Source: Mantamonas sphyraenae STR306 (lineage: Eukaryota > Protista > CRuMs). From it: DNA of 64,000 nt. This document shows, piece by piece, positions 1-64,000 of the stretch (positions within the stretch are counted from its first letter, which is position 1; each line of letters opens with the position of its first letter). The notes beneath the pieces were generated by a model, which saw only the letters and a program-made list of their open reading frames with translations, was not told where the DNA came from and ran no database searches. The DNA lies in assembly GCA_026936335.1 (NCBI GenBank), contig JAPMXV010000070.1, positions 186,001 through 250,000 of the forward strand, in the 5' to 3' direction. The position numbers were made by a program, and so were the translations under genes.

Positions 1-289
1 ACGGGGGGGGGGGGGGGTCAGTGCTTGTGGCAAACGCAACGCGGGGTGGACAACGAGGGGAGGGGGAAGAAGAGGACGCAGGCGCATTCCTTGGGAGCAC
101 GTCAACCCATTCACTTACTGTGCACCATGATGGCTACAATCAAACAAGACAGAGTCAAAGGTGACGTGTAGACGAATCCTAGTCTTCCCGTCATGGCTCT
201 GGTGTGACTGTGTGTGTGTGTGTTTGTGCTGAATGTTTGGAAAAGTTGCAAGGTTTGCTTTGCGCTGGCGGGAGCATTGACTTGAAAGC

Positions 290-1668
290 ATGGAGCATTA
301 TAACAGTGGCATCCACCAGCTGCTGGACGGAGAGCTCAAGGAAGCACTGGAGAGTTTCAACCAGGCCATTGCTGAAGACGACAGCAATCCAAACTTTTAC
401 GTCAAGCGAGCACAGACGCATTGTTGTCTGCGCCAGTTCATGGGTGCGTCTCTCCTTCTCGTCCCCTGTGTGCCCCTGTGTGGTGGTCTGTATGCTGACA
501 CCCCCACTCCCCCCCCACATTCCTTCCCACAGAGGCAGTGGATGATACCAACAAGGCCATTGAGCTGAACCCAAGCGAGCACATGGCGTATCTGCGCAAA
601 GGGTGAGTTTCCGCCCAGCCCGAAAAACCACCTTTGCTCTTGCTTCCTTCCCCACACACACACCGTGTCCTGTCGACACGCCCACGCTGACACCCACGCC
701 CATGGTCCACTGCCCACAGCCAAGCTTTGTTTGAAACGGGCGAGTACGAGGCCGCGCAGGAGGCGTTGAAGCAGGGCAAGGCTCTGTCCGATTCTGACCA
801 GTTCGACACTTGGCTGCGCAAATGCGAGGCTGAGCTGGAGGAGGAGGAGGAGGAGGGCGATGGTAGTGACGATGCCACCCCTTCCACCACCGCCACCACC
901 ACCACCACTTCCACTGCATCCTCTGACGAAGCAGACAACAACAGCAGCAGCACAACGAGCACAACAAGCACGACGTCGGCGGAAGCGGAAACCAGCCAGG
1001 CGGAAGACTCGGAACCCATTGTGGCACCACCGCCCAAGTACAGGGAGGATTGGTACCAAACCAACACTCAGGTGTTCCTGACCCTGTTTGTGCGCAACCT
1101 GAACCAGGACAGTGTGCAGGTGGATGTGACGCCCTCGCAGGTGACCCTGAAGTTTGCCCTCAATTCGGGCGAAGACTTTGAACACACGTTTGGCCCTCTG
1201 TATGAACCCATCGATGCCAAGGATTACCAAGTGACCACTCGCACACGCAAGATTGAGGTGGCTGTCACCAAGAAGGCTGCCAATGTGCAGTGGACAACCC
1301 TCTTGGAGACGGGCATCACCGACGAGGAGCGCAAATCGGTGAGCAAGGTCCAGTTTGCAGACACCAGCAACGTACGCAAGGACTTGTACCCATCTTCCAA
1401 GGGCGATAAGAACTGGGATGAAATCGAAAAGATGGTGGTCACCAAGGAGGACGAAGACGAGGCGGACGGAAAGGACGGCCTCACCAAGCTCCTCCAGCAG
1501 ATCTACGGCAATGCCAGCGAAGAAACACGCCGTGCCATGAACAAGTCCTTTGTTGAGTCCAACGGCACCGTCCTCAGCACAAACTGGCAAGATGTCGGCT
1601 CCCGCTACGTGGAAGGCTCCCCGCCCGACGGCATGGAGATGCACGACTGGAAGGAGGCTCACAAGTGA
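290..1668 (+). CDS. SGT1: SGT1/SUGT1 Hsp90 co-chaperone (TPR-CS-SGS), 3 exons: 290-443, 533-602, 720-1668
   Basis: Phase-compatible GT-AG introns (444-532, 603-719) join TPR helices (EALESFNQAI; DDTNKAIELNP) to a CS domain (KYREDWYQT...KIEVAVTK) and the SGS motif RRAMNKSFVESNGTVLSTNW. A small upstream exon cannot be excluded. Confidence 0.93.
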
Positions 1669-1781
1669 GACCCGTGTGGGTGACACAACGCACACAGGAC
1701 CAGCTCAAAAAGCACAACTTCCACCCCCACAACAAACACAGACGCTTCTCCCCAAACAACCCCCAAATCCCCTCCCGCTTC

Positions 1782-2990
1782 ATGGAGTCTGTCTTGCACG
1801 ACGTCATCCGAGAGCAGAGGGAGCAAATGGTGGCCTACAAGGTGTGTGTGCGGCGATTCCGCGTGGGTGGGTGTTTGCTCGAATGTGCTCGGCTGACATC
1901 AGGAACACAGCGCGAGGTGGAGCAACTGCGTCGGCGTGCACAAGAGGCTCAGTGGGCGCTGGAGGAAAAGGAGAAGCAGGCAACGGCATGTGTGCGTATG
2001 CAGGAGAAATTGCAAGCACGTGTGCACAGCATCGATGGCCTTGTAGGCCGGATGGAAGCGGAGCTCGCGAAAGCCAAGGCACAGCTGGATCAGCACGAAG
2101 CAGAAATGGCCTCCATGCAGTTTGCACTGCAGGAAGCTGTCGATGTTGGAGAGCAGGAGCACGCACAGTGCACAACCATGCGCACAGAGAGAGATCAAGC
2201 CGTGCGAGAGAACGAATCCTTGCGGACCTCTTTGGCTGCCCTAACCGATCAGCACGCAGCTTCAGAAAACAAATGCAACACTCTGAGTGACCAGTGCCGA
2301 CGGTTGGAACAGCAGAGTACCCAGATGCAAGAGGAAATGGAGACATTCAAATCGATGGCGGGCAAAGTTGACGATCTGCAGGAGCAACTGAGTCGTGCTC
2401 GCGATGAAGTTGCCCATGCCCAGAGTGAAACCTATGCTTTGCAGACACAACTTACGCGGAAAGAACACGCCCATGCCCAGGCGTTGCGGACACTGCATGC
2501 CCAACACGCAAGCAAAGTGACCACTTTGCAACAAGAGGTCCAACAGGAGCGGCAGACGAAGGACATGCTGCAAGCGCAGTTGCAGAGACGAGTTGTACAT
2601 CGCCCTAGGACGACCTCCCATGCACGTGGGCAAAGCGACGATGTAGAAAGTATTTCGTCGACGGACGATCCCCCAGCGCGCAACGACGACGACGCAGACG
2701 AGGATGTGATTGAAGACGACGGAGAGAGCTCCGGAGCCGCCGTGGCAAGAGAAGATGATTGCCCAGACGCATCTCTGTGTCGATGTGGCGCAGCTGCGTT
2801 TGGCACCATGATCGAGTGTGCGCGCTGCGCAGCCACCTATCACGCAGGTTGCCTCTCCTTTGCAGAGAAGCGACGCAAGGTCACCCAACGCCATGGCAGT
2901 CAGCGGACACGCCTGTCCGCATCCGAACCTGTGCTCAATGTCATGGCAGAGACAAGTAGAGAGCCGCACACCTCACGCCATGAAAATTTT
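1782..2990 (+). CDS. Coiled-coil protein with C-terminal PHD-like finger (3' end uncertain)
   Basis: ATG at 1782, probable in-frame intron 1842-1910, long Q/E/A heptad region, then CRCG...MIECARCAATYHAGC. The ORF-track extension to 3743 is antisense to HslV and is probably not real. Confidence 0.6.
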
Positions 2991-3077
2991 GATTCAAACC
3001 CAATTCCAAAACAATCGACCCATACCCAAATTCCAATGTCAATCAAAATTCATACATCCAACCACAGCCACATGTCC

Positions 3078-3812
3078 TCACTCCTTCTCATGACCAGCAT
3101 CGTCTTTAGATTCACCGTCCTCCTCGCCGAGACTTTCTGGAATGGCCTGTACGACAAAGTTGTCGTTGGTGTAGACACAAATCTCACTTGCCACTTGCAT
3201 GGCGCGCCGTGCGATGGTCATGGCATCCAGATCCTCGGGATACAGGGCACGGGCCGCGGCAAGGGCGTAGTTGCCACCCGAGCCAATGCCAACGACGCCG
3301 TCCTTGTGATGAATGAGGTCCCCGTTGCCTGTGAGGGTGTACGAGTTGTCCGAGTCGCTGACAATGATCACCGCCTCCAGGTTGCGGTAGGCTCGTTCCA
3401 TGCGCCACGAACGGACCAGAGACGTGCACGCACGCAACAACTGTCCCGGATACTCTTCCAGGCGTGTCTCCAGCAGCTCCATGAGGGTGAGGGCGTCTGC
3501 AGCACCGCCGGCAAAACCAGCCACCACTTCGCCGTCCTGGCCAAGCCGCATGACCTTTGTGGTGTCTCCCTTGACCACTGTAGGACCCAACGACACCTGA
3601 CCGTCTCCAATGCACACAACCTCATTGTTCTTGCGCACCGTGAGGATCGTGGTGGCCCGTGCCGCCGTCGTGGAAAACCCGGAGCTGGACCCGCTTTGCG
3701 TCCGGCTGCCCTCCAACCCCACGGGTTGTCCTCCCACGGATGAACCACACAACCTCAACGCTGACGTGGCACGCATGCAGCCCCTCTGGCTCCCAACAGC
3801 ACGAGTAAACAT
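3078..3812 (-). CDS. hslV: HslV (ClpQ) protease subunit with N-terminal mitochondrial-type presequence
   Basis: Mature N-terminus TTILTVRK (Thr1 codon 3651-3653), GDGQVSLG, GFAG..ADA, GIGSGGNYALAAARAL, ICVYTN. It is preceded by a ~53-aa R/S/A/G-rich leader ending AARA. Confidence 0.93.
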   Translation of the reverse strand: MFTRAVGSQRGCMRATSALRLCGSSVGGQPVGLEGSRTQSGSSSGFSTTAARATTILTVRKNNEVVCIGDGQVSLGPTVVKGDTTKVMRLGQDGEVVAGFAGGAADALTLMELLETRLEEYPGQLLRACTSLVRSWRMERAYRNLEAVIIVSDSDNSYTLTGNGDLIHHKDGVVGIGSGGNYALAAARALYPEDLDAMTIARRAMQVASEICVYTNDNFVVQAIPESLGEEDGESKDDAGHEKE

Positions 3813-3891
3813 TGTTATGGAAAACGAAAACGTCGTCGAGTTGCCCCGAGTGTCGCTCTTCATTTCGGCGCAGTTCAGCCACACGTCGCAT

Positions 3892-4922
3892 TCACACATC
3901 CACACTCATCTGACTGTCCTGCTCTTGTGCCCCGTCTTGCTCTTCCTTCTCTTCTGCTGTTTCCTCTTCATCTCCCTGTGTGGTGTTTCCCTCTTCTTCC
4001 GTCTTGCTCTCCTCGCTTTCCTGCGCATCCTCGTCCTCTGCGCCCTCTCCACCGTTGTCCTGGTTGTTTGCAAACTCGCCTGTGTTGACGAGTGGAAAGA
4101 AGCAAGGCATAATGTGTGTGTACCACGCCTGGTCGACATCGAGAAAGGTGTTGAAGATCACCAAGTCCACCTTGTCCCCGTTCTCCTCCAGCCATTCACG
4201 CACTGCACGCAATGCCACCACCGCTGCATTGCCATTGGGGTATCCATAGATGCCTGTGGACACACACGGGAAGCTCACCACACGCAAGTCGTTCTCCACC
4301 GCCACTTGCAGCGAACGTACATAGCAGCTGGCCAGCAGTTGGGCATTGGTGGGCCTTCCATCCTCCCCAACCGTGTTGTTGCGTGACGAGTAGATGGGTC
4401 CCACAGTGTGAATGATGTGTGACGCACGCATGTTGAATCCCGGCGTGATCTTGGCATCGCCCGTGTCGCACCCATCCAGCTGCCGGCAGTACTCGTACAG
4501 TTCACGCCCTGCTGCACGATGAATGACTCCATCGATGCCACCTCCACCCAACAGCTGTGGCATGCATTGCCGGGTAGTGTTAGCGCATGAGAACCGGGGT
4601 GTGAGGGGTTTGCTTCAATTTGAATTCGCTCAAACCCTCTGCTGCCCCTGCTTGCGCCCACTCATCCCTCATGAACCCTGTGTGTCCGCCTTCCTCACAC
4701 AGCCAAACCTACGCTGCGGTTGGCTGCGTTGACCACAGCATCCACCTTCAGGTCGGTGCAATTCCCTTGCCACAGCGTCACTTTGCTGTTCAACGTCTCG
4801 TCCACAGGCTTCTGCTGGCCAAACTTGTGCTTGGCATACGCTGCCTCCACATCCTCCTGTGCAGGACACAGCTCAGGCCAGCGGGTGATGTTGGAGGCTG
4901 TTACAACCGAGGTGGAGCTCAT
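3892..4922 (-). CDS. MacroD-type macrodomain ADP-ribosylhydrolase / O-acetyl-ADP-ribose deacetylase, 2 exons (4713-4922, 3892-4554)
   Basis: Splicing restores DAVVNAANRS|LLGGGGIDGVIHRAAG. HIIHTVGP and SFPCVSTGIYGYP are present, followed by an acidic tail. Confidence 0.9.
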
Positions 4923-5039
4923 GGATTTCAATGGCCCAGCTACCGCAGTTTGCTTGGCCTTTGGACGGCCAATCATATCACCTGTGTCGTCCCCGGAACA
5001 ACAGCACGCAATCTCCACACTCTTATCCTGTATACAATC

Positions 5040-8000
5040 ATGATTGGAGCCGTGCTTTTGCAAGTGGACTTTGACAATGCCTTTAGCGACGCCGGTGTCG
5101 CAGGGCTGATTCTTGGTGTGATCTTTCTGCTCATTGTCGTGCTTGTGGTGTGGCTGACCAACCGCAAGGTGAAGAAATCACGAGCAGTGACCATCGAGAC
5201 ACAAACGGACGAATGGGTGGAAATCATGTTCCGACCTGCCAACCAGGGCAAGAGCGCCATCTTTCCCGAGTGAGTGTTCGCACACAAGCCCCCCCAACCG
5301 CACTGCACGGGCGCCGCACACGTCCCATACCCCATGCATACATCCATCGACACATGCACCCTGTGCACACTGTATACGCGTGCCACCTTGCATCGGTCTC
5401 ATGTGCTCTGGCGCCCTGTGTGCGCTTGTCCAGCTCTCGTTTTCCCACTGGACATGCTCCCAGCTGCCGCATCATCACAATCTCCCCGAACCCGAGTTTT
5501 AGCCCTCGCTCACACCGCACCCTGCACCCTGTGTGCCATCGTAAACGACACATGGGACGCATTGCCACGTCATCCACCCATCCCCCCGCAACTCCACTTT
5601 CCCCACCCCCGCTACCCACCACACACACAGTGCGACGATTGTTTCAAGCAGCCCGTCGTCAGGATTGGTGAGCGGCAACACCGACGTTGCGTTCAGCGGA
5701 TCCGGATACCTTGCCACGGACACAGAGATCATGGTGCGCTTCTGGGATGGCAACTTGTCATTGGAAGTGCAGGGCAGATTGGATGAACAGGGACAAATCC
5801 ATTGTTTGACCCCCGATTTTTCCAACTACGATCTGCCCATTCCCCACACTGTCCGTGTGCAGGTGGCCATCGACTATGCACGTGGCGAATGGTCCTCCAC
5901 CGTGCTGGACTTTCTCCTCTTTGATCTTGCGGAGCTGCATGCCGTGCAGCCTGCTCTGGGGCCCAAGCAGGGCTCCACACAGATCAGCATCGGAGGCAAC
6001 AACTTTTTCGAGACCGGCGAAATCAAGGTGCGTTTCCGCTCGCCCAACGGTGACCATCAGGCGTTGTGTGACGGCAGTTACGACGAGGAGAACAACGCGG
6101 TGACATGTGCCACGCCTGCCTTTGTGCAATGCGAGCGGGTGTGGATCGACGTTGCCTTGAACGGTCAGCAATGGTCCCTGGACAACTCCATTTCCTTTCT
6201 TTACTACGACGCCACTCCAGACGAGCCCACACCCGCGTGTGGACCCATTACAGGTGACACCCATCTGCGTGTGCCTGGCGAAGGCTTTGTGCACAGCGAC
6301 CTCCTTTCCTCGCGTCTCCTCCTCTCCCTGGACGAGACCCAATGGCGCGAGTGTGCCCACACGGAACTCAACGAAGATGCCTCCATGCTGTCCATCACCA
6401 CCCCGTCGTTGGACGATCTCCTCGACACCATGGCCTTCCCTGCCACCCTGCGGCTCCAGGTCACCTTCAACGGACAACAGTACACCGCCCCCGTGCCCTT
6501 TACCGTGTACGATGTCCACATGCACGCTGCTGTGCCTCCTTGTGGTCTCGTCACAGGCGGCACCCAGGTGCAACTCCATGCCGATGGGCTCATTGCAAGC
6601 GATGAGGTGCGTGTGCGTGTCTCCCTCCCTTCCGGCGGCGACGACAACGCAGACAACAACGAAGATGGCACCTGGTTGGATGTGCCTGGACGTGTGGATC
6701 TGCATGCGGATCAGCCTCACGTGGCATTCACCATGCCCGACTTTGAACAGTTGCTCGGTGGCCAACCAGATGCACCCGTGGCACTGAACCTGCAGGTGAG
6801 TCTCAACGGAGGACAACAATTCACAGAGGCACGCATGCCATACTCTGTGTATGCCACACCGTCCATCACTGCGGTGGATCCCATCTGTGGACCACGCGAA
6901 GGCGAAACCCTGCTTGCTCTCAGCACACAGCGCGTGTTTGCCCTGGAGCCCCAGCTGTTGCAGGTCATGCTGGTGCATGGCGACGATTCGTTGGTGGTGA
7001 CGGGTCGATTGGAAGAGGAGACAGAGGCAGGCCAGCAGCGGGTGGTGGTGACCACCCCCGAGGTAGCCCTCGTGGGCCCTTATGCTCTCTATGTGTCCAT
7101 GAACGGCCAACAGTTTGAGAGCGTGCGCCAAGACGACGTGTTGTTTCATTACTACGACAGCACCTTGGAGGCAATTGAGCCCGGATTCGGGCCTGTGGAG
7201 GGTGAAACACAGGTGCGCATTGTTGGCACCGACTTTCTCGACTCGCCACACATCCAGGTGCGCATCTTTAACGACAAGTACATGCACGCAGGACATGCAC
7301 ACAGTGCACAACAGCAGCAGGGCCAGCAGGATGGCACGCTGGCCGTCTCGCATGTGCTTCCCGGTGTGTACGACCACGAAACGGGGCATGTGGTGGCCAC
7401 CACACCCGACTTTCGTCCCAACGAGTTTGCGCTCCCGCAAAAGTTGCATGTCACACTCTCCCTCAACGCACAACAGTTCTCCAACGTGTCGCTGCCCTTT
7501 GTCATCTACCACCCCAAGCTGTACTCGTTGGACCCTGCCACGGGACCCATCACAGGCGACACGCGTCTGACGCTCAACGGCGATGGCTTTGTCAGCGGCG
7601 ACGACCCACACGTGCTGTTTTCGTCTGCAGGAGGCGACGGCAACGACTCCAGTGAGGCACGTCACGTGCAACGTCCTGCCCTGAGTGCCCCTCCCTCCAC
7701 GCTGTCCTGCACCACGGGAGACATGCAAGAGATGCTGCAAGGGGTGGCTGCCGCCCAGTTTCCCGTGGAAGTGTACCTGCGTGTGTCGTTCAACGCCTGC
7801 CAGCAGTGGAGCGAGGCTGCCATCCCCATGCGTGTGTACCTGTCACCGGACATTGTGGACGTGCAACCGCGTGGAGGACCCATCCAAGGAGGCACCCACA
7901 TCCGCCTGTTTGGACAACATCTGTTTGAAACCCACGAGATCATGATCAAGTTCCAGGAGAACCACGATCTGGCAGCCAAACGCACCACAGGCTTCATCCA

Positions 8001-11000
8001 GGACCAAGACGACGCAAGCACAGGCACAGAAGACGACGACACAGCCACCTCCACAGGCGATGTTGTGTTGGATGTCATTGACGAGGAGGGCGGCGGCAAG
8101 AGAGGCAGTGTGGGCTCCATCGGCTCGTCCACCTCCACCTCCACCACATCGTCGTCGTCGTCCCCCGCTGCTACCAAAAAGAAGGACAAAAAGGGACGCT
8201 TCTCACTGTTTTCCTCCTCGTCACGCAAGTCGCAGGCGGCGCTCAACACCCCCGGTCGTGCGAGTGAACCCATGCCAGGCACGCCGGCCACGTTTTCGGG
8301 AATTACCAACGCCAAGCGCATGGCAAAGTCGCGACGCAACAGCATCGGCCCTGCGTTGGCCGCTCAAATGCTGGCCAAGGGCATGCAGGCACACAGCGTG
8401 TCGATTGCAGGGTCGTACAACGAGGAGGGGGCAGAGAACGACGGAGGCGTGCTGATGTGCACCACACCCGAGTTCCGTCTCAACACGCCGGCAGAGGTGC
8501 TGGTGGCACTCAACGGTCAACAGTTTGTGCTTGCGCAGCTGCCGTTCCAGTTCTACCACGCTGTGATCAGCCACATTGTGCCGGGTGGCATGCAACTCGA
8601 GGGAGGCACGGATGTGGTCATCCACGGCCACAACTTTCCGGATCTGGGCCAGCCCATTTGGGTGGATTTCACCTGTGGGGACATCAGCCACCAGGTGGAG
8701 GCCACACGAGAGGACGAGCATCGCATCCGCTTGGTGACCCCCTCGTTTGCCGAGGAACGCGAGTCCATCCCACTGCCCGGTGTGTTGTACGCCACCGCAT
8801 GTTTCAATGGTCAGCAGTGGACCACGTCGGCGGCAGAGATCCTTGTGTACGATCTGCAGCTGGCCGCCTTGTCGCCCATCTCGTCCCCTGTCACGGGTCA
8901 GACAGAGATGTTTGTGTATGCAGACGGGATGGTGGCTGTGGAGGACGATGCATACGTGCGCTTCGAGGTCGATGGTCAGGTGATGGAAGTGCCGGGCATC
9001 CTGGATGGCAGTGGCGTGCTGTGCACCAGCCCCGACTTTTCCGCACACGACATCGAATTGCCCGCACGTGCACGCATCCGCGTGTCCCTGAACGACGGAC
9101 AGCAGTACACGGATGAAGACAAGGCCCTGGAGTGCATCCTGTATCCCAAGCCTCATCTGACGGCGCTGTCGGTGAAGTGTGGGCCGGCCACGGGGGCCAC
9201 GCCGCTGTACATCTACGGCAGCAACCTGGTGGACACGGGTGAGGTGCAGGTGCGCTTTGTGTTGGCAGGAGGCAAGAAGAAGCAGGACGATGGGAGCAAG
9301 CAGGGTGAAACAAAGACAGAAGGCAAGGGTGGTGGTGGCGACGAGGATGACGAGGACGGAGGAGAGGATGTGGAAGTGGACAAGGAAGAGGACAAGAAGA
9401 AGAGCAAGAAAGAAAAGGCCAAGGAGGCGAAGGAGGCCAAGAAGAAAGCCAAGGAAGCCAAGGAGGCCAAGAAGAAGAAGGACAAGAAGGCCAAGGGAAA
9501 GAAGGGCAAGAAGGAAGAGGAGGAGGAGCAGGAGGAGGAGGAAGACGGGAACGGGGAGGAAGGAAAAGATGGATCCAGCAGCAGCAGCAGCAGCAACAAC
9601 AAGAAGGAAACCATTACAGAGGTGGTTGTGGCTGGTACGGTGGATCTGGAGAACGGTGCCATCTACGTGGAGACACCGAGTGTGGATGGAGCCATGGTGG
9701 GCAGCATCCAGGTGGCTCTGAACGGACAGCAGTTTGAGGCATACCCTGAGCTTGAGTTTACGTACCATGATGCGGTGGCAGAGTACACCAGCCCTGGCAC
9801 GTGTCCTGTGTCTGGCGGCACGCAGCTGAGTGTGCACGGCCGCGGCTTTGTGGGTGTGGACGACGTGTGCGTACAGATTTACTACAGTGACACGCAGTCG
9901 GTGTACGTGGATGCCCAGGTGGTGTCAGACACAGAGTTGAAGATGGAGGTGCCGGACTTGCGTGGGTTGGAACTGCCTGTGGCCACGCAGGTGCAACTGT
10001 ACGTTTCGTTCAACAAGAAACAGCAGTGGACAGAGGCACCGGTGACACTGCTGGTGTATGCCGACCCGGTGTTGACCAGTGTGAGTCCGTTTGGAGGACC
10101 CATTGCAGGCGGCAGCTACGTGTACGTGTACGCCGAGACGCAGCTGTTGGAAACCAACGAAATCAGTGTGCGCTTCGACACGGAAGGCGAGGGCACAGGC
10201 GAGGTGGTGGGTGCATCGTACATTGCCGACTACGACGCGTTGATGTGCCAATCGCCCGCTGTGGGTGCGGCACACAAGGTGACCATGCATGTGGCCTTGA
10301 ATGGCCAACAGTACGTTCAAGTGGGCACTCCGTTTGAGTACTACGATGCCATTCTGGGCCAGCTGTCGCCGTGCAGTGGACCTTTGGCAGGCATGACCGA
10401 GGTCCACGTGGAGGGCGAGGGCCTGTTGGATGTTGAAACAGCCGCACTTCGCTTTGTGTCCGGTGTGGCCGACGGTGAGGAGAACGAGGAGATGAAAGAG
10501 GTGGAAGAGGAGCTGGCATCGGTGAAGAAGCTGCTGTCCACCAAGAAGAAGGGCCTTGCGTCGATGGAACAGATGAGCAGCATGTACGCCGAGGGTGGCG
10601 AGGAACTGGAGTCGGCCAAGGAACAGATGGATGGGGAGATTGAAGGCCTGCGTACGGAAATCGAGGGTCTGCAGACGCAAAAGAGCGAGTTGAAGAAGCG
10701 ACGAGAGGCACTGAAGCGTACGATCTCGGCACAGGTGGCCACGGCGATGGACAACAGTGTGGAACCGCCTCGGTTTGTGGCCATGTCGCCCTCGTTGGCA
10801 GAGGTGGAAGGCGTCGTGGTGCCGCTGAAATTGCGTGTGGAGTTTGCGCTGAATGGGGCGGATTACGTGCCGCTGGCACACTCGTTCACCATGTACGGCC
10901 AGCCGCAGGTGGAGTCGGTGTGGCCTGCCATGGGACCCACGAGTGGAGACACGGAGGTGGTGATCACGGGTTCGGATCTGCTGGAAACAGGGGAAATCAA

Positions 11001-14000
11001 GGTGCACTTTGACGCGCAGGACGATGACGGCCCGCCGGTGGAGGTGGATGGGTGGTATGACGCAGAAAGGGGTGGGGTGGTGTGTCGTTCGCCCAACAAG
11101 GAGACGGTGGGCATGTGTGTGGTGCGTGTGGCGCTGAACGGACAGCAGTACACAGAGAGTGGGGCCTGGTTCGAGTACACGGCATACGCAGCGACTGGCA
11201 TCGATCTGACGTGGGTGGAGATGAGAGGCAGCACACAGATCCAATTGGCAGGAGAGAACATCCCAGACACGCCGGCCACAGACGCCAAGGTCAAGTTTGT
11301 GGTCAAGCGAGACGAAGACTTGGATGGGATCGAGCCGGAAAACAATGCAGAGGAAGGGGAAGAGGGAGAAGAAGGAGAGGAGGCAGAGGAAGGAGAGGAA
11401 GGAGATGAGAAGAATGATGAGCAGGTCCATGGAGGCGATGATGACGCAGACAAGGAGGAGGGGAAAGAAAGGGAGGACGAGGAGAAGGACGACGACGATG
11501 ACGTGTATGTGGTGGATGCAAAGCAGTTGGAGGATGGAACACTGGCTGTGGAGACACCTGCATTGACGAGACACCGTGTGGAGGGTGGTGAATGGCGCGA
11601 CGTGCAGGTGTTTGTGTCTCTGAACGGGCAGCAATACGATGAGGACCATGCGTTGGCGGTACGCGCGTATGCACGACCAGAGGTGGTACGCATCGAGCCC
11701 GAGTGTGGACCGAAGGAAGGAGAGACCAAGGTGACACTGCATGGAAGCGGATTCGTGGACACCGGGTTGATTGAAGTGTGTGTGGGCGACTCTGTGCTGA
11801 GGGCACAGTTTGAGGACGATCAAACGCTGGTGGTGCTCACCGAGGGAGTGGAAGTGCTGCCCGGATCAACAGTGGTAGAAGGAGAAGACGACGGAGGAGA
11901 GGGAGAGAGTGACGAGGAGGAGGAGGAGAGGAGGAGAAGGAGGAGAAGGAGGCAGTTGTCGTGGGTCTGGTGCCCATCTCGGTGGCGTTGAACGGACAGC
12001 AGTGGACAGAGAAGGATGCGCATCGGGTGGGATTCCGATACCACGACGCACAGTTGGAGGGAGGATGTATGCCGGACATGGTGGATGTCACCGGAGGCAC
12101 GGAGGTGCACCTGCCAGGCAGCGGCCTGATTGAGACAGAGGCAGACGATGTGCTTGTCAAGTGGATGGAGGGAGTGATTGTGCCTGGGCGCGTGAGCCAG
12201 GATGGCAAAGAGATTGTGTGCACTTCGCCTGACGTGAGCGAACATCTGAGTGTCAACGGCCCTGTGTCGCCTGTGGTGTCGTTGAACAGTGGACAGCAGT
12301 GGACAAGCAGCAGTGCACACGTGCAGGTGTTTATGTTGCCAGAGATCAAGGGTGTTGCCCCACACATGGGACCCATGCAAGGTGGCACACGTGTGGTTCT
12401 CACAGGCGACGGCCTCGTGGAGAGCAGTTTTGCGTGTGTGACAGTGGATGGGAACGCTGCGACAGCTGTGCCTGCAGAGTGGCTGGGCGATGGGTCGTAC
12501 GCGTTTGTGGCACCCGAATGGACGGGCGAATCGGCGCAGGAGGTGGAGATGGCGCTCAGTCTGGATGGGCAACAGTTCCCCAGCACGTTTGCATACAGGT
12601 ACTACGACGCCACGATGCTCTCTGTGGCCCCGTTGGCAGTGCGTGTGGATGGCGGCGACACGGTGCGTGTGGCTGGCAGTGGGTTCCCCGACGAGAGCGA
12701 GGCGATGGAGGTGGTTGTGCGTTGGACGCAGCGTGAGGGAGCGGCCGTGTGTGAACAGAGGCATGTGGTGATGGTGAGCGAGGGTAGTGTGGAGATTGAG
12801 GTGAATGACCTGCGTGCAGAACTGGAGGATGCGGTGGTGAGTGTACAGCAGGGTGAAGACAGACACATGCCCATGTACGACATGGCATTGTCGTTCAACG
12901 GAGGTCAACAGTTCACAGAGGGCTTGCCGTTGGGAGTGTACACACAGCCAGCGCTGGAGAGCATCACGCCAACCAACGGGCTTGCGAGCGGAGGCACAGA
13001 GGTGCGTGTGCGTTCCAGCATGCTGGTGGATTGGGACAAGGAGGCACGTGTGCGTGTGGTGCGTGCAGACGGACGCACGAGCGACGAGGTGGCAGTGCGG
13101 TTCGACAAGACTCACGGTGGGGAATACGTGGTGCAGTTGCCCCAGCTGACGTGGTGGGACACTGAAGATGGTGGCAAGGAGAGGGAAGAGAAGGAGGAGG
13201 AGAAGGAGAAGGATGGTGAGGAGGATGGTGAGGATGCAGGAGAGGACAAGGGCGGCGACAAGGAGAAGGAGGGCTGGGAGACGGTGGAGGTGCAGGTGGC
13301 TGTGAATGGCCAGTCGTACGGGGTTGACTCTGGGGTGGCATTGCATCTGGGAAGTGCTGGAGTGGCAGACATTGAGCCTGTGGGGGCACCCGTGGAGGAA
13401 GACACGACGCTGAAGCTGGTGGGCCAGGCAGGCGGGCTCAAGGCCATGGAGGATGGGATTGTGGTGCGACTGGACATGGGTAGCAAGAGCGTGGAGGTGG
13501 AAGCACAGCTGGAGGAAGAAGGGGCGTTGGTGTGTGTGGTGCCCAGTGGCCTGGATGCAGGGTTGTACCGCATGGCAGTGTCGATGAACGACGGCCAGCA
13601 ATTCCACGAGCTCAGCCAACGTCTGACGGTGTACGAAGAGCCGCAGCTGGTGGAGGTGACACCGATGGGAGGCCCATTGGATGGAGGGACGGAGATTCGC
13701 ATCCAAGGCACACGGTTGATTCCCATGCGTGGCACACGTGTGCGGTTTGTGGGGGAAGCCGTGGGTGGCGAGGGAGAGGAGGTGGAAGCCACGTGTGCAG
13801 ACGACAGGAAGAGTGTGCGTGCGGTGACGCCTGCGTTTGTGCAGGAGGACATTGCACGTGTGCAGGTGTCTCTCAACGGCGTGCACTACGCAAGCAAGAG
13901 TGTGCGCTTTGCCTACTATCGGGTGGCATTGACACGTGTGGAGCCTGTGGCAGGACCGGTGCAGGGAGGCACTGTGATCCAGGTGCACGGCAGTGGCTTT

Positions 14001-14820
14001 GTGGACACCGAGGATGGGGTGCGTGGAAGACTGGTGAAAGGAGACAGCTGCGGGGGCAGGGAGAGGAGGAGGAGGAGGTGGTGGTGGTTGTGGTGGCCCA
14101 GTTTGACGCAGCCATTGTGGAGGAATGGGTGGAAGCGACGGTGCCAGAGATGAGCGAGGTGGGAGCCTGCAAGCTGCAGCTGAGCTTCAACGGAGGGGTG
14201 GACTGGAGTGCCAGCAGCCTGGACTGGCTGGTGTATGGTGAGGACGACAGCTTGGAACTGGACCCACCACATACGATGCCCGAGGCACAGGAGAAGCTGT
14301 GCATCCGGGGCTCGCAGCTGGTGGACGTCGGAGAAAAGGTGATGGTGCGGTTCAAGGGCAAGTACACGGCCAAGGCGGAAGGGACGCTGGTGGAGGGTGG
14401 AGGCGCAGTGGAGTGCACAGTGCCAGACACGGGTGGATGGAACGTGGAGTTGCCCTACCAGGTGAATGTGAGTGTGGCACTGAACGGGGTGGATTGGGGC
14501 CAGACCACAGCGGTGTTGACCATGGGGGATCCCACCGAGGTGGTGGTGGAAGAGGAAGAGGAGGAGGAGGAGGAGGAGGATGAGAAGGATGAGAAGGAGG
14601 ACAAGGGAAAGGGCAAGGAGAGTGATGATGACGAGAGCGACGGCAAGGGAAAGGGAAAGGGCAACGACAAGGGCAAGGAGAGTGATGATGACGAAAGCGA
14701 CGGGGAGGGAAAGGACAACAAGGACAAGGAGGGCAAGGGCGAGGGAAAGGACAAAGCCAAGGAGAGCGACGATGAGAGTGACGAGGGCGAGGAGAAGAAA
14801 ACAGGTGATGAAAATGCGAT
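5040..14820 (+). CDS. Giant IPT/TIG-repeat protein (~25 repeats, ~3,100 aa) with N-terminal TM anchor; exon 1 5040-5269, intron 5270-5630, apparent frameshifts near 11930 and 14055
   Basis: Repeating unit P.xGP..G.T.V.I.G..F ... V(A/S)LNGQQ(W/F/Y) counted ~25 times across ORFs 5665-11991, 11961-14153 and 13532-16045. The exon 1/2 junction is phase-compatible (GA|T). The 3' boundary is unclear. Confidence 0.8.
14611..14790 (+). repeat. Coding tandem repeat (KGKESDDDESDG-like, ~60-bp period, 3 copies, third degenerate)
   Basis: gggcaaggagagtgatgatgacga(g/a)agcgacgg at 14611 and 14671, with a degenerate copy near 14760. Confidence 0.8.
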
Positions 14821-14848
14821 GCCCCATGCGACACAATTTTTTGTTCTC

Positions 14849-16045
14849 ATGGCTGCCAACACACAACAGATTGTTGCCGGACTGGTGTGTGTGGCGCTTA
14901 TTGTGGCGTGTTGGGTGTCGATGGGGGAGGTGAGCCAGTACTACGAGCAAAAGTACCAGTTTCGCAGCTACTGGATGCTGACGTACGCCAGCACGGCGAT
15001 GTTTGTGCTGTTGTGGCCGTTGGCTGTGGTGGTGGATTATGTGCAGGTGAAGATGGGATGGAAGAGCGAGGCGGAGGGGGGAGAGGGTCATGCTCACGGG
15101 GTGCCGTACACGTCGCTGACGGATGCTGATGATTCAAAGCAGACAACCATGCGCACAGGTGCACAGGTGGAGTGGAGCCACCGTGCACTGGTGATCAACA
15201 CATGGGAGGCGCTGAAATCACACAGCCAGCTGAGCAACCAACGGCTGCTGCTGCTGCTGACGTTTGGAGGCGCCGTGTGGTTTGTGCTTGGCATCTGGGC
15301 GTGGTACATGAGTTTGAACCTGATGCCCGTGTCATTGAACACAGGCGTGTACCAATCCTTTGTGCTGGTGGTGTTTGTGCTGAGCATTGTGGTGTTGAAG
15401 GAACCGTTCAACCGGGTCAAGGCCGCCTCGGTGGGTGGTTGCATGGTGGGTGTGGCTCTGCTCTCTGCAGGTGGCATCGAAGGCGCCACCGAGTTTACAG
15501 CGGCGCAGATTGTGCTGGGCATTGTGCTGGACATGTTTGCAAGCTGGAACTACGCGGCCTACGAGATCTTCCTCACCAAGTGGCTGGGTCGCATGAGTTT
15601 CAGCCAACTGTGCATGCTCAACGCATGCATTGGGGCAATCACCATCGTCACCATGTGGCCCATGTTTTTCATTCTCGACGCAGCCGGCGTGGAGAAGGCG
15701 GTTTTCCCCACCCTTGGCTGGCAGTGGGACTTCATCAGCCTCCTTGCTCTCTTCCAAGTCGGCTTCCTCCTCAGCTTCTTTGTGGGCATCGAAGTCACCG
15801 GATCCCCTCTCTACGTCACCCTCGGCTCTGTGCTGTCCATCCCCGGCGCTGCCATTGTCGACTCGTTGCGTGGCGAGGCATTCAACACCCTCGAGGTTGT
15901 TGGCTTCATCCTCATTGGCATCTCCTTTGTCGTCATGAACGTCGGCGGCGGGCCTGGCCACGGTGCCGCGTCTGCTGATGGCCTCAACAACGACGACGGA
16001 GCTAGTCAACAACACCCGCGCTCCCCGAGCATTGGGACGATCTGA
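14849..16045 (+). CDS. SLC35F/EamA (DMT superfamily) multi-pass transporter
   Basis: About 10 hydrophobic segments, with motifs WYMSLNLMPVSLNTGVYQS, LSIVVLKEPF and SPLYVTLGSVLSIPGAAIVD. It is in frame with the upstream IPT ORF with no stop between them. Confidence 0.8.
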   Translation: MAANTQQIVAGLVCVALIVACWVSMGEVSQYYEQKYQFRSYWMLTYASTAMFVLLWPLAVVVDYVQVKMGWKSEAEGGEGHAHGVPYTSLTDADDSKQTTMRTGAQVEWSHRALVINTWEALKSHSQLSNQRLLLLLTFGGAVWFVLGIWAWYMSLNLMPVSLNTGVYQSFVLVVFVLSIVVLKEPFNRVKAASVGGCMVGVALLSAGGIEGATEFTAAQIVLGIVLDMFASWNYAAYEIFLTKWLGRMSFSQLCMLNACIGAITIVTMWPMFFILDAAGVEKAVFPTLGWQWDFISLLALFQVGFLLSFFVGIEVTGSPLYVTLGSVLSIPGAAIVDSLRGEAFNTLEVVGFILIGISFVVMNVGGGPGHGAASADGLNNDDGASQQHPRSPSIGTI

Positions 16046-16141
16046 CAAAGACGAAAAATGAACAACAACTCAAGAGGTTTGGGGTCTCCATTTTCTGGCA
16101 TTGTGTGTCTGTGTACGTGCGTGTGTGTTTTCTGTCTGTGC

Positions 16142-16453
16142 TTACTCGCTGGCGTTGGTGGTGGTGGTCTCGGTCTCCTCCGAGCTGTCGGCGTCCTCCG
16201 AATCCTCGGCTGTGATCTCGTCGATGCGGCGCTGGCCGACATGGCTCTTGGTTCCCTGCTTGATCTTCTCCACGTCCTGTTTGTGTGTGTGTGTGTGTGT
16301 GAGTCTCTGTAATTCGGGCCACGAACGAGCTCGTTGTGTGCGGTTTTTCCTTTACCTCGACTGTGGGGATGGCCTTGCCTGCGCCTCCCTTGCCACCCAG
16401 GCCCGAGAAGTGCTCTCCAGAGTCAAAGAATGTGCGCGACTGTGTGGTTTGTG

Positions 16454-16497
<44 letters not shown>

Positions 16498-17201
16498 CTG
16501 TGTGAGAAAACAACCAAAACAAGAACGTCGATTGGCGGGCTTGCCCTCCGGCCAGTGTAATTTCCCCGTCCCGTGTGGCCCCACACACTCACCGTCAGCC
16601 TGTTGGCCAGGTTGTCCTGTGTGCATTGCGTGTGTGTGTGTGTCATGCGCATGTGTGCGTGCCGTGTACATCCCCGTCCATGTCAGCTCCGGGTGACTCA
16701 TTTCTTGTGTTTTCTCCACAGCGTGCTCGGCTCCCGTGGACCCTCCCCCGGCTCCGCCCCTGTGCTTGTTCACTCCAACCCCCAAACAAGGGAAACCCAC
16801 CTGGTAGCGCGGCAGCCCCTGGTAGATGTCCTGAGCGCCATCATTGCTCTGCTTCTTATCCTTATCCTCAGCCTGTGTGATGGCGGGTCGTCATCATCAT
16901 CCCGAGAAGTTAGTTTCCGTTTCTCACTTCGCTCACAGCGCGCCCACCAATTCCCGGGCCTTTTCCCCTGCCTGCTGCGCTGCCTTTGCTGCACCGCTTC
17001 CATGGAGCACACACACGGTCCGCCACACGAGCAGGCATGGGATGCACACAGGGCATCCTGTCGTGCGTCCCTCATGCATCATCTCCCACCGCAAACGCGA
17101 GTGCATTTTTCGCAGGCGCGCGCGCGAATGCTCGAAACCAACTCGCGCGCACACGCCTGCAAACACGCATGCGGCAACCCAATTGCTCTACGCACGTCCA
17201 T
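16142..17201 (-). CDS. ENSA: Endosulfine/ARPP19 (Igo1-like) PP2A-B55 inhibitor, ~106 aa, 5 exons: 17196-17201, 16801-16872, 16593-16616, 16356-16439, 16142-16276
   Basis: Manual splicing with phase-0 GT-AG introns gives MD|AEDKDKKQSNDGAQDIYQGLPRYQ|DNLANRLT|SRTFFDSGEHFSGLGGKGGAGKAIPTVE|DVEKIK...NASE*. It has the FDSG phospho-motif and the IPT..D motif. A branch-like ACTAAC lies before exon 2. Exon 1 is the least certain. Confidence 0.8.
16456..16496. repeat. (GT)n microsatellite in an endosulfine intron
   Basis: About 20 perfect GT units. Confidence 0.95.
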
Positions 17202-17242
17202 TCCTCTCTCTCTCTCCACCTCAGCACCCTTTGGATGTGTGG

Positions 17243-17413
17243 AGTTTCACATACCGAACTCATATTTTTCAGGCTGTTCGGTTCAAAATTGAAACTTTTG
17301 TGTGAGCTGGCGCAACGCGATTGGGCTCGGGAAAACAAAACCTACGTCCTGTGAGGAGTGGTATACACTCAGTGTTGGTTGGTTGGTTGGTTGACGGTTC
17401 TGGTGCCCCGTCC
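17243..17413 (-). ncRNA. Candidate omega-RNA scaffold downstream of the Fanzor-like ORF
   Basis: Complementary arms: 17393-97/17408-12, 17356-60/17366-70, 17304-07/17325-28 (inner 17311-13/17317-19), and nested 7-bp stems 17243-49/17290-96 and 17253-59/17276-82. The position matches TnpB/Fanzor omega-RNAs. Expression is untested. Confidence 0.4.
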
Positions 17414-20400
17414 TCAGCCTGCACTCGAATTCGCCTCCAGGTTCTGTGCCTCGCCGTCCACATTCTCTGGCAGACCAATCTTGCTTCGAAACGTCCTTCC
17501 GATCTGACTCCGTTGCCAAACCTTGGTCATGCACCATATGGTGTGGCCGCGAAGGGCAGCATACACCTTGTTCGCGATCGCCTGCGCACTCGCGAAATCC
17601 CTGTTCCGGTGCATCTCACATCGCTCGCAGTACTTGACACGCGCAGTGCGGTCACTTCCGTGCTTGCTCTTGTGCACACTGCCACATGTGGGACATCTCA
17701 GCGTCGTATTGCACTCGTTCACACGCACAACAATCATGTTGTGCTTGGCCAGCTCCTCCAGTTTCTTCACTCCACCACGGCCGCCCTTGAATCCGTCACC
17801 GATGCACAGCAGTGTGATGCGTCGCAGTTGCCCCTCCTCCATCAGTGTGATGCCTCGCACTTGCCCCTCCTCCAACTCCAACTGCATCTTCTCTGTCGCC
17901 CGCACCTGTGCCAGCCATTGCTCCCTCATCTTTCGGATCCGTCTTTTCTGTTCGCGTCGATCATGCGTCTTGCTGTCGCCCCTCTGGCTGCATCCCTCAT
18001 TGAACTGAGCGGATGACCCTTGTTCAGACTCCAGGATCTTGCCGCTGCACTGACTCTTCACCACCCGTCCAGCCCTGGCTGCGGTGTGCACGTCCACAAA
18101 CAACCCAGATCGTTTGCTTCGCAGTTCCTGCATCTTCTCACGCACTGCCGCCGAGAGCAGAGCGTTGTCGCGCTTGATCCCTGTCCTGCGCTCCATGGCA
18201 CCCAGTGACGGTGGTGAAAAACGCCAGGCGTCTGCAAAGTGAAGCACATTGTGGTTCTCAACGAGCTCCGTGCGTGGGATGTACAGAGCTGAAGGCGCAT
18301 TCGAAATGCCTGGATCCATGGCAAGGAACTGCAAGCGCGCATTTGCCTTCGAGCTCAATGGGATGAGCCTGGAGAACGAGCTCACAACACCGTGTGGTCG
18401 TCTGCTGTGCTCCATGGACTCTGGGCACAGCTTCAGGGCAATGATCTTGTCCGCCGATTGTGGAAGCCACTTGCGGAGCAGCTTATGCACAGCCTCGGTC
18501 TGTGTTTGAGCCGCTCCGTCGCCGTCGGCCTCCTGCGGGGCCTCTTCCTCCTTCCCACGCTCCCGGTGCTGGTGTGCGGCCACGTACATGGCAACCTGGC
18601 ACAGACGGATAGTCACAGCAGCAACACGTTCGATGAGGCGTCGTTGGTTGCCTTGATCCTCAGTGCGTGCGTCTTTGTCGCGGCACCTTGTCGACGTCCC
18701 TTCCAGGGCACCCTTGCCATGAATCGCAAAGTTGTACCTGGGTTTGCTGTGAGACAGAAACGGTGACGATTGTGCACGCTCAGCAAGTGGCGCATCCTCC
18801 AGGAACCCCACATTGCCCTTCAGGAAGCGCAGCAGCTGGGCGTCATCGACTGGTTTCGTGTCTGACAAAGACGTAGCGGTTGGATTGCGGAGCAGATTCA
18901 GACACGCACGCAAAGTAGGGAACAGCGAGAGCCGTTCATCGGGAAGGATGAGATGTTCCAGGTAGTACAACCGGCGTTGGCCAGGCCCTGCCGGCACCTG
19001 CCAATGGCGAACGTGCAGAGCGTGTACCGCAGAGAAGAGGCGGAGGGACAGATGCCCATCGTTGATGAAGGGTGTCTTTGAAATCCTGGGCGCGTGCATA
19101 GGGTCAAGCACGGCGAAAACGTCGAAGGCCGCGAGAAGGAGCGGGTCTGTGTACGTGCCCATGTCCTCCCCTGGGATGATGTTGTGGTCCTCATTGTGCG
19201 TGACAACACGTGCTGTGCCGTTGGCGCACCTGGATGCACACACTTGCATCGCCTTGATGGCGTCGCGCGAGAACAAGCGGCTGCTCCCGTTCTCCTCCCC
19301 GATCTTGACCATGTGCCACGCAAACGAAGCCCTCAGGGCATGCACATGTTGGCCATTTCCAGCCAGCTTTGCCCCCCTCAGCCAGCTGCCCACGGCACAG
19401 TCGCACGGGCCTCCTGCCACGCAATGGGGACACGGAGGTGGAAAGTACTCGCCTTCTGAGGAGCACGCACCTGGACTCGATGTGACCGCACCGCACAGAA
19501 TGGACCACGCAAGCATTGTGTCCTCCTTGTCTTCCCAGCAAACATCCAGCAACCCGTCACAGAGTGCGGAAAGGGCCCATCGTCCAAACAGCAATTCCCG
19601 TTCGACCGCGAGTTGGTGATGAAGAGACTGTTTGACCGGGTACAGCTTGCGTGTGGACTGGCATTCTCTGGCCAGATTGTACGCGCAATCATGAGAGTCG
19701 GCGCCGGAGTCGCTCGGATCGTTGCACATCAGCGCCTTGTACCTGTCCACAGAAAGCCCCACCACTTCGCGCAGCACAGTCGCGACCGCGTGCTCGCATG
19801 CCTTGCTTGTTGGTGTGTCTTGAGCATCAGTGTCCTCTTTGTCATCCACTCCTTTGTGCAGGCGTTTGACAACTGCCAGGACATCACGGCGCTCGACGTC
19901 GCCGTTGCTTGCCACCACCAGGTCGACCAAGTTGTCAACGGCCTGGTTGATCAGCATGACCTTCCAGTTGGTCAGCACGAGTGCAGCTCCCCGCTGGCAA
20001 AGGGCTGTGAAGGCTCCACTGGGGAGACAACGCAGGTCGATGCCGCACCTCGCTTCCTCGGGTGCCAGCTCATCCAGATACTCCGCAACGACTCCACCGC
20101 TCGGTTGTCTGCTCAACACGAGGTCCGCTGTCACAGAGATGTACTTGGGGAACTTGGGGAGCTTCGGGGTTGCCTCGCATGTGATCTCCACCTCAGACGG
20201 CGGCTTCAGGTAGAATCGGCCTACCTTGAGCTGCAAGCAAGCCGACAGCACGTTCTCGAGTTCTTTGCTTGGTTCCAGCAGACCACACTCGAGCAAATCA
20301 CACTGGATGGCAACGATTAGCCCAAAGGCGTGCGCCATCGCATCCAACTCTTCCACGGATCGTGCGTTGATGAGCGCAGCATTTCGCAGTTTCTCGAGGC

Positions 20401-23044
20401 TGCCGAGCTCCACCACACACGAAGACGATGCCAGACGCTCAGTATGTTCCGTGTCCAGCTTTGGTGTCGAGAAGCCCATGAATACTTCCCACTCGTTGTC
20501 CTCCGGGTCCGGCAGAATTGTGTTGATCACTGCGTCCAGTCGCGAGGCACCGTGGCCATCGTCATCGTCGTCTTGCTTTTGGTACACGTAGTCGATGGCA
20601 TTGCTGGCCATTGTGTCCCAAAAGACCGCCTCGCCAGAGCTGGGTGGCGTTGGACCAAGGATGGCGGCCAGCTGTTGATTGTCGCCCACGAACACGTCCA
20701 TGGAGGCATCAACACCCGCCTTCTTCATCGCCTTGGTCATCTTCGTGTTGAGCTTTTCGCGCACGGTTGCCTCCAGCACGCCACGCATCTTGCTGAGCCG
20801 CTCGCGCTTCCCATTGTCGGCATGCTTCTTGCACAGGGCTTCCCACTTCTTGACCGAGATCATGTTGTTGTACATGGATGCAGGGTTGGTGTACTCAATC
20901 TCGTCTGTGCCCCGGGCCGCTGCCACAAGGCCCTCGACACCCTCTGCCGCCACGTCAACCGCCACCGGGTACACGTGTCGGGATCCGATGTTCTCCAACG
21001 GCACATGTGATGCATCGTGTCGCTTCATCGCCTCCCAACGCGTCCGAATCTGTTCTTTCAGGCCGTCCAGCGCGCCACGCAGGGTCTGTTCGCCTTCCAG
21101 CTGGCGCGCCTGCTCCACCACCTCTCCTGGTGGGAGCAGACGTGCCTTTCGCAATGTGTCATGGTCTGTCACGGCATAATCATTGGCGTACGCCGCAAAC
21201 AGGGATCCAATGTGTCCGCCACCACCCAGGTCGACTTGACCCAGCACCTGAGGACCAGGCAGGCCACTCCAATCCAGCTCAGCTTTCGTTCCACCCGTAT
21301 CGAACACGGCGTCCCATGCGTGCAATGACGTGAGGGTGTTGATCGTGCGGTCGTCGAAGCCCATTTGACACAGGTGGAACTTCACGGAAGCAAGATACTT
21401 CTGGGCGTGCTCCTGCACCAGGTCCAGGTGCTTGGAAGCAGGTTGTGTGCCCCGTGTGCCTTGCAGTAGATGTGCCACGGACTTGTCGTCCCAAAGGATC
21501 GGTTGGTAGATGTACGTCAGCAAGCTCCCGCCGCCCGCCAGCAACTCATTCAGGCTCCCGGCATCCAGCCGCAGCATGTTCCTGCGCGGAGCTCGCACGG
21601 CTGCCTCAATGTCGCTCGACAACAGCAACGCCGCCACGAGTGACACCAACCGGCCGACGTGAGGCTCGACGATTGCGAAGCCAAGGCGAGGGTGCAGGAG
21701 AACAACTGGGTGCTCGGCGACGTTGTATCCCCAATCACTATCATGCAGGGTGATCACAAAGGTGACGTGTTGATCTCGGTTGTACAAACGCACCAGCTCG
21801 TTTTTGACGTCGTCGGCCAGACATGCACCGGCGTTCTCATTCACCTTGTCGTTGCCACACTCGTACACATCGTGCTGGGAACACAGGTGTTTTACAGCAT
21901 GATAGACAGCAACCTGCGCCTGTCCAGTCAAACTCAACGTATGCCCCTGTGCTAGTGTCTTCAAGTCGGCCTTCTCCCGTTTCAACTTGCGCAACGTCTT
22001 GCTCATGGTCGCCACATGCGCCAGCGTGTTCTCCATGCGCCGTAGGTGCGTGCCGAAGCTAACTGACTGGGCCTGCTCATCGAGAAACTCGGGCTTCAGA
22101 TCGCAGACGAGCACGTACTTGACATTCGCATTCCAAAGGTCCACCCGCAGTTCTGTGGCCGCTTTCTCAGCCTCGACACATCGTGTAACCAGTTCACGCA
22201 CCTTCTCTTCGGGTACGTCTGACACGCGGGCCGCCTCCTCCACGACCGTGTGGACCACGGAGCTGACGTCAACCAGCACCTTCACGTCGCCTTCGAGCTG
22301 AGTCATGCCTTGCTCAAATTCGATACCGTAGGTTGCCAAGATATCTTGCTGTCGCCTCGCCTTGCCACTGCCTCCTTGTCGCCCGTGGGCCAATTGGACC
22401 GACACCACTTGGTCCGATTCAGTCGGTTTCCGTTTTTTGCCCTCCTGCGCTTTCCTTGGACGTCTTGCGACCGGGCTGTACTCCTCATCCTCACTATCCT
22501 CCTCATCATCGCTGTACTCCTCATCCTCGCGGTACTCCTCATAGTCGCCGTAAACCAATTCCGTGTCCATAGCCGCCTGAGCGGCTGCAAACATCCAGAC
22601 GCTTCCTACACCTCCCTCCACCTTCGAACTTCGGCGTGGCCCTTGCACGTCCACCACAGTCTCCCGGGCGCTAACACCAAGCACACACACATCACAGAAT
22701 CGTTCTTGCAGTCCCACGCCATTGTCACAATGAACAGAAGCACAGACGTGGCGGCGCGAACGCTTCATTCCGGACCGCTCGGAAACCGAAAGGCCGTCCT
22801 CACCGTCGTTGTCAAGGGCGATGTTGCTGTGGCTACGTTTCCGTTTGTCATTATGCTTTGCATGCTTTGCGTGGTGTTCGCTCATTGTGCGCGTTTTCTT
22901 GCCCCCTGTGGCGCAGCTTGTTTGGCGTTCGGTCCTCATCTGCAGGCCATACGGGCCAAATACAACGAGCACAGCCCCATGACACACAAATGCAGGCGCC
23001 ATGCCAAAGGTGGAATGAACAAACTTCAGAAAGGGGATTTTCAT
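17414..23044 (-). CDS. Giant Fanzor/TnpB-like RuvC endonuclease with N-terminal FEN1/XPG-like 5' nuclease (PIN-fold) domain; start may be ATG 23044, 22885 or 22570
   Basis: Numbering follows the 1886-aa track ORF. RuvC-I FLAMDPG D1587 (18314-16); LLCIGDG (G-D codons 17795-17800); VRVNECNTT E1787 (17714-16); CPTC...CERC zinc ribbon; NRDFASA D1826 (17597-99). N-terminal motifs: VLVD269, LVCD325, LAD421D422, HD445SD447, LLSSD488. Confidence 0.85.
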   Translation of the reverse strand: MKIPFLKFVHSTFGMAPAFVCHGAVLVVFGPYGLQMRTERQTSCATGGKKTRTMSEHHAKHAKHNDKRKRSHSNIALDNDGEDGLSVSERSGMKRSRRHVCASVHCDNGVGLQERFCDVCVLGVSARETVVDVQGPRRSSKVEGGVGSVWMFAAAQAAMDTELVYGDYEEYREDEEYSDDEEDSEDEEYSPVARRPRKAQEGKKRKPTESDQVVSVQLAHGRQGGSGKARRQQDILATYGIEFEQGMTQLEGDVKVLVDVSSVVHTVVEEAARVSDVPEEKVRELVTRCVEAEKAATELRVDLWNANVKYVLVCDLKPEFLDEQAQSVSFGTHLRRMENTLAHVATMSKTLRKLKREKADLKTLAQGHTLSLTGQAQVAVYHAVKHLCSQHDVYECGNDKVNENAGACLADDVKNELVRLYNRDQHVTFVITLHDSDWGYNVAEHPVVLLHPRLGFAIVEPHVGRLVSLVAALLLSSDIEAAVRAPRRNMLRLDAGSLNELLAGGGSLLTYIYQPILWDDKSVAHLLQGTRGTQPASKHLDLVQEHAQKYLASVKFHLCQMGFDDRTINTLTSLHAWDAVFDTGGTKAELDWSGLPGPQVLGQVDLGGGGHIGSLFAAYANDYAVTDHDTLRKARLLPPGEVVEQARQLEGEQTLRGALDGLKEQIRTRWEAMKRHDASHVPLENIGSRHVYPVAVDVAAEGVEGLVAAARGTDEIEYTNPASMYNNMISVKKWEALCKKHADNGKRERLSKMRGVLEATVREKLNTKMTKAMKKAGVDASMDVFVGDNQQLAAILGPTPPSSGEAVFWDTMASNAIDYVYQKQDDDDDGHGASRLDAVINTILPDPEDNEWEVFMGFSTPKLDTEHTERLASSSCVVELGSLEKLRNAALINARSVEELDAMAHAFGLIVAIQCDLLECGLLEPSKELENVLSACLQLKVGRFYLKPPSEVEITCEATPKLPKFPKYISVTADLVLSRQPSGGVVAEYLDELAPEEARCGIDLRCLPSGAFTALCQRGAALVLTNWKVMLINQAVDNLVDLVVASNGDVERRDVLAVVKRLHKGVDDKEDTDAQDTPTSKACEHAVATVLREVVGLSVDRYKALMCNDPSDSGADSHDCAYNLARECQSTRKLYPVKQSLHHQLAVERELLFGRWALSALCDGLLDVCWEDKEDTMLAWSILCGAVTSSPGACSSEGEYFPPPCPHCVAGGPCDCAVGSWLRGAKLAGNGQHVHALRASFAWHMVKIGEENGSSRLFSRDAIKAMQVCASRCANGTARVVTHNEDHNIIPGEDMGTYTDPLLLAAFDVFAVLDPMHAPRISKTPFINDGHLSLRLFSAVHALHVRHWQVPAGPGQRRLYYLEHLILPDERLSLFPTLRACLNLLRNPTATSLSDTKPVDDAQLLRFLKGNVGFLEDAPLAERAQSSPFLSHSKPRYNFAIHGKGALEGTSTRCRDKDARTEDQGNQRRLIERVAAVTIRLCQVAMYVAAHQHRERGKEEEAPQEADGDGAAQTQTEAVHKLLRKWLPQSADKIIALKLCPESMEHSRRPHGVVSSFSRLIPLSSKANARLQFLAMDPGISNAPSALYIPRTELVENHNVLHFADAWRFSPPSLGAMERRTGIKRDNALLSAAVREKMQELRSKRSGLFVDVHTAARAGRVVKSQCSGKILESEQGSSAQFNEGCSQRGDSKTHDRREQKRRIRKMREQWLAQVRATEKMQLELEEGQVRGITLMEEGQLRRITLLCIGDGFKGGRGGVKKLEELAKHNMIVVRVNECNTTLRCPTCGSVHKSKHGSDRTARVKYCERCEMHRNRDFASAQAIANKVYAALRGHTIWCMTKVWQRSQIGRTFRSKIGLPENVDGEAQNLEANSSAG
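17810..17875. repeat. 33-bp in-frame tandem duplication (30/33 identical) inside the RuvC region
   Basis: cagtgtgatgcgtcgcagttgcccctcctccat / cagtgtgatgcctcgcacttgcccctcctccaa, encoding LEEGQVRGITL-MEEGQLRRITL. Confidence 0.95.
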
Positions 23045-23127
23045 TGGCAACGGGGTTTGCGGTGCGAGGCTCAACTTGACCCGAATTCACTGTAATTTTC
23101 GCAAGAAGATCGATCAGCGGGAAAGAT

Positions 23128-26100
23128 ATGGACACTGAACGTGCAGCGGCATTGGCAGGCAAAGCCAAGGCAGCGGCAGACGCAGAGGCGGCGGCGGCAG
23201 CAGGGTTGATCGTGCCCAGTCGACGGCTGTCGGGAGACAAGATCAGGAAACTGGAACGAGCGTGTATGGACATGCAGGCCAAGGGGGCCACAGTAGACAA
23301 CAATGCAACATACAGGGCTCTTCTCGAGGTGCTCCACCAACACACGCATGCCCTCTCTTTTCGCAACGCCATGCATCTGCCAGCAGACGCTGCGCCAAAC
23401 GTGCTGGGCGGCAAGTCGGCCAAGAAGAGCGCCAGCGCCAAGGGCAGCCTTGCACCGGAGCAGTTTGCACAGCTCTCTGCCCTCGTGCAGGCTCGCACAC
23501 AACTCGTCCACGAGACAGAGGCCAATGATGCCCTCCTCGAACAGATTGGCTCCATGGTATGTGTGCATGTGCCTTCCCTGGCCCTTGTCCCAGCCGCGTT
23601 TGCCGCCACTTTTCCTGATCGACCCTCTTTTCCGAACCCCGGCTGACCCGATTTTCCCAACCACCCCCCCCGCTTCCCCAACCACGCATGTTACAACTTG
23701 CGAATGTGTGTGTGTGTGTGTGTCATCCCTCCTCCCTTTCCCCCCACCACTCTGGTGATTGGCCCTCTCCCCGACCCTCCTCACCGCGCCACAGCAATTG
23801 GCAGCGAGGATGGTGGCGGGAAGGAAGAGTGCGCTTGTGCCGAGCCGTCTTGCGCAGCAGGCAAGCGTTCGTTCACGACAGGCGGCACGGATGAAGGAGC
23901 TGCGTGGATTGTTGAAAGAGTCGCCAGCGAGGATGGATTGGAAGCGGGAGCTGCTTGCGTTGGAGCTGGCGGAGTTCCAGGCGGAGTTGCAGCGTGACAC
24001 GGTGCAAGGGATGGCACGGAGCGTGCGTGAGGCACGGTATGGACGGGTGCAGGCGAAAAAGACACGTCGCAAGTTCTTCCGTGTGTACACGGGTAAGGAG
24101 GAGCATCGGATGCATGCCCAGAAGGGTGGGGAGCACACGAGCAAGAGGCAACAGATTGTGGACAAGGTGTTGGAGCACCACGAGGTGTTTCGTCTGTACC
24201 ACGCCAAACAGGAGGAGCAACGCAAGATGCCCGTGCGAGGCATCAATGAACGCTTGCGGCAGCAGGAGCGGCGAAAGCGGGAGAAGGAGGAGAGGGATGA
24301 TCGTGCACGCTTGGCAGCCCTCAAGAGCAACGACGAAGCAGCCTACTTCAAGCTGGTCAAGGAGAGCAAGAACAAGCGCATCAACCATTTGCTCAAACAG
24401 ACCGACGATGTGCTTCAGGACCTGGGCAAGCGCGTGCGCGTGGCACGCGAGAGTGCACCGGGGTTCAAAAAGAGGATCACCTCGCGCTTGCCCCAGGAGG
24501 AAAAGGCCAGGCGCAAGCAGGCCAGGGACAAGAAACGTGCAGAGGCAAAGGCGCGCAAGGAGAAGGAAAAGAAAAAAAAGGCGGCAAAGCGCAGGAGGGA
24601 GGCAAGCAAGGAGGAGCAGCAGGGTGGCAGCGGGGAGCTGAAAGACGGCGACGGCGGCGTGGATGGCGACGAGGAGGACGGCGACGAGGAGGACGAGGAC
24701 GTGGACAGCGATTACGACGACAGCGACGAGGACTACGATGTGATCAACTCGAAGAACGCATACTATGGCCTTGTGCATCAGGTGCAGGAGGAGGTAAAGA
24801 CACAGCCATCCAACATTGCGTTTGGGCAGTTGAAGAACTACCAACTGGAAGGGTTGCGATGGATGATTTCGTTGTACAACAACGGACTGAACGGCATCCT
24901 GGCGGACGAGATGGGATTGGGCAAGACGGTGCAGACAATCTCTCTCTTTGCCTACCTGCTGGAGCGCAAGGACAACCCGGGCCCGCATCTGGTCATTGTG
25001 CCACTGTCGACACTCAGCAATTGGGAGTCTGAGTTTGAGCGCTGGTGTCCCTCGTTGGATGTGGTGAAGTACCACGGCAACCAGGCGGAACGAAAGGTGT
25101 TGAAGGAGCGCCTGCGCAAACCGTTCAACGTGGTGCTCACCACCAACGAGGTGGTCATGAACGACCGCACAGCACTGTCGCGCATCAGCTACCAGTACAT
25201 GGTCATCGACGAGGGTCACCGCCTGAAGAACAGCAAGAGCAAACTCAACAGCATCCTGGGCACCAATTACACCACGCAACACAGGCTGCTGCTCACGGGC
25301 ACCCCGTTGCAAAACTCGCTCAAGGAACTGTGGGCGTTGTTGAACTTCATCCTGCCCAGTGTGTTCAACTCGGCGGACGGGTTTGAGACGTGGTTTGCCC
25401 AGCCGGTGAACAAGACGATGGAAAAGGACATGCGGCTGACGGAGGAGGAGTCGTTGCTGGTCATCAACCGCCTGCACAGCGTGTTGTCGCCCTTTCTGCT
25501 GCGTCGTGTGAAGAAGGATGTGGAGAAGGAGCTGCCGGACAAGGTGGAAAAGGTGCTCAAGTGCAAGATGAGCGCGTGGCAGCACGCCCTGCACCAACAG
25601 GTGCAGGGATCGGGCATTGCCGAGGTGGACGACAAGGGCAACATCAGCGCGGCCTCACTGAGCAACACAGTGGTGCAAATCCGCAAGGTGTGCAACCATC
25701 CGTACTTGTTCTACGAGGGGGGCGAGGTCACCGACGAGATCTGGCGCAGTTCGGGCAAGTTTGAGCTGCTGGACAGGGTGCTGCCCAAAATGTTTTCCCA
25801 GGGCCACCGTGTGTTGATCTTTAGCACGATGAAGCTTGTGTGTGATCTGTTGTCGCAGTACATGGACTATCGCGGGTGGAAACACCTGCAACTGGACGGC
25901 AACACGCCGGGTGCAGAGCGTGCACAGATGCTCAAGGATTTCAATGCGCCCAATTCCCCGTACCTGTGTTTCCTGATGACCACCAAGGCCGGCGGCGTGG
26001 GATTGAACCTGCAAACGGCAGACACGGTGATCATCTTTGACAGCGACTGGAACCCGCAGAACGACCTGCAGGCGCAGGCACGTGCACACCGCATTGGACA

Positions 26101-27502
26101 AAAGAAAGAGGTGCGTGTGTTGCGTCTTGTGACGACGTCGCCGATTGAACAGGGCATTCTGGACGCAGCAGGACGCAAGCTGGACCTGGATGCAAAGGTG
26201 ATCCAAGCCGGTGGGTTCAACTCGAGCAAAACGGACAGCGAACGACGAGAGGAGTTGAAGAGGCTGATCCAGACGGAGTTGCAGAGTGTGGAAACGGTCA
26301 AGGTGCCGTCGTGGCAGGAGATCAACTTTTTGATTGCCCGCACGGAGGAAGAGGAGGATTTGTTCAACGCCATGGACAAGCAGTTGGAAGCAGAGCGACT
26401 GAAAGCGTGGGTTGCAGCAGGGCACGCAGCAGAGGATTTGCCCAAGCGACTGATGCAGAAGGAGGAGCTGGAGGAGTCGCTGCTCGTGCAGGAGGACGAT
26501 CTGCAGCAGCAGGAGATGGCCAAGGTGTTTGAGTACGGACGTGGACAGCGTGACCGACGCCAAGTGATCTACGACGACGGATTGAGCGACGACCAGTTTG
26601 CAGATCTGGTGGAGGAGGGCAAGGACATGGACGAGATCCAAGAGTTGGTGGAGAAGCGCAAGGAGGCAGAAGCAAAGGGGGAGCCGTTGGATGAGGAGGC
26701 GTTGGGCATTGGAAGAAGCAGCAGCAGCAGCAGCAGCAGCGGAGGAGGAGGGGATGGCAGTGGCATGGACACGGAGGCAGCCAGTGGGGATGACGACGAT
26801 GAGTACACGGAAGGTGGCGGGTACGGCGCTGGAGGGTCTAGGAAGCGAGGACGGGATGGGACAGGAATCGGTGGAGGACCAGTGGGTGGGGATGGCATGG
26901 GTGGTGCAGGTGGGGTCAACGGAGCGGAAGCCAAGACAGCGCGTGGACGGGCGATGAACAGACCGATGCCCAGCGACGAGGCACGGTTTGACATCGCAGT
27001 GCAGGAGTACAACGCAGGGATGAGTGGCAAGGAGATCAAGAAGCACCAGCGTGTGATGCAACGTGCATTTGGGGCGATGATGGAGAGTTTGATGGCACGG
27101 GCAGAGGCCGCCCCGCTGTTGGATCTGCCACAGGACAGCGAGGCACCCGAGTTTTACAAACAGATCGAACGGCCGGTGAGCATGCTGATGATGAAGCGCC
27201 AGGCAGAGGCGGGACGATACCGTGTGCCTGAGCAGTTCCTGGCAGACATGGACCTGTTGGTACGCAACACAATCGAGTACCACGACAGCGGCTCGCAGGT
27301 GGTGCAAGACGCCAAGTTGCTGCGTGCCTCGGTGGAATCACGCATTGGCAAGCTGCGCGAGCTGCTGGACGGTCTGCGTGAGAAGAAGGAGGAAGGGGAA
27401 GGGGAAGGGGAAGGGGACGGTGAAGGGGATGGGGATGGAGTTGGCGGCGAGGTCACCAACGGCGGAGAGACAAAGAAGAGGAAGGTGGAAGAGAGCGAAT
27501 GA
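23128..27502 (+). CDS. SNF2: SNF2/Brahma-type SWI/SNF chromatin-remodelling ATPase (QLQ-like, HSA, ATPase/helicase, bromodomain); exons 23128-23556, 23795-27502
   Basis: GILADEMGLGKT, IDEGHRLKN, LLLTGTPLQN, GLNLQTADTVIIFDSDWNPQNDLQAQARAHRIGQ, YGRGQR, and a C-terminal bromodomain-like region. Intron 23557-23794 is phase 0. Confidence 0.93.
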
Positions 27503-27586
27503 AGCAACACAGAACCCAGAGAGAGGCTTGTTTCTCAAAAAAAAAAAAACAAACAAACAAGGGATGCCATTGCGCCATGGCAACCA

Positions 27587-28852
27587 GTGAGGCAGAGCAG
27601 GGATGTCCTCGTCAAGTCACGTCGTCCGTCTTCCGGGTATCGAGTGCGCACTTCGGCAGCATCATCGGGGTCGTCATGGGCAGTGAGAGCACAGGAGGCG
27701 ACGGGAGCGCAGGCAGCAGAGAGTGCAGATGCGCAGGAGGCGGAGCTGCGTGCGTTGCAAAAGGCGATGCTGGAGGCGAGTCGGCTGGCGGAGGAAAACA
27801 AGGCTCTGCGCGGGCAGGTGAAGGAGTTGGAGCGCAGTGTGCAACGCATGGGCTCTCAGATGCAACAGGCACGCATTGAAGCAGAGGAGAAGAGGGAGGC
27901 AGAGCTGGCTGCGGCTGCAGAGGCGCACAGGCGAGAGGTGCGCGCGTTTGAGGCACAGCTGCTGCGTGCACAGAACGAAAAGGAGGCGTATCAAGTGAGC
28001 GTCAAGAGCGACATGGAGACACAGCTGCAGCTGCGAAGCTACCAACTGGAGCAGGAGAAGGAGCAATGGAAGAGGGACAAGGTGGAGGCAGCCAATGCGT
28101 TGCTGAAGGAGAAGGAGGTGAGGAGGACATGGACATTGGAGGCAGGGGCAGGGAAAAGACATTGGTACACTGACACCCCAGGCTACGTATACACACACAC
28201 ACACACTCTCTCTCTCTCTCTCTCTCTGTACACTGTGTATCACTCGCAGCATGCCATGCGTGCAGAGTTGCGTGCAGAACGGGAACGAGAACTGGAGGTG
28301 ATCATCACCAAGCTGGACGACGAATACACGGCACAGATGGATGGGATGGAGAGCAAGTGGGAACGGGAGCGTGGGGAGCTGGTGAAGCAGTGTGGGACAT
28401 GGAGACAGAAACAGGAGGAAACGGAAAGGCTGTTGCGTGCGATGCGTCTGCAGGCAGAACAGGGTGAGGAAGAGAGCGAGAGGCTACGGGAACAGATTGC
28501 AGAGGAGCAACACAAGGTGGAGGCAGAGCAGGAGGCAAAGAGGGCCATACAGAGGCAACTGGAGGAGAAGGAGGCGCAACTGGTTCGGTTGGGCGACGAA
28601 TACGAAGGCAGACTGGCTCGCATGCAGACTGAATGTGACGAGAGGGTGCACAGGATACGAAGGGAACACGAGGCTCAGATGGAGCATGTGGAGGAGCGTG
28701 TCAGGGGCGTGGTTGGAGCCAAGGACAGGCAGATCGACACCCTTCAGGCTCGTCTTCACGATGCCACCCTTGCCCTGCAACAACGCTCCGTGGCTGAGCG
28801 GGAACTGTCGCAAATTGTGCTGGGGGCAACTGTGGATGAGGAACAAGGCTGA
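27587..28852 (+). CDS. Coiled-coil protein resembling the CEP131/AZI1 C-terminus (start uncertain; in-frame intron ~28118-28249)
   Basis: ERERELEVIITKLD and EHVEERVRGVVGAKDRQIDTL resemble conserved CEP131 blocks recalled from memory. The rest is heptad-rich. Confidence 0.5.
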   Translation: MRQSRDVLVKSRRPSSGYRVRTSAASSGSSWAVRAQEATGAQAAESADAQEAELRALQKAMLEASRLAEENKALRGQVKELERSVQRMGSQMQQARIEAEEKREAELAAAAEAHRREVRAFEAQLLRAQNEKEAYQVSVKSDMETQLQLRSYQLEQEKEQWKRDKVEAANALLKEKEVRRTWTLEAGAGKRHWYTDTPGYVYTHTHTLSLSLSLYTVYHSQHAMRAELRAERERELEVIITKLDDEYTAQMDGMESKWERERGELVKQCGTWRQKQEETERLLRAMRLQAEQGEEESERLREQIAEEQHKVEAEQEAKRAIQRQLEEKEAQLVRLGDEYEGRLARMQTECDERVHRIRREHEAQMEHVEERVRGVVGAKDRQIDTLQARLHDATLALQQRSVAERELSQIVLGATVDEEQG

Positions 28853-28940
28853 GGATGGGTGGCGGTGATGAGGATGAGGATGATGATGATGATGATGAAT
28901 GCTGTTCATGTGTGGTGTGTGTGTGTGTGTGTGTCTACAT

Positions 28941-30605
28941 CTAGTTTGTGGCAGCAGTGGCCTTGCGAGCTCCTGCGCCGTTGTTGTTGTTGTTGTTGTT
29001 GTTGTTGTTGCCGCTGCGGTTGTTGTTGCGCTTGCGTTTGGGTTTGCTGGTGCTGTTTACAGTGCTGGTGTTCGTGTTGCCCTCCGCATCGGCTTCGTTG
29101 GAGGTGGTAGCGTTGGTGGTTGAGTTATTGTTGTTGGTGTTGTTGGTGTTGGCGGTGGCGGTGGTGGTGGTGGTGGTGGTGGGACTGCTGCTGCTGGTGC
29201 TTCCGTTTCCACTGCCGTGGTGACTCTTCTTGCCCTTCTTGGACACCAGACCGTTGATCTGCTGCACCACATCATTGGCATCTGCGTACGTGACCCCACT
29301 CACAACCTCTGCCTCTGCCGACGCCTCGGCCAGCTGCGTCGCCGTCTGCTCCGTCAGGTTTGCCGCCAGCACGTTCAGCAGGCCCAGCTGTCCCATCGAC
29401 GCCATGCCATCCTTGCTCAGTGCGTTGCGCACACGTCCATCTGTCCACACATGCTGTCAGTATTCGCCCTGCGTACCCGCGTGTGTGTGTGCCGGAGGGA
29501 GGGGGGGGAGGGGGGGCGCGTTTCGATGATGGATCGGGATTGGAAAATCGAAAAGGGGCCGCATTTCACACCCGCCGGCCCACTGTTCGCAAACATACCG
29601 TGGCTCAGACGTGCGACCATGGTGGCCATGGCCAGAGCTTGCTGCGAGGCAGCCAGTGCATCACCCATCTCGGTCTGCACCTTCTTCAACGCTGCCTCGG
29701 TCTCCTGGGCAACTGTGGCCGCCGTGGCTTCCGCCACCGCCTTGGCTTCTTCTTGCGCCTTGTTGGCCAGTTCCGCCTCCACCTCTGCCCTAATCTGCGC
29801 CTTGAGTTCCTCCAGGGCACTTGCATCCATCTGCGTGCTCTTTGCTTCGCTCTCCTTCGCCTTGGCCTCTGTGGCCACCTTGTACTCCTGCACCCCGATT
29901 CCGATTCGCGCGCGTGTCAGTTTCCGTCCTGGGTTCTTTCCGGCCCGTTTGCCTGCCTGCCTGCCACACACCCGTCGGCCCATCTGCCCCAGCCCCTGCC
30001 ATTGTCTCTTGTCCATGTGGCGGCCATCCTCGTGTGCTTGGGTGTGTGTGCAAACCCGCCACGGCGCGGTTCCGGTCGCCAAGCCCTCCCAGCAGCGGCG
30101 CGCGGCCCTCTCCCACACTCACCTCCATAGCCGTCACCATCTGCACACGGATCTCCTCCACCTGCAACAGCAGCTCCTCCACCACCTCCTTCTTGGACAG
30201 CGCCTCCTCCTGCGTTGGGTGTGTGTGCCATGGGCGTGGTGGGTCAGTCAAAACGAGAACGCCAGTGTTCATGCAGCAGCAACCACCACCAAAACCGTGG
30301 TCGGCTTCCCCCCCCCCTCCCTTGTGCCTCTGTACGACACCGCCCGTGTTGGGGGGATATGCGTGAAAGGGGCACGTGTGGATATTGGGGGGTGGGGGGT
30401 GGTGGTGGGGGGAGTTATGTGCGTGTGTGTGTGTGTGTGTGGGGCGTACCTGATCGGCGTTGAGATCTTTGCCCTTGGCCTTCTGCTCCTCATACCCCTT
30501 GATCTTGTTCAGGCGCTTGTTCAGGTTGCGTGCACGCTTGGCGGCAATCTGAATGAACCCATACTCGTCATCGGGGTTTCCCATGTTGCTGCTGCTGCTG
30601 GACAT
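28941..30605 (-). CDS. Caprin-like N-terminal helical protein, 4 exons (30450-30605, 30123-30209, 29599-29887, 28941-29440)
   Basis: KRARNLNKRLNKIKGYEEQKAKGKDLNADQ|EEALSKKEVV matches the caprin-type KKxRNL...G..LNxDQ pattern. Introns are phase-compatible GT-AG, and the tail is N/T-rich. Confidence 0.6.
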
Positions 30606-30841
30606 TCTGAGTTCGGTGTGGATTGCTGCTTGAGGGTGGATGCACAGGGCAAAGGCAAAACTTTTCGGTGGCGCAGCGGGTGTGCTCAATCCTCCAAAGT
30701 GCCATTCCACATCCAATGGGTACGTTTGCGTGGTGGGTTCGAATCCTGGGGTCGGCTGTGGTGGCCCCTGAAGCGGTCATGGGTGCGCAAGGTGAGTCAT
30801 CAGAAAAAGCTCGTTCGTCTTTCGCTCGTTTGAAGAAAACC

Positions 30842-33043
30842 ATGGCCGATGATGACTTGCTGCTGGACATGAGCGATCTATCAAGTGTGTCCCAATGGGC
30901 AGAAGCGATGCTGGAGGACATGGAGGATGATGAGGAGGAGGACATTGACTACTTTGCAGAGCTGCGGGAGGAAGAAGAAGAAGAAGAAGAGGACGAGGAG
31001 GACGAGGAGGAGCAGCACAACGACAAACACAACCATGGCCCGGGCGGCGGCAACACACACGGCCGTAGGAATACAAGCGACAGCGACGAAGCACAGACAC
31101 AATCCACGTCGGATGCATCGCCCATCGAAGGATTACCATCGCCCGGTACGGCGCAGGCGGCCAGTTTGCAAACGCTGCTGGACGAACTGACCATTCAAGC
31201 ACCGGGCCCAACCAACGTGACGGCGGAAATCGAAGCGTTTGAAGCAGACCCATCGGCACACAGCGAATCGTCGGAAAGCGAGCAGGAGGATGGCAGGAGC
31301 ATAGACATGGGTGGTGTGGGAGTTCATGGTAGTAGCAGCAGCAGCAGCAGCAGCAGTGGGAGCAGTCGTCGTCGTCGTCGTCATGAGCAGGAACACAATT
31401 CCACGGAATTGCAGGCGTTGGCTGAGGAGTGGATGGATCGTGGCGATGCACTGGTGGAGGCGTTGCGAGAGTACCGAAGAGGGGAAGAGTGCAAAGAGGT
31501 GGTTGGGTTTGCTCGATACTTCCGTGCGGTGCAGTCGGAAGTGAGGTTCCTCAACCGGCTGCTCAACCAGGAGGACCACACCACCGAGATGACACTGGAG
31601 CGTGTGCAGAACCGTAATTTGGTGTTGTATGAAGCCGTCTTTGATGCCCTTCGTCAGGAGGAGCGTGTGGTGGGTGTGAACAGGCAGTTTGCTTTGCCTC
31701 CCGAGTACGTCGCACGTCGCAAGGCGCAAACTGCCAAACGCAAACTGGCCAACGAACGCCGTCGACTGGGCATCCAAGGCCAGGACGACGACGACGACAA
31801 AGATGACGACGGTGCGCATGATGACATTGATGATGACAATGATGACGATGAGGCAGACGTGCGTGCGCAGCTGGAGGCGGAACAGGAACAGGAACAGGAA
31901 CGGGAACAGGAACGGGAACGGAAGAAGCGGGAACGGAGGGAACGGTTTGGGGGCAAGGAGAGGACAAAGCAGCATGCAGCGGTGCACACACAGAAGAAGA
32001 GCAACCAGGACATTGTGGATGTGAACGTGGTGGCCAACAACGGCCTAAAGTGGATTCGCATCAAGGCCAACACAGCACAGAGTATCCACGATCAATGGTT
32101 TGGAGGGCGTCGCAACGTGCTTGAGGAACAGGTCGATCAGTTGCTCACCGCCGCTCGCATGCACCATCTCAACTTTCGCGTGCCTGTGGTTGTCCTCCAC
32201 TTCACACGTGGGGTCTCTGTCGAGGTGGCCGACGAACTCTTATCCATGGGGGTGGTGGTGTCGGGTCACATTGTGGACGTGACAGGTGACGCCTCCTTGG
32301 AAACGGTGTCCACCCTGCAGATCCCCGGCGCCTCCGACTCCCATTCCATGTACATGCTCCATGAGGGGATGGTGGCCAAACACAGCGCTTCGGGTCCATT
32401 GGGCGACAGACGTCTGCGCATTTTGGATTCCAATCTCGAGCCTCGCTGGGAGTTTGACGCGCTCACGGATCCGGCCATGACGGACATTGCCGCCGCCAAG
32501 GAACTCAATCTGGACATCACCAGCATGCTCAGCTTTGTGTCCAACCTCACAAACACCCAAGAGTCGTGCCAGTACACGTACAAACAGCCGGCCATCGCCA
32601 TCCAGGCGGTGATGGAGCGTAGCGAACGCGTGTTGCCCTTTCTCGAAGACTTTGTGCGAGACAAGACACTGTATGTGTGCGACACCGCGGCGGAGCAGTT
32701 CAAGACCATTCTGGAAGAGGTGGGTGGTCCGCAGGAGCGTGAACGTGGCATGGAGTTTCTCAAGCGTTGTGTGATTGTGCCGGACAAACCCAGCAAGCGT
32801 GTGATGGACCTGCCAGAGTCCAACGCAGTGAAAATGCGACAAAAGATCATCTTTGGCACGGGTGACGCCATGCAGGCGGTCACAGTCACTGCCAACCAGA
32901 AGTTTCTGCACGTGGCCAGTGACAAGGGTGTCGAGTTGGCGGCGTGGACACATTCGCCACGTGCCCTCACCGAAGAGAAGCAGCAGAAGCTGATGGATGA
33001 GGAGGAAGATGAACCAGAAGACGAGGACGAAGCAAGCAGGTGA
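30842..33043 (+). CDS. DUF1308 / C7orf25 (UPF0415)-like protein
   Basis: VDVNVVANNGLKWIRIKA, LNLDITSMLSFVSNLT, GGPQERERG, IIFGTGD..AVTVTAN, HSPRALTE. Confidence 0.8.
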   Translation: MADDDLLLDMSDLSSVSQWAEAMLEDMEDDEEEDIDYFAELREEEEEEEEDEEDEEEQHNDKHNHGPGGGNTHGRRNTSDSDEAQTQSTSDASPIEGLPSPGTAQAASLQTLLDELTIQAPGPTNVTAEIEAFEADPSAHSESSESEQEDGRSIDMGGVGVHGSSSSSSSSSGSSRRRRRHEQEHNSTELQALAEEWMDRGDALVEALREYRRGEECKEVVGFARYFRAVQSEVRFLNRLLNQEDHTTEMTLERVQNRNLVLYEAVFDALRQEERVVGVNRQFALPPEYVARRKAQTAKRKLANERRRLGIQGQDDDDDKDDDGAHDDIDDDNDDDEADVRAQLEAEQEQEQEREQERERKKRERRERFGGKERTKQHAAVHTQKKSNQDIVDVNVVANNGLKWIRIKANTAQSIHDQWFGGRRNVLEEQVDQLLTAARMHHLNFRVPVVVLHFTRGVSVEVADELLSMGVVVSGHIVDVTGDASLETVSTLQIPGASDSHSMYMLHEGMVAKHSASGPLGDRRLRILDSNLEPRWEFDALTDPAMTDIAAAKELNLDITSMLSFVSNLTNTQESCQYTYKQPAIAIQAVMERSERVLPFLEDFVRDKTLYVCDTAAEQFKTILEEVGGPQERERGMEFLKRCVIVPDKPSKRVMDLPESNAVKMRQKIIFGTGDAMQAVTVTANQKFLHVASDKGVELAAWTHSPRALTEEKQQKLMDEEEDEPEDEDEASR

Positions 33044-33049
33044 CATGGG

Positions 33050-36000
33050 GTCTCACACACGAAATGCATTCTCAGTTCATCGACGGACAAACAGCCCTTT
33101 GCTTCGCCAGCAGGCAAATCCACCGCGATCCGAACCAAGTCCCACGCAATCTGCAATGTCGTCTTCGACCTCATCGAGGAGCACAAGGATGGCGTCACAC
33201 TCGGTGCGACGCAATTTGGACCACAGCTGCAGGCAAACTTGAGGTACGCTCGTTTGAGATCGGAATCGGCCTGGGGACGCCAGCGAGCAGCCCTGGGTCT
33301 GGACTTGGCTTCCACAAGCCGAGCCATGGATGCCGTGTGTGCACCCGCCAGGTGATGGACAGCCTGTGCGCCAGAAACCAGGGCAGCCTTGCGCACTGCA
33401 TCCCTGTGTTCGTCAGGCACGGCCACAGTGATGCCTACCATGTGACGCATGTCAACCACGAGACTCAGCAACAGGTAGCGCAGGGTGGCCATCCAGGTTT
33501 GTAGGGACAGCGACGATTCGTGCTGATCCAGGATGTCCTTTGCCTTTCCTGTGGCCACCAGAGAGACAGTCATCTGGGACATGAGCATGCAGATGCACAC
33601 TCGCACCTGCCACACGCCTGTGCTGTGATCCATGCATGTCACCAGGGCCGGGGCCAACACGGCAAGGTCCGCGAGCTGCGAACGCACACACGCAAGGCCC
33701 TCCTCGCCTCGCTGGTGTTCGTTTCGCTCCATGGCAAACAATTTGCCAATGAACTTGAGGGTGTTGAACACTGTGCCTTTCTGGTGGTCCTTGCGCAGGG
33801 GAAGTCGCAGGTACGACGCAAACACGGTGGCCAGCAAGTAGCGTCGCAGCCGCGGGAACCCTCCTCCCCCCTCGTGCTGCCCGTTCATATGATCGCGTCC
33901 ACCCAACGCCTGGAACAACATGTCAGTCACGTACGACTCCTCGCGTGCAACGGGGTCGTTGGAGCCCGAGGAGCCCGAGAGGCGTTCAAAAAAGAGGAGG
34001 AACGGGGCGAGCAGAGTGGATTGCAGGCTTGCGTCGCGGTCGTACTCGAGCCAGGAAGCCACGTGCAGCACTTGACTCAAATGACGAAGACGCCTGTCAC
34101 TGGCCATGGTGTTGCCCATGCCAGAGTGGTGGGAGTCGAGGAGGAAGGCAAGGGTGCGTCGCACGGTGTCCCGCGAAGCCGCATGCCCGTACAGAGTGAG
34201 TACCAGGGGACGTGCACCCAGCAGCGTGTGACACATGTGCAGCACATACTCGTAGTAGGTGCGCTCCAGGTCGGGTCGTCCTGCCAGTTCCCGCGCACAA
34301 TGGTACATTTGAATGTGCAGGTTGGCCAGACAAGTGAGCACCTGGGCGGAGGGAGATTCGCCACCGGCTGTTGTTGTTGGTGATGATGATGATGATGATG
34401 ATGATGATGCTGATTTCCCGTGCTCCTGACGTGTCTGTGTGCTGTGCTGGAGCAAATGGTTGGACAGACTGAGCAACACGCGCTGGAGCAGCACGGTGCG
34501 GTTGGACACAAAGGCATGCGGGTCTTCTTCGATGTCTGCCACGTCGATGGTACGAAAGGCGGTCAGGAGTGGATGGTCGTGTGCCTGTTCGCACAGGGAC
34601 AGGGTCAAGGCGGCCTGTTCGCTGATGTGGTAATCCAACATGGTCAGCAGCCACGTGTTGAGCACCACGGCAGGTTGCCACGCACACAGATCAGGTGCCA
34701 ACGCACACACAAGACGCAACACAACCTGTCGTTGTTCGTGCGATCGTCCACTCAGCATCATGTCGGACGCTGGACCCAACCGGTGCATCACAGTGGACCA
34801 GTGCAACTTGCCTGCCTCCACAAGCGCCTTGCATGTCGATGCAAGCACACTCACGAGCGCAGTGACCACAGTGCCACTCAGTGGACGTCCTCCCTCTGCG
34901 TCTCGCTTGTGACGCTCTGCAAACCGCCGTTCCAGCGAGGCCAGCACAGGTGTGTGGATGTGCGTGTGCACGTGTGTCACCCAATCGGCATGCTGTGCAC
35001 GCGCACGCCCATACTCCTGTGCGTACGCCGTCAATTGTTCCTCCAGCGCATCCATGGCCATCATCAACTCTTCTTCCTCCTGCGAATCCGTGGCCCGTGA
35101 TCCGTTGCTGCTGTTGCTGCTACTGCTGCTACTGCTGCTGTTGCCGTTGATCGTCTCCAGGGTGGGCTCCACGGGCCAGCGGCGTTCGGTGAGAGCGGTT
35201 TGGATGAGACCGATGGCTTGGTGTCGCACGTGTGCAGGCACACGCACCTCGGTGGCACATGCCACACGCACAATGGTGGTGTTGACCAGATGGTATTCGT
35301 GGCACATGTACGCCCCAGCACGCAAGTCGAGGACGTGCTGCATGCAGGAGAGGGCGTGTTGGATGAGATCCAGGCGTCGGGTTTGCGAAGTGCGCATGTC
35401 ACTGGCTGCCGCAGAGTCGATGAGTCCCTGCATGGCCTTGTCGTCTTCGCCCAGACGGTCAAACAGGGTGGGTATGCGCAAGGTGGTGCCCATCAGTTGT
35501 TCCACACGCATGTACTCGGACACAAGGGTGCTCACACACTCGTCGACGGCTTCAATCACGGCGAGCATGCTCAAGTCGTTCTCCTGTGCCAAGCGTGCCA
35601 GAATGAACATTGCCTCCAGATAGATTTCACGCTGCATCCAACTGCGACACTCGGCAAAGTCCAACAGGCCACGCATGCGTGCAAGCAACCCGGGCATCTG
35701 ATCGCTGGGCAGAATGGTAACCAGTGACAGGATGATGGCCAAGAGGTTGCGTAGCGTGCGTGCGTCTTCGCCCGCCTGCGACGAACTCACCGTCATCAGC
35801 AGACGTGACACAAGCTTGCCTGTGAATGCAGGTCGCTGTCCGGGTTTGCTCACCTGCACAAAGAGCACCTTGAGAAAGAGGTCAAAGGCGGTGTCGCTCG
35901 TGGCTGGTTCCACGCTCGGCGGCCCTGCGTGCCGTGTGTACTCCACCAGGAATCGAGGAAAGGCGTCGGGGCAGTCGGCGGCACTTAGGGTCGTGTCGTG

Positions 36001-39000
36001 CACAAAGTAGTCCCGCAGCATGTTCATGACCCCAGAGTCGGCCGACCACACCGTCGACAATCGCAGGCACCGGCGCAACAAACACCGCACCGCAAACTGC
36101 TGCTGTTGCTCCGTGCCCCCGTATAGTGTGGACACGAGAGAGGAGGAGCGCCTGGATGATGATGATGATGATGAGGAGGAGGAGGAGGATGATGAGGAGG
36201 AGGAGGAGAAGCTTGTCATCGCGTCTGACCCAGACACTGCCATTTCGAGCATGTGGCCCGTGTTGAGTGGGGATCGTTGCAACAATTGATGGACAAGGGT
36301 CCATGCAGAAGGCACATCTGACGAAGCCACTGAGGAGCTATTGACGGCAAGGAAGCGTTGGTTGGTGGCGTGTACGGGCGAGAGGAACGACACCTGGACG
36401 GCATGCATCATAAAGGCCCACACAAACTCGGTGTGATGTTCGCCATGTGCAAGCATGCATGTGCATGTGCGCGTGTCAAGGAGTTGAGGAGGCGATGTGA
36501 GCACGTTGCACCAGGGTTCGCCTCCGCGTGTGGTGCTGCTGGGACGGTGCGTGAGCGTCGTCAGCGGGTCGATCCACGCAGACCAAGACACACCCAGGCT
36601 GGCGTAGCATCGTGACAGCCACCACATAAACACCAGCATGGGTCTGTCGTGAGCGCCTCCTTCACGCGGCCACACAAACAGCTCCGGATAGCTGCCATGG
36701 ACGTCGATGACATCACGTGCAAACATGGGCAACAGATTCGATAAAGAAAGTGCACGGTGCAGCTGCTCCTCGTTCATGTCCAGGGTGACGTCGCTGCGTC
36801 GGCCGAGACCTGATTCGTGCTCATCCATCAGCCGGATGGCCGCCAGCATGTGCCAGCAGAACTGCAGGTGCAGTCGGTACAGGTGGATGAGCAGCACTTG
36901 GTGTCGTGCAACGTGTGTCTTCCACCGTGGCTCCCATCCTGAGGCCCAGGACGAGGCAAACGCCATCTGCTTGCTCGATTCGACCTTGATGCGTGCCACC
37001 ACAGGCAGCATGGGCCCCAGCTGCACGAGGACGCGTCGGAACATGGATAGGAGGGCCAGTTGCAAACGAGGCATGTCGGATGGGTGGTTGCGCTGCCACG
37101 TGCGGATCCACAGCAGTACGTACTGCATCACAATGCCATGGTCGCGGTGAAGAAGGCCGATGTTGTTGCGTTGAGTGCCCGGCACGTGTGCGGCCAGCAC
37201 AAAGTCATCGGATTCGGTTTCGCCCGCCTGTGTGCTCAGCTGGAACGACACTTTCACACCGTGATCCGATGCACGGTACTCCTGACGCACACGTTGTCGT
37301 TCGCTCTCGGCCATCGCCGCGTGCATGGTCACCACTACGTGTGCAATGGCATCCACCTGCTCCTCAATGCTATCCACACTTGTGTCAGGCACGCCATCGT
37401 CTCCAGGCCACTCCACACTCGTCAGCAGCGACGCCAAATCCACCTCCTCCAACCTCTCCACAGCAAGATAGCCCTCCAGCGTGCGCAACTGTACATCGTC
37501 ACGCGGCGGCAGCTTCACATCCAGTGCTGTGTATGCGGGCGTGCGTGTCGCTCGTCCCGACGACTTGTGTGCCTTGCCATGTTTCGTGACACGCGCGCGA
37601 GCACGTCGTGCACGGTGTTCCTCCTCCGTCTCCTCTTGCGTCGATTCCATATCCATCGCATCGTTCTGTCCCGCGTCGTCCAGGTTGCCTCCAATCCGTG
37701 CGTGTTCATGCCCCTCATGTGGCATCTGGAACGTGACCTCCTCCTCGTCGTCGTTGTCGTCGCCTGCCTCTTCAATGTCATCATCCTTGTGGCCGTTGTG
37801 GTGTCGAACCTTGTCTCCAGTATGGTGATGCCCTTTCTTCCTGTGCTTCTTCTTTCTGTGTCGTTCGTGTTCCTCTCCTTGCTGCAGCACCTGCACCACC
37901 GACAGTGGTTTCTTGTGCCGCCTCTTTCCATGCACGCGGGAATCCTTTGTGCGCCGTGAGGTCGCGTACAGCCCCGAAGATGTTTGAAGACGACGCCTAC
38001 GCGGTACGCTTGTCTTGCGCTTGCGTGGCGAGCGCGTCGTGGTGGGGAGCTGAGCCACCGCCTGCTGCTGCTCCTCCACCTCCATGGCTGTCTCTGACTG
38101 CGCCCTTGCTTCTTGTGACAACACCGCCTGTGGTTTCTGCTGTGGCGTTTCCATGACACTCGGCGTGCCAATGGTCACCAAGGCTTGCGGGTTGCCTTGT
38201 GATGCTCCCAACGCATTCAGAATGTTGGCCAATCGGTCCATCTTGCGTTTTGTGACCGCCTTTGCAGCAGCAGGCTGCGATACTGTCGCTGTGGCCGGTA
38301 CAGTTGCCGACGACTCTGCATGCACCTGCACGTCCATCCTGTGCTTGCTGTGCGTGCGGTCCTGCCGTTCCTGGTCCTGCTCGTCGTCGTCCTCCTCCTC
38401 AGGAGAAGCGCCTGCAAAGCTGACTCGCTTGCGTGACTTGCGTTCCTTCTCCAGTCGTGCACTCCTTCGCTTCTTGGGACCCACTCTGCGTGTGTGTTGA
38501 GGCGACGATCGTGATCTCTGCCCGCCCGAGCTCCACTGCACGCGTCTGTGCGTCACCTCTGCCTCACCTGACGTGACGCCTCCCATGCAGCCTGCGCACG
38601 CTCTTCTTCCTGTCGCTCTTCTTCCTCCTCCTCCTGCGAGTTGACAAACACGACACCCGACGACGACGACTTTGAGTGCTCCCGCTCTCTTCCTTCTCCG
38701 CGCCCTCCACGTCCATACGCTGTGTCGATGATGACGTTGAAGAGGAGGAGGATGAGGATGACGTGGAGACCGTTGGTGTGATCCTGGCCTCGTCGTCATC
38801 GTCGTCGTCCTCCACCTGTGCACGCGCATCCGCGGGTGTTTCGTTTCTGCGTGCCAGTTCCTCTTCGACATCCATCGCCAGGGACACTTCTTCAAACCGA
38901 GCCACCTTGGCACCCTTGTGCCGCGTGTGTCGCCTGTGATGCGTTCTGACGTGGGGTTCCACCTTGTTCTCCACTGCCCCGCCGGTCAGCTCTTGATAGT

Positions 39001-40632
39001 CGCCGTACTGCATCAGCCACTGCGTCACCTCTTGTTCCACCTCCATCACACGCTTGTCCTGCCACAGAGAGGTCAGCTCGACCAGATCGATCTGCACCGC
39101 ACCTGCGTTCTCCGGTGGTGCTTTGTCCAGGTGGATCTGCCTAAACTCGCCCTTGTCGTTGTATCCGTACGTGGGGTCATGCAGCACGCCGTCTTTGACC
39201 AGCGACCGGTAGTATGCAGAGCACTGGTAGCCCACACGGCCGAGGATGGCCAAGGAGAAGATGCCCCAACCAGAACCGATATGCCAGCCCCTGTCCTGAT
39301 ACTCTGCATACCGAGCCATAAACTGCTCGTGCTCCTCCTCTGTAAATTGGCCGTTGTTCTGCGGCACCCCGGGTGTGGTGAAGCGATAATAGTATGCGTT
39401 GGGGCGTGTGCGACGCTGTTGCCACGCTCGTTTCCGTGTCGCCGACCAGTTCCGCACCTTTTCCTCAGAGAACAGATACACCTGTCCTCGTGTGCGCTTG
39501 TAGGTCCTCGGATGCTGTACAAATTCCCTGTCCACGACCGCTGTTTTGCTTGTCCTGGCCGTCTCTCGCTGCTGCTGCTGCTTCTCAGTCTGCTCGTCCC
39601 GTCTCTCGTCCTCTTCGTCATCGTCCACAAGTCTAACCCGATTCGATCGACGCCCTACACTGCCGTTTGCATCCGCCACGACCACGGATGATTGTGAACT
39701 CGATTCGTTGTCCATGTGTCGATCTCGTCTGCGCTTCAGCTCCGCGCGCACCTGGCCTCGTGCTGCCTCCAGGCCCGCCAGCCAGGCACTTTTCTCCTCC
39801 CCACTCCACTCGTCGTCCTGAAGGAATGTGAATCGGTTGGCAGTGCGGCGCGCCAGGGTCCGCTGCAGTACGTTGGCTCGCACCAGACGTTCACTTCTGC
39901 GCACCGAGCGTCGAAACACGCGCAGAAAGTCAGGTGCCTCATCCGACTCGTTGCTTGTCTCACACACCTCACGCGCACCTGACTCTGTGTGGCTTGGCCG
40001 TTTTCTCCTGTGTTCTGATACGCCTGGCGGCGACGTCGCATTTTCGCGCCAAGTTGGCGCCATTTCTTCCCGGGATGGCTCTCCAGTGTCGCTGCCGGTA
40101 TCCTGTCCCTCCTGTGCGTGTGCATCGTCGAGCAATTGTGCCGGGGATTGCTGTGATGGCGAGTCTCTCACCTCCATGTCTGCCTCGGCTTCCATAGCTT
40201 CGGACAACGAACGCTTGCGCGACATCCGCTCACCCACGCTCTCGCTCTTGTTCGCTGGTTGGCCTATCTCCTGTGTGCCTTCGTTTGGCGATTCCTCGTC
40301 ATCTGCTACGCTCTCCGCCATGACCGATGCATGGCTATTCGTTGTGCTTGCGCTTGTCGACGGTGTCTGTTCCTGCGTGCTCGCGCTCAACGGCGTGGTG
40401 ATCGAGCTCATCAAGCTCACAGGCCTTCGTCGTCGCTGTCCTCGTACGACGACTGCGAGTCGTTTACAATTTCTTCATCGGCATACAGTTCATCGTCGCC
40501 GTCGTCTTGTGCCTTTACCATGTCGTCTCTGATCTCTGTGTGGTCATCCTGCACGGGCGACTGTTCCCGTGCCGATTTCAACCGCAGATGCCCGTCGCGT
40601 TTGTTCCACACTGTGTTCCACACCTGCTCCAT
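33050..40632 (-). CDS. Large protein with Myb/SANT-like domain and MMS22/Mus7-like helical C-terminal region; apparent frameshifts near 40425 and 38590; true stop unclear
   Basis: Three overlapping ORFs (40417-40632, 38564-40420, 32266-38913). PNAYYYRF...FTEEEHEQF...WGIFSLAILGRVGYQCSAYYR is Myb-like. RCLRLSTVW, DTAFDLFLKVL and LRNLLAIIL are reminiscent of MMS22L/Mus7. Confidence 0.5.
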
Positions 40633-40695
40633 GGCACGCCTATTTACAAATTAAGAAACAGTGCAGGAGGTGGAAGAAATTTTGTTCTGGACGCA

Positions 40696-43447
40696 TCAGC
40701 GCCCGCCCGAACTCCACAGCAACTGTCCCTTTGTCCTTCCCTGCTTCCGCCTGCCCTTCTTGCCGCGCTTGCCTCCTTGGCTTTGCGATCCCAACGAGGG
40801 AAACTCGTTGCCTGAGCCCCACATGTTGCCCTGCTGCTTGTTGCCGCTCGCATTGCCTCCCCATCCGCCAGACTTTCCATGGTTGGATGATTTTTTGCCT
40901 CCGTGCGGATGCTGCTGCTGCTGCTGTTGGTTGCGTCTGCCTCCCGTGGTGCCACTCGAAGACAAGTCGTTGTTGTTGCCTGTGTTGCTGCTTGCGCTGC
41001 CGCCACCACCTCCCAGCACGTCGGGAAAGTCCTCTTCCTCCTTCGAGGTGCCGTTGATCACATCCACATACACCCCTGCGTCGCTGTCGCCGTAGCGCAG
41101 TAGCACTGGCGCCTGCAGGGCAGACGTGTACGAAGGGGTCTGTGTGTCTCCGTATCCCACTGTCGACGATTCGCTGGAGCCATCGTAGGCCAGGCTGTCA
41201 CTTCCTCCGGCCTCGTTCAATTCCATCCAGGCGTCCTCCATGGCGGCCCTGTCTTCTGCACTGAGTCCCGACGACACATGGTCACCCTCATGGTGGCCAT
41301 TCTGCTGTTCCTGTGTTTGTTGCGCCTCCGAGTTGCTGTTGAACGACTCGTCAAAGTGTTCGCGGTTGAACCCGTTCTTGGCGTCTCCAAACCCATGCTC
41401 GCGAGCCAGCTCAAACGAGGGGAATGCCGACGCTGTGTACAGATCCGGGTTTGTGGCAGGATTGGCCATTTTGCGTTCGTATCGTTCCTCCTCCTCCTTG
41501 CGCTGGTACTCTTTCTGTTCCTTCTCCTCGTGGTCGGCCCTGCGTTTGCGCACCCTACGCCTTTGTTCCAGTTCCTTGGCATACGGGGCCATGCTGTCAT
41601 GCGACACCAGACCCGTGAGATCCACCTCCACCAATTGCACGGTGGCACTCATGGGCACGTGGCTGAGGTTGCGGTTGCGTTTGCGGAAGCCTGTGCTCTG
41701 CACGTACGACTCCACCTCCAGCACGGGTGCACACACACTCTGCGGCAGCTGTGCGTACGAGCCATACTCGCGCACAAGGCACTTGAGGTTGATTGGGTGC
41801 AGGAATGCCAGTTGTCCGTCCTCAGCTGTGTGTGCAAACGGGTGTGAGCGATCGTTCGAAAACTCCTTGCAAAAACAACAACAGAAAATGGCGCACGTAC
41901 ACTGCAGAATAAAGTAATTGGACGATGAAACGTTGCCATTGTCCAGTGTGTCAGCGTCTCCTTGCTGTTGCTGTTGCTGTTGCTCCTCTTCTGTTGCTTG
42001 TTGGGCTTGGGTCCACTGCTCCAGTCGCAGGTTGTTCAGTTGCTTGGCAAGGGCCACATACGGCTCGATGCCATCGTCAATGCCTTCTGTCATGGCCAAA
42101 AGGGTGTCCAATTCCCTTGTTTCACGCTCCACAATGCTTTCCAGCTCATTGCATACACGCACACGTGTGAACTGGTCTGCAGAGGCCAGCGCTTCGCCGA
42201 CCACCTGCGCCGCCGTTTCGTTAGCCTCCGTCTCTGCGTTGCTCTGGTCCTTGTTAGACTTTGACACCGGTCCCAGTTGCTCCTGTCCTGCCTGGGCATA
42301 TGCTTGGGACGCCTGTGCACACGGATGCCCTCCCTGGGCCTGTCCACAAGCACAAAGCGACGCAGCTGGCCGGCTCGAAAGTCTTCCTTCAGTTCCACCT
42401 CGGCGCTCTTCAGTTCGTTCAGGTTCATCTGCGGTGGGCACAAATGGGGTGGTTGCAGAGTGAGCAGCGTGTGTGTGTATGATGTGGTTGGTGTGTTTGT
42501 GCATGTTGGCGGCTGCATGTTGCGCGTTTGGGCCGAGGTCCGCCTGCGTTGGGTTTTTTCTGCCGTGCGGCGTTTCTCTTGGAAATCTCCTGGCTTACCT
42601 CTGCGGCACAAAACGGGCAATAGGCCCATTTGGCGAGGGTCATGGAACGCGTGCTCCTGTCCACGCTCTCTGCGTCATCCTGGGTGGCCCACACGCCGGT
42701 CTGGTTGCGGCTGTCCTTCTGCGTGGTAGTGGTGGCTCCTGCGGCTGGAAACGAGTGGGTCACAGTCGGCACGTCGTCCGCAGCCTCGCTGTGGAACAAC
42801 CGCAATGCACAGGGCCAGCAGAACAGATGGCCACAACGGGAAATGCGTGGACACGTGGGTGGGTACAGACAAATGGGACATTCCGGCTGCTGGTGGCCTG
42901 TAAAACACACGTCTTGGACCCGATCCCAATCCACCAGCGCATCGGCATCCTCCTCCTCTCTTCCCGCCCGTTTCCACTGCCATTCCGGTCCACCACAAAT
43001 CGCAGCGTCGCTTGCTTGGCTCGCTCTGCGTTGAAAGGCACCTCATACTCGTCTTCTATGTACATCTTGTTCGAATGCCGTCCATGGTGGTGGTGATTCC
43101 TTCGCCGGTGCTGTTGGTGGTGCTTTCGGCTGCTGCTTCCCGATCCAGTATCCACCTGTGGGCCGCCCTCATTGAGTCAGCGCTCTTTTCCTTTCCTTCC
43201 TCTGTATCCCCACCCATGCGCCACCCACTCCCGTCGTTGCACTTACCTGTGCATAGGAGAATCCGACCAGGTGGGAGGCGTCCTGACCGCGTGAGGAAGA
43301 TCCTCCTCCTCCCCCTCCCCCGCTGCTATAGCCGCCCATTCCGTAGTATTCTCTGTGCTCCACGTCGTCTTCGTAGTAGTCCGCGCCACTCCAGCGCTCC
43401 GTACTGCCGTACAGTGCCTGGGCTTTGCGGTCTGCTTTGCGAGACAT
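40696..43447 (-). CDS. RNF10: RING finger protein 10 / Mag2-like E3 ligase (multi-exon, with apparent frameshifts near 42955 and ~42280)
   Basis: HLVGFSY, QATLRFVV, VDWDRV, CPICLYPP..RISRCGHLFCWPC...CPFC, AEDGQLAFLHPINLKCLVREYG, LSHVP, and a basic C-terminus KKGRRK..LLWS. Confidence 0.88.
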
Positions 43448-43524
43448 GTGCGTGGAAGTGGCGTCGCTGGCAGCGGGAAAAGCTGCCTGCGATGGCGCCG
43501 CCAAACACTCCACATCCTCATCCC

Positions 43525-43772
43525 ATGTCCACCACTGACGGATCTGCATCGAGTTCCTCCGCTGCCGCCCAACCCCAGCCGCCTGCACGCATGCCCTTCT
43601 GGAAGCATCTCGTCGCAGGAGGCATTGCCGGAACCTCGGAGATCCTCATCATGTACCCGCTCGACGTCGTCAAGACCCGCCAGCAAATGTCTGTCGGACG
43701 TGCAAAGTCCGAGGGTGTCATCAAGACCCTCACCAACACCATCAAGACCGAAGGGTGCGTTCTTGTGTCCTG

Positions 43773-43812
<40 letters not shown>

Positions 43813-43913
43813 TGCGAACCGGTTGCCGTTTCCCTTCCCGGCCCACCCTCCCGTCCGCCGAAGCAGTTTCCTCCCACGCAACTGACACCGTCCACTGTGC
43901 CGTCCGCTGTACC

Positions 43914-43947
<34 letters not shown>

Positions 43948-44986
43948 CCTCCGTTGCAGCTTTGGCACCTACCGTGGCATCCTGCCGCCCATCATGGTGG
44001 AGGCGCCCAAGCGAGCCATCAAGTTTGCCGCGAACGAACAGTACAAGGGGCTCGTCCAGGACGAGAACGGTGTCGTCGACCAAAAGGGAGCCATTCGTAC
44101 GTTGCACCACACCCATGGCCATGGAATCACACCATCCACACTGTCCCTCATGCCATTCCCATGCTTGTGGAGCCTGTTTTGCTGACCCTTGCCTCTCGTC
44201 ACTCGGATTCCCTTCCCTCTCAGTGGCTGGTGTCGGTGCGGGTATCACCGAGGCCTTTATTGTTGTGCCCTTTGAGCTCGTCAAGATTCGTCTGCAGATC
44301 AAGGAGAACGTACGTTGGGTCCTTTGCCGCCGGGGAGCGCGTGTGTGCCGAGGCTGTGTGTGTCGTCGCCCGGGATGGGGGCTGCCCCAGGCTCTTGAGA
44401 GTCTGTGTGCCCCACACATGGATGGCGAGAGACTTACCCTGCCCATTGCACTGCACCCCTGCTTGCAACGAATGACTTCCATCCTCTTCCGTTGGGCATA
44501 ACCACAGGCAGGCAAGTATGCAAACACAATGGATGCGGTGCTGAAAATCCTTCGCTCCGAAGGTCCGCTGGCCTTTTTCAACGGCCTTGAGGCAACCCTG
44601 CATCGCCACGCTTACTGGAACGGAGGCTACTTTGGCAGCATCCACGGCATCAAAGCCGCCCTGCCTGAGCCCGAGGTGCGTTGTGGCTACTGTGTGGCAG
44701 TGGAACGAGGGCACCGACCGTCGTCCCTTCGCTCACCCCTTGCGTGCTCCTGTTGCTCTTGTTGACCATCATCCCACAGACCAAGGGTGAAACCATGCTG
44801 CGTAACTTTGTGGCTGGCGCCCTTGCCGGTACCTTTGGTACCATGCTCAACACACCTGCGGATGTGGTCAAGACGCGCATCCAGAACCAGATCTCCCAAA
44901 AGGGCGTGCCCAACAAGTACAACTGGGCCATCCCAGGCATGGTCACCATTGCTCGCGAGGAAGGGTAGGTTGTTCCCCACATGCCA

Positions 44987-45040
<54 letters not shown>

Positions 45041-45186
45041 CATGCCGCTGACGCGTTCTGTACATTGGCTTCAGAATGGCCGCTCTCTACAAGGGATTTG
45101 TGCCCAAGGTGATGCGCCTGGGCCCCGGCGGAGGTATCCTCCTGGTGGTGTTTGACATTGTCAGCAATATGCTGCGCGACCTGTAA
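43525..45186 (+). CDS. SLC25A21: Mitochondrial 2-oxodicarboxylate carrier (ODC/SLC25A21-like), 6 exons
   Basis: Three carrier signatures (YPLDVVKTR, PFELVKIRLQ, TPADVVKTRIQ) plus the ODC-type motifs EAPKRAIKF, RHAYWNGGYFG and PKVMRLGPGGGILLVVF. It has five GT-AG introns. Confidence 0.9.
44988..45039. repeat. (GT)n microsatellite in the last ODC intron
   Basis: About 26 perfect GT/TG units. Similar tracts occur at ~43776-43811 and ~43914-43938. Confidence 0.95.
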
Positions 45187-45195
45187 TCAGTGGTC

Positions 45196-48100
45196 TCACA
45201 GGCGCAGCACAAGCTCGTTCAACGTGCTGTTCTGTGCCAGAATGTCGTGCAGCACACGCGTGTGCGTCATCAAATCAATCTTGTTGTCGTTGTTTTCCAC
45301 ATTCAGGTGTGTAAGGGACACGTTGGTGCGCAGGGCATCGAATACAGCCAGGATTCCCTCGTCGCCCCCCGCATTGCACGAAAGGTCCAGCAGCTCCAGG
45401 GACCGGCTCACTTTCACTGCCTCTGCCACAAACTGCAGCCCAGCCGCTTTGAGGTCGCACTTCTTCACACTCAGTTTGCGCAGGGTGTTGTTCACACGCA
45501 GAGCATCCATCAGATACTCGGCTCCGTTTGCCCGGATCGAGTTTCTGTCCAGCACCAGCGATTGCAGGCTCTTGTTGATTTTAAGAGTGTCTGCAAGCAT
45601 GGCCACCCCTTCGCTCGTGATCCCGTTGTACGTCAGATCCATGTGTGTCACTGTCGAGTTGATCGTCAGCATCTGGAAGATCGACATCGTTCCCTCATCC
45701 CGCAGCACATTTTCTGCGAGATAGAGAGAGAGAGAGAGAGAGAGAGTGTGTGTGTGTGTGTGTCAGTATCTCGGCCAGTGTGTGTGTGTGTGTGTGTGTG
45801 CATGTGTCTCCACCCCTCCCGTTCCAACTCACTCTGCAGGGACAGCCACTCCACTGATGTGTTTTCACACATGGCCTCAGAAAGGGCAGGTGCACCGTTG
45901 GAGCCCATGGCAGTTCCGTCGAGATTGAGCTTGCGCAGAGACTTGTTGTGTGAGAGGCCCCATGCCACAGCGCCTACGCCCTGCGACTCCAGCCTGTTCA
46001 TGGCCAGGTTGAGCTCCGTCAGACTGTTGTTACTGCTCAACGCCTTGCACACAGAGGACACGCTGATGGCATTCAAGCCCACCGCTTCCAGGTCCAGCGA
46101 GCGCAAGCCTGCGTTTGCTGCCAACCCAGCCGCCAGATCTGCCATTGCCTCCTGACTCATGGTCTTGTTCCTGCGCAGGCTCAACACACGCAAGGTGTGG
46201 TTGTCCTTGAGCACATCGGCAAGCACACGCACCGACTCGTCGTCGACGCCACACCCAGCCACATCCAACTCCTCCAGGGTGCTCACCCTCTGCAGCATGC
46301 CAAAGACCTGCGCCGTGCCCTTTGTGCCCAACCTGTGGTTACTTTGCAAATCCAGGCTGCGCAGTGATGTGTTGAACAGGGCGTTGTCCACCAGGGAGCC
46401 CACACTGCCTGCCTCCAGGTCACACCGTGCCAAGTTGGCCGTGTGCACCTTGTTGTCGTGCATGAGATCCAACAACTCGTCCGACGGCTCCTGTTTGCTC
46501 CTGCCTGTGTACACCTGTGCTGCGTCTGTGTCGGCGCCCAAGTGTCCCAGTGCCCCGTGCGTGGGGTGTGCACTTGCCGTCCCGGCCTCGGCCACCAATT
46601 GCACGCCGTCCACAAACACACGGATGCCGTCGCTCAGGCCCTCCAATGCCATCGAACGCAACTTGCCACTGGACCGTTGCGGCGACAGCGACAGCGACGA
46701 CGCCGAACGCACCGCACGAATCCCTCCACCACCACCACCACCACCACCTCCTCCGGACGACGACATGTCTTGGCCCACCTCCCACGATGCACGTACACTC
46801 TGCGAATCCAAATGGGTGCGTGTGAACATCGAATGCTCTCTGCCGCTGTCGCCATTGCCATCATCACCGTCCTCCCCCTGCTGCTGCTGCTGCTGCTGCT
46901 GCTGCTTGCCCTGTTTGCCCTGCTGGCCCACCTCCACCACCTGTTGTTGTTGTGCCTGCTGCTGCTCCATGGCACCTCCACTTCCCTGTTCCTCGCTTGC
47001 GTGTTGCACACCCCCGGGCAGTGGCGAGTCTTGCTTTGCGTGTGTGTTGTGTCCTCCTCCTTCGCTGTCGTTGCCGCCTGCCGCTGCCGCTTCGGCCATC
47101 GCCTGCGCCTCCTTTTCCTTCAGCTGTGCAAACAGGTCGTCCGCCTCGTTGTACTCCAGCATGCCCCCGTGTTGGCCCTCTTCCTTGTTCCCTTCTGTCC
47201 ACGATTGCACAGGCGTGTGGTTTCCCGCGTCGTGGTCCTCGTCGTGGGTGTTGTGATTTGTGCTCCAGCGTCCCCCGGCGGACTCGCCGTCTTTTGTCTC
47301 CAACCACGCTCCCTTTGGCGACGCCGTCGGTCGCACCTCTGCTCCTCCTCCACGGCTGTGATACGACGTCCCACTCAGGTGTTGTTGTGTGCTCAGCACC
47401 TGTTCTCCGCTCGAATCCTGCTCCTCCTCGCTCGTCGACGCTTGCCTCAGACGCATCACCTCATTTTCCGACTCCTGCTGCGCCGGCGTCTCTTCTTCCT
47501 CCCCGTTCTCCTCCACCACTGCGTGCCGTTGCCCGCCCTTTGTCCCTCGTTGCTGCGACGTCTGTGGTACACCCGTACATGTGTACACATGCAGTGTGTG
47601 CGCCCTGCCTGTGTCAGAACCACTCCCGTTGCTCAAAAGGAAGCCGATTGCCGGTTTCGGCAAGCAAAAACGCTTTTGCCTCTCCGGAATCTTCTGGCCC
47701 CATCCTGCAAGCGAATCCAGACGTCCCATCAAAGCAGACACCGTTGGGTGGTGCAGGCCTCGTGGCTGCCCTACTCACACGCACACCCGTTCCCAAATCT
47801 CCCGTCCTTACCATCTGGATCAGCTTGAACAGGCGGCGAGGGAGGCCCATGGCGTTCCAGTCGTCCGAGTCCATGTTCTGCAGGCTCTCCACGTCGTTGT
47901 ACAGATTCTGACGCAGAGTCTGACGCCAGGCCAGCAGCTGCTCGTTGCCGATGGCATTCGTGCCTGCCAGATCCATCGATACCTGTCGCATGGAGGCGTC
48001 CAGGGTGTCAGCGTTGAGATTGGTTGCACGCCGAGAGAGGCAGCCCAGAGAGCGCGCGAGGATGGACATGCACACGAGCAGATCCAGCATACCTGGGCTC

Positions 48101-48377
48101 ACATGGCAAAAGGAGGATCACATGCACATGCGTGCCACAACCATGCACACAGCTACGCACACACGCAAGGGAAGAAGGGACAAAGGAAAAAGTTTCGAAA
48201 AAGGGGAGCGGGTCGTACTTCGCGAAGCAGATCCAGCACACTGTCCTGTCCTCCGTTCTTGGCAAATCCGGACGTATTCAGGCTGCCGCGGCTGCCACTG
48301 CTGCCCCCCTTTGTGCTTTGTATGTGCGCATTGTGCACCACGCCCGATGATCGATGACACGAAAGTGCTCCACCCAT
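45196..48377 (-). CDS. SAM-like domain + RI-type leucine-rich-repeat protein (about 4 exons)
   Basis: Repeats N.xLxxLxLxxN.(I/L)..xG in 45196-46450. Exon ~47812-47983 encodes LRQNLYNDVESLQNMDSDDWNAMGLPRRL (SAM-like). Proposed start MGGALSC at 48377; the 5' exon structure is inferred. Confidence 0.7.
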
Positions 48378-48466
48378 CGTCGTCGGTGCTGAAGGAAGTT
48401 TTGCGCAGCGGAAGGGGCCGATGCGTTTGTGCTTGCCCCGACGGCGCCGGCACCGACTTCTCTCAC

Positions 48467-48501
<35 letters not shown>

Positions 48502-48587
48502 CACACACAACACAATGTTCCATTCAGAGCTGTGTTGCCCCCAAGTCCACTTCCCCCCTCCCTCCCCCTCCTCGGCTCGGCTCCCGC

Positions 48588-49523
48588 TCACACACAGAGC
48601 GGCGAGTCCTTGGTGATGACTCGAGTCTCATCAGCGAGTGCCTTGCGCACAAACTTGGCCATAGTAAAGATGCGCTGGTGGGTCTCACCATCGTAATACT
48701 TGAGTGTTTCGCCGTCGTTGAGCATGTCTGCAAGCAGCTCGTCAATCTCGGCGGCAGTGCGTTCCCGCGGGTCGTAGGAGCTACCGGGGCCCATGCACAG
48801 GACCAGCGACCACTGGGTGGCAAACGAGAACAAGGAGATGTCGATGGGGTAGGCATTGCCAAAACTCTCGTTCAACGTGTTGCACACGGGTGTAAACTCC
48901 TGTGTGAGGTTCATCACATCACAGGGCCCACTCTGTGTAATCATCACTGCCCCTTCCGCCATACGCGGCTGCACTGCTTCCACGTAAAAGTCCTTTGTGT
49001 ACAGCTCACACGCCGGCCCGGCCTCCAGCGGCTCGCAAAAGTCAAGGATCAGCACGTCGAATGCAAGCTCACACTCGCGCAGGTACTCCACCGCATCCTG
49101 GAACACCAGGGTGACACGCTCGTCACTGAGTGCCCCCTGTTCGATTTCACTCAGGTGTTTGCGGCATAGTTGGACCACCTCCTCGTCCAGATCGCACATA
49201 ACCACCGATTCCACCGACTTGTGTTTCAACACCTCTCGCACCGCCCCTCCGTCGCCCCCTCCGCCCACAAACACCCTCTTTGGTGCCCCGTGCGCAACCA
49301 TGGCCGAGTGCACCAGACTCTCGTGGTACACAAACTCATCCTTCTGCGCCGCCTGCATGTTGTTGTCCAGCACCAGCACCTTGCCAAACTCATGCGTGTC
49401 TTCAATGCTCACCGACTGGTACGCCGTCTTGCCCGCGTACACGTGCTCCTTCACGCTCAGAATGCTTCCGAAATGACTTGTTGTCCATTCCTGAAACCAC
49501 AGTGTCGGTGCCTTGCCCTCCAT
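48588..49523 (-). CDS. Polyamine aminopropyltransferase (spermidine/thermospermine synthase family)
   Basis: FGKVLVLD..MQ...DEFVYHESLVH, VFVGGGGDGGAVREVLKH, FDVLILD..EP..GP...LYTKDFY. Confidence 0.92.
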   Translation of the reverse strand: MEGKAPTLWFQEWTTSHFGSILSVKEHVYAGKTAYQSVSIEDTHEFGKVLVLDNNMQAAQKDEFVYHESLVHSAMVAHGAPKRVFVGGGGDGGAVREVLKHKSVESVVMCDLDEEVVQLCRKHLSEIEQGALSDERVTLVFQDAVEYLRECELAFDVLILDFCEPLEAGPACELYTKDFYVEAVQPRMAEGAVMITQSGPCDVMNLTQEFTPVCNTLNESFGNAYPIDISLFSFATQWSLVLCMGPGSSYDPRERTAAEIDELLADMLNDGETLKYYDGETHQRIFTMAKFVRKALADETRVITKDSPLCV

Positions 49524-49617
49524 GATGATCAATGTGAGCGGTGATTCAGATGCCCCCCCCGCCGCCCCACCCCTCCACCCACCCGAATTCTCCACCTTCC
49601 CCTCGTCCCCAGCGTCC

Positions 49618-50400
49618 ATGTCCACCTCCACCTCCACCTCCTCCTCTTCCTCTGTACCCACACATTACAAAGGTGAGGAGCTGCGTCTGCTGCAGGGTGG
49701 TGCTCCGGCCCTGCAGCACGGACCCTGCTACTCCAAGCCCTGGTCCCTTCAGTACACAGTGCACAACTCCCTGGGTTCCATGCTGCCTGAGCTTCAGGGC
49801 GTGTTCCCCTCCTTGGACTTTGGCGCGCCGCAATTCCTCGACGATGCGTCCCACACGGGCGACGACGGAGAGGAGGCAGACGCAGACGCCGGCGACCGCA
49901 AGCACAACCTTCAACTCGCCTCGTGGCGCAAACTGCGCATGTTTCCCGCCGTCAAACTACTGTGTACATTCCAACATTGCTCCGTGGAGCTCCTCGACAT
50001 GGATAAGGAGACCGAAGACGAAAAGGACCGCTGCTTCTTTGCCTACCGCGACTGGAGCTCCCGCATGGTGGACAAGCTCGAGGCTGCAGGCGCATGGGCA
50101 GACACCACCGATCCCATGACTGGCTATCCCGTCAAGAGTGGTCGTGGTCGATTCTTCTTTGCAGAGGTGGAAGCCTACTCTCGCCTTTTCCCCGAGTACC
50201 AAACCCTTGACGTCGGCGGCTGCACCATCCTCCTCCACCCACAATGGGAGGCTGCCGTCTATCCGGGCACTCTCTTTACCACTGCAGACACAGAAACCAT
50301 CTGCGCCGCCATTGCAGAGCTGGACGCCGAAAAGGAGCAAGAGGATGCCGATGCCGAGCAGCAGCAGCAAGAACAGCAGGACAAGGAACAAAATGAATGA
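49618..50400 (+). CDS. MMADHC: MMADHC/CblD-like cobalamin trafficking protein
   Basis: EDEKD, GAWADTTDPMTGYP, DVGGCTILLHPQW...YPGTLFTTA. Confidence 0.8.
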   Translation: MSTSTSTSSSSSVPTHYKGEELRLLQGGAPALQHGPCYSKPWSLQYTVHNSLGSMLPELQGVFPSLDFGAPQFLDDASHTGDDGEEADADAGDRKHNLQLASWRKLRMFPAVKLLCTFQHCSVELLDMDKETEDEKDRCFFAYRDWSSRMVDKLEAAGAWADTTDPMTGYPVKSGRGRFFFAEVEAYSRLFPEYQTLDVGGCTILLHPQWEAAVYPGTLFTTADTETICAAIAELDAEKEQEDADAEQQQQEQQDKEQNE

Positions 50401-50460
50401 GAGAATGAATCACTGCCTCTTCTTTTCATGTGCGCAACAACAACCTTCCACATCGCTCCA

Positions 50461-53400
50461 TCACACGTCGTAGTCGGCGTCGATCGCAACACAGTTGGTG
50501 ATGGAGATCAACATCTCCTTCTTCAGCTCCTCTGCACTGCCATAGTTGCGCAGGTAGAGTTGGAAGAAGCAAGTGGCTGCACGTGGCAACCCGTTTTGCT
50601 GTCGCTGCACCTTGAGTTTGTCGCTCCAGCGCTTGCCGCTCATGGGCAGCCGCTCGCGACCGTACACAAAGCGAAGGAACATCGAGCGTTCGGCGTCGCT
50701 AAACTCCTCCAACACTTTCCACAGATACACCACAGTGATGCTCTCCGAGTCAAAGTCCCGATACACTGTGTTGCTCTTCAGCAGGTTGACGTCGATGTGC
50801 GGGGAGCCACACACCATGATTTCAAGCTCGCGCCAGTTGAACATCTGCAGCACCATCGACGGCACCACCGACGACAAACCCTTGCCCATCGCCTGCGTCT
50901 GTCGCGCACACTCGTTCAGACGCGTTGCATACACCAGCGACACGTATTCCAGACAGTTGTCCTTGGTCACAGCGATGTTGCGTCCTCCCTCCTTCAGCTC
51001 CACCTCCGATCCGTCGCTCAGCTGGGTCACAAACACCTCATCGATGGTGTCTGCAAACATGGCTGCGTCCACAGAGTCGTCCCGTGCCAACTGTTCCAGT
51101 TGGTCCAATGCCTGGCCTGTAAACTCGTCGATGTCCGTCAGGTCTTTCCTGCCCAGACTCTCTCCCACCAGCGGTTTCCACACCAGCGCGGGCACATCCA
51201 ACACAATAGGAGAACCCGTGCGGATGGCCACACCGATGACCTTGCCCACAAACTCAAAGTGGGCCAATTGCTGGCCAGATGTGGCCGACGGCTTTGGCAC
51301 AAACTTGTCCCTGTTCTTGCCCATGCCGATGCCCTGTGTGGCCAACGCCGCGTTCTTGCACGGAATCATCAGTCCCAACTCCTCACTCACCAGCTCCTGT
51401 GTGATTTGCGTAATCGAGTCACGGTACGGCCCGCCCGCATCGGCGGCTCCCTCGCCTTCAAACTTGACCCTCCATGCACGCTCGCTCGCGCGCAGACGCA
51501 CGGGCGCCACGCTGTTCAGCTGCCGCGAAGCCTGTTCAAACACACTCTCCGTCTTGGAAATACGCGAGATGGTGATTTGTGGAATGCCCATTTGCCCGTC
51601 GCCAAACGTCGAGTTGGGTGTCACTGTGGGCATCGAGCGGCTGATGCGTTCCATGATGGCCATCTTGTGGTCTGTCAGCAACAAGTCACGCAGCGAACAC
51701 AGCTGGTGTGCCAGGCGTCCTTCGCTCGACATGCTGTTCACGTCAAAGAACGGCAGATGCTGGATCATCAGCGTGCTCCACGCAAGCAAGCCCGTCGCAA
51801 GGAAGCGCAACACAGGCACTTCCAGCTGCTTTAGATGCGGGTACGGCAACAAGTCGCTCGCCGTGGTCACCATAAAGTCGCCTTGGTGCACAAGCGACGG
51901 CAGGCCGTTCTTGCGCACCGACGATTGCAGAACGCCATCGTCTGCGTGCAGATTGCCATCCAGCGGTTGTGATGCCCTGTGCCAGCGTTGATCACAGAGC
52001 CATGGCTGCCTCCGACGCCATCGCTTGGGCCGCTGCTGCTGCTGCTGCTGCTGCTGTTGTTGTCCACGCCGCCCAATGTCAGCGGCGAAACCGAATGCAG
52101 AGAGCCTCCGTCCGAGCTGCTGCTCCGTCGATGCTGGCTGTTTCGTTGCCTCCGCTTGCTTTGGCTTTGCCCTTGGACTTTGCCGAGGCCGCTGCGGCCA
52201 GTTCCGAGACATTGAGCGTGGTGGACGCCTGCGGCGTCCCCGGCACGTCGTCGGTGACCGACTCCTGCAGGCGCATGCCCATGTGAATGACGTCCGGCAG
52301 TGCAGCCGTGCGGATGGCAGTCAGAGCACGCTGGTCCTGGTACACCGGATGCAACACGATGCGGAAGCCCCAACGGGTGTCAAAGGAGCTGTCCTTCTGT
52401 GCGTTGATTTCCACCGTCACGCGGTCGTGGCTGACCATCCTGCAAAAGTGTTTGCTGCTGTTCTGCTGCTGTTCGTTGTCGCCCGACCCGTTGCCGTTGA
52501 TTTGGCTCATCTCGAATGCAGAAAAGCCTGAAATGTCGACGTTTGCATCCAGGTCACAGCGACGGTCGAAAAACACGTACACCACCGCTGCGCCCGGAAA
52601 GTGCGCATTGTATCGGAACAGCTTCTTGTTGCTGTCTGCACCCTGCCCTTTGTCGTTCTTGCAGATGGGGTGCGGGCTTTCCAAACCCACCATGTTGTAC
52701 GACGACACAGCCACGCGTTGCATCAGCAGCGGGTGCAAACGACGTTCAGACATGCACTCCAGCGCCTCGGTGCACACCAGCCAGTTTTCCAGCCAGTCTT
52801 GCTGCCTGCCCGGCAGCCTGTCCCATTGGTGTGCTGGAAACTGTTGCATGTACGCCTTTTCCTCCTCGGTGAGCTGCACCACTGTCTTTTTGCTTTCCAG
52901 GCTCTGCGAGCCCATCTCTGAGGGCAAGGGTACCTCAATGTGCACGTCCACCTCGTTCTCCTTGCCCTTGGTGCCGCCTCGTCCCCGATTGCGCTTGCTG
53001 CGTTTGCCTCCGTCGTCGTCCTCGTTGTCCTCGTTGTCCCCGCCTGCGGTGATGTTTACCTCCATTGGCTGTCCAAATGGTTCCATCACAAAGCCAATGC
53101 CTGAACGGATCTGCGCAACAAGCGACTTGGCCTGCTTGGGTTCCTTCGCCGTGTCTTTGCTCTTGCCCTTGCCCTTGATATCCTTGCTGATGCTCAGGCT
53201 GCCACTGCTGCTGCCACCCTCGATGCCAACCTCACTCGACTCGTCTGTGTCCAGTGACGTCGTGCGGTTCCTTTGTTTGTCCATCACAAATGGCGATAGC
53301 TGCCTGGGCGTCGCCGAGGCACTGTTTGCCGCAGAGCTGGACTCGCTGTCCACCTGCAACTCGGGGATGGGGCCTGGAGACGACACGCGCTCTGAGCTGG

Positions 53401-56400
53401 CATCACCAGCATCGTCGCCGGTGTTGGTGCTGCTGCTCTCGGTCTGCTGATGCTGCTGCTCGTTCGCGAGGGCCTGCTGCAGGGCCTGGCTGTCCACAGC
53501 TTCGTGCGAACCGCGCTGCTCCTGTAGGTCGTGTGTACGCCAGCGTGCCAGGCGACCGCTGATTGCCTCGTTGTCTGACTCGCTCACACTCACGTCAAGA
53601 GCGCTGACAGCCGGCTCGAAGCCAGTCTCGCGCTGCTGCACAAAGCGTGCACGAGGGTCGGTCCACGACAGCGTTTGTGCCTCACTGCGGTGACGCGAAC
53701 CAAAGCGCATGCCTCCAAGACCAGAGTCATCCGACGTCGGTTTGGCTTCCACGGAGGTCATGCCCCACCCGCCCATACCGTTGATCTCTTCCACAATCAC
53801 AGATGCTTCGATAAACACGTCGGTGTCGATGGGTGCCAGACGGGTGGCAAACCAGGCGTCATGTGACTGGTTCAGCACTTCCGGCAGTTCACTCAGTGCT
53901 GTGGTAAGCTCTGCACGTGTGATTCCGCGAGGCATCACACGAGCAAACAGCTCAAGCACAAGCCGCAGGTTGTGGTCGTTCGGAGAGTGCTTTGTCCAGT
54001 ACTTGGTGCTGCTGTTCACCCTGTTGAAGATGTTGGTCAGAGCAAGCACAAGCATGCGAGTTGCGTTGCCGTGTTCTCGCAGAATCTCTTCCCTCTTGTG
54101 CTGCAGCAAGCGGATGAGCAATGCCATCAACGAGGACATGCTCAACACCGAGCGCTGCACCACGGCCGCCATGTTCCCATCGTTGTTGGCCTCACTGGGT
54201 GGCATTCCCAGCGGCTGCACAATCGCCTTGTGCACAAAGTCCACCACGAGGCCAAACACACGCGTGTGCATGCGATCCTTCTCTTCCAGATTGCACTCGA
54301 GCAGCGTTTCTACAAGCCACGCGCCGTATGCAATCGATTTGGGCTCCAGCATGCGCTTCCACAAGCCCTTCTTGACCAGCGCCGTGTTCAGCCACTGCTG
54401 CGGTGTCAACAACAGCTCCAGAAGCTGCACGTTGAGCGGTGCTTTGACCAAACCCCTGGTATTTGCCGCGTGCGCCTCTGCGGACCCCTGCAGGATGATC
54501 GAACGCACACGCTCCTGCAACTGGTTCAGGTAGCGCTCATCGTCCGTCTCCAGCTCGTACAGCGACAGTTCGCGTGCACTCTCATCGTCGTTGTCGGTCA
54601 CAGCCGTATGGTCCTGCACTGCGACGCGCAAGAACACATTCAGGTGGCTGGCGTTGTCTGCAAATGCGCGTGTGATCTTGTCCCCTGCCGTGTCGAGCAG
54701 CGCCAGCATGGCCTGCTGTGCGCTACGGTCCACCTGCGCTTTGTACATCAGCTGCAGGTAGCCCTGCGTCTCAGCGTAGCTCTGCTGCGTGTACCAAATG
54801 TCGCATTCCGGTTTCACGGCCACCGTGCTCAGATCCTCATTTGGCTTGCGGTGGCGCACCTGTGCCAGGTTGTAGCGTGAGTTGACCACTGCAAAGCCGT
54901 CGCGGTCCGCCAAAGCCACACCCGTGCCCAGCAGCCACTTTTTGGTGTCAAGGAACGGGTACAGAAGCTCGTAGCAGACGTTGTTGTCAATGTGCCTGCC
55001 TTCGCCCTGTGTCAGCGTAACCGTCTCCCTCGATGCCCTGCTGATGCGTACAAGGTCCATCAGCTCACGGTGCACACCTGTCGTGGCCACCGAGTCATCT
55101 GCCGCGTCTTCGGTCTCCACGGTTGCGCTCGTGGCATCCTCGTTGCCACTCTTGGCAATTGTGGAGCTGGTGCTGTCACTGGAGCTCTTTGACGTGCTAA
55201 CCGATGTGCTGCTCGACGTGTTTGTGGCATCGTTGTCAGAGCCAACGTCTTTGCCGCTGTCGTCACCGGAGGCCGAGGTGCTGCTGCTGCTGCTGCTCTT
55301 GCTCTCACTCCCGCCCTCCACACCATCGCTGGCCAGTTCATCGCGCACGCGCTTCTCATAGGCGTACTTGGTCACAGCTTGGCCAAAGTTGCACAAAAAG
55401 TCGAGCATGGGGCCACGCACGACGAGCGGAAACAGACGAGCGCCGGGCATGCACGAGAGGTCCATGCGCGACGCCGCATCCTCCACCAGGTTGCCGTCGT
55501 GTGTGAAAAACATGTCTCCGGTGCGTGTACTGATACCCGTGCCATACACGCCGTCGCGAGGCCGTGTGGTGCACTCCTTCTCAAGCACATCTTCGCTCGC
55601 GGGCTTCCAATCCAACAGAGCCGCCACCGACTCGTCCAGCGTCACGTCGATGGCATCCACCGACGCATTTGCTGCGGCTGCAATCGTGCTGGACGGCTTT
55701 GAACCCGAGCTCTTGCCTGCGCTATAGCTGAGCTTGGACGTGCGTGCCATGGGCGACGTCGATCTCGGCGCAAGGCGCAAGATCGAACGTGGCTCTGACG
55801 ACGTCGAGTTGGGCGTGCCTTCGGTCGACGAGGGCGTGCTAAAGTTAAACACGTGGGACTGCGTCGTCGAAGCCTCGGCCGCCTGCTGCTGTGCATGCAG
55901 GTCGCGTGCAGGGATGCGGTCGCCTCCGTCGCGTCCATTGTCAAACAGACGGTCGAAATCGTCGTCCGCTTCACCGTCCGAGATAACCCCGGACACGTCC
56001 TCTTCGTCATCGAAGCCTGCTTGGTTGCTCGTGTTGCGAGTCCTGTCAAAGTACGAGCGCAACGCGCGTTCGCTTCGTCGTTGCTCCTGGATGCTGACCA
56101 TGCCACCATTCATCGCGGGCTCGCTGCTGTTGGCTGCGCTGTCTGCCGGTTCAGATGTTTCTGCACCCGCCCTTTCTTCCATCGTCGTGCTCCTGCTGCT
56201 CGTGTGGCGTGTGCGTCCGCCAAAGCGCCGTCCGCCAAAGCGCCCGCCCGACGTACTTCCCGACGGCGCCGAACTCGTCGAGTTGGGCGTGTCCTGGTCA
56301 TCCGCAGCCGAAGTGGTGCTCGTGGTGGATGACGGTGTCGCAACCTCCTCGGCATCCTCGGCCTTTCTCGCCCGCCCAAATCGCCGGGACCTGGCTTTGG

Positions 56401-59400
56401 TCTTGGGCGTGGTGCTGCTGTTGTCGTTGCTGTTGCTGCTCTCGCTGCTCGCCTTGGTGGGCGTCTTTTTGCCAAAGCGAGAGCCCTTCGGGGGACGCGA
56501 CGACGTGGAGCTTTCGGGCGCAGATGCGGTCGAGTTGGGTGTGTCCGACTGCTGTTCGCGAAGGCCGAACCGATTGGATTTGGACGGGCTCGGGGTGCTG
56601 TTCTCGTTCAACGGTCTGCTTGCACTCTTCCTTGTCTCCGTACCAGTGCTGGTCGATGCCTTGGCGTGCGTGGTCCTTCGTTGGGTCCTGACAACGGATT
56701 CGGAAATGACCACATCCTCGCCGAGGCCAACAATGCTCTCTTCCTCCCGGAAATCTTCCTGGCTGTCTTTTGCGCTTGTCTTGCGGCCTCGGCGGAAGTT
56801 GGTGGCGGTCGGGAAATCTGAAGGGGCGTGCGTCGCGCGCAAATGCTCGCGCGGGATGTCTGCACTCAGGTTCTCGTCCTCATCGTCATTGTTACCATCT
56901 GCTGATTGGATGTTCTTGTTCAACTTGCGGTTCCTGTTTGCGCGTCGTCGTTCCTTCTCGCGTTCCTCGCTGCTCTTGATGCGACGTCCGCCGAAACGAG
57001 CCCTCGCGCCACCGCTGCTTCTCGTCGTGGGTGACGTTGTGGATTCCGTGGTCGTCTCACTGTTGGTCGATTCCGAGCTTGTTGTACTCGTTGTGCTTGT
57101 GGTGCTCGTGGTGCTCGTGGTGCTCGTGGTCTCGGCCGCGGTTTCGGCTTCTGCCTCGGCTTCGGCCTCGGCTTCGGCCTTCACATCCGTCTTGGCCTTG
57201 ATCACAGACGGTTTCTTCTCCACCGTACCACTCCTGCTGCTGCGCCAACCAGAGCTACGCTCCTGCCTCCTCGGGCTGGTGCGTCCGCGCGAGCCGATGC
57301 GCGGCGTACTCTCGCCACTCGGGCTTTCGCCACCCGAGAGGGAGTTGGACGACGAGCTACGACCCGAGCTGCGTCCAGAGCTGCGTCGTCGGTGGCTACG
57401 CGGATGACGCTGCAGCAGGCTTCGTGCGTTTGCGCTGCCCGACGTGTCGTCGCTGCTCCAGGCTTCGTCTTCCGATTCGCTGCTGTTCAGACTTTCCACC
57501 TTGCCCTCCAGCTCGTCCACATCCGCCTCGGGTACGTCCGACGACTGATCCTTCGCTGGAGATGCACTCGAGTCGCCCAACTTGGCCCCGTCTTGGCCTG
57601 ACGAGCGTTTTGGCGCAAGGAATCCGCGTGTGGCACGCTTCTCTAGGCTGGTGCCGTTGTTGCGCCTCTCGCTGCGGTTGCCGCCACCATGCAGGCTGCG
57701 CAGGTTCTGGCCAATGGAGCTTCGTTGCTTGCTGTTTCCTCCGCTGTGGTGCTTGATGATGGGACGGATCTGCTCGGGCTCCAGCACCGATTCAAACAGG
57801 TGGTCGGCTTGGTCGGTGGTGGCAGTGAACGCACGGCCATTAAAATCGTAGCATACCATGTGCATGTGCTTACCATCTTCGTCGAGAAGGGCGTAGCCAA
57901 GCATGAGCTGCGAGACAATCACCGTGTCATGCGTGCGGATGGGACGCGCCTTAGTCGCCACCTCGTAGTAGAAACTAGGCACTTGCGGGTGGTCGAGCGG
58001 CACAGAGGTGTTGGCTCGCAGCACCACAGAGCCTTCGTTGATGTTCTGGTACTTGTTGACCGAGCAACGCCAGCTGTCGACCCAGGCGCCGGTCTGCAGG
58101 TGGGTAAAATCCAGGTACGTGGGCAGATGCGTGTCCAGGCATCTGTATGGCGATGCAGGCACGACGTTGCTGTACGGAGACGGGGCCAGCCGCATGATGT
58201 GTCGCTCCGACGCTGCAGTGACCTGACTGAGCTTGCGGTTGAGCTCGGGCAGGTTGTTCTGATGCTCGGCAATGGCAAAGAGGTTGGACAACAGGCCGTT
58301 CTGCATGAGCCAGTCGACAGCACGTGGATTGCTCATCAGCTTGCTGAGAGCGCCCATGGCATGTGTGCGCAGCTGCAGGAACTGGGTCTGCGCAAGCGTG
58401 GGCACCTGGGGCACGGGCAGGTCCAGCGAAAGCAGCACGTTGCGGAACACATCCAGGCACTCGGGTTCGTCGAGTTCCAGTTTGTTCATGTCCACGGTGA
58501 CCTCCGGGAGCACCGCAAGGTCCACGGGGTGTTTGTATGCCACGACTTTGAGATCGTTGCAGTCGGAAATGCGCACCGGGCGAGCTGTGAAGCGCACATC
58601 CTGCGAGACATACGCAGTGGCGTGGTCGCCCTTGACGACAGATACACGTGCGCCCACGCGCAGGTCGTCATGGTGGTTGCCGAGGACGACAAACGCACTG
58701 AGGGCCATGGCCGCCACCATGCGTGCGTCGGCTCCGTCCTGCTTCAGCGTGAGCAGCTGTGCAGGAGACACGTTGTCCTCATTGCTGTTGTGGAATAGTG
58801 CCTGTACGTTGACCATCGCCTTTGTCAGCTGGCGCTCTACGATAGGCCTCCACTCGGTGTCGTTGAGGAGTGTGCGAAGCAGCATGATCAGCTCGCTGGC
58901 CATGTCGTGCATGGCCTCGGGATCTTTGGTGTAGCCCTGCTTGCCTTGCCACACGTTCAGAGCCTGCCAAATGTTGCGATCAAAGCTGCTTGCGTACGGC
59001 ACCGGCAGCATATTGATGTCCACGCGGCCCGGCGGCGTGCTGCTCGAATCGTCATTCTTGGACACGGCGCTTGTACTCCTCGTCGAGTGGCCAAATAGAG
59101 AGGATGACCCTTCGTTGTTGGGTGCTTGGCCGAAGCGGCCTGCGTTGCGGTTGCCAAAGCCACCGCTGCGTTGGCCAAAGCCGCCACTTCCCATTCCAGG
59201 TCCCATCGCACCTCCACCTCCACCGCCAAAGCCGCTGCCGAAGCCTCCGCCTCCGCCGCCACTGCCACCAAAGCCGCCGCTTCTTCCTCCGCCGAATCCT
59301 CCACCGCCGCCAAAGCCACCGCCGCCACCACCGCCGAATCCACCACCGCCGCCAAACGTGCTGTTTGTGGTGTTGTTGCTGTTGCTTGGTGCTCCAAAGA

Positions 59401-62400
59401 TGCTCCTGCCCGAATTGTTGCTGCTGTTGTCATCTGAACTGCGCTGCTGGAACAGCGATCCGCCCGATCCGCTTGGGCGGTTGGTGCTGTTGGAGTTGGC
59501 ATTGGAGCTTCCACCCAACCGCAAGCCGCCACCTCCACCTCCACCAAAGCCACCTCCTCCTCCGGCGCCGCCTCCAAAGCCTCCAAAAATGCCACCGCCG
59601 CCGAGGAGGATTTCTACGGCCTGTTCGCTGTTGTTTTGTGTACGTCGAAGGGCTGCAATGCTCTGGTCGCGATCAAAGCCCATTTCCAGAAGCGATGAGA
59701 GTTGTTCCGGGTCGACCTGGATCTCTTCGCGGAACGAACTGGACTCGGGTGCACGCAGGGTAGGGGCGCTGGTTGTGTCCGCTGCCCGGGCGGTGCTCCC
59801 CTCTGCAACGGCGGAAGACCACGCACTGTTGCTCCTGCTTTCCTCTTGACTGGCACTGGAATCTGTGCTGGTGTTTGCGGCATCGTCGGCCTGATCGTCA
59901 TCTCCACCATCGTCTTCCTCCTCGTCGTTGCTGCTACTTGCTCGGCCAAAGCGGGCGGAGCGTCGGCGGCTGCCGCGTGTGCGTCGTCCTCCACGCCCGC
60001 CTTTGCCATGAGCGTCGTCTTTGGTAGACGACGGATCGACCACTGGGCGCACGTTTGCCAGGAGATCTGCCTCCTCCACGACAGTGGTGGAAGTAAGATG
60101 AGAGCGAAGAGACAGCAGGGAGCCCGAGTGCATCACCATGGCTTGGATGAGGTTGTCTCCGTCGCGGATGGGATGCGAAAGTTCCTCATCCTGGTGTGTG
60201 GCAGTCCAAACAAAGTCGAGGGAGTTTGCCACGGCAGTGGGGCCTGCGTGGATGAGGATGGTGCGCGCAAGTCGACAGAACGTGCGCTGGATGACAGTGG
60301 CCTCGGAAGTCATGAGACTGAGCAGAATGTTCATGCTGGAAGCCGAGGCGAGATACCTGCAGGCTGGCGGGGACAGGTCGCAAATGAGCTGCAGGAGTTG
60401 GAGGCGCCACACGACATGCTCGATCAGCATGCAGACCACGCGCAGATTTGTGGTGTCGCACGTGAGCGGGTAAGTCTCACGGATGTCGTCGAGGAGCACT
60501 CGGATGACGTATGCCTGCAAAGTCGTGAGGTCGTTTGCGTTGCGTGCACCAGACACGAGAGCCGAGTCGTCGCTTGCGTGTGCGTCGTCACGAGGTGACT
60601 CGAAGCACTGCAGGGCAAAGAGACGTGTTTGATCCATGGCTTGGATGTATGCAAAGGTAGGTTGGCTCATGCTTGCACGCACAGTGGCTTCGAGCTCCTG
60701 CGTGACGAGCGATCGCGATCGGTTGACGAGAACTTCCATGATGGCAGTGTCGACGAGCGAATCGTGGTCGGCACGGTAGACACGCATGTTGAGGAGCTCC
60801 ATGGCGTTGTGGGAGATGCGTGTGGAGACCAGATAGAGGCGTGTATCCGATGATTCAAGGGGTGCCAAGTCGACGTGCACGAGCGAGCAGATGGTCTTGA
60901 TCAGGCGGATGAAACTGGCCAAAAGGGACTTGAGCTGCATGGCGCCCGCTGCGTTGACACACAGCATGTAGTCGTACGGGGCAGTGAGTTTCGCGCCGGT
61001 GCCCTCCCTCATCAGCTGGGCGAGCGTGAAACGCACGATGTCCAGGACGTGACCTGCACTGTAGTGTGAGCGAAGGAGGACAATCAGATCGTCAAACATG
61101 CGAATGGCGTGCGCGCGGTTGATGGCGAGCTCGCGATGTTGCATCAGCTGCAGCTTGAGTGTTGAGACGTCGACCTCCTCGGCGTACACAAAGTCAAAGA
61201 TGGCTTGGACGGCCGGGTTAGGGTTGTGTGTGCCTGTCGAGGCGCGGTTCTCAATCATCTGCAGTTGCTCGAGGCTGTCTGCGTCAAAGTCGATTTCCCC
61301 TTCGCCGAGTGAGCTTTGCTTGTGCAGCTGCTTGCTGTCGGTCTCTCGCACGGTCTTCCACATGCTCAGAATGTTCTTTGATTGGATGAGCGTGGCTGAG
61401 GAGCTACGAAGCATCGGTGGAGGCTTGGGTGCGTCGCTGTCAGACAACTCGAGCTCGGAGCTGCTCTCTGCCTTCATGGAAACCGTGCGGTTGAGTTTGT
61501 TCAGAGGTTGCACCATGGCCGGCGACGGGGTCGAAGGCGTGGATGGAGACGGAGTCGAGGCGGGGGCGGAGGGAGACACGGTCAGAGCGGGCTTCACGCC
61601 AAGGAGAAGCTGGATCTTCGCCGCCAGCTCCTTGCAGATGGACTCGTACTTGTCAGCCGGTGCAGAGACAGAGGTTGTGACTGCGGACGATGAAGAGGAG
61701 GAGGAGGAGGAGGAGAAGAAGAAGGTGTGTCTTCCTTGGGTTCGTTCGTTTGCTCGGCCGATTGAGAGGGTGCTGCATCGGCCTCCGGGGCTGCCGGCGC
61801 TGAAGGTGCTGGTTCAACGGCCTCACTGGCCTCTGTGGCGCCGGCTTCGGCCATGGAGATGGAGAAGCCACCACCAGCGAGGGGCTGAGAGGTGGGCGTG
61901 TTTTCCCCAAGGACGGCCGACGAGGAACTGGTGTCGCTGTCCTCGTTGCTGCTGCTGCTGCTGCTGCTGTTGCTGCTGCTGTTGCGAGCGGCTTCGGTGT
62001 TGGGAGAGGATGAAGACGACGACGAAGATGCCAAGGCGATGGCAGACTCGTCACGTGTGAAGCTACGCTCGTTGTGGAGCTGGCGCACGTGGAAGCGGAT
62101 CTTGATGGCGCGTGCCCAGATATAGACAAGGTTGTCAGGGGGTGTGGGAGGCGCTGTAGCTGCGCTGTCGGCTTCGTTTTGCGTGTCGACGAGCAGCTGT
62201 GCAAACTGAAAGGCCTCGTCGATGCAGCCGAGATGTTTGAGGATGACTGCGACAAGCTGACGCTCGAGGCGCGAAACGCTCGGTGTCGCCTTGACGGTGC
62301 GTGCGAGCTTGTTGTTTGCAAGCGATACCTTCATGAGGGTTTTGTCGAGGAGGACGGCTTGTGTGGTGCGCTGGTGCACAAAGTCGGCCAGGAAGTCCTC

Positions 62401-64000
62401 GTGTGCGGGTGGGGCCGTGTCGAGGCCGCCTGCAAAGAGAGCCTTGCTTGTCCACGGACTCTGGTTGCTGCGTGCGTCGTCATCGGGCTGCGCGAGACGG
62501 CTGGCAAACATGGCCACGAGGTTGGCAAGGGTGATGACGAGGTTGTCGATGCAGCGATCGAGCTGCAGCGAGGCGCTGTTGTCCTGCAGCGGCACCAGGA
62601 CGCGAAGCAGGCTCAGAAGGTGCGGGGACACTGCATGCACAAAGACCGCGTCGTCTGCAAACAGACCAATGTCCATGAGGAGTCGAGGCAAAATGGCCGC
62701 AAAGAGAGGCGAGTCGAGGGCGTCGTCGGAATCATGCGAAGCCTGCTCAGCTGCGTAGTCTGTGATCATGGCCACGCGGTCAATGGTCTGTTCGCTGACA
62801 GCAGTGCACTCTTGGTTGATCATTGCCGTGAGAAGGGCCGTGGCGCTGCGCTGTGTGTGGCTGTTGGTGGTGGGTGCAGACACTCGTGCCAGCAAATGTT
62901 TGTACATCTCTTCCAACTCGTCGCCGAGGTCTTGGATGAGGCGGCGAGTGGCCGCAGGCGTGCTGAACGACGTGACCAAGCCGTCCAGGATGGGCAGCTT
63001 GACAGCTTCGTCGTAGTTGCTTGCCGATGTATCAGCTGAGGAAGTTTCGGGAGACGTGCGCTCGTACATCAACGTTTGGAACATATCCAGTTTCTCCTGT
63101 TGGGAAAACATGACGGTGAGTTGGTGGCGCAGGATGTTCTGTGAGGCAATGCTGAGCGCCTTTGCGTTGAATCGCGAGCGCAACGAAGGCTGCCCCGAGG
63201 GGACCACGTGCTTCTTGAGATAGGGTACGAAGCTGGGGAAGCAATCGACCTTGGGAGAGATGTCATTGCGGATGAGGTCGTCGACATTGGTCTGGAAAAT
63301 GCGAAAGACGGCCGCGAGGATGTAGGGACGGAACGGGCCGTCCAGAGGCATGTGTGCCTTTGCAATCTCGCCATCGTTGTCCTCAGTGTCCTGAGAGGGG
63401 ATTTCTGCGTCAAAGCATCGCAGGACGTCGAGGAGGAACTGGAAGAGCGGTTGGTTGCGAGACAGGGCCATGGGCAGCATGCGTCGTCCGCCTCCGTCGA
63501 CGTAGCGCAGCAGGGTGCGGTCAAAGTTGATGAGGACGCGGAGAAAGATGTGAAAGGGAGTGTGGAACGTCGGTGGCGTGGAGGACGCCGTACAGATCGG
63601 GGAGCTGAATGTCGAGCGGAGAGTAGGGCTCCGGGGGTGGTCCGACAAAGGTGGTGCGCGGGGTGGCGACGGCATCGTCTTGGTCAAGGGAGAACAGCTG
63701 GTAGAGATGTGTGCGCTTGACGTGTTCGTTGCGAGAGGATTGGACAGGGAGAGAGGCGAGGAGGTTGTTGTCGACCAGGGCAAAAGCCCCCTGGACAAAG
63801 AATCGCGCGCTGATGGGCAAGCTGGAGCCACCTTCCTTCTCGGTACAGTAGAACTTGAGGCGAAGCTGCTCATGAGTGAGACCCTCGTACTTGGGCTGGC
63901 AGGCGACGCTCTGCAAAAGGTAGTCCTGGTTGCGTGGCGGACTCATGCGGGTGGGTTGCCACTCTGTCTCGAAGCGAGACTGGACATCGACGGCGCTCAC
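50461..64000 (-). CDS. Giant HECT E3 ubiquitin ligase (>4,400 aa; 5' end beyond the window) with UBA, split SPRY and CUB-like domains; apparent frameshifts near 63590, 61715 and 52000-52100
   Basis: HECT: WRVKFEGEGAADAGGPYRDSI ... FLRFVYGRERLP ... LPRAATCFFQL (catalytic Cys 50569-71) ... AIDAD. UBA: LLEMGFDRDQSIAALRRT..NSEQAVEIL (~59604-59720). SPRY halves at ~57890-58030 and ~55370-55560. CUB-like ESPHP..FPGA..FDRRC..WGF (~52345-52685). Confidence 0.85.

Follow-up and report, generated by a model that had tools for sequence, protein, structure and literature searches.

The minus strand of the analysed window (64,000 nucleotides of Mantamonas sphyraenae STR306, contig JAPMXV010000070.1, positions 186,001 to 250,000) carries one copy of a multi-copy transposon, whose single, unusually large protein joins a Fanzor/TnpB-type (probably RNA-guided) DNA cutter to a domain with the predicted fold of FEN-superfamily 5' nucleases, an arrangement that we found described nowhere. 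The element (17270..23092, minus strand, 5,823 bp from TIR to TIR) is a transposase-less DNA transposon of the Tc1/mariner type filled by one ORF. This analysis confirmed the observation made in an earlier note, which had proposed a giant Fanzor/TnpB-like nuclease fused to a FEN1/XPG-like 5' nuclease, and supported both halves of that domain assignment. On the other hand, the note did not recognize that the ORF is the cargo of a mobile element rather than part of a single host system, that Pfam XPG models do not match the N-terminal domain, and that, in our alignment, the glutamates of the FEN E-x-E motif are not conserved.

The ORF (17414..23074, minus strand) comprises 1,886 codons without a stop, plus the stop codon, and the chance of such a frame in random sequence of this composition is about 1e-28. 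All of the motifs cited in the note are present at the residue numbers given there (counted from the TTG at 23074 and used for the single residues named below), namely FLAMDPG (D1587), CIGDG, VNECNTT-LR-CPTCG (E1787), CERC, RDFASA (D1826) and HDSDWG (D445/D447). However, the likely start codon is the ATG at 22885-22883 (MSEHH), which is conserved across the family and gives a protein of about 1,823 aa. The 25-Mb genome holds at least 13 copies of this family (family A), 36-98% identical in protein, all of them with open frames of at least 1,728 aa. The comparison of the window copy with five diverged copies yielded dN/dS of 0.22-0.31, uniform along the length of the ORF, which is indicative of purifying selection. 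At least two other giant families (including family B, see below) and four ordinary-sized Fanzor-like ORFs are also present in the genome.

The boundaries of the element were established by comparison with four copies that are 98% identical, as the similarity stops sharply at both ends and the flanks are unrelated. The imperfect terminal inverted repeats begin CAG. The 5' repeat occupies 23071..23092 (minus strand, starting CAGTGAATTCGG...) and the 3' repeat 17270..17291 (minus strand, ...GAACCGAACAGCCTG), and the match of the former to the reverse complement of the 3' end is 13/24 in the window copy and up to 20/24 in the copy designated L028. All 13 copies end ...CGAACAG(C)CTG. A search with the TIR pattern revealed 18 occurrences in the genome (17 of them at the ends of known giant-element copies) as compared to 0 for the reversed control. 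The dinucleotide TA lies just outside the 5' end (23093-23094), whereas at the 3' side the window copy has AA (17268-17269) where 12 other copies have TA; of the 12 copies whose two ends were read, 11 have TA on both sides. A longer duplication (AAAAT) at the window copy was rejected, as it is not seen at any other copy. DNA contigs of four samples compared with 5,995 bases showed only collapsed repeat pieces and flanks of other copies and no empty site, so that the interpretation of TA as a target-site duplication rests on analogy. Fanzor1-only elements with mariner TIRs and TA duplications are known (PMC3627910). No transposase is present in the window copy, making it non-autonomous, but two related copies (L030 and L031) still carry decayed remains of a Tc1/mariner DDE transposase between the 5' TIR and the giant ORF. 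Intact DDE_3 transposases exist in the genome, although none with matching TIRs was found.

The C-terminal part of the protein (17519..18328, minus strand) is assigned to a split RuvC-like domain with a CxxC...CxxC zinc ribbon, the catalytic candidates being D1587 (18314-18316), E1787 (17714-17716) and D1826 (17597-17599). The Pfam model of the TnpB/Cas12f zinc ribbon (PF07282) matches with 29.6 bits against a curated cut-off of 26.3 (35 bits in a six-frame search of the genome), the NCBIfam model guided_TnpB matches at E 2e-5 but below its cut-off, and the weak PDB profile hits in this stretch are mostly Cas12f, TnpB or Fanzor-like chains, including LaTranC and mimivirus L79. The motif D-X(125,275)-[TS][TS]-X-X-C4 zinc finger-X(5,50)-RD of Bao & Jurka 2013 (PMC3627910) is satisfied, with 203 residues from D1587 to T1790/T1791 followed by LR, CPTC...CERC, five residues and RD. 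The relocated glutamate just before the zinc ribbon is as described by Jiang et al. 2023 (PMC10530073). E1787, together with the two Asp and four Cys residues, is invariant in families A and B and aligns with the Glu of the small Fanzors of the same genome, while the CIGDG glycines, placed at the canonical RuvC-II position by motif only, are also invariant. An AF2 model of the C-terminal 751 aa was too poor to search (pLDDT 43), and, although its order of strands and helices fits RuvC, the RuvC fold, the convergence of D/E/D and the WED/REC parts are not shown. An in-frame 33-bp tandem duplication (17810..17874, minus strand; 11 aa, 2.0 copies, 93% match) just upstream of the CIGDG strand is extra sequence in the window copy relative to the copy L025.

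The N-terminal region (22322..22885, minus strand) is of low complexity, with basic NLS-like clusters (KRKR, KKRKP) and an acidic 6-aa repeat (18 bp x 4.2 at 22478-22552); notably, N-terminal NLSs are reported for Fanzors (PMC10530073). It is followed by the predicted FEN-superfamily (5' nuclease, PIN-like) domain (21287..22321, minus strand), for which an AF2 model of pLDDT 67 and pTM 0.66 was obtained. The structural alignment of this model (VIA-align) against 48,161 chains placed FEN/XRN-type nucleases at 12 of the 14 best positions (Z 7.0-10.0, covering residues 1/11 to about 320-375), with T4 RNase H first (Z 10.0), then Xrn1 (Z 9.1) and plastid exonuclease 1 (Z 8.5), followed by Pol1, ExoIX, Exo1 and T5 exonuclease. 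Foldseek put Exo1 first, a shape search of the Atlas put Pol I with 5_3_exonuc first, and language-model features pointed to the Pox_G5 and XPG families. Six aspartates are invariant, D269 (22268-22270), D325 (22100-22102), D421 (21812-21814), D445 (21740-21742), D447 (21734-21736) and D488 (21611-21613), at positions that appear to fit the FEN topology: after strand 1, after strand 2, in an A-D motif, in a D-x-D motif and in the following helical part. A poorly ordered helical segment is found where the helical arch lies. At the same time, sequence identity to the structural matches is only 9-13%, and no Pfam XPG or 5_3_exonuc match was obtained (XPG_N and XPG_I gave no hit at E <= 1 in the protein scan, and the giant ORFs are absent from their genome-wide hits at E <= 10). 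In our alignment to the FEN motifs, which was not based on superposition, the two glutamates of the E-x-E motif are not conserved, so that 5' nuclease activity is uncertain.

The central region of about 985 aa (18329..21286, minus strand) has no assignable domain, and its modelled part is mostly helical. It presumably contains the WED/REC-equivalent parts of the Fanzor module plus unknown additions. An exhaustive profile search covering 19667-22369 (residues 240-1140) found 0 hits among 1.84 billion representative proteins and 0 in PDB sequences, and an Atlas feature search did not recognize 19517-21166. Word-based searches with the full-length protein, with the C-terminal alignment and with the C-terminal 328 aa, as well as scans of metagenome and viral contigs, likewise failed to identify relatives. 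The central region is nonetheless conserved (dN/dS about 0.25), and these about 950 conserved residues without detectable relatives are an unexplored protein module in their own right. Within the same genome, a profile-profile comparison (hhalign) of family A with family B detected homology only in the RuvC part, and with the small Fanzors only the ~60-residue E...C4...RD block could be aligned.

The 3' end of the element (17270..17841, minus strand), comprising the last ~140 codons, the 144-nt 3' UTR and the TIR, is conserved at the nucleotide level and is a candidate guide-RNA (omega/fRNA) scaffold and/or a cis-acting transposon end. This block of ~570 nt is 87-91% identical to subfamilies whose remaining ORF cannot be aligned by megablast, and synonymous differences fall to 0.17-0.42, against 0.41-0.84 elsewhere, in four of five comparisons. 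The same pattern appears in family B, whose ends are unrelated, and in Fanzor1 the TIR and TSD form part of the guide-RNA scaffold (PMC10711439). However, covariation is modest (10 of 74 predicted pairs show compensatory changes), the folding energy is no better than that of shuffled sequences (z = 0.22), no Rfam family matches beyond one chance-level miRNA hit outside the element, and recombination between subfamilies could also explain the conservation. The 3' UTR also contains an (AACC)n microsatellite (17374..17393, minus strand) that differs in copy number between copies.

The closest known system is Fanzor1 carried by Tc1/mariner-type elements, for example PUl-4 of Bao & Jurka 2013 and SpuFz1, with which the window element shares the C-terminal motif and relocated glutamate, N-terminal NLS-like clusters, a single ORF with mariner-like TIRs and TA flanks, multiple copies and a conserved 3' non-coding end. 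It differs in size (about 1,820 aa against a mean of 620 aa, PMC10530073, and a stated upper range of about 800 aa for Fanzor1, PMC10711439), in the predicted FEN-fold domain and in the about 950 residues without relatives. As compared to FEN-superfamily 5' nucleases (T4 RNase H, T5 FEN, Pol I 5' nuclease, Exo1/FEN1/XPG, Xrn1), it shares the predicted fold over about 320 residues and, as far as our alignment shows, the placement of the invariant aspartates, but is fused to a TnpB-like nuclease inside a transposon.

Taken with moderate confidence, and without RNA data to show either a guide RNA or a single full-length mRNA, we infer that, as with TnpB and Fanzor, the protein probably binds an RNA made from the conserved 3' end of its own element. 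This RNA would read on into the flanking DNA and guide the RuvC centre to cut copies of the insertion site that lack the element, whereupon the fused 5' nuclease would resect or trim the 5' strands at the break. Repair would go through homologous recombination using a copy that still carries the element, which keeps or spreads it, while DDE transposases supplied in trans would move it by cut-and-paste.

A less likely alternative is that the N-terminal domain works on RNA, as an XRN-like 5'-to-3' exoribonuclease or processing nuclease that trims the element's long transcript to the protein-protected guide RNA at its 3' end or degrades target transcripts. Indeed, Xrn1, Xrn2 and Rat1 are among the best structural matches (Z 7.9-9.1), and a guide RNA would have to be released from the 3' end of a transcript of about 5.8 kb. 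On the other hand, the best single match is T4 RNase H and most matches are DNA flap or 5' exonucleases, while TnpB-type proteins appear to process their own mRNA into omega RNA with RuvC, needing no extra domain. It is equally unlikely, but possible, that the FEN-like domain is catalytically dead and only binds nucleic acid or serves as a scaffold, the protein then being an oversized but otherwise ordinary Fanzor or a nuclease that is not RNA-guided. The lack of XPG matches, the variation at the positions aligned with the FEN glutamates (Q/K/E and Q/H) and at the second Asp of the ADD motif, and the absence of a detectable FEN-like domain from family B, which has the same size, are in favor of this possibility. 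In contrast, the six Asp, together with K, N and R residues, are invariant across copies down to 35% identity in this domain, where dN/dS is as low as elsewhere. That the long ORF yields a separate 5' nuclease and a separate Fanzor by internal initiation, splicing or proteolysis is very unlikely, although no transcript data bear on it, because the frame stays open across both domains in all 13 family A copies despite saturated synonymous divergence and the linker regions are also under purifying selection. A domesticated host gene, suggested by the absence of a transposase from the window copy and its location between host genes, is contradicted by 13 copies at unrelated loci with TIRs and TA flanks, five of them 98% identical.

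A more far-reaching possibility, which we consider doubtful albeit not excluded, is a natural "cut-and-resect" homing machine, in which a Fanzor-type RNA-guided nuclease has acquired its own 5'-to-3' exonuclease/flap nuclease, plus a large unknown module, so that the breaks it makes in a eukaryotic nucleus are forced into homologous recombination. That would let even transposase-less copies persist and spread. At least three giant lineages (about 1,500-1,900 aa) have expanded in one small genome.

Fanzors are the eukaryotic branch of the TnpB/Cas12 lineage and are of interest both for transposon biology and as compact genome editors. Here the same nuclease core sits in a protein three times the usual size, which is fused to a second, predicted nuclease fold, is kept intact in more than twenty copies and evolves under purifying selection. 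If both centres are active, this would be the first natural coupling of guided cutting with end processing, which would give a direct handle on how such elements bias repair towards homing in eukaryotes and a template for editors that favor recombination.

Inspection of the minus strand revealed a stop-free frame from 23074 to 17414 that is 1,886 codons long, for which the chance in random sequence of the same composition (57-61% G+C) is about 1e-28. The motifs on which the earlier note based its proposal of a giant Fanzor/TnpB-like RuvC nuclease fused to a FEN1/XPG-like 5' nuclease, including those carrying D1587, E1787 and D1826, are all present in this frame, with residues numbered (here and below) from the TTG at 23074. 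The start codon conserved across the family is, however, the ATG at 22885-22883 (MSEHH), which gives a protein of about 1,823 aa.

A search of the window's own genome (25 Mb, 78 contigs, designated below by C numbers) with the last 328 residues identified 13 full-length relatives in open frames of 1,728-1,977 aa (family A). A search with the Pfam model PF07282 revealed three further groups: a family of at least eight ORFs of about 1,850 aa (family B), several ORFs of 1,483-1,638 aa (family C) and four ordinary-sized Fanzor-like ORFs. The latter (loci L011, L012, L013 and L014; 552-616 aa within the loci, open frames of 633-849 aa) show strong PF07282 matches (41-48 bits), and a transposase-like frame lies next to L011. 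Comparison of the window copy with four copies that are 98% identical showed that similarity stops sharply at 23094 and 17270 and that the flanks are unrelated. Every family-A copy ends ...CGAACAG(C)CTG, followed by TA in 12 of 13 copies, while the window copy alone has AA (17268-17269), probably due to a point change in the duplication. In the copies where the 5' end was located, it reads TA then CAG(T/A)..., and the two ends are imperfect inverted repeats matching at 13 of 24 positions in the window copy and at up to 20 of 24 in another family-A copy, L028. The pattern of these terminal inverted repeats (TIRs) occurs 18 times in the genome, against 0 for the reversed control; of these, 17 lie at ends of known giant-element copies, and one is a solitary match to the 3' TIR pattern with no partner (C69:55138-55156), which may represent a truncated further copy. 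CAG-initial TIRs with TA flanks are the hallmark of Tc1/mariner elements.

Notably, two related copies, L030 and L031 (6.8 and 7.1 kb long), carry between the 5' TIR and the giant ORF the decayed remains of a Tc1/mariner-type transposase, including an HTH_32 match, FVDECG and, in L031, VLDNASIH and LPAYCPFLN. In L030 (7632-8213, minus strand) a truncated transposase (HTH plus the first catalytic Asp region) lies directly upstream of the giant ORF, inside the same TIRs, whereas L031 keeps further frameshifted pieces with the second and third catalytic motifs. Intact DDE_3 transposases are common in the genome, and some of them lie next to family-C giants. Family-C ORFs of 1,614-1,638 aa at C57:104822-111694, C2:226819-233671 and C11:271569-278472, which have weak matches to the C-terminal part of the window protein (the C11 copy also to the TNB model), are preceded a few kb upstream on the same strand by open Tc1/mariner transposase-like frames of 373-393 aa, and may be autonomous versions. 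In addition, a 358-aa Tc1/mariner transposase-like frame (C44:17518-18090) lies about 50 bp outside the 5' TIR of the L026 copy on the opposite strand, and may be a nested or adjacent element. The window copy is therefore a transposase-less derivative; Fanzor1-only elements with mariner TIRs and TA duplications were described by Bao & Jurka 2013 (PMC3627910).

The members of family B (L033-L040, on contigs C45, C8, C29, C30, C31, C10, C25 and C58; 1,780-1,861 aa, 44-97% identical) sit in elements of about 6.33 kb with different termini (TTGCAATTGAGCG... to ...GCAAAGGCCTG). Direct duplications of 9-10 bp are visible in L037, L039 and L040, so the transposon superfamily differs. Only the RuvC part of family B can be aligned with family A.

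Family-A proteins are 36-98% identical over their full length, and the frame is open in all copies. Against five diverged copies, dN/dS is 0.22-0.31, and it is low in every 100-codon block, including both nuclease domains and the region between them. This argues, albeit without transcript data, that the whole protein is one selected unit. An in-frame 33-bp tandem duplication (11 aa; 17810-17874) just before the CIGDG strand of RuvC is absent from copy L025, and the (AACC)n microsatellite in the 3' UTR (17374-17393) is much longer in some of the copies L025-L031 (longest in L025).

The assignment of the C-terminus to Fanzor/TnpB is supported by a PF07282 match above the curated cut-off (29.6 against 26.3 bits), whereas the NCBIfam guided_TnpB model matches only weakly, below its cut-off. 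A profile of families A and B yielded weak hits in this stretch to Cas12f, LaTranC, TnpB and the mimivirus TnpB-like protein L79, alongside a few unrelated weak hits elsewhere in the profile. An AF2 model of the last 751 residues is poor (pLDDT 43), and the RuvC fold and the WED/REC parts are therefore not demonstrated. D1587, the CIGDG glycines, E1787, four Cys and D1826 are invariant in both families, and the sequence conforms to the Bao-Jurka motif (PMC3627910). The glutamate just before the zinc ribbon aligns with that of the small Fanzors in the same genome and corresponds to the relocated glutamate that Jiang et al. 2023 showed to be essential (PMC10530073).

In contrast, sequence models fail at the N-terminus, where no Pfam hit was obtained. 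XPG_N and XPG_I find the host's own genes (five loci with canonical XPG_N/XPG_I domains, FEN1/XPG/EXO1-type genes, on contigs C30, C52, C34, C21 and C32) but not the giant ORFs, even at E <= 10; the predicted 5' nuclease domain of the transposon is therefore not a recent copy of a host gene detectable at the Pfam level. An AF2 model of residues 252-636, built with 12 family members, reached pLDDT 67 and pTM 0.66, with a low-confidence helical stretch where FEN enzymes have their helical arch. Four searches point to a FEN-superfamily fold. An all-against-all structural search of 48,161 chains ranked T4 RNase H first (Z 10.0, 208 residues aligned), followed by Xrn1 (Z 9.1), plastid exonuclease 1 (Z 8.5) and Rat1, then by Pol1, ExoIX, a mycobacterial flap endonuclease, Exo1 and T5 exonuclease, with GEN1, XPG and FEN1 ranking lower. 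Foldseek put Exo1 first, though only weakly (E 0.02), the ESM Atlas shape search put first DNA polymerase I with its 5_3_exonuc domain, and language-model features pointed to poxvirus G5, herpesvirus vhs and other XPG-type families. Six aspartates (D269, D325, D421, D445, D447 and D488) are invariant and, by our own alignment to FEN motifs, appear to sit where FEN enzymes have metal ligands. The glutamates of the E-x-E motif are not conserved, so activity is plausible but not assured. As for the middle of the protein, a profile search covering residues about 236-1136 found no relative among 1.84 billion representative proteins and none in PDB sequences, and the stretch from residue 637 to about 1186 was not recognised by the Atlas.

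The last ~570 nt of the element, comprising about 140 codons, a 144-nt UTR and the TIR, are 87-91% identical between subfamilies whose remaining ORF megablast cannot align. Synonymous differences in this region drop to 0.17-0.42, against 0.41-0.84 elsewhere, in four of five comparisons. Family B shows the same pattern, its ends (about 100 nt at 5' and 700 nt at 3') being 85-91% identical between subfamilies whose proteins are only 44-46% identical. A consensus fold pairs the 3' TIR with a stretch near the stop codon and shows compensatory changes in 10 of 74 pairs. On the other hand, the folding energy equals that of shuffles, no Rfam family matches, and recombination could also produce the observed pattern. 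In Fanzor1, the TIR and TSD are reported to form part of the guide-RNA scaffold, with the RNA running about 15 nt beyond the TSD (PMC10711439). The position two bases before the 5' TA is A in 8 of 12 copies (p about 7e-4), which is a possible target or TAM preference.

Overall, this analysis confirmed the giant ORF described in the earlier note and supported the interpretation of its two domains, while its function is inferred. Published Fanzors average 620 aa (PMC10530073), and Fanzor1 is said to reach about 800 aa (PMC10711439). We found no paper that links Fanzor to a flap or 5' exonuclease domain. The element is of an established type, a Fanzor1 in a Tc1/mariner-type transposon, and what is new is its architecture.
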